A DNA stretch of 64,000 nt, from the NCBI GenBank assembly GCA_000934665.2, contig JYFJ02001009.1:1-64000 (forward strand), read 5' to 3'. The DNA comes from Catajapyx aquilonaris (Eukaryota). Positions within the stretch are counted from its first letter, which is position 1; every line of letters starts with the position of its first letter. The notes below the pieces were generated by a model. That model was not told the DNA's origin. It saw nothing but the letters and a program-made list of their open reading frames with translations, and did not search any database. This document shows, piece after piece, positions 1 through 64,000 of this stretch. A program made the translations under genes and the position numbers.

Positions 1-233
1 ATAGGGGTGCTACCAAAATCTGGACAAACAAACAAACAGGCTTTGCCTTTTATAATAAGTAACAGACATATCCTTCACATATATTGCTCATTTCTGGTTT
101 TTTTTTTGTTTAACTATGTCATTTCCCATAATATTGAATATGTAAGAAGAAAAAATTTAAAGTGGTAATTTTCCAACAGATACCACAAAACCCAGTAAAT
201 ATATTTCGACAACATCTTTAAAAATATTAATAG

Positions 234-342
234 TTTAAAATATTAATGAATTATTAATCGGTTAAAAATATTAATGAATTATTAATTGGTTTAAAATATT
301 AATGAATTATTAATTGGTTTAAAATGTTAATTAATTATAATT
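234..342. repeat. AT-rich 28-bp tandem repeat (~3.5 copies)
   Basis: Unit GGTTTAAAATATTAATGAATTATTAATT; the GG dinucleotide recurs at 260, 288 and 316. Confidence 0.85.
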
Positions 343-2423
343 TAGGGAAACTACATCGCAGCTTAAACATACCTGTAATTATTTCTTGCATTGCTGTCAT
401 TATTGAGAGTCATTGTTGCCATTTTATTCTGACGCTTATACCAGATTATGCAACCGCAACTTTTAGAGAGTGATTTTTAATTGCTTTTTCCTCCAGCCAT
501 CGCCCCCCCCNCCCCCCCCCCCCCCCCCCACGTAGTTTGACCATATTGGCCAAATATTTTTCTTCTTCTTCTTCATAATCGAGCTTGATCGGACATAACC
601 CACATTTTTCGCAAGTAATCTCCCATCAGCTCGTATTTGCTCATAAGTGCAACCAGGCACGAATAGGTCGCGTTTTGAACTCTTCCCCTTTAGACCGTCC
701 ATCAATCGGCAGGCAATAGTTTTCTCTATGCCAATCCAGTTTTCTCACGGCAGCATAACACACTGGGAATAATGCTAAAGGGATAAAGAGAGGTCCTCTT
801 GATGCTCATACCATCGGACAACACCAAAAAGATGATGATGATGGTGGTGATGATGATGATGGCGCCTACTTTCCCTGTAGCCCAGTAATCCACCTTGAAC
901 GTGAATGAGGTTGAATCGCGATCGAGAGTCCCTTTTTGCGAAAGATGATAAGTCTGCTCATCAAACCACCTCCCACGTGGATGCACTTCTTTTTTGTGTG
1001 TGTGTGTGTACAGCAAGACTTCTTCTTGGCTCCAAGCCCACCAAAAGAAATGCCCCGATTTATTGCCCCACACGTTACATAACAGAGAGACACCGATTAT
1101 GCATTTGCCAGCACAGGGTCCCCAATAATCTGGTTGAAATATGACCCACCATTTTGCACGCAATTTCTTTTTTGTAAAGAGAATGAGAGCATTCCTATAT
1201 GGCTAATGATGCGGAGTCATGTCGCCCATTTCAGCACCAAATTGAGTCGCCGAAAAACGAGTTTCAGTGAGAGTAATTGCGCTAAATGAGCCCTCTAAAA
1301 GTATTATTGCACCGTGTTGGTCCTAATGAAAAGGTTTATGACAATTAAGGACCGTAATATTATTTACGAATTACGTGATGTAATTTTATAAACAGGTGAG
1401 GTAACAGCAATTATTGTTTTTAATTGGAGTCATTTGTTGGTAAATATTATTTACGAGCGTCTCCATCATCTAATGGGGGGTAACCTTTGTTAATAAAATT
1501 GTGAATAAAATACAGTATTATTTACCATTTTTACAATAAAATTGTAAATAAAAATTGTGCCGGGGAAAAAAAAATTTGATGTACAAAATTGCGTGATATA
1601 ATATTTTCTAGACAGCATGGCAGAATCTGATTAGTGATAAATATTCGCAATTTTTGTTGCGCAAATATTACAAAACCGACTAATGGATTTAAAAACCATC
1701 TTCCTGATCGTATTCCACAGGAACAGGTACGGATATCTGAAGCTAATCGGGACAAGTCTTTTAGCTTTCATTTTTTTTTAAACTAACGCCAAATCGTGCG
1801 GGCTTTATGTAACGCACGTGTTGGTTTCACCGCCTTTAGTGATAACCCCCATCCATATAATTTCAATAACGAACAATTATTGTTGCGCTGAAATCATTAT
1901 TATATCAGTAGGTGGGTGCATTTTAATGGGTTTGGCTTGTATGGGAAAGGGTCAAGTGCGTGGGCGTTTGGAGGATGACCTCAACCGTGGTCCATTACAA
2001 TCCTCAAATAACTCATTGCTACTATAATACCAGTGTTTTGGTGGCTGTAATCAACGGGTATAGAAGAGGAAACTGGCTTTGGTGAAATGTGGGTCCAGAG
2101 CGTGGTCCCATCAGACACGATAATGCTCATTTGAGAAAAAGCGAAAGTGGTAAGGGAGCATGGCTAATACGCATGACCTGATGTATAGGGATGGGAGAAA
2201 AAGATGGGCGAAACACGCCAGGGCTTGAAGACGCTCCTGAAAAGAACGACGATTTCTGCCTGCATTTCCACCAGTGAAAGTGTATCGTAATGTATGTCAA
2301 GATCCTCGGTTGTCGAAACGGGAGCCATCCAGAATCCAGAGGGGGTAGGTCTTGCAAGTGGCCATACCTGTACCGGCCTGGATGATAGAAGATGAACTCC
2401 TCCCCCATGACACCTCTTTGGGG

Positions 2424-2433
2424 TATATATAAG
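2424..2433 (+). promoter_or_regulatory. TATA box of the + strand chitin-binding protein gene
   Basis: TATATATAAG about 85 nt upstream of the ATG at 2510. Confidence 0.6.
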
Positions 2434-2509
2434 AGGAGAGCAGGCACAACATGGCCCAAGTGTTTCACAAGTTTGGAGGACTGTCCAGTAACGTCAGATA
2501 TTAGGAAAG

Positions 2510-3651
2510 ATGCAGCAGACCGCAGTTCTTCTCTGCCTCGTGGGCATTGCAGTGGTACCGTACCAGTAGTACTACAGTTTGAGTACATAAATTGTGTGAT
2601 ATTTTGTGTCTTCAGGCGCAGTATAACTACCCGGCACCTAATGGACCTGGTGGTGGAAGATTCGGAAATGGCGGTGGTTCTGGTGGTAATGGTGCAGGTG
2701 GTTCCCGTGGAGGTGGAGGCAATGGTGGTCAGCAGCAACAAGATGAAGAAAGCAGTGGTGGAGAGATACCCGGAGAGGCTGGAAAGGACTACCCAGTGTA
2801 CGCAGAGGTGCCTGAAACCAGCTTTACCTGCGAGAGTCAACAGTACCCAGGCTACTATGCTGATCAAGATGCGGGATGTCAGGTACGTGTATGTCCCTTC
2901 AGGACAATAGCGTGACCGTTGCTAAAGTGCAATTTGCCCGGAAGGTATTGTTCGTGATGCGCACCCAAACTACGGGGGTTAATTAGTCTATATCACCATA
3001 AGCGCACTTTCACCCCCTCATCATCATCATCTAGAATTGCATCATCGGCTTTCACAAAAGTGCCATCTTTTCGTACAGAGCAATTATCCAGGTTAACCGG
3101 GGTGATTTCCTGATTGCATAATAATTGAAGGATGCTGCTGAGAAAACCTGCTCAATTTACAGGTCTTCCACATCTGTCAGGACCAAGCAGGTGTTATTAG
3201 GAAGGACTCCTTCTTGTGTCCCAACGGTACTGTGTTCAACCAGCAGTACTTCGTGTGTGACTGGTGGTACAACTTTGACTGCAGCACAGCCTCACAGTTC
3301 TTCGAGCTCAATGCACAGATTGGACAGGTTGATTCGGCTGGGATTGGACCTGGAGGACAGCAGACTGGAGGACCAGGATACCCATCTGGTGGTCCATCTG
3401 GAGGTCCATCTGGAGGACCAGGCTATCCATCTGGAGGACCAAGCCGTGGTAGCAATGGCGGACCTCGAGGACCTGCTGGAGGCAACGGTGCTGGTCCTGC
3501 TGCTGGACAGAACGGACGTCCCAGACCCAACAATGCGTACCTGCCTCCAACCAGAAATGGTGGTGGTCAGCCTGGTGGGACATTCCAGGGTGTCCAGCCT
3601 GGAAGTCCCCAGCAGCCTCCCAACAACAGGTACTTGCCTCCAAGGCAGTAA
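2510..3651 (+). CDS. Secreted Gly/Pro-rich cuticular protein with one ChtBD2 (peritrophin-A/CBM14) domain, CPAP1-like; 266 aa
   Basis: join(2510..2554,2616..2882,3163..3651), GT-AG introns, frame conserved. Signal peptide MQQTAVLLCLVGIAVA. Six-Cys domain ...YAEVPETSFTC..YPGYYADQDAGCQ|VFHIC..SFLCPNGTVFNQQYFVCDWWYNFDC. GGP/GYP-rich tail with two YLPP motifs. AATAAA at 3862. Confidence 0.92.
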
Positions 3652-5319
3652 TTGTAATCATCAAACGATGGAACAGCTCAAGTATCCATTAGCGCCCTTG
3701 CAACTTTCCTCATCCACTGGCGATACGCTCTTGGTCTTTATATTTGTTGTACATATTAGCATGGTTAGTGAGTTCTTCTTCTACTGTACCTTCGATGACT
3801 ACTACTACTACTTTTGTATAAAACTGTTGCTGCTATGTACAGTTGTATTACAGTTTCCAGAAATAAAATGACACCTTTGATACCTTACGTTATTTCCAAA
3901 ACTCATCTATTCCAACGGATATAGTGTCTGTTAAAATGTTATTCAAAGTCATTGCTGCTATGCTGAAAGAGAAGCCGAAATAAACTGCTACCAAATAAAT
4001 GGAATCAACAAAAAAAAACGTTAACTGTGACATAACTATAATGCAATTATGGTCACTTTCTGAAACTAGTTATTTAACGCTCACAAACATGTAGAGCAAT
4101 TTGTTGCATTTCTACCATTTAATACCACAAATTAGTATAGCCATAGTATAAATATCGTGCAATGCATGTGTACTAATTATTCAATATACATGACGCCCAA
4201 AATGCGTAATGGCTTTATAGTTATATCACACGCTAAATATCAGGCGAGTGTTGAATGCTGGTATCGCCAGCACAGGTAAAGAGTGCGCTAAAATATTGAT
4301 GACAGAGTACGTTATGTGCTTGCAAAAGTAACTACAATATTTCAATGTGTAAACGAGATGAATTATTATTAAGTAAGACAATTTGCAGCGCACTTGAAGA
4401 AAAAAAAGTGTGCTTTAAAGTAATGCGTGCCAAATTTAAATGTTCAAACTTGCTCAGTTCCAAAGTTTAAAAGTTGCCGTGTTCTAATTTTCAAAATGTA
4501 GGCCTACTAGACGCATAATGCACCTTTCATAATGTTCACTTGTTTTGAGGTTATCGCACATTTTTTATATAAAAAAAGTCTGCTAATAAGTGCACATCGT
4601 GAGGGGCCTCTTTGGTTTTTTTTCTTTTTTTAAAAAAAAAAACTGAAACATGCTCATAATACAATCACAACCAGCACTTACCTTGCTACTTGTCAAAAAG
4701 GAAGGGAAGATTTTCTGCTTGCGTGCATACGTCAGGTTTACACCAGATTCCACAGTTGTCTCGTCATAACACTTCATGATGCCATAACCTGCAAAGAAAA
4801 AAAAAAGGAGCGTGTTAAATTATTGTTTCAGGGCTCATGATGCTCGTCTGCCAAAATACTAACATGGTAATGTTGTATTCATTGCATAATTATTGTCATT
4901 GTTGAATGCTAGTTAAAAAAAAAGAGGATTCAAAGTGATTGTATAGTGAAAAATGCACGTTATACAGGGGGTGAAATAAATATTTATTTTTATTTTATTG
5001 CACAGCTCCAAGTATGATACAATGTGTAACTTGCACATTTATATAATATTATCCCTTTACAATATAATATAATATACACGTTTCCTAAATTCCCAGCCAG
5101 AGGGAAGCATCTATCGGCTTGGTTCAACCTTATACAAAATGGACTGCGAGCGAAAGTGACAAGAGGCAAGTGAAGCGGTTCATAAGAAGAATCCATTGCA
5201 GCAACTAGTGGTAAGAAAACATTACTGTACTTACTAAAATATACTGGCCTATGTTTCCCCACCCAGAAAAAGAAAAAGCCTAAAGCATTGTAAATTGCGG
5301 AACCGTGCAATTTGACATT

Positions 5320-8255
5320 TTACTTTCTGAAAGGTGCTCCGTATGTATTGGAAGGTGCGCCGTACTGCTCTGAAAGACCCTGAGACTGCTGGTAGCCTCC
5401 GAAGCCGTTGCTGGAGCCTCCAGGAGCACCGTATGATGATGATGGACCTTCACCACCACCATTGGCTGCGGTTCGGGCTCTCAGACTTGCAAAAGCCTGG
5501 TTCCGCCTCTGGTTCTGTTGGGTACGTCCGCCTGGAGCTCCATAAGAGGTGGACAGCCTCGATGAACCGTTGCCGTGGCCGTTGCCGTGGCCGTTGCCGT
5601 TGCCGTTGCTTCTAGGAGCGCCGTAGCTGCTGGACAAACCGGCAGACCCTCTGAAGCCGTTTCCATGTCCGTTACCGCCTGGTGCGCCGTATGAGGACGA
5701 CAATGCTGCGGAACCTCTGAAGCCATTGCCGTTGCTGTGTCCGTTGCCGTTGCTGTGTCCGTTGCCGTTGCCGTTGCCGTTTCCTCCAGGAGCGCTGTAA
5801 GCTGCAGACAGTCCAGATGATCCCCTGAAGCCATTGCCGTTGCTTCCAGGAGCTCCGTATGATGCAGACAGAGCTGCAGACCCACCGTTTCCATGCCCAT
5901 TTCCATTACCTCCAGGAGCCCCGTATGCGCTGGACAACCCCCCGCTGTAACCTCCGTTGCCGTTGCCGTTGCCGTTGCTGTATCCGGCAGATCCAGAGTA
6001 TCCACCACCATTCCCGCCGAATTGCTGCTGAGGAGCGCCATACGACCTGGAGACACCATTTCCGTTTGTCCCAAACTCTGATGAGAATCCATTGCCTCCA
6101 GCAGTGTACCGGTCAGGTCCTCCACGTCCGTTACCGTTCCTGGAAGGTGCTCCGTACTCCCTAGCCGGACTGCTCCTGCCGTTTTGGTATCCGTTTCCGT
6201 TTCCGTTTCCGAATCCTCTAGGACCACCACCCTGGATAGGTGCACCATACACGGCGCTGATGGCGTTGGCAGACGGAGCTCCGTACACATCCCGTGGGCT
6301 CTGTCCGATCAGGGAGTTCAGGTTGTAGTAGTTCTCTGCCTCCGAGCATTCGAAGTTGTACCACCAGTCGCATACAAAGTACTGCTGGTTGAACACGGTT
6401 CCGTTGGGGCAAAGGAATGAGTCTTGTCGTCCGGCATCCTGGCAGATGTGGAAGGCCTGAAAGTTGGGGGCAAATTAATTTACTGGATGTGGACTGAATG
6501 TAATGAGGCTCAAAGGGGGGTAATTTACAGCTGAAGTGCAACATTTTTTTAAAAAGACACGATTAAGATAGCGAAGGTGAAGACGACACGCAATTAAAAC
6601 GGAGGCTCAGATGACCGGTGCAATAAAAGGTTTAATTAATTACTGTACTAACCAGTTAGCGTGACACCGACAAATAATCGGCGTAAATTACGCCACTTTT
6701 TTTTACGCCTATAATTTAACACCTATCAATACGCTGATTACGCTCGATATTACCAAACGACCCATGAAATAATCCTATTCAGCAACCCAGCATGATAGGA
6801 GCGTAATGATAAAGACAGGACATGACCTGAAAAATGATTGAGTCCACTTTAATGCACGGTCTTGCTCGACTTTAAACCCTGGCTTCCCATCCGTCAATGT
6901 CCAACCTCATTACGAAACAAGTTTCGCTATTACGCGCTCGTTACAACCCTTTTTTTTTGTTGCTGACTAACACCTTAGGACATCTTATTACACACCTTCG
7001 CGCCCAGTCATTTTAAGGATCCATCTCTTAGCAAATTTGGCAAAACTTTAATGAGATGGCCCGCCGATTTACCACATAGTACTATTTTTCATTCATAGAT
7101 GGCGCATACACTCTCTGCTCACTCCGCCACTGAAGTCGTGCGAGAAATAGTAGTACTACCAGCCCATTAGTCGAAGGATGGTATGCTGTTGTTTGTATCT
7201 AGTTTTCAGCTACATTGTTACGCATTTCAGCGTCCTCACCTGGCATTGAGCCTCTGGGTCTGCGTAGTATCCTGGAAGCTGCTGCCTATCACAAGAAAAG
7301 CTCGTCTCTGGAACCTCGGCGTAGATGGGATAGTCCTCTCCTGGGTTCCCTGGCACTGCTTCAGACAGTTCGGCCAGCTCCCTCTGGGCTGTGTAGTCCT
7401 CGTACCCTCCTTGGGCACCAGGGTACGGTCCTCCTGATGACCCTCCTCCGTTGGTGTACCCTGCTGAACCACCCCCATTGGTGTACCCTGCTGAACCACC
7501 CCCGTTGCTGTACCCTGCTGACCCACCCCCGTTGGTGTACCCTGCCGAACCACCTCCGTTGCTGTACCCTCCGCCATTTCCGTTGGTGTATCTAGACGAA
7601 GCGCCGTTGGAGTATCCGTTGCCACCACCGTTGCGTCGAGCTGGGTACCCGCCTGATGGAGGTTCTGCCCTTGAGCCGGACAACAACAGGCCTGCAAACC
7701 AGGTTTCAAGTCATAGTCGCCATATATTGTTGACAACAATGAGGAGTAATGAGTTGTATAACATGCAAAGCAACAGTAGTATCACCAGACAGAGGTTCTA
7801 GTTGTTACCAATTTTTTTTTTAAATCCATAAGTCTCGATATTTAATGGCTTTAATATTTGGCCTTTTACCTCAATACAGAGCAACGTAAAAATATCTACA
7901 TGATAGACCCGAGAGAAAAATGCACTACTATCATAATCACATTCTGATCAAAATTGATATAGCAATATTTTGTAATATCATGTTTGAGTAGCACTTTATC
8001 ATCAAGTAAAAAAATGTATATTTCTGTCGATTACAGTCTCACAAAGAAATTTTTTGAAAACAAATTATCTCATGCCGCCAAATCATTGCAAAAATTTGTG
8101 CTACAAAAAATATTCAATAGTCGAGCAAAATTACTGCAATGTTGCATAAAAATTGTCACAAGGCAACACTACCTTTATGCAAAAAAATTTAACCCGGTTA
8201 GCACCGTACCATTGTTGCACTTACCAAAGGCACAGAGATACGCGAGACACTGCAT
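5320..8255 (-). CDS. Pro-resilin-like cuticular protein with ChtBD2 domain; 539 aa
   Basis: complement(join(5320..6456,7240..7691,8225..8255)). Signal peptide MQCLAYLCAFGLLLSGSRA followed by EPP. Five GY[S/T]NGGGS[A/S] repeats. ChtBD2 (ETSFSC..LPGYYADPEAQCQ|AFHIC..SFLCPNGTVFNQQYFVCDWWYNFEC). Then 12 YGAP and 1 YSAP repeats separated by GN-rich spacers. Minus-strand AATAAA signals near 4983-5000. Confidence 0.9.
7435..7570 (-). repeat. Coding 27-bp tandem repeat (GY[S/T]NGGGSA x5)
   Basis: The + strand unit GTACCCTGCTGAACCACCCCCGTTG(G/C)T recurs within exon 2 of the resilin-like gene. Confidence 0.85.
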
Positions 8256-8447
8256 GGTGCGTGTGACGAGCTGACCGACTCTGTAGTCCCTGCTGACCAC
8301 CGACGTGGACCGCAGATTGACGTTGGGTCCTCTCTTTGCAACCACAGATGGAAGGGAGGTTGTTGAAGCCTCTTCTTCTCTACTCTATCTCTTTTTTTTG
8401 GTGGGTGGGTGAGATGTCCGAACCTCCCAGAAAGGACCAAACAGGAG

Positions 8448-8485
8448 GACTGATGGCCACTGAGGATCTCTTCACTCCTTTTATA
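8448..8485 (-). promoter_or_regulatory. TATA box and Initiator of the resilin-like gene
   Basis: Minus-strand TATAAAA at 8485-8479 and arthropod Inr-type TCAGTC at 8453-8448, about 200 nt upstream of the ATG. Confidence 0.55.
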
Positions 8486-10767
8486 CCAACTCTTCATCCC
8501 TTTCGAAGGAGGGGGAGGTAGAGAAAGTGTCGCGGGGCAAAAGAAGCTGAAGGCTTACAACATCTTCCGACATTGGTCTGCTCTGATTGCAGACCCATCC
8601 AGTTCACATTAGCATCCCCCCCCCTTCCATACAGATCCAGTTTCCACACTCCGTGATGCTGGGAGGGGATCTTATGATGACTCGGTATGCATCCATGGAT
8701 GGACGTTACAGCCTCCCCCAACATCTATCAAACCAACGCCCTATGGGGCTCACACGATGCCCCAAAACTTGTGACGGTCAGGGTAACCCAGTATGTCCCC
8801 ACCCATATGAAGAAGCCTTTCTCTGCTCCTAAGGATACAGGTTCCACCCAAAGTGCATCTCGCCATGGCAAATCCGCAATAACGTTCGTTTAGCTGTTGC
8901 TACCACAATGGTTCTTTCTTCAGACAACATGACACGGTATCATCTCATGACACGCCGTAGGAGTACAAGATGGTTCCTATCCGCACCTTGTAATCGCCAT
9001 CAACCGAAAAGTGTCTGGGGGTGTAGACGGCACCCTATAAATTAACCCTTCAAGATGACTGCCAGCCCGAGACATCAGGTCCGACATGCTGATGATCATT
9101 TTTTTAAATTGTACTGCCCGTATAACAATTACAAACCAAGGTTAGAAAATGAGTGTCGGAATTTTTTTTAATGTCGACTCATCATTCTGTGCATATATTA
9201 ATCGTATATGAAACTGGGGCTGTACCATATATGAAAATCTCGAAGGCATGTCATCATTAATAGCGGGCAAGGAAAACGGGATGCCATAGCCTTAGGTGTT
9301 TTCTTCTTTACAGCTCCTGTGAGTTAGGCCCTCCTCCCATAGATCACGATTTTTAGGACCAAACTGGGCCAATTTTTTTTATGTGGAGCTCGATTTCATT
9401 ACCCTCTCTTGGGGTATTGCTTGTAAGAACCACTCAAGTGAGCAATGCCATCTTAATGATCAGTTTTTTGGGTGCGGGGGTGGATGGAATTTTCAATGCT
9501 CAAGTGTGTCAAAAAAATTGCGTCATTTTAACAATCAGGTTAGTCGATTGGACGATTATATGTGTTGCAAGCATTGTTGTCTTACAGTCTATAAACATAC
9601 CCTTGGCCCCTTTTGCTCTGACTAATAATATTTCAAAAAAAAACTTAGTCAAAAAACACACACACAAATTGTTTATGAACAGAAGAAGATAATGGGAAAT
9701 GGAAAAAAAGTATTTAACCTGATATAAATCATGGCAAGGACTTATGAATTTTAAAAAAACAACAGCGAACCAAACTTCTCGCAATAAATCTTTCTCTAAG
9801 GGCATCTTTTCAAATTGCTTTGGAACGTCTCTGTCGCGACCTGTTTCTCTGCAACATATCATGTGTAATAATATTGTCAAAAAAAAATTCAGGCCCCGGA
9901 TATTGACATGTAATTACAGCAGGTTTGTTCATGTTATTCACTCTTACATCAGAGCTAGTTATTTGATTTTAGGTATAGACGTTTTCACAAAAAAAAGTGT
10001 CCTCCCGAGGACACCATCCAGGATAGTAAATCAGACACCTTTTAGTCACAAAAGATTCATTGTTGGCCTCTCAGTAAACATCACACATACCAGTCCGAGC
10101 CAATAACTCAAAATGGGCTCGTAAATGCGAAAATGACCATGTTTTGAGCTCTAAAATAGTGGTTTGTTTCATTGGTTTCTCAGCCAGCAACAAGTAAGAG
10201 CCTATAATTACCTGGCACTTTCACTGGTAATTGGAACGATGTTAAGACTAACCTTGCCCACTGTATTTTAGAGGGTTTCCTTATTACGTCAGTTGGAGAT
10301 TCTTTTGGCTCGACGGAAACGGAACTTCTTTGAACCTCATGGTCAAGATTCGTTTGGTGGGCGGTAAGGAAGGTTCTTTGCTTAGGTTTTGAAACGTCTT
10401 CTTACGAGGGAAAGGAAGGACGTCTAAGGTAGTTTCGTGACAACACAAAAATTGTTCAAACTAATCATTCTTAAAACACTTCACACACGCCCTTGCTTTG
10501 ATACCAGTCTAACATATCACCAAGAAAAATGGCTTTGCACACAAATGTTTGTTACGAATATAGATAATGTATTAAAATTTTTCCGAATTTTAAACTGATT
10601 ATTGTCCATATTGTTTTGACAGAGGCGTACTTCGATTGCGATGTTCTGACAACGTTGTAAGAAGCTCATGCTAACTGATCACCTGTCTGATTGATTGACA
10701 AGACAGATAGGGGCAGGTTAGGTGGTCCTTGCCAGTTAGACGTACATGAAAGCTCTCACACCTTGCA

Positions 10768-10981
10768 AGGTTAGGATAGGTTAGGATAGGTTAGATTAGG
10801 TTAGATTAGGTTAGGGTATGATAGGATAGCCTCTCCTAACATAATCTAACCTATCCTAACCTAATATATCCTATCCTAACCTAATCTAACCTATCCTAAC
10901 CTATCCTAACCTAATATAACCTATCCTAACCTAATCTAACCTATCCTAACCTATCCTAACCTATCCTAACCTATCCTAACC
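10768..10981. repeat. Head-to-head degenerate (TTAGG)n / (CCTAA)n pentamer arrays
   Basis: TTAGG/ATAGG/TTAGA units at 10768-10829 are followed directly by CCTAA/CCTAT/TCTAA units at 10835-10981. Confidence 0.9.
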
Positions 10982-13679
10982 GACAGCATAGGATATGTTA
11001 GGTTATATTATTAGTTTACAAGTGTATGACCTAAAAATCGTGACTCTTTTGTATGATCCATTTTTTTGTCATGTGCTTCAAGTACAATCGGGCTAAACGA
11101 CATCAGTTAGTACTGACGAGACCCTGACGGGTGCCGAATAACTGGAGCATCTGAGTGCCCGAAGCGAATCCTTGGCCACGTCCTGCCTCTTACCTAATCT
11201 ACGCAGGTATAAATGTCTAATGATCTGTCACTATCCGGCCGTGCTTAATTTATGAACCCTGCGCCGCATGCCATCTACTCCCAATACAGAACCTTCGAGG
11301 GGTTTACCTCCAAAAAAAAAGAGGGGCTGGAGGATGATCTGCAACTAAAAGTTGATTGCGCAATTACATCCTAAAATTACTGAAAGGCAAATCAGGACAA
11401 GGATTTAAAGCTCTGTGCTTGTCATGGGCGGATCCGTCACATGAGAAACCAGAAGTGACCGATACAAAGCAGCCCTTGAAGATGCCACAAGGAAAAAAGT
11501 CTGGCCCATCCCATGCATTTGGCTAATTTTGGCCACATTTGGCAAAATGACCGCGCCTTTGCATCAAAATTGGTGTCGACAACAATGAAGAAATTTCATT
11601 TAAAAAAAAAGTCAAATATATTTTTTTTTGATACCCTTGAGGATGAGACTGGTTTTCGCGAAAGTGGCCAGCCTCGATATTGCTAAAAGATATTTACTGC
11701 ATGGAATAAAAATCAAACACTCTTTTCGTTTCTCGTTCAAGCAATAAAAACTCCACACGTATATGTAGCCTTGCTCATCAGTTTAGTTACGAAGTACCAT
11801 AAAATATTTTGCGCAAGTATACACCGGTTGCCAAACATGGAGAAATTCAGGCCTTTTCTTGGCCATCGGAATATTTTGTAATAATCACTTGAAGAATTAG
11901 TGCAGTTACTTGCTGGAGCCTGTAATTATATCGTTGGACAAAATTATTACTCTAAAGCAAATAGTAGTTGGGTGTGTTTTTCGCTGCAGCACGTGAGGGT
12001 GTAAATCACGTATGCAGTTTGGATCAGGTTCAGCTGCTTCAAGAGCAAGTTGCGTCAAAAAAATGCGACCAAGTAAAATTAATAAATTCATTTCTGATGG
12101 CTTATGAAGAATTTTTTATATATAAAAAAGCAGGCGTGACCTGTTCATGCCGGTACATCATCGGAGTATGTGCAATCTTGACATTAATTTGAATAACTGT
12201 GCTCATGTGTGAGCTGTCAGACCATCATCGTACTTTTCATGTCAGAATATGCAAACATAATGATCTTATGACATAATTTGGGCGCACTGATATGTAATGA
12301 GTTCATGACGTTGGTTTTATTTATTATCTACAATCTGTTGTTTCAAGTGTGTGCCAGCTTAATCAGGAGTACCTGTTGCATGGTATGTCCCAGTCCCAGG
12401 GATTACTTACATTACCAACAATCATCATTTTTTTAAACAATTCGGGAGCACCTAATCTCTCTTTATTATTATTATTTAATCAGGGCACGAAATGGTAGCC
12501 TAACTGACAATTCACGCCTTATTTTTATAATTGGGTCCTACTGTCACTCATAAAAATCCGGTAAATCCACATTTTACGACACATGTCACATCAGGAGATT
12601 CACTTACCACCCCTTTAAAAAAAAAGTACCCAAAAAAAGTGAAAGCAAAAATTAATGAAGAGCAGATACTACGCTTAAGGGGTACCGATTAATCGGATCA
12701 TGAGATGCAGATTCCAACACGTGTGCTACTATGCAGGTCAGCATGCGTGCTTTGTTCTACAACATAAGACGCGCCTAAATCTCAAAAAGAAGCTGCGAAG
12801 TCGCTCGATCGTGATGGTCGAATTAAAAAGGAGCTGCCTGAGGATTATATCCATCACGCTCTGGCTCTCTCGCTTCGTGAGCCAAATGTGACATAACTCA
12901 TCTGCAAAGATGGTGGAGGATTCTTCAATGTCTCGAGGAATGGACAATGGACAACACTCTTGTTAGTGACCATCGTTTGTTGGATCGAGAATACATGGCT
13001 TGATTGGGAGGGTGTGTCGTCACCATATAGGATTAATTGAGGCGATTTTAGGGAGGTCAAATGTCACTGACTGACCACTGACGCATTGGAAGAAAAAATG
13101 ATTTATCACTTCCAGAAATAATTATCGACTTTCACTTGAAACAATATTGGCGCCTATAGAAAAATTTCAGCTACAAAAGTTCCAACTAATATTGCTTAAC
13201 GTTTTACTTCTTAAGGAAATATATGATTGGCAGATCTATGCCGTGCCGTATATGTGCATCACAATGCCCTACACTCGTTAGAATGAACTATTCATAAATG
13301 CTTATGTTTTGTGAAAATAAAACAGGTAGATGGCGCAGGCTCCTTTCTTTCCGAAATACAGCGCCACATGTACATACTAGCAGATCACCCGTTCTTCGCA
13401 CGGGAATTTGTCAGACCACAACTTATATACTGTTGTGCATCCAATGCAGGTGGAAATTGTTCCATAACTTGTCCTAAAATTGGTTTTTTTGGTATTTTTC
13501 GAACATAACGCGCCATTTCAGTAACGCCATCTATGATGCATATCCGGAAGCGCTACCAGCTCTGCAAGCTACCGCCATAAGTGGCGTATACCGGAACTAC
13601 CCAGAACAACATCCCACTCTCCCCCCACATACACCAAAATCCTAGATTTTTGCTATATAAACTCAAAAAAGTGCAGTTT

Positions 13680-14260
13680 TCGGACTTTTTCCTCAATCAC
13701 AAGCAGGTTAGGCATCGGTGTGCAAAGTTTCAGTGCTCTCAGAGGTGTCAGAGTTACGGCGACCCGACCATAAAGGCCCCGCGCCAATGTATCTCATCAT
13801 CCACAATTATTCAAAAGCTAATCAAGAACAAGAATTTACATTTACTGTCCTCACAAAAGGAACTCCAATCAAACGATTAATAGAATTTACGTTAGAGAAA
13901 TTACATTTATATTTTAAAATGAAGCTGAGCCAAATAAGATCTGAAAAGCTGATAGTTCAAACAGTTGAATTTTAATGTACATTTAATGCAAGTTTTTTCG
14001 GTAAATTTATGCAAATTTTAAGATTTCTAAAAGCAAAAACAAGTATGGAAGGAAAGAAAAAAAAAGTGCTCTCAGAGGTATGGAAGTGTGTTAGGTAGCC
14101 CGGATAATTAACATAAACTTAAAAACTATTTCTCGTTTATTATGTAATTATGAGATTTTATGCAAACGAGAAAAAATTAGACTCAATTTTCGGACCTTTC
14201 CTTCAATCAGTGGCAAAGTAAGCTCTCAGTAGTCCGGAAGTGGGTTAGGTAGCCCGGATA
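13680..14260. repeat. Dispersed degenerate direct repeats, probable transposon remnant
   Basis: GCTCTCAG..GGAAGTG.GTTAGGTAGCCCGGATA occurs at ~14068-14105 and ~14223-14260. TTTTCGGAC.TTT.C.TCAATCA occurs at ~13677 and ~14187. Confidence 0.5.
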
Positions 14261-15396
14261 TACAAAATTTCTGCTATATTATGTAATAATCTACTGCTGA
14301 TTATGTCTCCAGTGTTAATCGTATTAAATCCGGTCCATTTTTACTCCAAGTGCCTTCAAGGAGGTGTCAAGATTGTAAAACCCAGGTGCACCTTGGAGTA
14401 CATTCACTTCTGCTCTTGGATAAATCACGATATGGTGTGGGGCCGACACCTAATGAGAATCGGCACCGTCAAATTCACCATCGCAGCAAGGATCCACCTT
14501 TTGATCATCCTCCGCCCTCACACTGAGAATTTTAAAAGAGATTCCCTCTTGGAGTCCATTGGTCCAATGAAACCAAAGACACGATGCCGCCCTATCAATG
14601 TAATACCTCTCACTTCATTTTACCCTGCATTACATCCGCCATACAACCTTCAAGTAGATCCGGATTGTCGTACTTATTGCACAACGTTTTTTTTTTATAG
14701 AAAATAAACGAGCGTGCGCATTACAATTCGCGCAGATTGCACGGTTGGAATTATCAGTAATATCTCTGTGGGTGGGCGCTGCACTTATTTCTAACGCTAC
14801 TGTTGGAGGAGGTTGTTAGAACAATGTGCGCGAGTATGAGTGCGCACTTGGTTGTGCTAGTAAAAAAACCTGTATACAACACCTTTTTTTATGATATCGT
14901 CACGTTCAGCCGCGCATATATCACACGCACTATTATGTGGGCCATCCTCTCACTCCATATCGGTTATCAAGGTTGTGCATATATGCATAGGACACATCGT
15001 GTGTGAAAAGTGCATTACATGTGCACGCTCCTTTTCAAAAAAAAATGAAAATGGTTGTAATAACAACTTAATCATGTCGGGAGTAACGCCCCCGATTTGC
15101 AGCATGGGTAATTCATACAATGACTCGTAGGATTGTGTGGTATGCAAAGAATTAAAAATATGCTGGAGGGGGAAAAAAAAATTGGGGAGGCGACGAATGG
15201 GACAGTCTCCATCACGCTTAATGACCACTAATAACAGTCTTTTGTCCGGCTATTCCAAAAGGCACGTTTGGACGGCACTTTTACTGGCTAGAGTCATTTT
15301 ACTGTGGACCGCAGGTTTTCAATTATTGTTAACAGGCATTTACTTGCAGGGTTTATGTCCTCTCGGTGAAGGTAATGAGAGGCCTTCAGGACTATT

Positions 15397-15587
15397 ACGA
15401 CCAAGCTGCTTAAAGCAGCTACTTTTAACTGCTATAAAAATTAGCTATTTTTCAGCTCATTTTTAATTTTGAAATTTTCGAATTTTTAATTTTTTCAAAC
15501 TAATTTTTAATTTTGAAATTTCAAAAATTTCAAAAAAAGCTAATTTTTATAGCAGTTATAAGTAGCTGCTTTAAGCAGCTTAGTCGT
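15397..15587. mobile_element. MITE-like element with ~50-bp terminal inverted repeats
   Basis: ACGACCAAGCTGCTTAAAGCAGCTACTTTTAACTGCTATAAAAATTAGCT (15397-15446) matches the reverse complement of 15538-15587 with 2 mismatches; AT-rich spacer. Confidence 0.7.
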
Positions 15588-15692
15588 TTAAATTTTAGAG
15601 CTCTGCCCGCCGCGGCGGTTAAAATCTGTTGGCAACACTGACTCGTCTGGTATTGGCAACACTGTGTTACGTCATAGCTCTCAAAATCCAAG

Positions 15693-17097
15693 ATGGCGCT
15701 GTCCTTGTCGCATTTGTGGCCGAAATTTGGGCGGATTTTGGGTCCTGGGCTGCCCAGGGTTGGTCCAGAGGTAGGGAGATGCTGGGGGCAGATGAGGCAC
15801 TCGTCGCAGTTTACGTACACACCGGACACTGTGGGGATACCGGAAGGTAAGGTTGCTTTTTTTCGGTTTGGAGGTCGTTTTGCCACGTGTACACAGCATG
15901 CTGGGTTGGAATTTAATATTAAATTTGATATTAAATTTCAGGGGAGACGGCCAAGCTCAACTTTTTTCAGGCTGTCACAAGTGCGCTGGATATTGCAATG
16001 GCAACAGATCCCACTGCCGGTAAGTGCTAATTAGTACCGGTCGATACCATGCGTTAATTTCCACCGACCGACAGTGACGTTCGGTGAGGATGTGGCGTTT
16101 GGTGGGGTATTCCGCTGCACTGTGGGTCTCCAGGAGAAGTACGGAAAGGACAGGGTGTTCAACACTCCGCTGTGTGAGCAGGGCATAGCCGGATTCGCCA
16201 TTGGCCTAGCCTCGGCTGGTGCGACTGCCATAGCTGAAATCCAGTTTGCGGACTACATCTTCCCAGCGTTTGACCAGTTAGTGAATGAGGCGGCCAAGTA
16301 CAGATACCGAAGCGGTAACCTGTTCGACTGTGGGAAGCTCACTGTGCGGACGCCGTGTGGGGCAGTCGGACACGGTGCATTGTACCACAGCCAAAGTCCA
16401 GAAGCTTACTTTGCTCACACTCCGGGCCTTAAGGTGGTGATTCCTAGAGGACCTGTTAAAGCCAAGGGTTTGCTACTGGCCTGCATACGGGACCAGAACC
16501 CATGTATATTCTTGGAGCCAAAGATACTGTACAGGTCGGCAGTGGAACAGGTACCCATCAAGGACTACGTGATGCCGTTGTCTAAGGCTGACGTACTCAG
16601 AGAGGGTGAGCAAATTTGGGGAATTTACATGATGTTTATTGCATAATGTTTCTTATTGCATGCAGGTACCGACGTGACTCTTGTAGGTTGGGGTACGCAG
16701 GTTCACGTACTGCACGAGGTGTGCCAAATGGCTGAGGACAAACTGAGTGTGTCATGCGAGCTTATCGATCTCGTCAGCATTCTTCCTTGGGACCGGGAGA
16801 CAGTTTTTAATGTAAGCTTCATCCGTTCAAATTTTTGTAGAAATGTCCATATAATTTTCCATTTCACAGTCTGTCAAGAAGACTGGTCGTCTGGTGGTAG
16901 CTCATGAAGCCCCACTTACCAGCGGATTTGGTGCGGAAGTGTCTGCTTCAGTTCAAGAAGAATGCTTCCTGCATCTGGAAGCTCCAGTTCAGAGAGTCAC
17001 TGGTTTCGACACTCCCTTCCCACATGTTTACGAGCCGTTCTACCTTCCAGACAAATGGCGCTGCTTCGAAGCCGTCAAGAAAGTTGTCAATTATTGA
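15693..17097 (+). CDS. BCKDHB: 2-oxoisovalerate dehydrogenase E1 beta subunit (branched-chain alpha-keto acid dehydrogenase E1b), mitochondrial; 378 aa
   Basis: join(15693..15846,15942..16019,16075..16605,16666..16811,16870..17097), all introns GT-AG and in phase. Arg-rich transit-peptide-like N-terminus. Motifs [77 protein letters not shown]. Confidence 0.97.
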
Positions 17098-17679
17098 CCA
17101 TTACCTGATCTATGCATGAATTTTAATTCATAATTTTAAACTATGAGATATATTTTGAGGATTTATCCAATATTGCGAATTTTTGCAGGACCTGCGCTAT
17201 AAGGTTGTGACTTGCACTTAAAACATTATAGTATGGGTTTTCTGCAATATCAAGTATTTTCATGTTGCCTGCATATGACGGTACAAAGATTTCAAAGAAC
17301 TGCGGTTTGTATTTTACATAACGAGAACAGTACTTTTGTAGCCGCCAGAACAGTTAATTTTTAATTGCATTTTATAACGGTGCCAAAATGTTCATGTGCA
17401 CTTATATTTCCTGTGCATTTTCCATTTATCTGAAGGGGACTTGCAAAAGTCTTTTATTTTTGTATTTGTAGTGTAAGCTTCTAATAAATGAATTTGAACC
17501 CACTGCCGACTGGGGAGAAAAGAAAAAAAAAGCTTGTCCTGACAAATAGTGTTATTAATTAACCTCACTGTAATTCTCACCTAATCGAAATGGGCTGGTG
17601 ACACGGAAGGATTTCAGGCTGTCAATTATTGGAATCCGTAGTGAACATGCTGGAAACAATTCTGAATATAAGCATTATT

Positions 17680-20600
17680 TTTATTCACTATTTTTCTTCT
17701 CTCTCTCTTTTTTTTTGATCTTCCAACACTGGTTCACAAAACACTTTTTTTTTTTCAAATGTTGTACTGATGCTGTCCGTAACTGCAACTTCATCATAAA
17801 AACAGTCAACAACAACAATAACACTTCTCTGCATAGGTGACCTTTTTTTTAAACCATACAACATGCTTTTACCAAGAAGCGCTACACCTTCATTATTACC
17901 ACTACTGTATTGCTATTAAATGCCCTATCATTTTTTTAAGTACTGTCTCTGCTGCTCAGCAAAAAAAAAAAAAAAGTCATCCAAGTTAGCACTGTTTTTA
18001 AAAAGTCAGTCACTATTTTAACAACCTAAGTACCATGCAGAACATGGGATTGCCAAAAAAACAACAAAAAGTTTTGTTCGGTCCGAGTACTTGTGTAGTT
18101 GCGAGTATTCTAAGCAAATGAATTTATCGTTATTGTAAAAAAAAAACAACAATTGGGCCTGAAACAATCTTAACTACGATAAATCATTTGAACAACGTTA
18201 ATAGTTAATTCATTATTGCACAATACATAGTTAACTGCTTGTGGGTGCAATTAAACTAACAAAATATATATTTTGTTTCCCATGGCACTATGTTCTACAT
18301 AATCCCCCCCCATTCAGAGACGACAAAACGACCTTTTGCTGGGGAACGAAAATAACGTAAAAAAATAAATGCCTGATGCATTACTAAAACAAAAGAGTGC
18401 ATTAACATGATTACTTTTCTTTCTGCCTCCCGTGCATACTCTACTTACATACATTAAGTACAATGCGTTGTTCCAGCTTGTCACCCAAAAAATGTAAGCA
18501 AATCAAAAATTGTAGACATGATGCCATGGCCCAGGACATTTTTTTTTTTCCTTCCCCTAAATTTATATCTCTTCATATTTTTTTTCCAACTATATTTTTG
18601 GCACAAGTGAGATTGAACAACAGACTGAGATTGAGTTTAATTGTAAGGCACTGGCAGCTGTTATCAACCTTATATAGTATTTAAAAACTTTTGTCAATGA
18701 GATTCTCATTATCTGCACACCTCCAAAAATGGCCACTTCTAAACTTAACACCTACACCTGTAACACATTAATATATCTTTTTTTTTCTTCATTATTATGG
18801 TGTGTGCCTTACAAATCTAACTCTGAGCACGCAAAACAAAAAAACCCCAACAAAAGGGAGATAATTCGTAATAATAATAATAATAATTAATTATGAGAAA
18901 AAAATATATATCAAGGGAGCAAATAAACTTACAGGGCCTTTTGTCGACCCTGCAGCAGCACCGATATGGCTTTTTTCCGTATAGAAAATGACAGCAAGAT
19001 GATCGGGGCACTTGTGACAACAAGATGCTCTCTGCCAATAATATTGTGATTGTCGCAATTTTCTTCTCGATTGTCAACTAAGTACACATCACGTAAGATT
19101 CTTGGCATCCGTAACTAGATCTATACATTTTAAGATCCATAAATGAGATTCTGGTTAACAATAGAGTATTAAATTTCCATCAGCATACTGTCATTTTCCT
19201 TAATAATATTATATTTATAATAAATCAAAAGGTGCAGATAATTTCTCTACACATTACAAGAGAAATAAAAACTTGAGATTCCTCACATTGCAAGAAGATA
19301 TCTGCACTCCTTCCATAATAAACACAAAAATGAGACATCTACAAATTTGTGCCATGCAATCGAGGACTGTCGAAAGGAAGGAAAAAAAAATTGAGATTTT
19401 CGTTTGCTCGACAAATAAATGTGCAAAAAAATGAAATAAACGTAAAGTGAAAAAAGAAGCCCATTTTTTAAAAAAGTTTATATGGCACTCAAAAAGCCTT
19501 ACTGTGATCCCTCCCTTCAACTCCGGCCAAGAAAGAAAAAGAAAAAGTTGACAAACAGTAACCGCTGCCTTTAGCTGCCAAACATTTCCTTCCTTTTGAA
19601 ACAACCCAAAATTTACCCAGTTCATTTTTTCCCCCCCCTCTTCATTACTCACATACACCATACCAAAAACACAAGACATTAGTATTGTTATATTCTTTTT
19701 GAACATGAACCACTGTTATGCTATTCAAATCTGCCTTTTTTCATAATCTCAAGTGACATTGTACACCATATGAACTTGTAACGTTTTCTTCTTCTTTAAA
19801 CAACTCACAATAATACAAAGGGGGGAAAAAAGGCAGCAAAAAATTACTGAACATCTTAGGAACAAAGAAATCCAAGAAAAAAATTATTACAGCACAGAAA
19901 ATAGTCAAGCCAGGCACCTACCCAAGGACTGAAGAATTTTTTCGAGGCTCATATTTTCCACTGCCGCAAGTTAGTCCTAAGTTGGTGAGTGCAGATGTGT
20001 TTTTTTGGCTTTTTTTTTTGTTTGTTCTCCACCGTGCAGAGTTACGAAACACATTTTTTTGGTAGGTGAGGGGGAATCCAAGTTGTTAGCACTTCGCGAG
20101 CCTACTGCAGGCCAGGGGTTGGTTAACAGAAAAGAAAAAAGAAAAAAAAAAAAAACAGAATGTTAGTGTTTATACTTTTTCAAAAGTGAACAACCGTAAT
20201 ATTATAAAAAGCAGCCAAAAAGTGACTTCTCAAATGTCTTTTTTTGGAATTGTTTGAAAAAAAAATTAGTTGCTTTAAATTCACTTCGTGGCTGAACATG
20301 TGCATAGCACCAGCATGCAGCATCCCCACAGCTACACTTTGGCTTGTTCTTTTTATTAAAAACAAAAACAAATCCCTTTCAAATGCATTATTAAAATTAG
20401 TGTGCAGAAGCTTCATGACAACAGTGAATTGAGAAGCATTTCTTGGGGAAAAATAAGCGAAAGCTTGCTGCCCGCTTTTTTTTTTGCAAATCGTCAAGGC
20501 AAGTGAAATGAGTGAATTTCAGGCAAAAAGTGCAAACTGTGGAGTGATAGGCAAAAAAAAAATACATAACCAGTTTTAATAGTAAAAAAAAAAGCTTACA

Positions 20601-21850
20601 AACTATAAACTACACGATCCCATCGGCAGGCACAGGCCTTCCACTATTGTTTCAAAAATAGTGCAAGTCTCATGCCCACCTTCCCCACACAAAATCACCT
20701 ATTAAATTCTACTAATCAAGAAGATGTTAGTTCTAAAGAATAAAAGTTGACTCGACGGTTTACTCATTTTTTTTTAGTTTTGGAAGTGGCACATGAATTA
20801 GTTCTTAATTTCTGGTTAAAACTTGCATTCAACTTAGGTAGAAAAAGTTTCACACAAAATCTTATGCCAAACTTTACTTTTTTATTTCCTTGTCAAACTT
20901 TTTGCCAATTATATACAAAATGGTACAAATGTCATGTTGGAGCTAAAATGCTCCCGACAAAAAAATACAAAATAGCGTGCTACGAGGAATATACACAAAT
21001 ATAAATAATATATTAACTTCCTTTTTTTTTCTCTCTCTCAATCTCTCCACATCTCCTTTAGGAGAATTACAAGAGAGTCACACACACAAAAAATCTGTTC
21101 TCACATATACAAATAGTATAAAAGATAACAGAGGAAAGAAGGTTTAATTTTTCATCTCTGTCTTCCGTCACTGGGCATTTCCAAAGTGAAGATCAGAGGA
21201 CGAATCACAACCTCATTTCATCTAAGTACACGACTCACTTTCCGAAGCAAAATTCCGTAACAAAAAGGTAGTACTCGTAGAAAAACAGACTGGATTCAGC
21301 AGGCAAAACTCAAATCTGTACCACGATTTGAAAATAGCCATTGGGTTTTAATCGGATTCGCATTGTTAAAAGTCTGGAATGTACTTGTGAGCTGTCATGT
21401 CTTTAAAATTTTGTCAGTAGAACAGCAAAAAAATGAAAATTGTACGATAAAATCACCGACCGGAGAAAAAAAAAATAGCAGTAATAAACCTAAATTGTGT
21501 GACTAGCAGAGTTGAATGCTTCCGGTTCCTTCAAAATGTTCATCGAAAGTATGAATTATGCTTGTGGACCGCATCATTAATCGGCAAGTGAAACAGCCCT
21601 TGGCAGCAAAATATTTCCATGTGGAAAGGAAATACTGCAGAGCTGCCACCAAACGAAACGACAAGTTCCTATGTTTATAACACGCTTAATGGTCACTCCT
21701 GAGGATTTTAAGCCTTCTTCCCTCGCGTACAAAAAATGACAGTATCAAAAGCTACCATAGCTTAGAAACAATAAGTATCAAAAAATCATGGAAACTAACC
21801 TTTGTGTTCAATTTTTTTTCTGAATTCTGTTTTTGTGAATTTTGGATTGC
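17680..21850 (-). other. how: Probable long (~4.2 kb) 3' UTR of how(L)
   Basis: Non-coding, U-rich on the minus strand, running from the stop at 21851 to a minus-strand AATAAA at 17685-17680. The actual end point is inferred. Confidence 0.5.
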
Positions 21851-21927
21851 TCATGAGAGGGAGCCCGCCCTTTGATAGGGGTGTTCCCGCACCTGAGCCA
21901 AATGTCTGCGCTGCTTAGCTGCTGCAC
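21851..21927 (-). CDS. how: how(L) terminal exon
   Basis: [32 protein letters not shown] acceptor preceded by a pyrimidine-rich tract. Confidence 0.92.
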
Positions 21928-24439
21928 CTACATAGTATAAGGCCACAAAGGTGAGAAGAAATGCAAAAAACAGCAGGAAATACACAAAAATATATAATAA
22001 TAAAAAAAACCTATTGCACATACAACCAGTGCACAGCACGTGCATGAGAGAATCACCAGGGCAATTTTTATATAATAATATATATAAAAAATCCTTTTAC
22101 CAGTACTGAGAAATTGGCCACTCACACATACACACCCATGCACACATTCACTCTTTACCATCTTGGAACACACAAAAAATGGTAACAAAACAGGCTAACA
22201 GTATAGCTTTAAAAAAAATAATAATAATAATAAGCACCACTTTTGTGGATATATGGCACCTTTCTTTCAACTTGATTCGCTTTGCCACGCAAACATTCCA
22301 ATCACCGGGATTTTTTTTTCTGCTCCAGCAGGGGCCGTCAAAAAAAGCGCAGCAATTTAAATCTACTAACTCCCTACAAATGGAGCCTGAAATAACTCTG
22401 AACATGTAACAAACTGTCACTAGATCTCTGTATACATTTACTTTTAAAAAAACATAAAAAAATTCCAATAAATATGACACATAATTATGAATAACGTACA
22501 CAAAAGTTCCTATTTTTTCAATGCATAGGCTCTGGGTGTCATTTGGCACGCCTTTTGGCTTAAAATAAAAGTCAGCCTCATATTTAAGTAGAGATTTGGC
22601 ATATGTCAACAATAGCCCGTTGCCACACAGAAAATTTGATAAGTCGGGGGGGTGGGTAGGTGGGGGGGATAAGACTCGATTTATGCTGGAGCAGGCCACT
22701 CAAAACAAAACTTTCACACTCTCTCTGATATAGAAAACCTGAACAATTCGTCACGTGATTTGGTCCCCGACTGAAGGTCCTCTAGTAGCAAATGCATTTC
22801 CCGTTCGAGGCGGAAACGACATTCTTTTTTAAAAAAACAACGCTTCTACAAAGACACTTTTTGTAACGTGAAAACTTGTGGGACAAGTACTTCCCCGCAC
22901 ACTTAACAAAAAAAAGCAAAATAAAATAGCACGAAAAAATATTCAGAAAAACAAACAAAAATCTGGATGTACATAATCTGACTTAAAAACCAGCTCTAAA
23001 AAAAAAATCACAAAAAAAAACACGCACACACGTACACATAAACTAGCTGCCACTTGTAAATCCACATCCATTCCAACACACTTTGTAAAAAAAAAGTGAT
23101 CTCTCTTTACCAGCGACTCTGTCACAGACGGTAAAAAATGTCCTAAGCTATAATATATAGTACAAAAAAAAATACACCACTGCGAGTAGTGTCCAGTACT
23201 ACAGCTTTGGCACTGCATGGGAGAGAAGAGAGATGCTGTGTGGTGGGGGGTAGGGGAGGTCAGAGGTCAGACTGGGCCTCGGAAGAAGAATAGAAGGCCC
23301 GTGGCGCAAGCAGATGGGTCGCCTCCTTCCTTCTCCCGGCTCACGCCCCACACTTAAAGGATCACTGGGAGGTAGTGACAGGGGTGTGGGTAATATACAT
23401 ATGCATAAGAAAACTCACACTGACCAGTCACAATTGGGGCTTAGGAAAGTGGAGGGGGGGCAAAATACAAGGAAAAGTTTTTTTCAAGCAACAGTGTGGG
23501 CAAATCAGGTGCAGGGCACTAGCTACTTCCTCGCCCTTTTGCTCGACTGCTCTAATGCATGAGACATCACTGCCGCGTAATTCCAGTAATAGAGTGGTGG
23601 CGAGGGAGACGTCATTTCTGGAAGGCACATTTCAACAATCAGCCTTCTCGTCAAGAGAGAATAAAAGGGCCCAAAATTCAGGTGATTTGCGAATGGTCAG
23701 CCCATGCAGAATGGGAGGTACTAGGATGACTATCGATCCGCCAATTGAAGCGACACATCTGACAGCCACCACAACTCAGGAAATGCCGCTTGAATTTGTA
23801 GCAAGGCATTGACAAATGGCCAATGTTTGAGTAGGCTTAACTCAGCTAATAAATCCATCATTGTGTTTACTCTCTGTGCTGAGTATGCAATTGGCAAGTG
23901 CTGGTACCAAGTCATGGGTCACTTACTAATCTCTCTCCAGCAACATTTTGCCATCAATTATTGTACAAAATAAAGAGATCGAAATTATTGCAGTGCAAAA
24001 GCTTGAGGAGCCATGGCAAGGCAAGGTCCAACGTGCTACAACCAAATAACATAAATACGAGAGAATGGAACGTATAGGCATAGTATAAATATGATATTAA
24101 AAAATTCTACATTCTGAAAATGAAAGCACCATGTTCAAAAATCAGTGCCCAACTATCCACACTCAAGGGGTCGGGGGTTATGGAAGGGGTTCTCATTTGC
24201 TTGGCTGCCAGGTATACCAGCCCAGCGATAGGGTTGGGGTTGGGAGGTCGAGGGAGGGCAAAGGACCATTTTCAAAAAAAAAAAATCATCAATGACTATC
24301 AACTGTGACTGGCATACAAGTCCACTTCCCAAATTTTAAAAAGTATAATAAAAAAGAGAGAGCAATTATAAAAAAGCCTCCATCATTCCTCCCCAGACTC
24401 ACTTAACTATCAACCCCAAAAAAATTAATTCTCTTTTTA

Positions 24440-24470
<31 letters not shown>

Positions 24471-27400
24471 TGAATAAGAATAATATAGGCAAATAGTCTT
24501 AACGTGCAAACAACCCACCGGTGGGGTCAGTGGGGTACTCTGCCAGCAGCGGGGAGCTGAGGTAGTTGGCGTAGTCTGCAGCCGCTGCCGCTGCATAGGG
24601 TGCATAGAGCAGGCCGGCATCTGCTGGAGCGATGAGCGGGGGTGGTCCAGACCCGTTGAGGAGGGATGCAGCGCTGGTTGGCACAGGGATGCGGGGCGAG
24701 AGGATTAATGGCGCCCCAAGCGGAGCAGTGGGCCGCATGGGGGCTGTCAACCCAGGGACGCCCTGCGTGAGTAGCCTGGGTGCCTCTGCCGCCAGGTCCC
24801 AACTGCCGTCATCTGTGTGGTACACGCACAGGGTGGGGGACCACCCGTTAGTTGACCAGGGTTGGCTGCACGATGGGTCAACTGCTTGGCACAAATTAAA
24901 TTTTGGGGAGGGAAGAGAGGGGTGCATAACATACCGGACCTGCAGGAGCTAATGTTCCAGCACATCATTGGGATAAGGAAATGAAAAAAAAAAAAAAAAA
25001 ACCTGCCCTGCAGTACGCTAACAAATCACTCAAGGAGAGAGAAACTGTTTAATTACTCCCGGCATGTGATAAACATGGCAGGTTAATAATTCCGAAATTG
25101 AGGTAATTGTGGTTGTCAGACCACACAGCAGGTTCTGTCCCTCCTCTTGTTCTTCACAATAACTCAAAAGGCGTAAAAACATACTGTCCAGAGCAGGTTT
25201 TTGAATATACAAGGCACAAGACATCTCTGGCCACATAAGGAAGGACCACCCACAATATTTGTAATGGGCTATATCTAGATTGAACTTACAGGTGAAAGCA
25301 TTTGAATTATAAGCTCTTATTACATTTTTGAACACCTGGTTCACTGACCTATTGAGAAGATAGCCCATACAAACCATGTGTGTGCCATGCAGTTATGTGT
25401 GATCCAACCCCCATATAGCTCACTGCAAGCAATTAAGCGCAGTGGCTCAATAGACTGCAATTACCCACTTACAGATTGCATTTTTGGCAGTGGAGTCCCT
25501 GTATGTGCCGTTGATGATGGCCAGCTCCATCAGCTGCCTCTTCTTCAGCTCATCCTCACCATCAGCCTGCAAGAAATTGGTCTGCGTTACAATCTGCACA
25601 GGTATCAAAGTTTTTGGACATTCCCAGCATCACTGGACCCGACATGTTTCCCCCCCACCCACCCGTCTAATTGGAATAGGCACTACAAACTGTCATCTGA
25701 CAGAGCGGTATCAGGCCAAGCCCTACACAACTTTTCAATCTTCTGCCAGTGGATGCATGCGATAATGCAGCATTAATCCTTGGCAGGAAACCTGGACTGC
25801 CTGCAGCCTCTCTGCCCTTTTTCCTCCTCTGTAAAACATGGGGTTTCACTTTGACTGATTTCTAGAGAGCAAAGAGTTTACCTTGCATCAATCTTTGCCC
25901 CGCTCCATAACTCTCTTCCTTGAAGTTTTACAGTATTCCTGCTCATCTTATCTGAAGAGCTGTACTATTCGGATCTCTCAGTCAACGTGACATATGAAAA
26001 AGGGTGTGGATCGGCCCCCCTCTTGTAACCCACCAGGCAAGAGCTGGATCCTCCAGAGGTCAAGGCTGACCTGGGCAAGGCCAAGTACTTCTTGTGTGGG
26101 TCGCCCAGGGGCCACAAGCAGTACAAACCTGACCCAAGCCAGACTAGTTCCCCCCCTCATAGGAAGTACCAGTGTTCCTCGGGCTAACCATGCAGCATCT
26201 TGCATATAAAACTGGCGACATTTACTGGTCGTTTTTACAGCTCGGAATTTACTGCCAGATGCGTAATAAGGACAAGGACAATATTTTTCTAGCATGATGC
26301 CTAGTGTGCCCAAACGATTTTGTCTCGCATGTGGGGGCCCCCCCCGTGATTTATTTCGCAGTGGCTCGTTTAATTAGCATCTCGACGATTCCAGGAATAT
26401 TTTTGAAGGGCGCCCTGCAATTAACCGGGTGTACTTCCTCTTCACACCTACCAACTAATTCGCTAATGGACCGCATCATTTGCATTTTTCACGCCGCGAT
26501 ACGCATCGGAACTAAACGACCTAAGCTGTTTTAGACATAATCCGGGTCATCCCAAGGTCCTCCATTATTTATTTTAAAAACTAGGCACCAATCAGCCAAA
26601 AAAAAAGGCAAAATTGACAGGCGAACCAGGCAGCGACATCCGACGGAAGAGTACCGAAGTAAGACGGTGTGGAGGTGGCGCCCGCGCGGCCGGAACGGCG
26701 TTTATGGGAACTTCGTGGTGGTTGGGTTTTTAAGGCGGTGGACGTTTTTTTGCGTTTTATAAATTCCCTGGACACTACTTCCAAAAAACAAAAATGTATT
26801 GCAAATATAAGACACGCGGCCTAAATTTTAACATCACTTCCAATGCTGTAGGCCATACACAGCGGGAGGAATCGCCATCACAGTTATAGATGTACCCTTT
26901 TTAAAAAAACGGCTTTCTCGACATCCACACAACCGAGTGTGAGAACTCCCCCACATCCTGTGGTAGATACCACGGTTCTCTTTCCCAAAAGAATCAGAAG
27001 CTCACCCTTTCACCTGAACTTCCCTCCCAACAGGTTATGTCACCACAAACGACAGCCCGGATCTGTCACTTTCCAACCTCTGAACCTGTCTCACAATCAA
27101 CAAAAAAAAAGAACCGCCAAGAAGCCAACACAACATCCGATATCCTCCATGAAAATTAGGAAGAGAAAGGAACATTCTTCTCTCTTCCACCAAGCCCGGA
27201 TACGGCTCCCCCCCAAGAATAGAAAAGGCGACATGGAGACTGGCTGAAGTTTCTCCCCGCCTTGCAAAAATGGGCAAAAACCGATGACTAAAAAGCCTGC
27301 CCGGGTCAAAGACCACCCCTGGCGTAAAGTACCGCGAAAAAGTGCCAAGCCATCTTGAGATTTTCTTTTTCCTTTTCCCCCCGCTTTTGTCCTTGGGAGG

Positions 27401-30400
27401 CTAAAGACGTGACTATTTAATTCCTTATTTTGCCCGCACACACTCGGGAGGTCCCCCCAACACATTCTGCGAATCGGCCACGTACGCTTGTGAGTTAACA
27501 TACGGGACGATGCCCGCGAATGGGGCGAAACCCCTCACATGGAAGGGGACGAAGCCCAACTGCCGGACGCTGAAAATGTTCCGGAAGAAAAAAACTGGGG
27601 CATCACCCTGGAGTCGACCACACCATAAGACACGCCTTTGCTTTCTTTTATGGTGATGTCCGCTGCAGGGAAACGTCCATCCGCGACATTCAACAATCGG
27701 GTTCCGATCAATTATCCAATTTCGCTCTTCCATGTAAGGAAGGGTGCCCACCCTCGAGGCCGCACCATCCTGTAAATGTCGACCCAAACTCTCATGGCGC
27801 GGTGGTGCTCTAGCACAGCTGAGAACACTCTGTTCCTTCTTAGGGGGGAAGACCTAAATATAGGCGGCCCTTCTCTCTCTGTCACCGGAGGACTATTTTG
27901 GAACCGCCTGAAGATGACGGGTTTGGAGAGGGGGGAACAGCAATGACGTCATTGGCACTCGCTTCATTCACATCCGACCCATGGTAGCCGCCATGAAATT
28001 CCTTCTCATCTCAAGCAGTATTCGCCACTCAATAAAAGTCAACCAAAAATTCATCCATATCAATCTTGAGATTTAACGGGCGCTAGAAGCGATAACTCGC
28101 CGAGATGAATTTTCTGGGACATTACCCGATGGACTGTTGAATTAATAGTTGGTACTCACACTCAGCACACACGAAACTTCGCTTGCATGCCATCAGTCGA
28201 CAGTTTACTACAAGGGGCACCGAAAAGTACAGCTAGAAATTTATGCCAACACGAGCCGGCGGCACTTACGGCACGTACACAACCCTAGCAAACAGGTCTG
28301 GCCCGTACGGTACGACCAGTGTGTACGAGACTACCGGTCTCTCTGGCCTTCAACATTTTTCTATAACACATATACTCACCCACGATGTGTATCCGCTTCC
28401 AAAGCCGCATGCAAAAACAGAGAAACATATTGTCATTTTTAGTGCTTCTAAAAACCGACCCCTCAGGGTGGTGTGTGTGAGGTTATCTCGGAACAGGTGG
28501 CATTAGAAACTTCCCCTTGTCCTCTTAACCGGTATAAGGAAGAAAGCAACAAAGGTGTGTACCGGCATCTCCAAGCCACTCATGAATCAATCAATGTCCC
28601 CTGTCTTATGGTACCCCCTCAAAAAATAGTTCAAGCCAGGCCACGCCCTCCCCAATTTTCTACTTCTACCCATCTGGATCTACTTACCACGGGTACCAGC
28701 AGCTTCTTCACCTCCTCGATGGCTCTCTGTAGCTTCATCTTGGCTCGGTTGTCTGCATCCTCCACTGTTATAAGGACGTGCAGGTCGTCATTGAGGTGCT
28801 CCCAGTTTGGTTTACCCCGATTTTGTTCCTCCTGAAAAAAAAAACAAAAACATACATCATTGTAATACACGCCTTGTGAGACACACTACATATCTTACAT
28901 TGGTTCCATCATGGCAGCTATGCAAATGGAAAAAGAACATTACATTGCACATATCTAATGAGTAGTAAAGGGGGGGGTTGACTTTATAAGATCCGGGCCA
29001 CATCCCGCCCACATGCAAATCATTTCATTACAACCCCCATCATGTCACCCATCAGTCCGATCCAACAGACGCCCTTGGTCACGACTAAAACGGGACGTGA
29101 TGCCTCGCACACACCCCCCCCCNAAAAAAAACACTAACAAACATCCAATCTTAGCTTCTCTCCAGCTTCTTTTTAACCACCCATTTCTCACCCATTCCCC
29201 CATGCACCTATATGATGAAAATCGCAGCCTCCTTCTCTGGTTTTGCCACCAGCAGCCGGATGGAATGAATAAATAACATGGGCTATTAGGAGGAAGGGGT
29301 TATGAGAAGTTGGCAGCCAGGCGCCTGGGAAGCTCCAGCTTTTCCACCAGAGAAGAAGAAAAAAAAATGGGTGCGAAAAGAACATGTCTGGGTCGATGGC
29401 TCTTGCGGGATGCTGCTGCAAGAAGACCTAACCCGGAAGATTCTTCGCCGAGAATTACCTGCCCTAAATTTGGCATCCCCCCTAGCTGCCTCGTGCCAAC
29501 AGCAACCCGAAACAGACAGTTTAAAAAAAAACATAGTCGTTGAATCTAATCAGATCAACCATTCTCCCCCTCTAAAACGACATGGGAGTCATCCGGAACG
29601 TCGAAAAACCGCGGTTTGCATTCCGGTTACTCTGCGGGTGGGCCTTTTCTGGATTTGCACATTGTGGGCTACATGGTCTTGGAAGGTGAAAACTTGAAAT
29701 GCAATAAATTCAATGGACACCCCTTCCAAGATCGCCCCCTCCTTGATCAAGATCCGGATTGCACTTTATCAAAAAGTTAACCGCAACCACACTCGTTCAT
29801 GCCTTGTAAATCCCAAGGATTTTTATTGGCGGTGTTCCTATTACCCACTAGGATTATGGCGAAGGAAAAAAAAAAATCACGGCCCACACCTACATAGCCG
29901 AAAGGGGGTACACGCCCTTTTGACGCTCACCCCTCCAGCGACATTCATAATGCAACAGATAATAAAGTCCTTGCACGGCCGTTTCCAGGTCATTTTCAGG
30001 TCAAACGCGAAAGTCACGCAAATTTAGCATCGGCTCGTTTTCTCAGGAAGAAATTCTAAACCACAATGTTGCAACGGTACATTTTGTGCTCACCTGATTC
30101 GCATTCGTTCTACCAACAGTACGTACCCTATATTATTTAAAAAACAAATCGCGTGAACTTAAACGATGCCATTCGTTTCATTCAAAAAACGTATTACGAC
30201 CGTACACGACATTTCCCCCTCGAAAAAATTACATTTCAATGGTCTGTCATTTTTCAAAAAAAATAAATAGCACAATCTTCTGAATTGAGGCGACATTACC
30301 TGCAAATCCGTCAGTAAAACAAAGTATGTCCCAGTAACCTCCGCAATTTTCTCTGCCTCCAGCGATTCTCGTGTTGCACCCAACTTTGCGTTTTTTTTCC

Positions 30401-33400
30401 CCCCTTCCCCCATCGAAATTCCTACAGCAAGACACTGAATACAAATGTCAGTTCCAAGTTCGACAAAGGGTCACGCCAATTCAAAAGATTTCATTTACCG
30501 AAAATGGACTTGCGAGGGCAGCAACAGCAATTGGAGAAAGCTGGGGGGGGGACATTGGCGCGGCTTTTTCTTTTCTTTCCGAAAGTTGAAAAATCCTAAT
30601 ACGGATATGGAGCGGGTTCGTCCGGATGTTTTTCGCCAGGCTACCCCCCTGAAAGTAATTGCGAGAAAAACCATGTCTGGCACACACACACTGTTGTTAT
30701 CGGTCCGGCCCTGCAACAGTGTGTAACCAGCTATAAAGCAATATAAGCTCCCACGACCTACTAACTGTATAGACGATTGTGATGATCTAGCCTTTCCTTC
30801 TTCTTTTTTTTTTACATCTTCCCAGTTTGCAGATGAGGCAGGTAGGTTTCGAGATGATGACTCGGCTATTCCCCCTTATATTTTCACTTTGTGCCCATGA
30901 AAGGCGAAAATGGCTCCAGGGGGTCCCCCCCTCCTCCATATACAGTGGGTGCAATACTTAAAACTCTCCCGGCAACAATGCAAGCGCCCAATTACAAGGG
31001 ATTGTTTCTTGTCTGCGGTTGGACAATGACTTTCGAGCTGTGCTGCATGTAGGTGACCAAGCTTTCTCGACCAAAATTGAGTCCTCCAAAAACTATTCGC
31101 AAAAATTTTGTCCGGTTGCGTAATACCCAAAAAACCTTCCAGCAAAAACAAAAAAAAAAAAAACCCTGAATCGCTGACTCACACTCTTAGGAAGTGTTGG
31201 ACCTATACAGATGCCAGGAAATTTTTGGCAGCCATGAAAAACACACACGCATTGAGCACACTCACGCATCGCGTGTCCTCGAATAGACACCCCACTTATT
31301 TTTTTTTTTCTTCTTCTTCTTCAGCGACCGACCTGGGAGTCAAGTGGAAATAGTGCGACAATGGGAGTGAGTGACACGGAAAAATCTTGCTAATTTGGCA
31401 TTGTTGGGAGGCTGGCTCGTGACCGTCAATTTTAATCATAACGCCGGTGGTACCCAATCACGACACCACGTTCGAAGGATGCCGTCGGCAAATGTCGCAA
31501 CATCGTGAGAATGTCACGCTCAAACAGGGTGGGAAATAGACCTTGTCTTGCCAATGACAACAGCCAAAAATGGCACATTGTTGACTGACATACACCAAAC
31601 TTGGTTTCAAGCCAAATGTAAAATTTTGAATGCCCAAATTCAACTTTAAAGATTTTATTGTCTCCCCAATTTCCAATTCTGATCATCCAACTGGTTACAC
31701 CGGTGACGGAATCATGATGATACAGGTACCCCATTAACCTCAAACCCATCATGGAAGGTGGAGCCCCTGTTGCACTTTTTTCTGACCCACACACCCTAAG
31801 CATTCGAGAAAACCAACGGCTCACACTGGAACACCTTTAAAAAAATATGGAGAGGGGAAAAAAAAAAACATACTGGTCCACCCGGTCTTCTCAGAGGAAC
31901 CGCTTCATAAATATCTTAGAGACTGGAGCTATGACATTAGCTTGATGGGCGAAACGGGAGCCGAAGACATTCTTTCCGGACCACGTGCTAGATGCGTGAA
32001 CCAATATTTTTCGATAGCGTAAAATTTTTGATGACGATTTTTTTTTCCCCCCTCACTCAGATGAATCCGGATCCAAATCAGCGCAGGGGTTGTCGATCTA
32101 GTTTTCAAGCGACAGGCTTTCTCTCCTGACAATCTTTTTTACCACCCTCATCTCTCTTTCTCTGTAACGTGTTGGAAGCCGCAACATGGGCCCAACATCA
32201 AGAACTATTCGGTCTCGACGTCCCGTACCCAACCTCCCACGGCCTCTTGCACCCTTTCCATCAACTCCTCGATTTTATCTCACCAGATTCCAAATCAAGT
32301 CTGTGGATGGGGACTCGCCAAGGAATACCTCCAGTACTTTTTTTTGGGGTCTCCTCATACTGTTGAACAGGTCTCATGTTTGTACTGGCACGAACGTACG
32401 CATATTTTAAAATATTCGCCCCCTCGTGTCAACCCATTTTTTTGTATACTGAATGGGACAAGGTACGCCGCGGCAGGTGAAAAGTAGAGCAGTCGGACAT
32501 GCATTTGAAAGATGGTGACATCCAAAGCCCTTCAGGGTGTGATGCAGAAGAAGAAAAGAAAAAATCAAATAATTCGACCCCCGCCTGATTAACCCACATA
32601 CCCCCGGCAAACCCAGCAAAAGAACGCCTCTTTATCTGATTGGAGAGAAGGGTTCACGACATCTCAAGCAGTTTTCTCCGCCCCGGTTCATGACTTGTGC
32701 ACGGTGCGAGGATACCAGAATGATATTTCACACCGCGCTGAGTGACCTGAAGACTGGTTGCTAAAGAATGGGACAACAAGTGACCCAACAGGACACGAGT
32801 TTACACACACGACTAGGTCCAAAACATACCCATACACTTCGAATATGTGGGTCTTCTCCACAGTGTACAAAAAACTTGTCTTCTCGATGAGGTAAAATAT
32901 ACGAGACGGCTCTGTTGGGGGGCCAAAACCGCTCGAAAGCTTTCGTCTGTCACATGCATCCTATCCTGAAAATCTCTTCTCATTACCCGGTTACTTATTC
33001 ACACATAACTAATCGCGATGATTAGCTGATTTACGGCTCTGGCACCCGAGACTGTATGATTTACGACGCCGGCGCTTTGGTTAACAAGCGAATTGTCCTC
33101 ACCTTCTTCTTGTCTCTCATGGAACCTCTTCCTCGGACCATGATTTTGCACCCGGTTTCTTGCTCCAGCTGTTTGGCCGTCATCCCCCTTGGACCAAGAA
33201 TCCTGCCCACGAAATTGAACTGAAACGAAAAACAATAACGTCATCAAATTCTGTCGTAAGGTGCTGACTCGAGTTAACAAACTTACATCTGGGTGCTCCT
33301 TGACTGGTACGTACACCTTCTCCGAGAGTGTGACCGTTGGGCCTTGAGGCTCTGGCAGCACCAGGGGCTCCTTCTTCTTGCCATTGATCTGGAACAGGTT

Positions 33401-36400
33401 GCTTCTTACTCGCCCAATTTCTGAAAAAATTACAGAAGAATACAACTGTAGCAATCAGCAGGAGACACACATTTCATATACACGACCGATCACTTTGGAT
33501 CCCTGGTGGCAGCTACTTTTAAAGACAAATTCGTTGCTTGGGTGGGCCAATTCCCAAAACATCGGCGTCCTTGCCCCCATCCAGCATCGGATGTCAGATG
33601 CAACCCGCCCTCAATTTATTCCTCCCCGGGATAAAAACCCCACCCGCCTCGATACATCCAAAAGCCGCCATCCCCATCCATCCCATGCCAAGTTTGCAAT
33701 CACACAACCGGTGCACAATTGGCAAAAAAAGGGCGCGGTTAATCTTGACTAATGCAAACAGGGACCCCGTCTACACCTGCTCTCCTCCATTATTCTCCAC
33801 TCTCTTTCCAAAACCTAATGTGTCTTAGGGCGGAGGCCTACCACGGGTATATTTTTAAAAGAAGGTTTGTATAGTGTGGGTGTGGGAGCGTACCCGTATA
33901 GGTAGGTAGCACGCCTGTCGAGAGAGAGAAAATGGCAACAAAGGCCAACAGTGCCAGGCCAACAGTGATAAAAGACTGCCACTCCCGCCCTGCATCCATC
34001 TTTCTTTTTTTTGTGTGTGTGTCTGTGCTTTTAAACCTTCCCGCCCACACCAGCACGTGCACACACACACACACAAAAAAAAGGAAAAGTGCGCCGCCTA
34101 CTCTTATCCAGAACATGGGATGGACCCAGGTGGAACCCCCGAAGAATGCGCGTGGTTTGCATTTTGTTGCTCGAATGAACACACCCCCATTGCGCTCCAC
34201 GGCTACTGAGCAACACCAGGGTGTTTACATGTTGTGGTAGAGAGATTACACAGCACCCCTACTACCTGATGCCTAACGGAAAGATTAATATCGCTGCCAA
34301 ATTATACAACCCGGATATGTATGCTCGGGATCAAAATTCAATTTTTGTCCACACACCCCCTGTCGCGATCCGCATCGCTATAAAGTGCAACTCATGGAGT
34401 AACCACTCTTGGAGCAGAAGATTTGATGGCCACTTCTGATGAAGGCCTTTTTTCCTCACTTGACGCCTTTAATGTGGGTTAACCCCCTAGGCGACAATGA
34501 ACAGAAGGCGCAAAGTACAGCGTAAATATATCAGACGTTTTTTGGGGGCCAGGCAGATACCCAGCACTTGTTTGACGGTTCTAAAAATCCTCTTCCAAGG
34601 CCTCCTGGAAGAAACACAAGCCAGAAAACACCGAGCTTATTTTGTCTTTTAGCCGACGTGCTAACTTTTCTTTCTTTGCAGCATCAGCTAAACTCCGGGG
34701 GCTTACAGCTCCACCACAATGTTCACTGTATGTGTTGCACACGCGTCATGAAAATTGCAAATTCTGATTGGGGGGTACATAACGGGACAAATTCCTGTCG
34801 GATGTCGTGTTAAATGTTTGAATTATGGCCAATTGGTGGCCTCGTGATTGCTTCGTTCTTTCACACTCTCATCTACCTGAAACTAATTAGTGCGGGTGTC
34901 CGTCTCCGCCGTGAAAAAGAGGCTGCTTTCCTCACGAACTGACCGCAGTGACCACCGCGCAGTGCCAATTGTGACTCTCACACCCACAACAAGATAAAGT
35001 ACCCTGCAGATCAAGTGACCCCTTATGGTTTAAAAAAAAAAAAAATGCGCGGCACCTTTTTTAGTGGTGGGCTTCGTCTGTCCGGCGACTTCCATGGCCC
35101 CAAGCAATACGTTAAGAACCGTCGCCATTTCGTGCCTAAAAACCGCCAAAAAATTCCGCACAATTAAGTAATGGCCTCGGTGCCTGACCCGACCCAAGCG
35201 GACCAGTCCATCAGTCTTGGAGAGCTTCAAACTCGTCCATGCTACACGTCATTAAAAGAAAAAGGTAATTTCCTCCTCCGCTGTTTACCAAATACTGCCG
35301 CCACCGCTTTCACTTCCTCGATTTCTCATTTCCCCCAGCACACCTTCCACCCACATCCCCACATCCATTTTTCAATATTCAAAAAAAATGCGTTTCCTTC
35401 CAAAACGCCTCGTAAATAATCGCCATAGTGGGCGACAAGTCTTAGTCATCCCTACAAAGACAACGAGAGAAAAAAAAACGTGTCTGGAATCTTCTGCCCA
35501 ACCAAGAGGCGCCCAATAAAAATAAAAAAAGCCACGGCTCCTAATTCTATATGCGCACATATGCTGGACGAAACATCCGGTTTGGCTCTAAGAAGACCTC
35601 ATAAACCACACGTTTACACTATACAATGGTGCAAAACCGTCTGAAAGAACCTGCTCAATTTGGGTGGAAAAAAAACTTGGCGCAAAGTGTGGAAACGCCT
35701 TCGAAATTACGCAACCCATCGTATAAAATGTGGTGCAGCGGTGGCACGCTCAAGTCCGTTTCATGTGTTACCGGCCGGCCGTCATTTGGCCCCCGGAACC
35801 AGCGTGACCACTTCCAATGCCTACATATCTATGTCGACACGGATCAGCACGATCCGGACGATTCAATACCGGAATCCATTAAACACGTATAAACGTACCT
35901 CCTGTTGACAAAAAAATATTTGCATTAAATCCTTCTTGTCGCATCTATTATTCCACATGCACATGTGTCCTAAGGAAGTCCCTTGGCCAGTCAACAAGGT
36001 CAGTCGGCACAATTCCAGCCTAAAAGAAAATGTTGTTGGTGTCATCCTGCTGCAGCACGCGCCATGTAGTGTCTATTTCGAAGGCCGACACATCCTCCCA
36101 GTTTATTTACAAGGATGCTGCACCAATATGTCATCAGGAATTAATTGGTCACGCTCTACAAATCCAATAATAGCTTCTCCAAATCCACCCTGCTATGTCA
36201 GCTCAGCTTCCGTTCAGGAATAAGTAACTATAAAACTGCACGTCTATAAAACAGGGTGCGTCTTTCTCATTTTGCAAAAAAATTTCGCCACGCCCCAACA
36301 CCCCCCTAAGGAGACATGACCTCCTGCAACACAACCTGCACCATAAATGCAACGTTACGTTTAAGTAGAGCTGCCTTTTTTTTTTTAACGAAGCGAACCT

Positions 36401-39400
36401 GCCCATTCTTTCCCACAATAAGCTCCCATCTTGTCCCCTAATTTTCTGAACAGCAGCTTAACATCCTGGACTGACAACCCTGCGATTTAACCCAATGAGA
36501 GAGCCTGCACACCACCACAATGGCCCAATTCATTCTGATGGCGAAGGCCTGCCGCCTGGTGAATGGAACGCGGAAAAGGATAAATGAAGAAGAGTCGATC
36601 TGCAATTGAGCCGTCATACCAATGTAACGGGGTATCATGCACTCGTAAAACTTGCAATAAAAAATATATATATTCAGGTGACGTGACTGATGCTGTCCAA
36701 TTTCAGACAATCAATTACCTTAACCGCTCAGCTTTCTTTCCTAAATATGGCGACCCCCACCAAGGGTTATATATACATGTAGGCCTAACAATTGGTTTCG
36801 CGCTTTCACCCACGTGGTTCGGCTCATTAGTAAGGCGCCACGTGATCCTCTAAAAATTGTTGCAGCCCGAGAAGACAGCTTCATTCTTCCCCCCGTGAAC
36901 ACTGATGCCCTTTTGCTCTTAATAGGCACGACTTCATTACAGCGATTCAATCAGCCCTCGACAGCAGCTTCCCAAAATGAAAAGATAAAAAAAAAAAAAA
37001 TCTCTGACTTTCGACGCAATGCTGCTTATAATTGTGCACTGGAATGTCAACGATATCAATGCACGCATGTGGATCAAATGTTTATCGTCATCGTTATACG
37101 TTAAGACAAAATTCCGAGCATGTCCAGCACACTTAAAATGCACAAACCATCGTCAAAAAAAGGTCCTCCGCACCTATCGCCCTTTTGAACCCATACGGAC
37201 AGCCAAATTAATTATACCGAATCAACGGTCAGAGATAAGAGAAATTTTAAATCGCCTTGTTAAAGCTCACAGTCGTTACACCTGATCCTACCTGTCTGCC
37301 TACCAACTACTCGCTATTAAAATTTCCAGCAGGGGGGGTTGTGCTTGGTTGTTTTAAGCCGAAAACCCGTTCCGGCCTTTTGCATCTCCATGTGTTATAA
37401 TAAGAAGCCACGACAAAATAACAAGCTTCCCATATAAAACGCAACGGAAATTCCCAGCAATCCCGGATTGCTGAATAGGACGTGTACACCTGCCGGGCCA
37501 CCATTCCATTATATGCTGATGAAGCTTATATTGCCGAAATACTCATTGTCAAGAGAGCATCACAATTCGTTCAGGTGGATACAAAAATTTATATGTCTCT
37601 TCACGTGTGACTGTACCGCTTATCGATCTCGTTTGCATATCTTATTTATGCGTATCTCGCATGCTTCCGTGCAACTGGATTACCCTCGCATTTAAATACA
37701 CATGTGCCTTCAAAAACCTGCCGCCGACATACGAAAGAAGGCCAGGTTTGCAGTGACACTGATTTAGCTCGCATTCAAACGGTATACTAACCTACACCGA
37801 AATATATAACTGTAAATTTAAGATTTATTCCGGGTGGGGTCCGGTATTATGTTGAATTAAATATGTGGCCTCAAAATATGGCCCGTGTGATGGTTAAAAC
37901 CCCTCAGTACCTCCCACCTCTTGATTTGCAAGGAGTGATCATGCCCACGAAAGGTGCTAATTAACTATTAATTACCGGGGTCCACAAAGGCACACAAAGC
38001 GAAAGTGGCGACCCATCGCACTTAACAATATGCCCTTTTGCCAAAAACCAACTTCCAGGAAACAATTTTCCCCGGCAAAGTGCTGCCCTCCCATGCGCAC
38101 TGCCCTTATAAGTCCAACCCATAGGGTGAAAAATCCGTGGTCTTGCAATTAACAAGTACGTGTCTCTCCCCACACTCCTTAAAAACCGTCCTGGCGCCCA
38201 TCACCGCCTACACTTGGTGCCCTAGTGGTGGTGCTTTTTGCAACCGCGCCCAAATAACCCGCCCAGCTCCGCATGAGAACCGCCTAAATAACATATTCCC
38301 AATTACCCCCCACCAGTATAAGTCATATACGGGGCGGAATAAAACTGAATACTTAAAAAAAAAAATCGCATTTTTAAATTTAGCATCAATCAGTCATCCC
38401 CGGTATATAGGCGCGGTTCTTCTGCCACCTAGTGACCGGCCAGACACGACTAATTAATCATCCGGCGAACCTCCAGGCAATAGGCCATGAGAAACAAAAT
38501 ATATTTCTCCTAATGGGCTTATTCTCTCCGTCTGATGTTTGTCCGACCTGATAGTATCGCTATCTCTCGCACGACCTGAAGGTGGCAGGATTGTCCATAT
38601 AGAGTAGGCGCCATCTAAGCGTGAAAATTAGTACTACGTGGCCATACTGATGCCAAATTTTGGCAACAGATTCTTCGTCGTACAGTTTCCTTCCGTTCTG
38701 ACGTATACTGTACATGAGGCAAAGTCTCCTTCCAAATACCGGTTGCATTATGGGGGGTTTATTTCTGGGTCGCCCCCCTTTTAGTTCGATGCTTTACAGC
38801 CTCCTTGGAACGTTCACCTACATTGGCCCTCCGCCATTTTTAAGACCTCGTATTTTATTGAGTAACGTATTCCAGTCCTGGAATTTCCCGTGATTTCGCA
38901 CACCGGTTCTCCATTTTGGATTGCTTAAAAGACACATCCGATCGTACGTTTTCGCAGGCAATTTCCTACCCGTCCAAAATGGCGACAAATTTCCTGCAGT
39001 GTCCCATTTGTCTTATGGGGCGTCGACATATGAAGAATGAAAAGGAAAAGTTGCCTTTGGGGTCAGTTGCCTATATTCAGATGCATGGCACAGAAGCTTC
39101 GTTGTGGCCAATAAATTGCCAGGCATATAGTTTTGGTATACAAAGCTGCAAAAACCGCTTGCTTGTCATGATCGCGCGCAAACAAAACGGCACAAATCTG
39201 CAATGGTTAGGAGTTTTATGCGCACACGCCCCCCAAACAAGAAAATAAGCAATCGTGATATGCCATCATGATGTCATTAATTTCGACCCTTTTTGTCACA
39301 CCACACCGAGACGACAGCCGAGTTTCATGCATGGGGTGAGCTGTAATTCTTTTGACGAAAAGGTCATAAAATATTAACTCACGAGTTGTGCAGCCTTTCA

Positions 39401-42400
39401 GATGACTCATATTAAGCGCGACTATGCGGTAAAAATATTATGACACCTTTATCACGTCATGTACACCATACATCCCAGCTCTTAATAAATATGCAGGTTC
39501 CCAACTAAAACAATAATCCCGCAACAGTGTCTGAATACGGCAGCCAGCTGCCAGCCATAAAACACGTCGCTCCCTTACCAGATATTGAATTCCCCGTGCA
39601 AATTCACCTTTTGGGCACGATATATATCACCCCATCGTGTCACCTAAAACCCATTTCGGCAAGCTCAATTATAATAATCACGCACGGATTTTCAATTTTT
39701 TTTTTCACTGTCCCGCTCCTTATTTTGGTGCCGTCACGTTTTTTCGCCCTTACACATTGTTGCCCCTCCCTAAAAGCCTCCCTGTGATATTGTCTTACGT
39801 ACAAAACCAGGGCTCATTTAGGGCTGATGCGATTAACATCGCCGTTCACGCGTCCCTCCCTTCTTCAGAACTTTCCCCCCCAGCACAAATTGGTAGCGAT
39901 ATAACACCTTGTACTATTTTTTTGTGTGTGTCCACTAACTTGGTACCATACGACACAGGTAGCCGCAGGCTTGCTCAAATGTTATTTCCAGCAGTAGATT
40001 ACAAGGTGTGTCCTTCCACCAAAAATGGGCGGAGTTGCCTGATAAGCTCCGTCATTCAAAATGATCTCCACGGGGAAACTTGGCCGACTACACCCAAAAT
40101 GTTTTTTCTTTTTTCTTTTTACGTGTGTGTGTGTTGCAGTTGTAACTTGGGTGTCGGGTTAGCTAGTCAGACGTTTTATTGGAGGGACTCAGACGGCAGG
40201 CGCCACGGCTCCTAAACAACACTGCTGCTTTGTGTATACCAGTACGGTACCACCAGTGAACTATTAAGAGGGCCCGAAAAATTCCAAGGCTGAAAATCAC
40301 TTCTCATTGACCGAAGCATGTGAAGCGGCTTACGTCATTCCCCACCACCCATTAGCGTCAAAATTCGCAACATAAATTTTTCAGATTAACGCAAAATTTG
40401 TGCTATTTTGACGATGATTCGGCAACTTCAGGGGAACAAAAGAGCCATTGTTTCATCCTTCTTTTTTTTTTTTTTGAAGACCGGGGCATTATTAACACCA
40501 CCATTCTTCCCCCCAATGGCAAGCGTCGAAGCTTCCGGTGACTGACAAAAAAGTTCCCACGCCCAAAATTTCCGAATGATGTTAATTGCTGGTTATCCCA
40601 CCGTCTTTTCCTGACCTTGACGGAAAAGGGTTCTCTGAGACTTGCAAAAATTTTCAGCGACGGTGTACTGACCCGGATTATACCAATCCCTAGCTCTGAA
40701 AAAATTTTCCTTCCTTCAAGGTACATAGTGTTGACGGCCCCAGCCTCCCATCCCTGGGGCCATCATCTCTGAGAAACCCAGCCCCAGCATCACCCACCCC
40801 TGCAGGCCCTCATTGACTACACAAGACCGCCTTTCACAACTAAGGCCGTGAAATCCTCTCCGTGTATCACGCCCAGTAATCAATACCGCAATTTTGATTT
40901 ATTTCTTCCATTCGGATCCGACCTCTTGAAGCCGGAAAAACTGGACAACCTTCTAATTGCGAATACCCCCCTCCTGAGGGTTGCACCCATTGCAATCTTC
41001 GTGCCACGGTGCAATGATGAGCACAACACATAACCTTCATTCATATGGTAAGCAGGACCAGGATTTTTCGCAATCAGCCGATCCCCCCCCAATAAACGAA
41101 TTCGTATAGCCAAATTAAATCACATGTCACATATTGAAATAAAACATACCGCCACAAGGAGTCGTCGCCCACATATCTGGACCGGAAACCATAAAACCCA
41201 GCCCTGTGATTAACTACTTCTCATTTCCCATCACCTCGTTACATAGAAAGGTGGAATGAAATACAAGGGAAAAAAAAATCACAGTGATTCATAGTTTGTG
41301 CTCCCGAACGCGCCCCCCTTGCAGGCCGTATATCTTGCAAGGGAATAACAAGAGACATGACTAATCTGAACCAACCGCAATAACAAAAGCAACCTGCATC
41401 CCCATTAACGCACGGCACATTTTATGTAACATCCTGGTGAGGAATAGCCATAAAAGTACACACGCAAATGCAACTGAGTATCATATAAAGACAGCAGTTA
41501 ATAGCACTGTGCCACCCCCCTTTTGTTTCTTCATTATAGAATAAAAGGAAACGTGTGGTCCTCAACAATCGTGGGGGCCATTATCATTTGCAAAATAACC
41601 CCGGACACGTTTCCCCCAATTGCAGCTATAGAGGTCGAATTTATTAGATCCTCAAACCCCCTCCCCCCCCCACCTACGCCCCCTGCCACCACCCACTTTC
41701 CCTAATACCTTTGAATGCAGCGATAAAATTTTACGAGTAAATCGTGGCTCGTGATATTAGCGCCACATCATAAAATCCAAACTGATTTCCTCAACATTGA
41801 TCCACTTATGAGATGCCCATATCACGAGATCATTGTAACCGCTTATGCGATCCTATTTCCCGAAAGGCTAACAACTGGCAATAACATTCCTCCACGTGGC
41901 TATACACAAGCCCAATTCTTCCACCTACAAAAATCTTACATGATAAATCCAAAAGTTTGTCTGTATGTCCGGACTACCGAGAGCCCTGATTGAGAGAAAA
42001 GTCCGAAAACCGCACTTTTTTAAAAAAGTCTAAATGACTTAAATTTAGGCTGTGCGAAGAACGGGCTACACTGCTATAGTTTATAATAAAATGCGTAGTC
42101 TGATTTTTAATATATAAACAAAACGCGTGCCTGGAAAACTGGTTTCACCAATGTGTTCGACGACTACAAAATCACCTGACAAGTGTGCATATGTTTTCAC
42201 GCCTAGATGGCTCACATATCTTGCTACTACGATAATCTCCATTTGCATCATGAATTACAGCCAGCCTCTACCTGTCTACTTAACTCCCCAGTAAACACAA
42301 CAACAACATGTCCCATAAGTGCTCGATATATCCCCGAGCACTCCTATCCTGACACTTCATGGCCGGACATAGGATGCTAAACCAATAGTTATCTTCCAAT

Positions 42401-45400
42401 CTTACACGCACAAGCATTTATCAATATCAGGTAACACTTCCAGGTAGCAACAGCGTTTCGACCCACCCTGTAGATATCATTCGACACCCTCTCCTAAGGC
42501 CGTCCATATACAAATCAGGTGTATCAAGAGAACCTGCGAAAATGGGAGGGGCGGCAAAACATGGTGGACAGGTACCCCCATGATGCCCTTCTTTGGGGGG
42601 TTGACCAGCTTCCTGGACAACTTTTAACAGCTTCCTCGTCCCCACTCCATTTTTGGCCACGTTTGTACGGAGCGGTTCGCGTGCGGTGCTCATCCGTCTG
42701 CAAAAATGGCAGCCCCCAAGATGCGGCTTTGAGGTCACCCATCAGGACTTTGCCAATCCTTATCCCCCTATTGGGGTACCATACCGCTTTTGATCGTCTC
42801 AACCACTTTTATGGCCACCTAAGGCTTGATTTAGTACCGTTTCATTCACCAGGTTTCCTTATTGATATTCCCACGCGGTGATCGCAGACATTATTTTTAT
42901 TTTTTTTTGACCAGCCGGGTATGTCCATCGTATATGCCCCGTAGTGTGGGCTTCGGGTTACTTGTCAATGTCAACTTGCTTAGGAACCAAAAAAAACCAG
43001 CCCGCCTATTTCAAGGGGTTGGAGAGAGGAGGAATAAAAAAGGCGCGGTCACCAACAGGAAACCTGTAAGGTTGGGGATGGGAGTGACTTATGGGCCGAT
43101 GGTCAAAAAACCTGCATCTTATATAGCCAACGGGCAGGGGTTTTGCTCTTGCAACAACGTGCCACAAAGCTTCTTGTCGGATCCTGTTCAGAAAAATTGA
43201 AATCCAGCAAGAAAACCGGGAGGATGTCAAATTAAGTCAGCAGAACGTCATGAGGCTTATGCAGAAATGTCATTTCCACAGCACATCATTTGTCACATGA
43301 AACTTGTGCCACCTGTCGCGCTCTTTTTCACACACAAAAAAAAACTACCGGCTGCGCAAGTGAAGCCATACAAGGAACATACGCTGCATAATAGGTCCTA
43401 ATTATCAAGCTCATTGCTCATGCCCTCTTTTGTAATCCTGCTCTAAACATTGTATGCGCACGTGTACAGTCATCAGCAAAAGTGTTTTTTTTTTTAATCT
43501 GATATCTGCACATTACTCCAATGTTGTCCCAGGCATGAAATCGCACTTCCCCCAGCCAATCGTGCACCTCTCGACAAGCAGCCAACGAGTGTGACAACAA
43601 GAGCATCACGGGCCACTGATAAAGCCCACTTCATTCCGACAATCACAGCTGATAAAAGAGACCCGAGTGCCTCTTGATCCTCGACACGAGCAACCGGATT
43701 AAACACACAGATAAAAAAAAAATAAAAAATGGAGAGGGTAGGATGAAAAGAGAGACTTCAAATAGGACAATACGGTGGCGAATACCTGTCCAGCACCCAC
43801 ACCTTTGCTTTTTTAGGCATTCCAGGGTGTCACTTCCTGCCAATAAACACGATGCCCTCCCACCTGTGCATTGCAACACATCTTACTTTTCGAGACTAAC
43901 TACATGGTACACACACCCTCATTTCCACACCCAGAAGAAGTCCTTGATTCGCGCGCATCCAAATTATTATGTGGGCGTCCCAAGGAAACGGCCGGTTGCA
44001 TAAGAGAGGGAAATGGGTCAAAAGAAAGCAGGGTAAACAAAATACGGGAAGTGGGTCTCTCTCCAACCCCACACCCTATACCTGTACAAAAAAGTAACAA
44101 AAAATACACACATAAGGATGGCCTAGGTATGGTGGTGGTCATGGTCTGTCACCCTGCAAAGAGAGTGGCGTCTTTTGTATTCATCAGTCCACGGACCGGT
44201 ACGCAACACCGCCCACGTGTCTGAATCGTCACTTTGGGAACCCGGTGTGGAAAAAGTAGGTCTATTCCGCCGCATCCTATGGAAATCATTATGCCGGACA
44301 GTAGTACAATCAAGGCTCCTCCTAGCGAAGCAAGTGGGTCAAGACATTGCCTGTACAGCACAATCATACGCTGTTTCATCAGAAAAATCAAGCGCGTCAC
44401 CACGTATGTGGGTGGGGGGGAACATCCTGTGGCCAGCAGGTATACACACGCTCTCAAATGAAGCGAAACTGTAGTAAGTACCTCCCCAAAACATGGTCGA
44501 TGAATGTAACCATGCCATCAAACAAAATGGGTGTTATCGAGCGTGAAAAATTTGGTATTTTTCACCGGATGAGTGAGGCTCGAAATTGGCCGCTTTTTTG
44601 AAACAGAAGCTCAGCACCTATAGCCCCTTCTTTTTTCTTGTGCACATTTTTGGCATAAATTAGACGCGTCCTGCCGGAAGACCCAGGTACGTTACGACGT
44701 GAAAGTGTCGGGAGGAATTAAAAAGGTCTGCGCAAATATTTGACGAAATCATTCCTGATGGAAGAAACGTGTCGTCTCTTGAGGAAGCTGCGAGGATCTT
44801 CTCTCCCTTATATATATAACAAGAAGGTGAGAGTGGGCATCAAGAAACTGGTTCCAAGCCAAATCTTCTGGATTAACCTGATATGCTCCAAACGTTGTTG
44901 TTTTGTTTTTTTTTTGTAAAGGCTCCAGTAATGGCTCAATAACAAAACGTGCTGCTTGCCCAGGCTTCGGCTACAAATAGAACTATTCCTAGGCCGAATA
45001 TTTCCGTTATAGTCTGGAATGTACAGCGTACCCCACAGCAAACTGGTTTTCGCTGTTTACCCCGAACTTTGCCACGATCGTTTGTGTATATCAACTACTG
45101 ACCACGTTTTCCTCATCTTCAGACTCCTAAAAACCGCAGTAACCACCCACCCCCTTTTGTACGAATTGCAATTATTACCCGAGCCCCGCCTGGTCGTACA
45201 CAACAAAGGTCATGGGTGCTCGGCCATTTGTGACTTTCTACAACTAGTAATTAATGTATGCTCCTCACACGAATATCAGTACGGAGCTTGACCTTGCCGT
45301 TTTTATAATAAGGAACAACTCAATTCCCATCGGGTCGTGAGCCGGAATGAAGACATGAAAATTCGTGCGCACCAAATTAATTGCCTTTATGCCCCCCAAC

Positions 45401-48400
45401 AATGATGAATGCCAGATTATGCCCCTTGATTTTGCTGGCACCCTTGTGGCATCCAGGGACACTTGTTTATAATCCGCGGCTTCTTAAACTATAAGAAAAA
45501 CGGGGCGCTTTCTCCAACCTTATTCCCAAGTGCGGAGGGGGGGGGGGGGGGGNAACCAAACGTGATCTGCATGAACACCTTCAGAAGCCACATGCAGCTA
45601 TTTGAACTTCTTACACGAATTTACGGGACCAACACCCTGATTTTTTTTTTTTTTTTACAGCTGGATCTGCGCGAATTCATATATTCTAACCCAATTAATT
45701 AGCGACGTTAAGACTGGTCTTGCCAGTTCCCAATTTTCAACCCGTCGGAGAGTCCGAATCGCTGTTGTTATATACGGTACCATCAAACGTCAGGTCGGGC
45801 AAGATTAGGCTCGTAAAAAGAGTATCCCACCCTGTCGTAAAAGTCCGAAATTCCGCTGGAAAATAGTCATCACCGCTTCCCTTTAAAAAAAAAAACGCCG
45901 ATTAATTTCTCCGCCAAATTATGACGTCAATTTTGCTAAACGGCCCATATTTTATAACCTCCGGTGTTCCTTTCGCCTCCGTATCAATTATCGCTTTCTA
46001 CTCTTTTTTTTCCGGACCCCAGCAATAGACATGTTTATAGCGTCGGTTTTCTATGCGAAAACATTTTTCAGGAAACCGGCAGACACTATATGACGCGTCC
46101 TTTTCCAACCCCAGCCCCCCAAATAAATGACTAATTTAGCGCCTCATAAAGACAACGAGGCAACTTTACGAGCTACTGGTGTTGCCTTGCTGTGACCGGC
46201 TTTCACACATTTACTCTCTCGTTTCTTCTGGGACACATTTTAGCCGACACATACAACCCAATTATGAGAGAAATCGGGATTTGCCAGTCTCGAAGGCCGG
46301 CCGGCCGGCTCATCCTCAACTACCACCGAAAGAAATGACTTTTGACCCTCTTTTTACCCCCAGTCACTCCTAGATCAACACAATAAGCCAGCACGTACGA
46401 ATTACAGCCCCAAAAGAGGCGTGGAAATGTAGATTGGCTTCGACCCATTAATCTCCTTTGACGTTGAAAACCCCACCCTATAGTATAAGGAGAGAGAGAG
46501 AGAAAAAAAAGTAACAACTCATACATACTCTTACTAGCCCCGAAAATTCCTATCATTGAAGGCAGATCGTGGGCATAATCAAAAGAGACGTCGCCCATCT
46601 CGTTCAAGAGTTAAGTAACCAGGGTGGACAGCCTGAGAGGGGGGTTGTCTGGGTAGTCACCACCATGTCAAATGTGGAGCCAAGGTCGTTTTTGTTCTCT
46701 TCTGGCGCGGTTGATATCCGGATAACTCAGGATACCTGTTATGTGTCACTAATTTATGCAAAGTGATGGGCGGTGCATCTCACCAGCTGGCTATACACCG
46801 TGAGGTGGAATCTGTGACAAATTCGACCTTTGCAACAAGCACTAAAATAGGTTTGAACAGTGCCCGGATTCTCCCAAAAAATTAAGCTGCAGAGTATGTA
46901 GCCAGCATTCCCATTGATTATGCTTCAACATGCTCAGGCATGCCATGGAAAAGTAATTACACAAACGGTACAGAAGGGTTTCAGATTGCAGGTATACCCA
47001 GTGGTGTCATCGGCTTCCACGTCTCAATCGGGGGCTATTAGGAGGTGCGAAGGAGTACAACGTTGACCCCGAGGTCACGTCGGGTCATCAATAATAACCC
47101 CCGGTTGCGACTGCGCCCCGTTAGAAGATCACGAAACGGCCATTGCCTTATTGGACGAGCTGGAGGGTGGGCCTATCATCGATGCTGGGTGCCACATGCA
47201 AATGCGCACAATGTGACATCAGATGACCTCAACGACTCTCTTTTAAAAAAAAAACTTAACCGGCCACGTGCTGGGCCAACGTCCTGCTCGGTGTCCAACT
47301 TGCCCACTTTGCAATTATTGTTTTTAATAACATACATGTGAAAAGCTTTGCATCACTCACGCTCGGGCCCCCACTCTTAATTCAATAATTGCAGCTTACA
47401 GGATGCCAATCCGTTAATAACCCGCCTCTCAAGACGCGGTAAAAGCTGGCCCAATATAATGTTAATAACTTCATTATTACACCCGCGATTCACGTTTTAA
47501 TGGGGGGGGCACCCTTGGCGCATCCTTGGGATGCACGGAAAAGCACTTTGTACAAATACAGGAGGCCGCCACCTGGTCAAAACGTATGAATGAAAATCGG
47601 CGTCCCTTAGACGACCCTGAGGTAAAAGAAAGACGTGGGTGGACTTGAACAGAAAGAAAAAAATTGGGCACGTCTCACAGAATCACCCGAATCGGATGAC
47701 CACACTTTTTGATGCCCTCCAGACACGGTGCACCCTTCCGGAGGCCTTGCCTTCATTTGCATATGCTCTGTCCCCACAACCTGCTTTTTTTCCCCCCCAC
47801 AGCAGGTACAAGACCCGCCCAAAGGGTCTCTTTCTTCCCTCGGACCAAGGACGCGGAGGAAGGTGGAGTTGGTCGGCTTTGAGAGGGGGTGACCCTACTA
47901 GACTGACAAGTAAAATACGGCGCACCTTTCCCTACCTGCTTTTTTTTTATAATATACTCTTTACACCTCCGCTTGTTACACCCACGCCCTTTCACCTCGC
48001 GCTGAAACAACTACAAACTGATAACGTGGCACTTTGAGGGTCATAACAGGGATATTCATTCATGGTGCAGACTATACATGGCTCGCTGGTCATGCAGAAA
48101 AGAAACCAGCCATTAGACAAACGGAGCTTTCAACGAGTGCGCATTTTGATAAATATTATTTACCATCCCTTATCGCGTGATCAAAAAAAAAAAAGAAGGG
48201 TTATGCTAATGCTCCACCTGTGCATCAGATTACACCTCGAGATAATCAGCTATCAAAAAATAACAACCGCTATCACAAAAACAAACAATAACTGATTGAC
48301 TATGCATTGACCCTGGCTAATTCGCTGCGGGGCTCTCACGTCGATTACTAATTTAAAAAAAAATCGGATTCGGCATTGTCACATGTTACGCAACACTACC

Positions 48401-51400
48401 GGTCACTGTTATTGGGTGGGCTAAAATGCCTATCAATAATATCGCATGTGCATTCCTCCACAATTTTTTTAAAAACCCCTGAGGTTGTGTGTCGCCACAA
48501 CTCTCAAGGACAGCCGCACACAAAAGCACGCGTCAAGATTTATTTCCGATGCGTCTGTGCCATTTACGCCTCCGATCATTGAGAGAAAAAGTTCAAGGTT
48601 CCTTCCACGGTTTTTCTGCAACAATCAATCCGGTGGTGTTGGGTGGGTGGATGGGGGCAGACCAGGCCTTTTGCATCATGAACCCCACCCGGACCAACAT
48701 GGCTGGCAGCAGGAGGAATGTGAGACCCCCTGAGGGCTAATCCCCAGCAACTGGCTCTGGGACACGAGCAACAGACTTCCAAGAAGTCGAACTGCCACAT
48801 GGCTAGGATGCAAAAGAGTCATTTGGGTCACTTCTTCGCGAAAAATTTCAAACTAACCACTGTTGGCGGAATTTCAAGTATATCCACCTTCCAGGAAGCC
48901 ACCTTTGCCCTTATACAAAAAAAAATGCTGTTATGGAATAATAAGCTTGTTTTGCTTGATTGTTTTACACCTGGGCTTGAAGGATATTGCACGGTTGGGG
49001 TGTGAAAATGTCAAATGTGACGTTGCCTGACTCTGTGCCTGATTGAACCGATCTGGGGCGCTGTCATAAATACATTAACAATTCCACGGCTTTGCTCGAA
49101 AAGGAATTGACAATTGTAACTGCAGGACGACGATGCTAATCTTGTCGCTTTCCCTACGTGCCAGACATAGTACGTCTGTTGACAGCTAATGGATATAAAG
49201 AGAAAGGGGTGAGCCACGACAATTGGACCAATCCCCGAGCAGTGATCAATTTTACAGATATCTGTCACGGCGAGGGCATGGAAAATAGAAGACTCAATTT
49301 CCAAAGGTGTCCCTAGTGGCCTATTGGCTGCTGTGATAAATTAAACACGGATTTTCAAATATTATCTCTACTAATTCATTCCCCCAGGAGGAGGGCATTT
49401 GTCAAGATTTTCAAGATGCAATTAATCTGTTGCCAACAAATATTGGTAACATATGGTGTGGAGTGCATGTGATCTAATGAACACACGGAAACCTCCTAAT
49501 GCGGAGACATGAACATATTGTACTGCAAAACGCTCATTAGTTGCTTATTCATCAAGTCTGTAAATTTCCCAAAAAAAAACAGGTTCCTCGCACACAATGT
49601 GCTGGAAAAATGAATAACAGTGTGGGCCTTGGAGCAATATGACTGGCTCAGAATTTCTTAACCCTAGAACCCCACTTGTCTTGTAACACGCCAACCAAAA
49701 AAAAAAAAAAATGTTCAATCCTTTTGACTCCCCTTAAGTGTAATTATCCAATATCAACAGCAACAACAAGTCCCACCTTGCAATTTTGGGCAGTTAGCAT
49801 GCTTATGGTCAGGTAGCCTGCAATTTCATTCCAGGTGGTCTCCCGCACTCCTTCATGGCTCCGGGTAATGTGAGTTATGACATGGTGGTTATAAGTGTCT
49901 CCCCGCACCCACTGGATTCCTCCATTGCACCTTGGATGTCTTCATGCCTAATTATACTGCTGGGTAATTGGGCTCTGACGCAACACTGCATGGTCATTTG
50001 AGTCCCGCAAGGTGCCAGTTTGACCACCACTGATGAGATCCCCAAGAAATTACAGAGGGTGGGCTCCAATATGAAGGCTTCCTACTCAACAAGTTCTGCT
50101 TGTGTTGCCTGCAATATTTATGAGCATGTCACCATCCACATAAAGCTACCGATGCATAACTTCATGACAAAATATGTAGTGACCAGTGGTGTCAACTATG
50201 ATTTATTGCGCTTACCCTTTCGTTGTCCACAGCGAGTACTGGCTCTCTCTCATTAGTAGCACCCAGTTAGAACAATGCATTATGTATGAGAAGATTATGT
50301 GCACTTTGTAGTTTTTAGAAGTTTCAGTACAGCACTGGAGCAGTTACATGGAAAAATAAAACTAACATGTCGACAGATCTGCTGCAGTCTCCTGGTCAGC
50401 CCACCATTAATGGTACACACATCCTACAGCCTTGACAGCGACCCCTTGCAGACTAGCATACAAGTTACTGGAATATTATGGTCGTCAAACATAATTCCCG
50501 GCATACACAAAAATTAGTGTCCTAATTCCACCTTGCAACGTAATCCAGTCTGGACCTTGTTTTAAAATCAACACACAGCGCCACCGGTCGGTTAGACTCA
50601 CACATGAAACATTAGAGACTCAGGGATCCAAGTGAATATTAGCGCGATGGGGGTACCCTCAGTAAAAGAAGTTGGGTTACAACAGATTGGAAACAAATAA
50701 TACTCGACACACACAACACAGGTGTATATATCATCAAGTACCACACAGACTCGCACAAAGAATTAATCAGCTTAGCTTACCCTCGACGTTACAGAGTTAC
50801 ACAGGTTAGTGACACCTTGCACGCTGAAAGACAGGCAAGTTGGAACATGCTGAAACACTACGCATGCAGTGTAAACCAATTAAATTGCATTTAATAAAAT
50901 ATCTGCAACAGTGCACTTATTCCCAACCAACAATCCCCCAGCATAAAAAAATCTACACAAGCAAGCAGCCTGTCTCGGTTTTAAGCAATGCGCCAACTGC
51001 ATCACGGTTAACGTTCCCAATGAAATGCATGCATGAATTAGGGGTGCCCACTCCTTCGTTCCTTGGCAGTCGTCTACACCCAGAGCAACATTTCCCAAGG
51101 CAAAACACATCACAGGAGGCATTTGAGAGTCATACTCTGGAACCTAGATTGGCAAGGCCCTTGTTATGCCCACCTGACTCTTAATTATCTCTTTACCACA
51201 AAAATTGTATAACATTATGCAACTTTTACAATCAAAAACTTCCTGCCGCACTTTACCTTTTTTTGAACCAAGATGCTCTCTGTATTTATTTTCTTCGGTA
51301 TCCAACCGGCCCTCACCGAAATTTTCCCTTTCTGCACCAAAATTCTGCCACGCACCGTTACAGGTGCACCAAGCGGGTTAAAAGTATATAAAAAAAAGTA

Positions 51401-52223
51401 GGAAAATTGAGGTAGTAGGGCATTAGTGTGTTACACCAACCCAATTCCAAACACCTCAACTTCCTCAGACCATAAACCATCACTTTTACCTTGACTTTTA
51501 ACATGAAAAATTCTTCCACTTGACAAATCTGATGTGTAATGTAGTATGACCGCACAATTATTTTTAAGAATGCAGTTACTGACACCGAGACCTGACTCAC
51601 ATTTCATACAGCGGTATGACCATTGGACATCACGTGTCCGTGTGGGCAACTATCCAATTCATTGTTTTAAGAGGCACATGCCGCATGTATACAAATTAGG
51701 GTGTTCCCAAGTGCACTTGTTGCATGTACTACAAAAAATGTTTATCCTAAGGATGGTGTATGGCCTGCCAAAAATTCCATTAGAAAAAGTACAGTTTTTG
51801 CAATGTCAGGTCCTTGGCTTTGTCCGAATGGCCCAAGTCAAGGCTTCTTTTCTTTTCTTCCCCCTCCAACTCCCATCCCTTCCTTTCTTTCCTTCCCCCA
51901 TTTTTTTTTCTCTCTCTTACCCTCTCCAACTCTCCACTCCCAGAGAGAGACGCCAAGGAACGGAAAAGGCAAGCGAAAAAAAGGGGGGGTTAAGAACACT
52001 TTGCATTCCCCCCAAAAAACACACACACGTTCCACACACACACACACACACACACATTCTAATAAAAGGACTATAATAAAAACGATGCTGCCTTACCTTC
52101 ATCGAGAAGTCTTTCAACGTGCATGAAGACGTTAGGGAAAGCCGCAAGCTGCTTCTTGTCTTTAAGTAGTTGTGCTAAGTAGTCAGCTATGCTCTGCGTG
52201 TTGTTGTTAGTATTTTCACCCAT
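21851..52223 (-). CDS. how: Held out wings / Quaking STAR-family KH RNA-binding protein, long isoform How(L); 328 aa
   Basis: complement(join(21851..21927,24519..24812,25473..25566,28688..28831,33103..33219,33287..33420,52097..52223)), all GT-AG and in phase. QUA1 [66 protein letters not shown]2 [23 protein letters not shown]-terminal REHPYQR nuclear-retention motif. Confidence 0.95.
24499..24812 (-). CDS. how: how coding exon 6 (Pro/Ala/Tyr-rich; internal donor for L, read-through for S)
   Basis: [14 protein letters not shown]...[32 protein letters not shown]...YAPY..DYANY; ACACAG acceptor with an ACTAAC branch-like site at 24852-24847. Confidence 0.9.
24499..52223 (-). CDS. how: How(S) short isoform; 309 aa ending GGLFAR
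   Basis: Reading through the exon-6 donor (GT at 24518-24517) gives ...[12 protein letters not shown] (stop 24501-24499). GGLFAR is the short-isoform tail as I recall it from Drosophila How(S). Confidence 0.85.
25473..25566 (-). CDS. how: how coding exon 5 (QUA2)
   Basis: [37 protein letters not shown] acceptor, GTAAGT donor. Confidence 0.95.
28688..28831 (-). CDS. how: how coding exon 4
   Basis: [55 protein letters not shown] acceptor, GTAAGT donor. Confidence 0.95.
33103..33420 (-). CDS. how: how coding exons 2 (33287..33420) and 3 (33103..33219), KH domain
   Basis: [14 protein letters not shown]...[10 protein letters not shown] | [39 protein letters not shown]; separated by a 67-nt intron. 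Confidence 0.95.
50781..50823 (-). other. how: Candidate 43-nt poison cassette exon in how intron 1
   Basis: Acceptor CTTGCCTGTCTTTCAG, donor AGG|GTAAGC. In-frame TAA when joined to exon 1. Contains CACTAAC-N5-TAAC. Confidence 0.55.
52097..52223 (-). CDS. how: how coding exon 1 (QUA1)
   Basis: [42 protein letters not shown], donor G|GTAAGG. Not present in the ORF track. Confidence 0.95.
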
Positions 52224-52517
52224 TATGGTCTCTCTCTCTCTCTCTCTCCTATATGATATAGATGTGTTTTTTTGAGGGGATTATTTTAAAAAAAGTGTGG
52301 GTTCTTTTCGGTGGGGCACAGGCCACGATGGGCCCGCACAGGGAAGAGGAACTAGAGGGGTTAAGAGGTGGGGGATAATAGTCTACCTGAGAGGTTGAGC
52401 TGCGTACTGAACCACACGCCCCGGCAACGCACGGACACGACTTGTGGGGGCCAGGCGCGGGGGCGAGACTGGCTAGGGGCAGGGGGGGAGGAGGAGGAGG
52501 AGGAGGAGAAAGAGAGA

Positions 52518-52528
52518 GCGCATGCGCA
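52518..52528 (-). promoter_or_regulatory. NRF-1/Erect wing-type palindromic site in the how promoter region
   Basis: TGCGCATGCGC on the minus strand, ~300 nt upstream of the ATG in a GC-rich stretch. A candidate Inr TCAGT lies at 52410-52406. Confidence 0.4.
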
Positions 52529-53099
52529 GGTGGATTGGAACGTCTGGTTGGGGCGGGTCCACTTCGCACATTGTGGGGGAGGCACCGCGCAAGGTGGCCA
52601 GGTGGAATGCAGCGGGAAGTTTCGTTTCGAGTTGCCCCATTGGCAGTGGTGCCAGGTGGCCAATAGATCGTAGATCATAATATATATATTATCATCGTAG
52701 ATCATGTTACGTCACAGGGTGTTTCTCTCCATTATTTATTTTTTTTGCAATACAGAAGCCCCTGTTTCCCCCTGAGGGCGTTTGCGTGCCAAGAAGACGA
52801 CTCCCCTTATTTTCTATAATTTGTGATATTTTTTCCTGATGTTTGGACTTGTCAGGAAGTGGATGAGACTTGAACATTGAGAGGGGGGGGGGGGGANGGG
52901 GGGGGGGGGGCACAATTGGTAGGCGAGCGAAGGTGGAAGCACACATTTTTGTAGCCTACATATAAATGACAACAAAAATGCTAGAAGAATTTGCTGAAAT
53001 CGTGGTACTTTGCGAGAAATAAATTAATCCTTAATTTCGGCTTTCTGGCACTTAGGAAAATTTCGGAAAAAACTCCTAAATTAATTGTTTCTAATGGAG

Positions 53100-53261
53100 T
53101 ACAGTATTGGTCATGTATCGAGGCAACTGCCAGCGACATTTTCCGAAAGCGGCAGAAGAAGGAATCGAAGATAAGCATGCTATAAGCCGAGCGATCGAGA
53201 TTCGTTCTTCTGCCGCTTCGGAAAATGTCGCTGGCGGTTGCCTCGATGTATGACCAATACT

Positions 53262-53264
<3 letters not shown>
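53100..53264. mobile_element. Palindromic MITE, TA-flanked (Tc1/mariner-type ends)
   Basis: TA-CAGTATTGGTCAT...ATGACCAATACTG-TA; ~60-bp arms (53100-53160 vs ~53205-53264) are near-perfect reverse complements. Confidence 0.75.
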
Positions 53265-53317
<53 letters not shown>

Positions 53318-53596
53318 TCGTACCCCGTGATAAGCCGGCGCGGCGGCTCTTTAGGGGGAATTTTTTTTGTCTGGAACTCTTTGCTTTCACTTTTACTTAG
53401 CTTTTTGGGATAGGATAGGGACGAAAGGAAGCGGCTGTGGCCTATTTTTACGGAAATAACTCCGGAATTCTCCTGGAGGAACCGTGGGAAACCACAGAAA
53501 ACCACGGTTAGAGTTGCCGGCACCGGGATTCGAACCCAGGACCTCCCGATTAGGAGTCGAACTCCTTAACCACTACACCAACTGCTTCGGTTATAG
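53265..53596 (-). mobile_element. tRNA-derived SINE with (TTA)n tail and 11-bp target-site duplication
   Basis: Minus-strand head with Pol III box A TGGTGTAGTGG (53580-53570) and box B GGTTCGAATCC (53536-53526), ~200-bp body, (TTA)18 tail at 53316-53263. CCAATACTGTA is repeated directly at 53254-53264 and 53597-53607. Confidence 0.8.
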
Positions 53597-56518
53597 CCAA
53601 TACTGTACACGACGATTTCAGCAAATTCGTCTCATATTCATTTGGGAGTTTTCCTAAGCGCCATTCTGTTTGAAGTCACGTCTCACATGCCATTCACTGC
53701 ACGACTAAAGTAAATGCAGTAGGGTGTCGATTCAATGTGTCTCTGTCTGCACACTTTCATTTTCAACTATATTACCGTCAGTATATGCCCTAACACGAAT
53801 AGGTTGTAACAAGAGAATTTCTGACACACTGTCAGAACTTGTGAAGTGCTTAATATTATCTGGCAAAAACAAGCATCCTCTGTCGTATGGGGCTATATTT
53901 ACAGCCTCTTTGCCTGCCTATAATAAAAATGTGCGTCTAGTCTACTAAAAGACGCAAGTTGCAGAAGGTTACACTTGTTGACCTTAAAAATCGTGCGTAG
54001 TAGCCAAATGCATACAATATGTCTTCTTGCATAACATTTTTAGGAAGCATCAGATCTGAACTATGAGAATTCGTGCTACGACTAGAGCCATGACATGCCG
54101 GGTACACTAGGCATACAACAGAAAAACTATTGAGTGTACGGCATTACCTGTTGATTATTAAATTTGAATATCTGAAAGCAAAACGAGCAGTCTCAGGATA
54201 CTGTAATATTTCGAAATATAAGGATTTGAAGAAGTACCAGTATTGTGTTATAGCCCTTACTTAGGATAATGATCTTCAAAATTTTCTCTTAATTGTTGTA
54301 ATTTTTGTTTCAATCAAAAATCTGACTTTCAGAAAATAGGTTACTTTCGAGGCCTATGTTAAATAATTTTGACCGTTCTATGCCCCGCGTAGCCTATAAT
54401 CTAATCAGTTCAGAGCTTTTACACACAAAGAACAGCCACATTTCACCTACCAATAGTAAATAAAGTGTATGAAACAGTGTCATTGTAAACATCTTCAGGG
54501 AGGTTCCAGCAATGCAATCTGACTCATCCGTCCAATTAATTAAGCATGTATTATGGCGTCAAGAAAAGACTTTGGAGCATCCAACAGGTTAGTTTAATTT
54601 TTATTTTTACTCCGCTTTTTTTTGGCTCTATTTCTGGGCCAGTTTGGGGGGCATCCAAGGTACCGGTGCACGTGCACCTTCCGCATATACTTGTATGTTG
54701 ATCCGCCATTGAGTCCTTCAAGTGAGGGAGGTAAGTTGAACCTATCATTGATTAGATTAGAAATTATCGCGACTTGAAAATGGAGACCCGAATGTACAAG
54801 CATACGTAATATCTGCAAAAGATATATGCACACATTTCTTATAGCTGTTGAGTATATGCAAATGATGACAAATTCAGTCGCAAAAAAATTATAAGTGGTT
54901 GTGAATAAAATTAGCCAAATTCACATATTATATCAGTGTCAAAGTTTATTATTTTTTTGCACAGGTGATTTCACCTTGTAAGATTTTCCTAGCACATCAT
55001 GATGCATAAGCCTCGTTATAGTCCATTAAATCATTATTTTATTTTTGTAAATCTTTGCTCATGCCATACAATTTTGACGTAGGTGACAAAATCAAGTTTC
55101 TTTGAATGAAACTGTGGCATGTTTTACATTACTAAGTATACTTTGCCATCATCATCCTTCTGACGCGATGAAAGTTTGCTTCACAGAACCTTATTAGACT
55201 TGTACATTGTACTCATGTTATTTTCTGAAGAGCGATAAGCCTCGTGGTTACGGTTTCACAGTCATCTGAATGTAGGGCCCGTGATAACATGCATGGTGTG
55301 TTCGTTCCGGTCGCTTTATCGCACATTCATACGTGTAATAAGCACTCATTACTTCTTTTTTTTTGCTCCAACAAAAGAGAAGTTCAGTGACTTTGACACC
55401 AGAGACAAACAGCCCCACACCTTCAGATGCTATTATTACTTGGAAAGTGACTCATTTTTCCGGGAAGTTTACGTCCACATTTACTTAAGATTACTACCAT
55501 GCCCTTTCTCTCGACCTCTCTTAAAAGACATGCACATAAGAATCAAAAGTGTCAACTTCAATTCCTGCTTTCCATAATTTTTCTCTCCCCAAAAAATAAT
55601 GTCTTCTTTTTCCCTCTCCAAGGATAGCTCAGGGAACTGGAACACCTCACTTAAAACAACTAAAACCCGCAACAGTAAACTAAGTCCTGGGTGCTTCTAT
55701 GAATAGCTATTAGCCCCACTCTTTTACTAGCGAATTCCAAAACCGGCAAAGTCAATTCGCCCACACACTATTTGTTACCAACTCATTTGATGACCACCAA
55801 AAAGGAGCTTTAGTTATTTTTCCCCAGTACTTTTAGAGCTTAGTCAAAAAAAAAAAGACACCCACGTTTGTTAATTTTTTGGCGCTGGGCTAGTTTGGCA
55901 GGATTTGGTCCAAGAGATGGGTGCCTGTATGTTGTTTTTTTTTGGCAGCCAGGCCAGTCAACCTGAGTCCTCAAATGGGGGTAGAATAATCCTTTGCCCT
56001 TTTGGAAAAAAAAAGAAGCAGCAGGAAATGGCGCCAACAAGCCTGCCTGTGCAAACTTGTCTGTTGCCAGCAGCCATCTTCATCCATTGTGGGTCTCTCT
56101 TGCGATTCTTTTCAAAGTGGGTTTCGAGAGCGAGATGCTAGGGTATATTGTACCCACGTCCTTGTGACCTTTGATCTCTGGGCCCTCCTCCGGATGACCT
56201 CCCTATATACCCTCAGTCCAGAATTACAACAAAAGGGGACGTGATACTCCTTGCTTCTCCTTTACTGACAGATTACATTACATGCTGTCATGGCAGAGGG
56301 CTTCGTGTCCGGGAGATTAACATTTGGGCTCCAGAGAGAGGTAGCTGCGGATGACTTACCGTTTCCGTTGGCTGCAAATCCGTCCAGGTGACTTGCCAGT
56401 TATTTGAACTGAACCAGTTCATATTTTTTGGGGGTGTGCAAAGTGGCAAAATTAGGGCCTTAAAAAGTTCAATTTTTTAAAAAGAAAAATCATACACAAT
56501 TTCTACCAAAATGGCGAA

Positions 56519-56605
56519 ATGTGACTGATTGTTCTACAAGTACAAAGCAAAGGTATTGATAGGCCTACTGATTGATACTTTGCTTTGTAGAACAATCAGT
56601 CACAT
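56519..56605. repeat. 87-nt fold-back inverted repeat
   Basis: ATGTGACTGATTGTTCTACAA (56519-56539) is a perfect reverse complement of 56585-56605, with additional inner pairing AGCAAAG/CTTTGCT. Confidence 0.85.
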
Positions 56606-58228
56606 CTTTCTGCGAGTGCCTTACATGAAGATATAGGTACTTGACTTTTGAGTGTTCGGATCACGATATTGTATCTGTTTAGATATCAGCAAGTGTACAG
56701 GCCTACTTGGTATATAAATGAAGTTGGTATAAAAAACGACACCATCTACATTTTGTGTGCGCAATTAACAGTATATGAGAACATTGGGTTAATCCTGCTC
56801 GTATAAAAGCAACTCTCACCTTGTTTGCGCATCTAAAAGTGGACAAGGTGATAACTTACCCAGCACTTTCGTCGGAGTGTAAACTGTTTCGTAGATCTGT
56901 GAGGTATCTCCAGCAATATATCCCTTCCCTACAAACTGCAAATCCAGTTTATTTGAACGTCCTTTACTTTGACATGCACTACTTTCTTCACTTAGACTGT
57001 AGACTAATGAATGTAGCCTGAAAGAGTGCTGTCGCAATTACAAGAAGAGCATTGTTGGCACATTTTGGTGCATTATATTATTCGCAATTGTCTTTTACAT
57101 TTTATAATGCTGAGTATGTTGAACTGTTTCTGTTGAAAATTTGTGGTATGGGCAGACGGTAGCTGGAGTCAAACCAGGACCTCCCATGATACAATATGAC
57201 ACCTAATTAACTATACCCGGTAGCTACCAGGACCTCACATCGAGTAACTGCATTCCGGCTGCTTCTTGCTACCACATGTATCATACAAGCTAATAGTTTT
57301 GTTGTGGTTTTCGTTACTCCCATCCCAAAAATCAACCCTGAGAGAACAACTTTATTTGCCAACCACATAAATACTTGAGAATTGGAAGCCAGTTGCCAAG
57401 TATGGAAAATTGCTATAATTCACTCCCATCTCGCCCCCACACGAAGAAGTGCGAATTAAGGTGACTCAAAACCGGCCAATCCTCAGGTTCCACCACCCAC
57501 AAACCCCCTAGCAGCTGACCATTGGATGCAAGAGACAGCAGGAAGAATGCCAAAGAAGAGTCCACCTTTTGCCCTCAGGGGTTGCTGCCCAGGTATAGGA
57601 AGCAAAAGGATGGCAGCAGAATCTTCTCTTTGGTGGTGGTGGTGGTGGTAGGTGGGTGGGTGTCCCATCACAAGAGGGCGGACAAATATGGGGGCAGAGA
57701 ATGACGCAGTGGCCTGACCAGCCCACCTCGCCCAAACACTTTTGGGGCGCCATGTAGGGGCAATTAGGCGTAGGCCTCAGGGCCCCCTCGGGTCACAGAG
57801 GGTCGGCCAGGTTGGCCCCACCCAGCAACCGGCCCACGGGCAAAAGAAGGACTCTGCCCCTTGTCTTCTTTTTTTATATATATATTCTCGGGTCCTTGCT
57901 CCGAAAGAGACGCGACTTGACAAATTGAATTCACGTGTGATGGTTACCACGGCACGTGTAATAGGAAATGGCGGACAGAATTTTTGCCTCGAGCGTGACA
58001 CAGCTTGGGAGGATGCTCCACATATCAGGTTTCTCCAAGAATAGTTGACGGCACAGATTACACAAAATAATCTGTAGTTCCTGGTAAATGCTGGTGTCAT
58101 TATGTATGTGACATAATTTAGTGAGCGATGATCTAATAATGCCAGGGGTCGAAATATTCGGATTCGAGAACTATTTGGCGATCCCTAGTTGCTGGTTGTT
58201 TAAACTTGTAATTATAAAAATTAGGCCG

Positions 58229-58848
58229 GCACTTCAAGTAAGTAATTTGCAATCCAGATGAAAAGATGCAAACTTTGTACCTGGACAAAAAAAAATTTAA
58301 GATTCGATCCCCTGAAATGCAGATACATCATTTCAATAAAAATCTGGACGGGTAATAAATTAATACACAAGGCCACAAGACACATCTGCATTCAAAATTT
58401 AAATCGGCCATTAGCGCTGATTTATGGGACGCTGATTAATTTTTAAATTAAAATTAAAATTAAAAATTAAGCACTCCAAGTAATTTGTACGCCAGATGAA
58501 AGTCTGGGGGTGCAAACTTTGCACATTCGCAACAAAATTTAAGATTCGACCCCTGAAATACAGATACATGCTTTAAGAACAATCTGGGCGGGTAATTCAA
58601 TTAATAATTAAATTGCAGAAATTAATTATTAAGTACTCCAAGTAAGTAATTTGCACTTCAGATGAAAAGATGCAAACTTTGCATGTGGACAAAAAATAAT
58701 GAAGATTCGACCCCTGAAATGCAGATAATATATCATTTAAGAAAAATCTGGGCGGGTACGTAAATTAATGTGCAAGGCTACATAATCTATGCATTCAAAA
58801 TTTAAATCGGTCATTAACCGTTGATTTCTGGGACGCTGCTTAATTTTC
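58229..58848. repeat. Three diverged tandem copies of a ~160-240-bp unit
   Basis: CAAGTAA(GTAA)TTTG..CAGATGAAA..TGCAAACTTTG..AAGATTCGA(T)CCCCTGAAAT.CAGATA..AATCTGG.CGGGTA recurs from ~58229, ~58470 and ~58632. Confidence 0.8.
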
Positions 58849-61800
58849 AAATGGTAATCGAAAGTGACAAAAAAATGAGCAGATGTTAATATGCGTGACA
58901 TCATCGCATCTGCATTATACATTAGAGACATGTACGTAATGAAATCATGAAACATATGTTTCTCAACTGTAGCTGACCTTAATTTTCCAGACAAACCTTT
59001 ACCTATGCTCTTCCCCAGCTATACATTTCAAAGAAGGTAGACCTTGGTTGCATCATTACAAAAAAAAAGTCATTCAATAGCTTCTAATTGAGCCAGAGGT
59101 CGTCCAAAAGTGTGACATTGAAACTTCTACTTTTTTTTCCAAGGCGGGGAAGAACATGGGGATGAAAAAAAATAAAATAAAATAAGAGACATAAAACAAG
59201 GCAAGGTTTAGGGCGTGCAAAGAAACCTGTCCGTCCCACAAAAGTCCATTTCAGGGTTGGCGTGCTCCATGTGGGCAGTCCAGTTCCATCCCACGATGTG
59301 TGCACTTCTTCAAAAACGATGAATCAACCTGTAGGTTCATATAATGAAGCCTATATTACGCTCTGGTTATTATCCATCATGATGCGCAAGATATGCGTGA
59401 ACAACAGCGCAAACAACACCAAAGTTACGTCACTTTCGAGTATATGTCACATACTTTCGCCCATGACTTCTTATGGGCATTTTTTTAAAGCACGTGTCGA
59501 GACCCAAAAGGCGTAACTAGTATGACCATTTTTTTAAATAAGGGGGGCAGGTCAAACCGGGTGTACTGTAAGGTCCAATTAATTCGAATTGCAATAGTGG
59601 GCGTAAAGACTTGTTACACCCAAAGCTCCTGTTCAGAGCCAATTTTTTTTGTGTGTGTGAGATCCTAATTTAATAATCCGATAAATCACCTGATGGAGAA
59701 ACCGATAGTGTACAGCTTCTTGCTCGCCTACTACTAACTTCTTCTGGTTAAGTAGTAGGCGAGACATCCATTTTTGGTCTGGGTGAAAGAAGACACCCAG
59801 GAACCAGAAGTTCCACGCCCCCGCCTGCAACAAACTCGAGATAATTATGAGTTTGTTTGCTAGGTAGGAGACTTGTGTTTACCCCTTCTATTTGCTGCTT
59901 TTTTGTGTGTACATCTCGAGAGGCCATTGTTTCTGCCACTGGTAAGGGTGCATTGTGATGTCGCCAATGTAACTGACAATAGTGAGCTTTCTTGCATGTG
60001 AATATAGTGGGGATATGAGTTTGATCGAAGGATATGTCAACCACCCCCCCTTCTTTTTTTTTACTTCTATCAAGTGTGGGCTAACAACCTTGAAAGGACA
60101 GGGCAGGGCCTAAAATGCGCAATTCATGGACAGATGAAATCGGCGCCTCCTGTATATAAAACGTATGTGTATAACACAGGTTGCCCACGCCTGAAACCCA
60201 CGTCAAGATAGACCCACTCACCGTAGCAGGTGCCTAGATAGGCCTTCCCCTAATTATCATGGTAGATTGAGCAGTAGACCTCGCACATATTTCCATAGGT
60301 AGGAGGGTCGACTTTTTAGCAAACGTTAAGGTCGAAGTCTTTTTGGCGCCGATTTTCTTCCAGTGCGTTAAACCCGTCTGGTACGATCCACCTTATCTTT
60401 GCTTTTGCCAGGACGTTTTGTCATCCTCTTCTGTATGGATGACTAAGAGGACTGGAGGAGAAAAAACTAATAACTTTTCTGGCCCGAACCTCCCCCTTTT
60501 GTTGCTACAGTACATCTTAAAAAGAAGCACAAAGGTTGAGAGAGTTTTTCCTCAAAATTAGAAAGGAGATATGTTCCAGATGCTGAAGAGTCGGATGCAA
60601 TTTGCTCAAATGCTCATTTCTCACCGTGGACTTGGATTTATGTCGACCACTAAAAAACCTCGAAGGTATACGAACTAAATAAGAATCATCCTTCGCATGT
60701 CTGAAGAACGTTAATTCCGATAACGGAAATCGCAGGCGTCCTTGAGGGGTGGATAAAAAGACACTCCTTTTGGTGGTTCCTCTTCCTCCTGGGTGATCTC
60801 ACGAGTCTGATTTCTACGTCGACAACAGAACAACAGGTTGTAGCATCATCCTCCTTAACATCGCTAAAGAAGCGTCTCGGTTGACCACCGATGCGTGAAT
60901 ATCAAGGCATTCAACGTTTTCCTTGCCTGGAAAATTCGATATATTAAAAGAGCTATAAAATGCCCAACCCATATCCCAGCAATTAATCCTGATGTTGGAC
61001 GGAAAAGGTCGACCACATACACATCAACAGTGTGAGCAAAAACAAATGAGACCAAAATCAGTGAGGAAAATATTGCTCATTACGCACCTTCATACTGTCA
61101 GTTGGGAGAGTCACGAATGTCAAATTGAATTTTTTCCAGCTAAGATTAATAGTGTGTCTTTTTTTTATATTTTATAGTTGAGCATGGTAAGTCACCAATT
61201 GAAAGAGGAATTGGGTGGTAATGAAAGGGTAGGAACTGGGACGAATCTTTCTTGGTTTCATCTCAAGCGTAACTAGCAAAACAAAACAGCCAGAAGAAAA
61301 CGCTAATGATGAAGGAAGCCGGAGGTTTCTGATGTGTTGCACAGTTAGGGGCGTTGGAAGGTCGTGGTAACACAAAAAAATATTTGACAGGATGTTACAG
61401 TAGTGAATCCCTTCTTAGCTCATCTGTATAATTACAAAGACATTCGATCCTTCGTGTCGCACTTGTATATGAAAATTGCGATTTTTTTTTTGGGTTGATA
61501 TTCGACCCCCACATTTTTTTGGGGTTGCCTTTTTTAAAAAATGGCTCCAGATGAGAGGAAGCTCGTCTCATTTGCAGCAATCGTTTGTTGTCGCCGACAT
61601 AGCCACTAAAACCAGCATCAGAAAATGGTTCCTTCCAAAAACTTCCGCCCCCGCCTCTGAAATGACTCTCTGTGAAATGTCTCTGCAAGTAAAAGCCCAT
61701 TAACCTGTGATTTAATGCCTGATCGCTTTGCCTTTGGAAAATGACTACAAAGGATAAGGACCTTTATTTTTTTAAAGGGGGCGTTAAAAATCCGTGTAGG

Positions 61801-62587
61801 GCTAACAGGGTCAGCTTTTTTAGATGACCGCTGACTCTTAGCTTAACGAGACCTGGTCATGTGTGTTACTCGATTAGTGTTGTGCTGTTGCCACTACCGA
61901 CAAACACGGCATAAATCACGGGTCCATTGCAAAGTCAGGTAGGACCCAACTGGTTTTTAAAGGGTAGCTGCTACCATTCATGTGCATGAGACCTCACAAA
62001 TCAGTGTTTTTGACTTGTAAAATATCTCTGGAAAAACTGCGCACGGAAGTCGTAAATTTCCTAAGGGCATAAATCCATTTGCACAAAATAATGGGGGTAA
62101 TTGAGTGTGGGCCTTCAGTTATAAGTGTCACGACGCTTATTCCAAAAGTAGGACTACCTTTAAAAACCATCTTTTCATTACATATAATTACGGATCATTT
62201 GCTGGAGGATTGCGTGTTTAGTTAGAATAAATAATGATGAGGAGGGGGGGGGGGGGGAATTGGTCACGGTTTTTTGTCCTGTGAACAAGAATGTACGAAT
62301 TGCTCGCCATGTTGACAGGTATCACTTTGAAAGACCCATCTCAGCCAGTCTGCAGCAAAACAAACACCCAAACTGACGACGTTAGCTGAGTTATTTTGGT
62401 CCCTAACTACAACATGGAAGGTTACACAAGATGACGTCTGGCTCTCCACGTGTCTCCTCAGGTAGAGCATCCGGCTCAGCTGTTTCAGAATATTGCTTTT
62501 ATACAGCTCAAAAAAAAAAATACAAGCCCAATTTTTTGGTGACCATCCTCTTACATAATAAAGCAGAAAGTTTGTCTGTATATCCTG

Positions 62588-62960
62588 CCCAGGTAGCACA
62601 CTTCGTCGGCCCGACGTCGGGAAATGACACCGGGCTAATGTTGGGGAGCGATGTTGGGCCAATGTAAAACGGTTAACTTTTTGTCACATCGGGCCAACGT
62701 TGGCACCTGATGTTGGGCCGATGTAGGCATACAGTGCTGACCCGATCTACATTATACCCTATATGGCGGCTACATAACCCACTTTAAGACTACTGAGTGC
62801 TGCTGGTGGTGGTGGCGAGGGGGGGGGGGACTCCATGGATATTTGGATGTACTCTGTACGTCCTACGGATATCCAAATGTCCAATGTCCCTTCAGTGGAG
62901 ATGTGGATATCCGTAGGATATTCCAGGGAGTTTTTGTCTGTATGTTCAGGCTACTATAAC
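62588..62960. mobile_element. Non-autonomous DNA-transposon remnant(s) with subterminal short repeats
   Basis: Begins CCCAGGTAGCAC with a partial inverted match GTGCTGCTGG at ~62798. Repeated GATGTTGGGCC.ATGT / CGGCCCGACGTCGGG motifs in both orientations. A TACGGATATCC / GGATATCCGTA inverted pair follows. Confidence 0.4.
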
Positions 62961-64000
62961 ATACTTTCGGACTACTGAGAGTACTGAAACTTGACAAACT
63001 AATGGATTACGTGCTGCTGATTGATGTAAAAGTTCGAAAACCGAATTTTTTGAAATGATTTTTCAGGCATGCCTCAATTATGGCTGACTTTTACAATGGA
63101 AACAGGCGAAGAACGGGCTCTGCTGCTAATTTACTTTAGAATGTGTGTGTGTTTTTTTTTAAGATGGTGTTGTCAGGTATAAAGTATAGCTCTGGAAGTT
63201 TGTCCAGAAGATTGCCAAGATATTGTACCATGTTTGGCATATTTTGAGCATTGAAGTACAGCACAAGTGGCGATGATGGCAGAGTTCCCTTCCATGAGAT
63301 AAGTTCTATTTCTGAAGAATCCGGAGTGGAGATTACGTCTTAAGATTCATCCCCCCACCCTCCTTTATTTTTTATTTTTTATTTTCATAATATTCTCTGG
63401 CGAAAGCACCGTTGACGGTTCTCAAGGCCCGCGAAAAAAGACAGGGGCTCTCTGAAACAATGAGAACAAGAGAAAGGGGCCTAAGGAACGGTCCAAGGCC
63501 CTAAGCCCAGCTCTTTTTGTACAGCCTCTTATATTATATAGGTAAGGTTGGGTTACAGCTTACAGGTAGAGTAGTTCTGCAACACTGAGCTCGCCCTGTT
63601 CTGTCCAATCCATCAAGCAAGGTTCTCTCTTATTCCGTCCACTCCCATACTTCCTGCCACCGTCATGGCCAAAAAAGAGTTCCTCCACTTCTTTTTCTCG
63701 TGACGGCCTTTACCCCACGCTTGCAGCAGGAAACTTTCAACAATGTCAACCTGCTCACCACCCACGCATCATATTATATTTTTTTTGTTGTTGGCAGATT
63801 CAAGTTTTCCAGCTGATCAGGTTTCATTGGGTGTGATACTGAACAGTCAAAAACTTCTAGTTTTCATCTTGAAGCTCCACCCTATGCTGTTGGCACCCTC
63901 ATTTTTTTTTTATATACAAAAAAAAGTCTTCCCTGCATATTATCCGTGTCGAATGTCCAATGACCCTATAGTTGAGTTTGCATACGAAAAGTTCAGTGCA

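Follow-up and report, generated by a model that had tools for sequence, protein, structure and literature searches.

The how/Quaking orthologue of Catajapyx aquilonaris raises the question of whether a 43-nt segment in its first intron is an exon through which How protein controls its own level, or a pair of splice signals that fell by chance around a How-binding motif. How/Quaking proteins are dosage-sensitive regulators of RNA processing in muscle, glia and the germ line, and the segment, if real, would belong to the well-known class of autoregulatory splicing events coupled to NMD. The gene was analyzed in a window of 64,000 nt (the whole stretch of contig JYFJ02001009.1 under study) and lies on its minus strand. 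Chance was found to account for the 43-nt segment about as well as function, and the odds that it has no function whatever are roughly even.

Organization of the how gene

The identification of the gene as how/QKI in the original prediction was confirmed by Pfam and by tblastn with three How proteins. Exon 1 carries the STAR_dimer domain (PF16544, E = 4e-20) and corresponds to positions 1-35 of the 53-position Pfam model (QUA1). The presence of QUA1 and KH/QUA2, together with an orthologous exon structure, places the gene among the how/QKI (STAR) genes. Intron 1 extends over 18,676 nt, from the end of exon 1 at 52097 to the start of exon 2 at 33420. The named relatives of exon 1 are the tick "protein held out wings" (93%) and copepod and barnacle proteins (90%). 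For the more variable C-terminal exon the best named match was 66%, and a close relative is therefore absent from the sequence collections compared. The exons and the signals of intron 1 are listed in Table 1.

Table 1. Exons of how and candidate splicing signals of intron 1, in the direction of transcription
Feature	Position	Strand	Basis or remarks
how exon 1 CDS	52223-52097	minus	127 nt (42 codons + 1 nt), ends in phase 1; tblastn, sequence
UAAC-N2-ACUAAU	51433-51422	minus	about 600 nt upstream of candidate acceptor
UGCAUG, Rbfox-type	50868-50863	minus	40 nt upstream of acceptor
Second GCAUG	50850-50846	minus	22 nt upstream of acceptor; absent from the original prediction
Acceptor region CCAACTTGCCTGTCTTTCAG	50843-50824	minus	rank 16 of 1050 AG in intron 1 (rough score)
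Candidate 43-nt cassette (pseudo-)exon	50823-50781	minus	sequence and translation
ACUAAC core of candidate How/QKI element	50810-50805	minus	no other ACTAAC on this strand of intron 1
UAAC half-site 1	50799-50796	minus	5 nt after core
UAAC half-site 2	50791-50788	minus	13 nt after core; TAA at 50791-50789 is the in-frame stop
Intronic part of donor AGG/GTAAGCTAA	50780-50772	minus	rank 7 of 1267 GT in intron 1
ACUAAU	50518-50513	minus	263 nt downstream of candidate donor
CUAAC-N8-ACUAAU	50270-50252	minus	about 510-530 nt downstream of candidate donor
how exon 2	33420-33287	minus	entered in phase 1; tblastn start 33421
how exon 3, KH core	33219-33103	minus	tblastn
how exon 4	28834-28685 (tblastn); near 28831-28688	minus	tblastn with three How proteins
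how exon	25566-25483	minus	tblastn
how exon ending GGLFAR-stop	24792-24502	minus	tblastn
Alternative last coding exon of how	21928-21857	minus	tblastn

Splice sites and coding consequences of the 43-nt segment

The 43 nt of the candidate exon read CGTGCAAGGTGTCACTAACCTGTGTAACTCTGTAACGTCGAGG; the sequence on the 5' side is CTTGCCTGTCTTTCAG and that on the 3' side is GTAAGCTAA. It begins 1,273 nt into intron 1, in agreement with its predicted placement about 1.3 kb into an intron of 18.7 kb, and the sequence bears out the claim that it lies between a good acceptor and a strong donor (AGG/GTAAGC). Based on a rough consensus score, used for ranking only, the acceptor scored 4.75, compared with 4.72 and 4.75 for constitutive acceptors of the gene itself, and the donor scored 8.77, compared with 8.44 and 11.3 for its constitutive donors. 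A CCAAC located 16 nt from the AG of the candidate is a possible branch point as read from the sequence, and a second AG is found 27 nt upstream in the acceptor region.

The reading-frame effects were also as predicted. Translation of exon 1 joined to the candidate runs into a stop after 11 codons, and the 43 nt shift the frame, so that inclusion would produce both a premature stop and a frameshift, as expected of a poison exon. The further suggestion that the truncated product might be a QUA1-only dimerisation peptide did not hold; because exon 1 covers just positions 1-35 of the 53 in the Pfam STAR_dimer model, the product would be an incomplete QUA1 peptide. A dominant-negative role of this predicted product is doubtful for the same reason, since a complete QUA1 would be missing from it.

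Two further roles were considered for the segment and rejected. As an alternative first exon it would have to be read in the frame that continues into exon 2, but this frame lacks an ATG and is interrupted by TAA stops. As a recursive splice site (ratchet point) it would call for a YAGGTRAG, none of which is present in intron 1, and the candidate begins with CG, not GT. No tandem repeats were found in 50600-51000, and comparison of 50400-51200 with the rest of the window revealed no self-similarity. Rfam gave no family match for the candidate region and its RNA structure was not unusual (z = 0.05), two results in favour of a fortuitous pseudo-exon.

Chance level of the arrangement

Pseudo-exons of long introns are AG...GT pairs with good consensus scores. 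In intron 1, about 1.7 acceptor-donor pairs of this quality, 25-300 nt apart, are expected (16 x 7 x 276/18676 per intron), and the plus strand, taken as a control, contained 3 pairs of the candidate's quality in 64 kb; such a splice-site pair is therefore expected. The minus strand contained 8; among these are exons 3 and 4 of how itself and one pair whose donor is that of exon 1. The bipartite site ACTAAY-N1-20-TAAY occurs once in intron 1, compared with 0.93 per simulated intron. The splice-site pair alone and the bipartite site alone are thus each at chance level, while the two jointly are uncommon by chance. Among 3000 introns simulated with a first-order Markov model of intron 1, using cut-offs taken from the candidate itself, 23 had a bipartite site within a pseudo-exon at least as good as the candidate, and the number rose to 224 when both cut-offs were relaxed by 2 bits. 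Since these cut-offs were set after the candidate was known, the true chance level is placed at about 1% to 8%.

The candidate resembles the pseudo-exons of long introns in being a good-scoring AG...GT pair, of which chance alone should supply about 1-2 in this intron, and differs from them in enclosing the only ACUAAC of the intron plus two half-sites. The preferred reading is that it is a fortuitous pseudo-exon, with a probability of about 0.5. A good AG and a good GT would then have fallen 43 nt apart around the one ACUAAC-UAAC-UAAC cluster of the intron, and the segment would not be spliced into how mRNA, or would be included at noise level only. In the latter event the stop and the frameshift would make the product a substrate for decay, with no regulatory role. 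The prior for function is low, because no such exon is reported in the well-studied flies and mammals and no counterpart was found in other arthropods (see below), and it is this low prior, weighed against a chance level of 1-8%, that sets the odds of the readings considered here. If the segment is a pseudo-exon, it illustrates that an exon takes more than a consensus motif and a good pair of splice sites within 18.7 kb of intron.

Two observations in the above speak against a fortuitous pseudo-exon, namely the frequency of the combination in the simulations (23/3000, or 224/3000 with the looser cut-offs) and the fact that both splice sites score like the constitutive sites of the gene.

The candidate How/QKI element and a possible poison exon

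The motif CACUAAC-N5-UAAC-N4-UAAC was located at 50811-50788 on the minus strand, inside the candidate exon and ending 8 nt from the donor. Read from the sequence, the UAAC half-sites stand 5 and 13 nt after ACUAAC, as had been claimed, and the arrangement conforms to the definition of the bipartite Quaking/How response element (NACUAAY followed by UAAY 1-20 nt later). The likeness to the known element stood up as well, the QKI/How element being described in the available part of PMC5695090 as ACUAAY plus a UAAY half-site. The STAR domain of HOW binds ACUAAC oligonucleotides at 6-10 nM, with half-sites described as helpful, and an A-to-G change at the fourth position of ACUAAC reduced this binding about 8-fold (PMC12868882). 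ACUAAC with a half-site close by counts as a high-affinity HOW site (PMC12868882).

These properties are consistent with a How-responsive, lineage-specific poison exon, a serious reading which we nevertheless regard as unlikely. How would bind ACUAAC-UAAC-UAAC and alter the inclusion of the 43-nt exon, and decay of the mRNA would feed back on How; two ACUAAU sites beyond the donor, at distances of 263 and about 520 nt, would possibly be bound too. All formal parts of such an exon are there, at a joint chance level of about 1-8%, and its ACUAAC is the only one in intron 1. According to the rule set out in the available text of PMC13004596, ACUAAY in the upstream intron leads to skipping by QKI and ACUAAY in the downstream intron leads to inclusion. 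The downstream ACUAAY sites fit this rule as sites favouring inclusion, whereas the element in the exon is in a non-canonical position, and How bound beside the donor could equally block inclusion or exon definition. How may act in either direction: from an element that lies in the exon and stops 8 nt short of the donor it could hinder inclusion, and from the downstream sites it would favour it. The candidate is also short at 43 nt, and its branch-point candidate is weak. If true, the reading would add a 5'-proximal splicing-NMD loop, a second and independent feedback beside the 3' UTR-based self-regulation of Quaking, and would allow the effect of a STAR protein bound inside an exon to be studied in a clean setting.

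Classical autoregulatory poison exons show strong conservation, whereas the inclusion, NMD sensitivity, binding and conservation of the how candidate are hypothetical. RNA-binding proteins with autoregulatory poison exons include RBM39 (PMC10477243) and the SR proteins (PMC12632421); as far as the available portions of these papers describe them, they too have a small cassette in the splicing regulator's own gene, with a stop and a frameshift, and a motif of the encoded protein in or beside the cassette. Within the STAR superfamily, autoregulation of SLM2 and Sam68 relies on an alternative 3' end coupled to NMD (PMC5199341), which favours the poison exon in that the amount of protein governs how its pre-mRNA is spliced into an unstable isoform. 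The SLM2/Sam68 arrangement involves non-coding exons downstream of the terminal coding exon, reached from a second 5' splice site within the latter, whereas the candidate described here is a cassette in intron 1. The position-dependent splicing by QKI (PMC13004596, same part) shares with the candidate the motif and the tandem ACUAAC/half-sites near a regulated exon; the sites are intronic there, while the full element lies inside the candidate exon here.

Literature searched on how/Quaking/QKI autoregulation, poison exons and NMD contained no intron-1 poison exon for how or QKI, which weighs against the How-responsive exon and for the fortuitous pseudo-exon. CG10293 is not mentioned in the main text of the Drosophila NMD screen or in 12 of its 35 supplementary files (PMC2689934).

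Comparison with other species

Metagenome contigs were scanned with an alignment of the exon-1 peptide, yielding 138 confirmed loci, 80 of which were kept. These consisted of 34 spliced contigs, 32 genomic loci, 12 loci without the anchor pattern and 2 variants of the canonical join. In all 34 spliced contigs, which come from other species, exon 1 was joined directly to exon 2 with no candidate exon between them, and the 32 genomic loci, covering 76 kb of intron 1, contained no counterpart of the candidate. With blastn against the 80 loci only microsatellite matches were obtained (32 rows for the candidate, E >= 0.64, none overlapping the exon), and a scan of genome contigs gave one bacterial match, which is irrelevant.

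Nor was an arrangement analogous to a poison exon with a How element found in the 32 genomic loci. Bipartite sites in their 76 kb of intron 1 numbered 10 on the sense strand and 8 on the antisense strand, with no excess. The closest approach was a look-alike pseudo-exon at about +388, in which ACTAAT is present in 4 of 9 closely related loci and reads ACTGAT in the other 5, so that the motif is not conserved; this counts against the poison exon. Islands of intron 1 conserved between some of these other loci (L020 with L061/L062, and L065 with L067) contained no ACUAAY and had no counterpart in the window. These comparative results favour the fortuitous pseudo-exon but are weakly negative for the candidate, because the species compared are distant. 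Annotated how transcripts without QUA1, with an extra 5' exon, occur in decapods and other arthropods.

A protein collection which included ORFs from assemblies of public runs was also searched for proteins with the exon-1 peptide. Among the 240 matches listed (120 of 240 short ones, 23-74 aa, and 120 of 695 longer ones), 188 run into the intron, with a tail beginning with G, 49 continue into the canonical exon 2 and 3 are odd gene models from other species. The tail encoded by the candidate is absent among these 240, in which the best exon-1 identity was 95% and none reached 100%; this says little, because Catajapyx aquilonaris is not represented among those proteins.

ACUAAY sites in the proximal part of intron 1

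The sense strand of intron 1 contains 8 ACUAAY, five of them in the first 2.6 kb (52096-49500), where 1.1 are expected from the local composition. The antisense strand of the same region has 1, compared with 1.8 expected. A UAAC or CUAAC partner is located within 20 nt of 3 of the 5 proximal sites.

Such a grouping may point to an intronic How-binding cluster which acts without use of an exon. The ACUAAC element and the other proximal ACUAAY would bind How on the pre-mRNA and affect the removal of intron 1 or nuclear retention, the flanking splice sites being either irrelevant or a non-productive decoy. This reading is improbable. The excess over expectation, its restriction to the sense strand and the paired sites argue for it, but the significance in the scan test is marginal (P = 0.02 within the intron, 0.23 window-wide) and the boundaries of the cluster were picked after looking.

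The same clustering of 5 of the 8 intronic ACUAAY in the first 2.6 kb, at the same scan probabilities of 0.02 and, window-wide, 0.23, is an observation against a fortuitous pseudo-exon.

Motifs flanking the acceptor

The UGCAUG motif of the Rbfox type that the original prediction had reported upstream of the candidate is present at 50868-50863, and the second GCAUG in Table 1 gives two within 45 nt upstream of the acceptor. At least two GCATG in the preceding 60 nt were found for 4 of the 1049 AGs of intron 1, the candidate acceptor among them, and the pair is one of just 2 such close pairs among the 65 GCATG on the strand. The segment could accordingly be pictured as a tissue-specific cassette exon under other factors, for example Rbfox acting through the two GCAUG, with the ACUAAC incidental. 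We consider this quite improbable: the rarity of the pair is in its favour, but it was noted post hoc, when many motifs were possible, and a frameshifting exon of 43 nt yields no useful protein.

The two GCAUG within 45 nt of the acceptor (4/1049 AGs) also stand against a fortuitous pseudo-exon. GCAUG is one of many regulator motifs that might have been noticed, and the observation is post hoc.

That ACUAAC, which is the consensus branch sequence and a place of competition between SF1 and QKI (PMC13004596, part of the text), should serve some downstream acceptor as branch point and as the site of SF1/QKI competition is hardly credible, as the AGs within the next 60 nt (GAG/G, AAG/C, AAG/C, GAG/T) have G or A at -3, no pyrimidine tract with a YAG follows 15-45 nt past ACUAAC, where just GAG and AAG occur, and a strong donor comes 25 nt later instead.

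ACUAAY sites in the putative 3' UTR

A denser group of sites was identified near the other end of the gene. Seven ACUAAY lie within 1.12 kb (19683-20802), compared with 1.2 expected, and the window-wide scan gave P = 0.00025. The group lies 1-2 kb past the stop codon in the alternative last exon, within the putative 3' UTR of a long isoform. It adds weight to the How-responsive poison exon, as these sites hint at targeting of the how transcript by How itself in Catajapyx aquilonaris.

The parallel in this case is the mouse Quaking gene, which is orthologous and in which Qk acts on Qk RNA via ACUAAY (Fagg et al. 2017, PMC5695090). In the part of that study covered here, Qk autoregulation is attributed to sites in the 3' UTR and to splicing at the 3' end, a location that speaks for the pseudo-exon reading of the how segment. 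A Qk5 isoform subject to NMD is mentioned as well, and it did not change. The mouse system differs from the candidate in that regulation takes place at alternative 3' ends and 3' UTRs, and no intron-1 poison exon was found in that part of the text. It is alike in that ACUAAY sites are densely grouped in the window as well, in the putative 3' UTR of a long isoform, and this parallel makes binding of How to its own transcript plausible, via a route that is already known.

Alternative endings of how and an ACUAAY cluster

The how gene has two alternative endings at the C-terminus, a pair resembling that of short and long isoforms of How/QKI. The more distal ending matches tails of long isoforms from tick and barnacle; its stop, in the alternative last coding exon, sits 1-2 kb upstream of a dense group of ACUAAY motifs, the core of the How/QKI response element. 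Seven motifs were observed against 1.2 expected from the local composition (P = 0.00025, scan test over the whole window). This is likely a cluster of How/QKI sites in the putative 3' UTR of the long isoform. It would parallel mouse Qk5, which regulates itself via its 3' UTR.

Features located in and around how, with positions in the window or, for the island, offsets in the loci
Feature	Position	Strand	Details
Marginal tRNA match	53515-53582	minus	Rfam, 30.1 bits, E = 0.03
Close GCATG pair	46933-46947	minus	Starts 10 nt apart; inside how intron 1
Alternative C-terminal ending	24502-24792	minus	GGLFAR-stop
Alternative C-terminal ending	21857-21928	minus	Encodes 29 protein letters (not shown)
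ACUAAY cluster	19683-20802	minus	7 motifs in 1.12 kb: 3 ACUAAC, 4 ACUAAU
Conserved intron island	L020 445-557; L061 558-659; L062 563-664		Metagenome loci of other species

Intron 1 and upstream exons in other how genes

In other species, how intron 1 contains a conserved island (75% over 113 nt) at an offset of approximately 0.5 kb, with near-identical blocks of approximately 20-33 nt, one of which contains GTGCATG. No ACUAAY was present in the island, and no counterpart of it was found in the window. The island resembles an enhancer rather than an exon. On the gene strand of the window, the tabulated GCATG pair is the sole further close pair besides that upstream of the acceptor of the candidate 43-nt poison exon. 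In the protein collection, entry P0298 (source name: Macrobrachium rosenbergii held out wings isoform) starts with MRRR and proceeds to exon 2, lacking the QUA1 region; thus at least one decapod has an annotated alternative exon upstream of exon 2.

Sequence upstream of how and simple repeats

ARAGORN detected no tRNA in the window. The Rfam match, scored against a cut-off of 29 bits, has the how start codon approximately 1.3 kb downstream and may represent a degenerate tRNA-derived element. Two simple repeats were observed on the minus strand: a (GA)n run immediately 5' of the start codon (52225-52250) and a (GT)n run just within intron 1 (52020-52060). Single ambiguous bases (N) occur at positions 511, 29123, 45553 and 52897.
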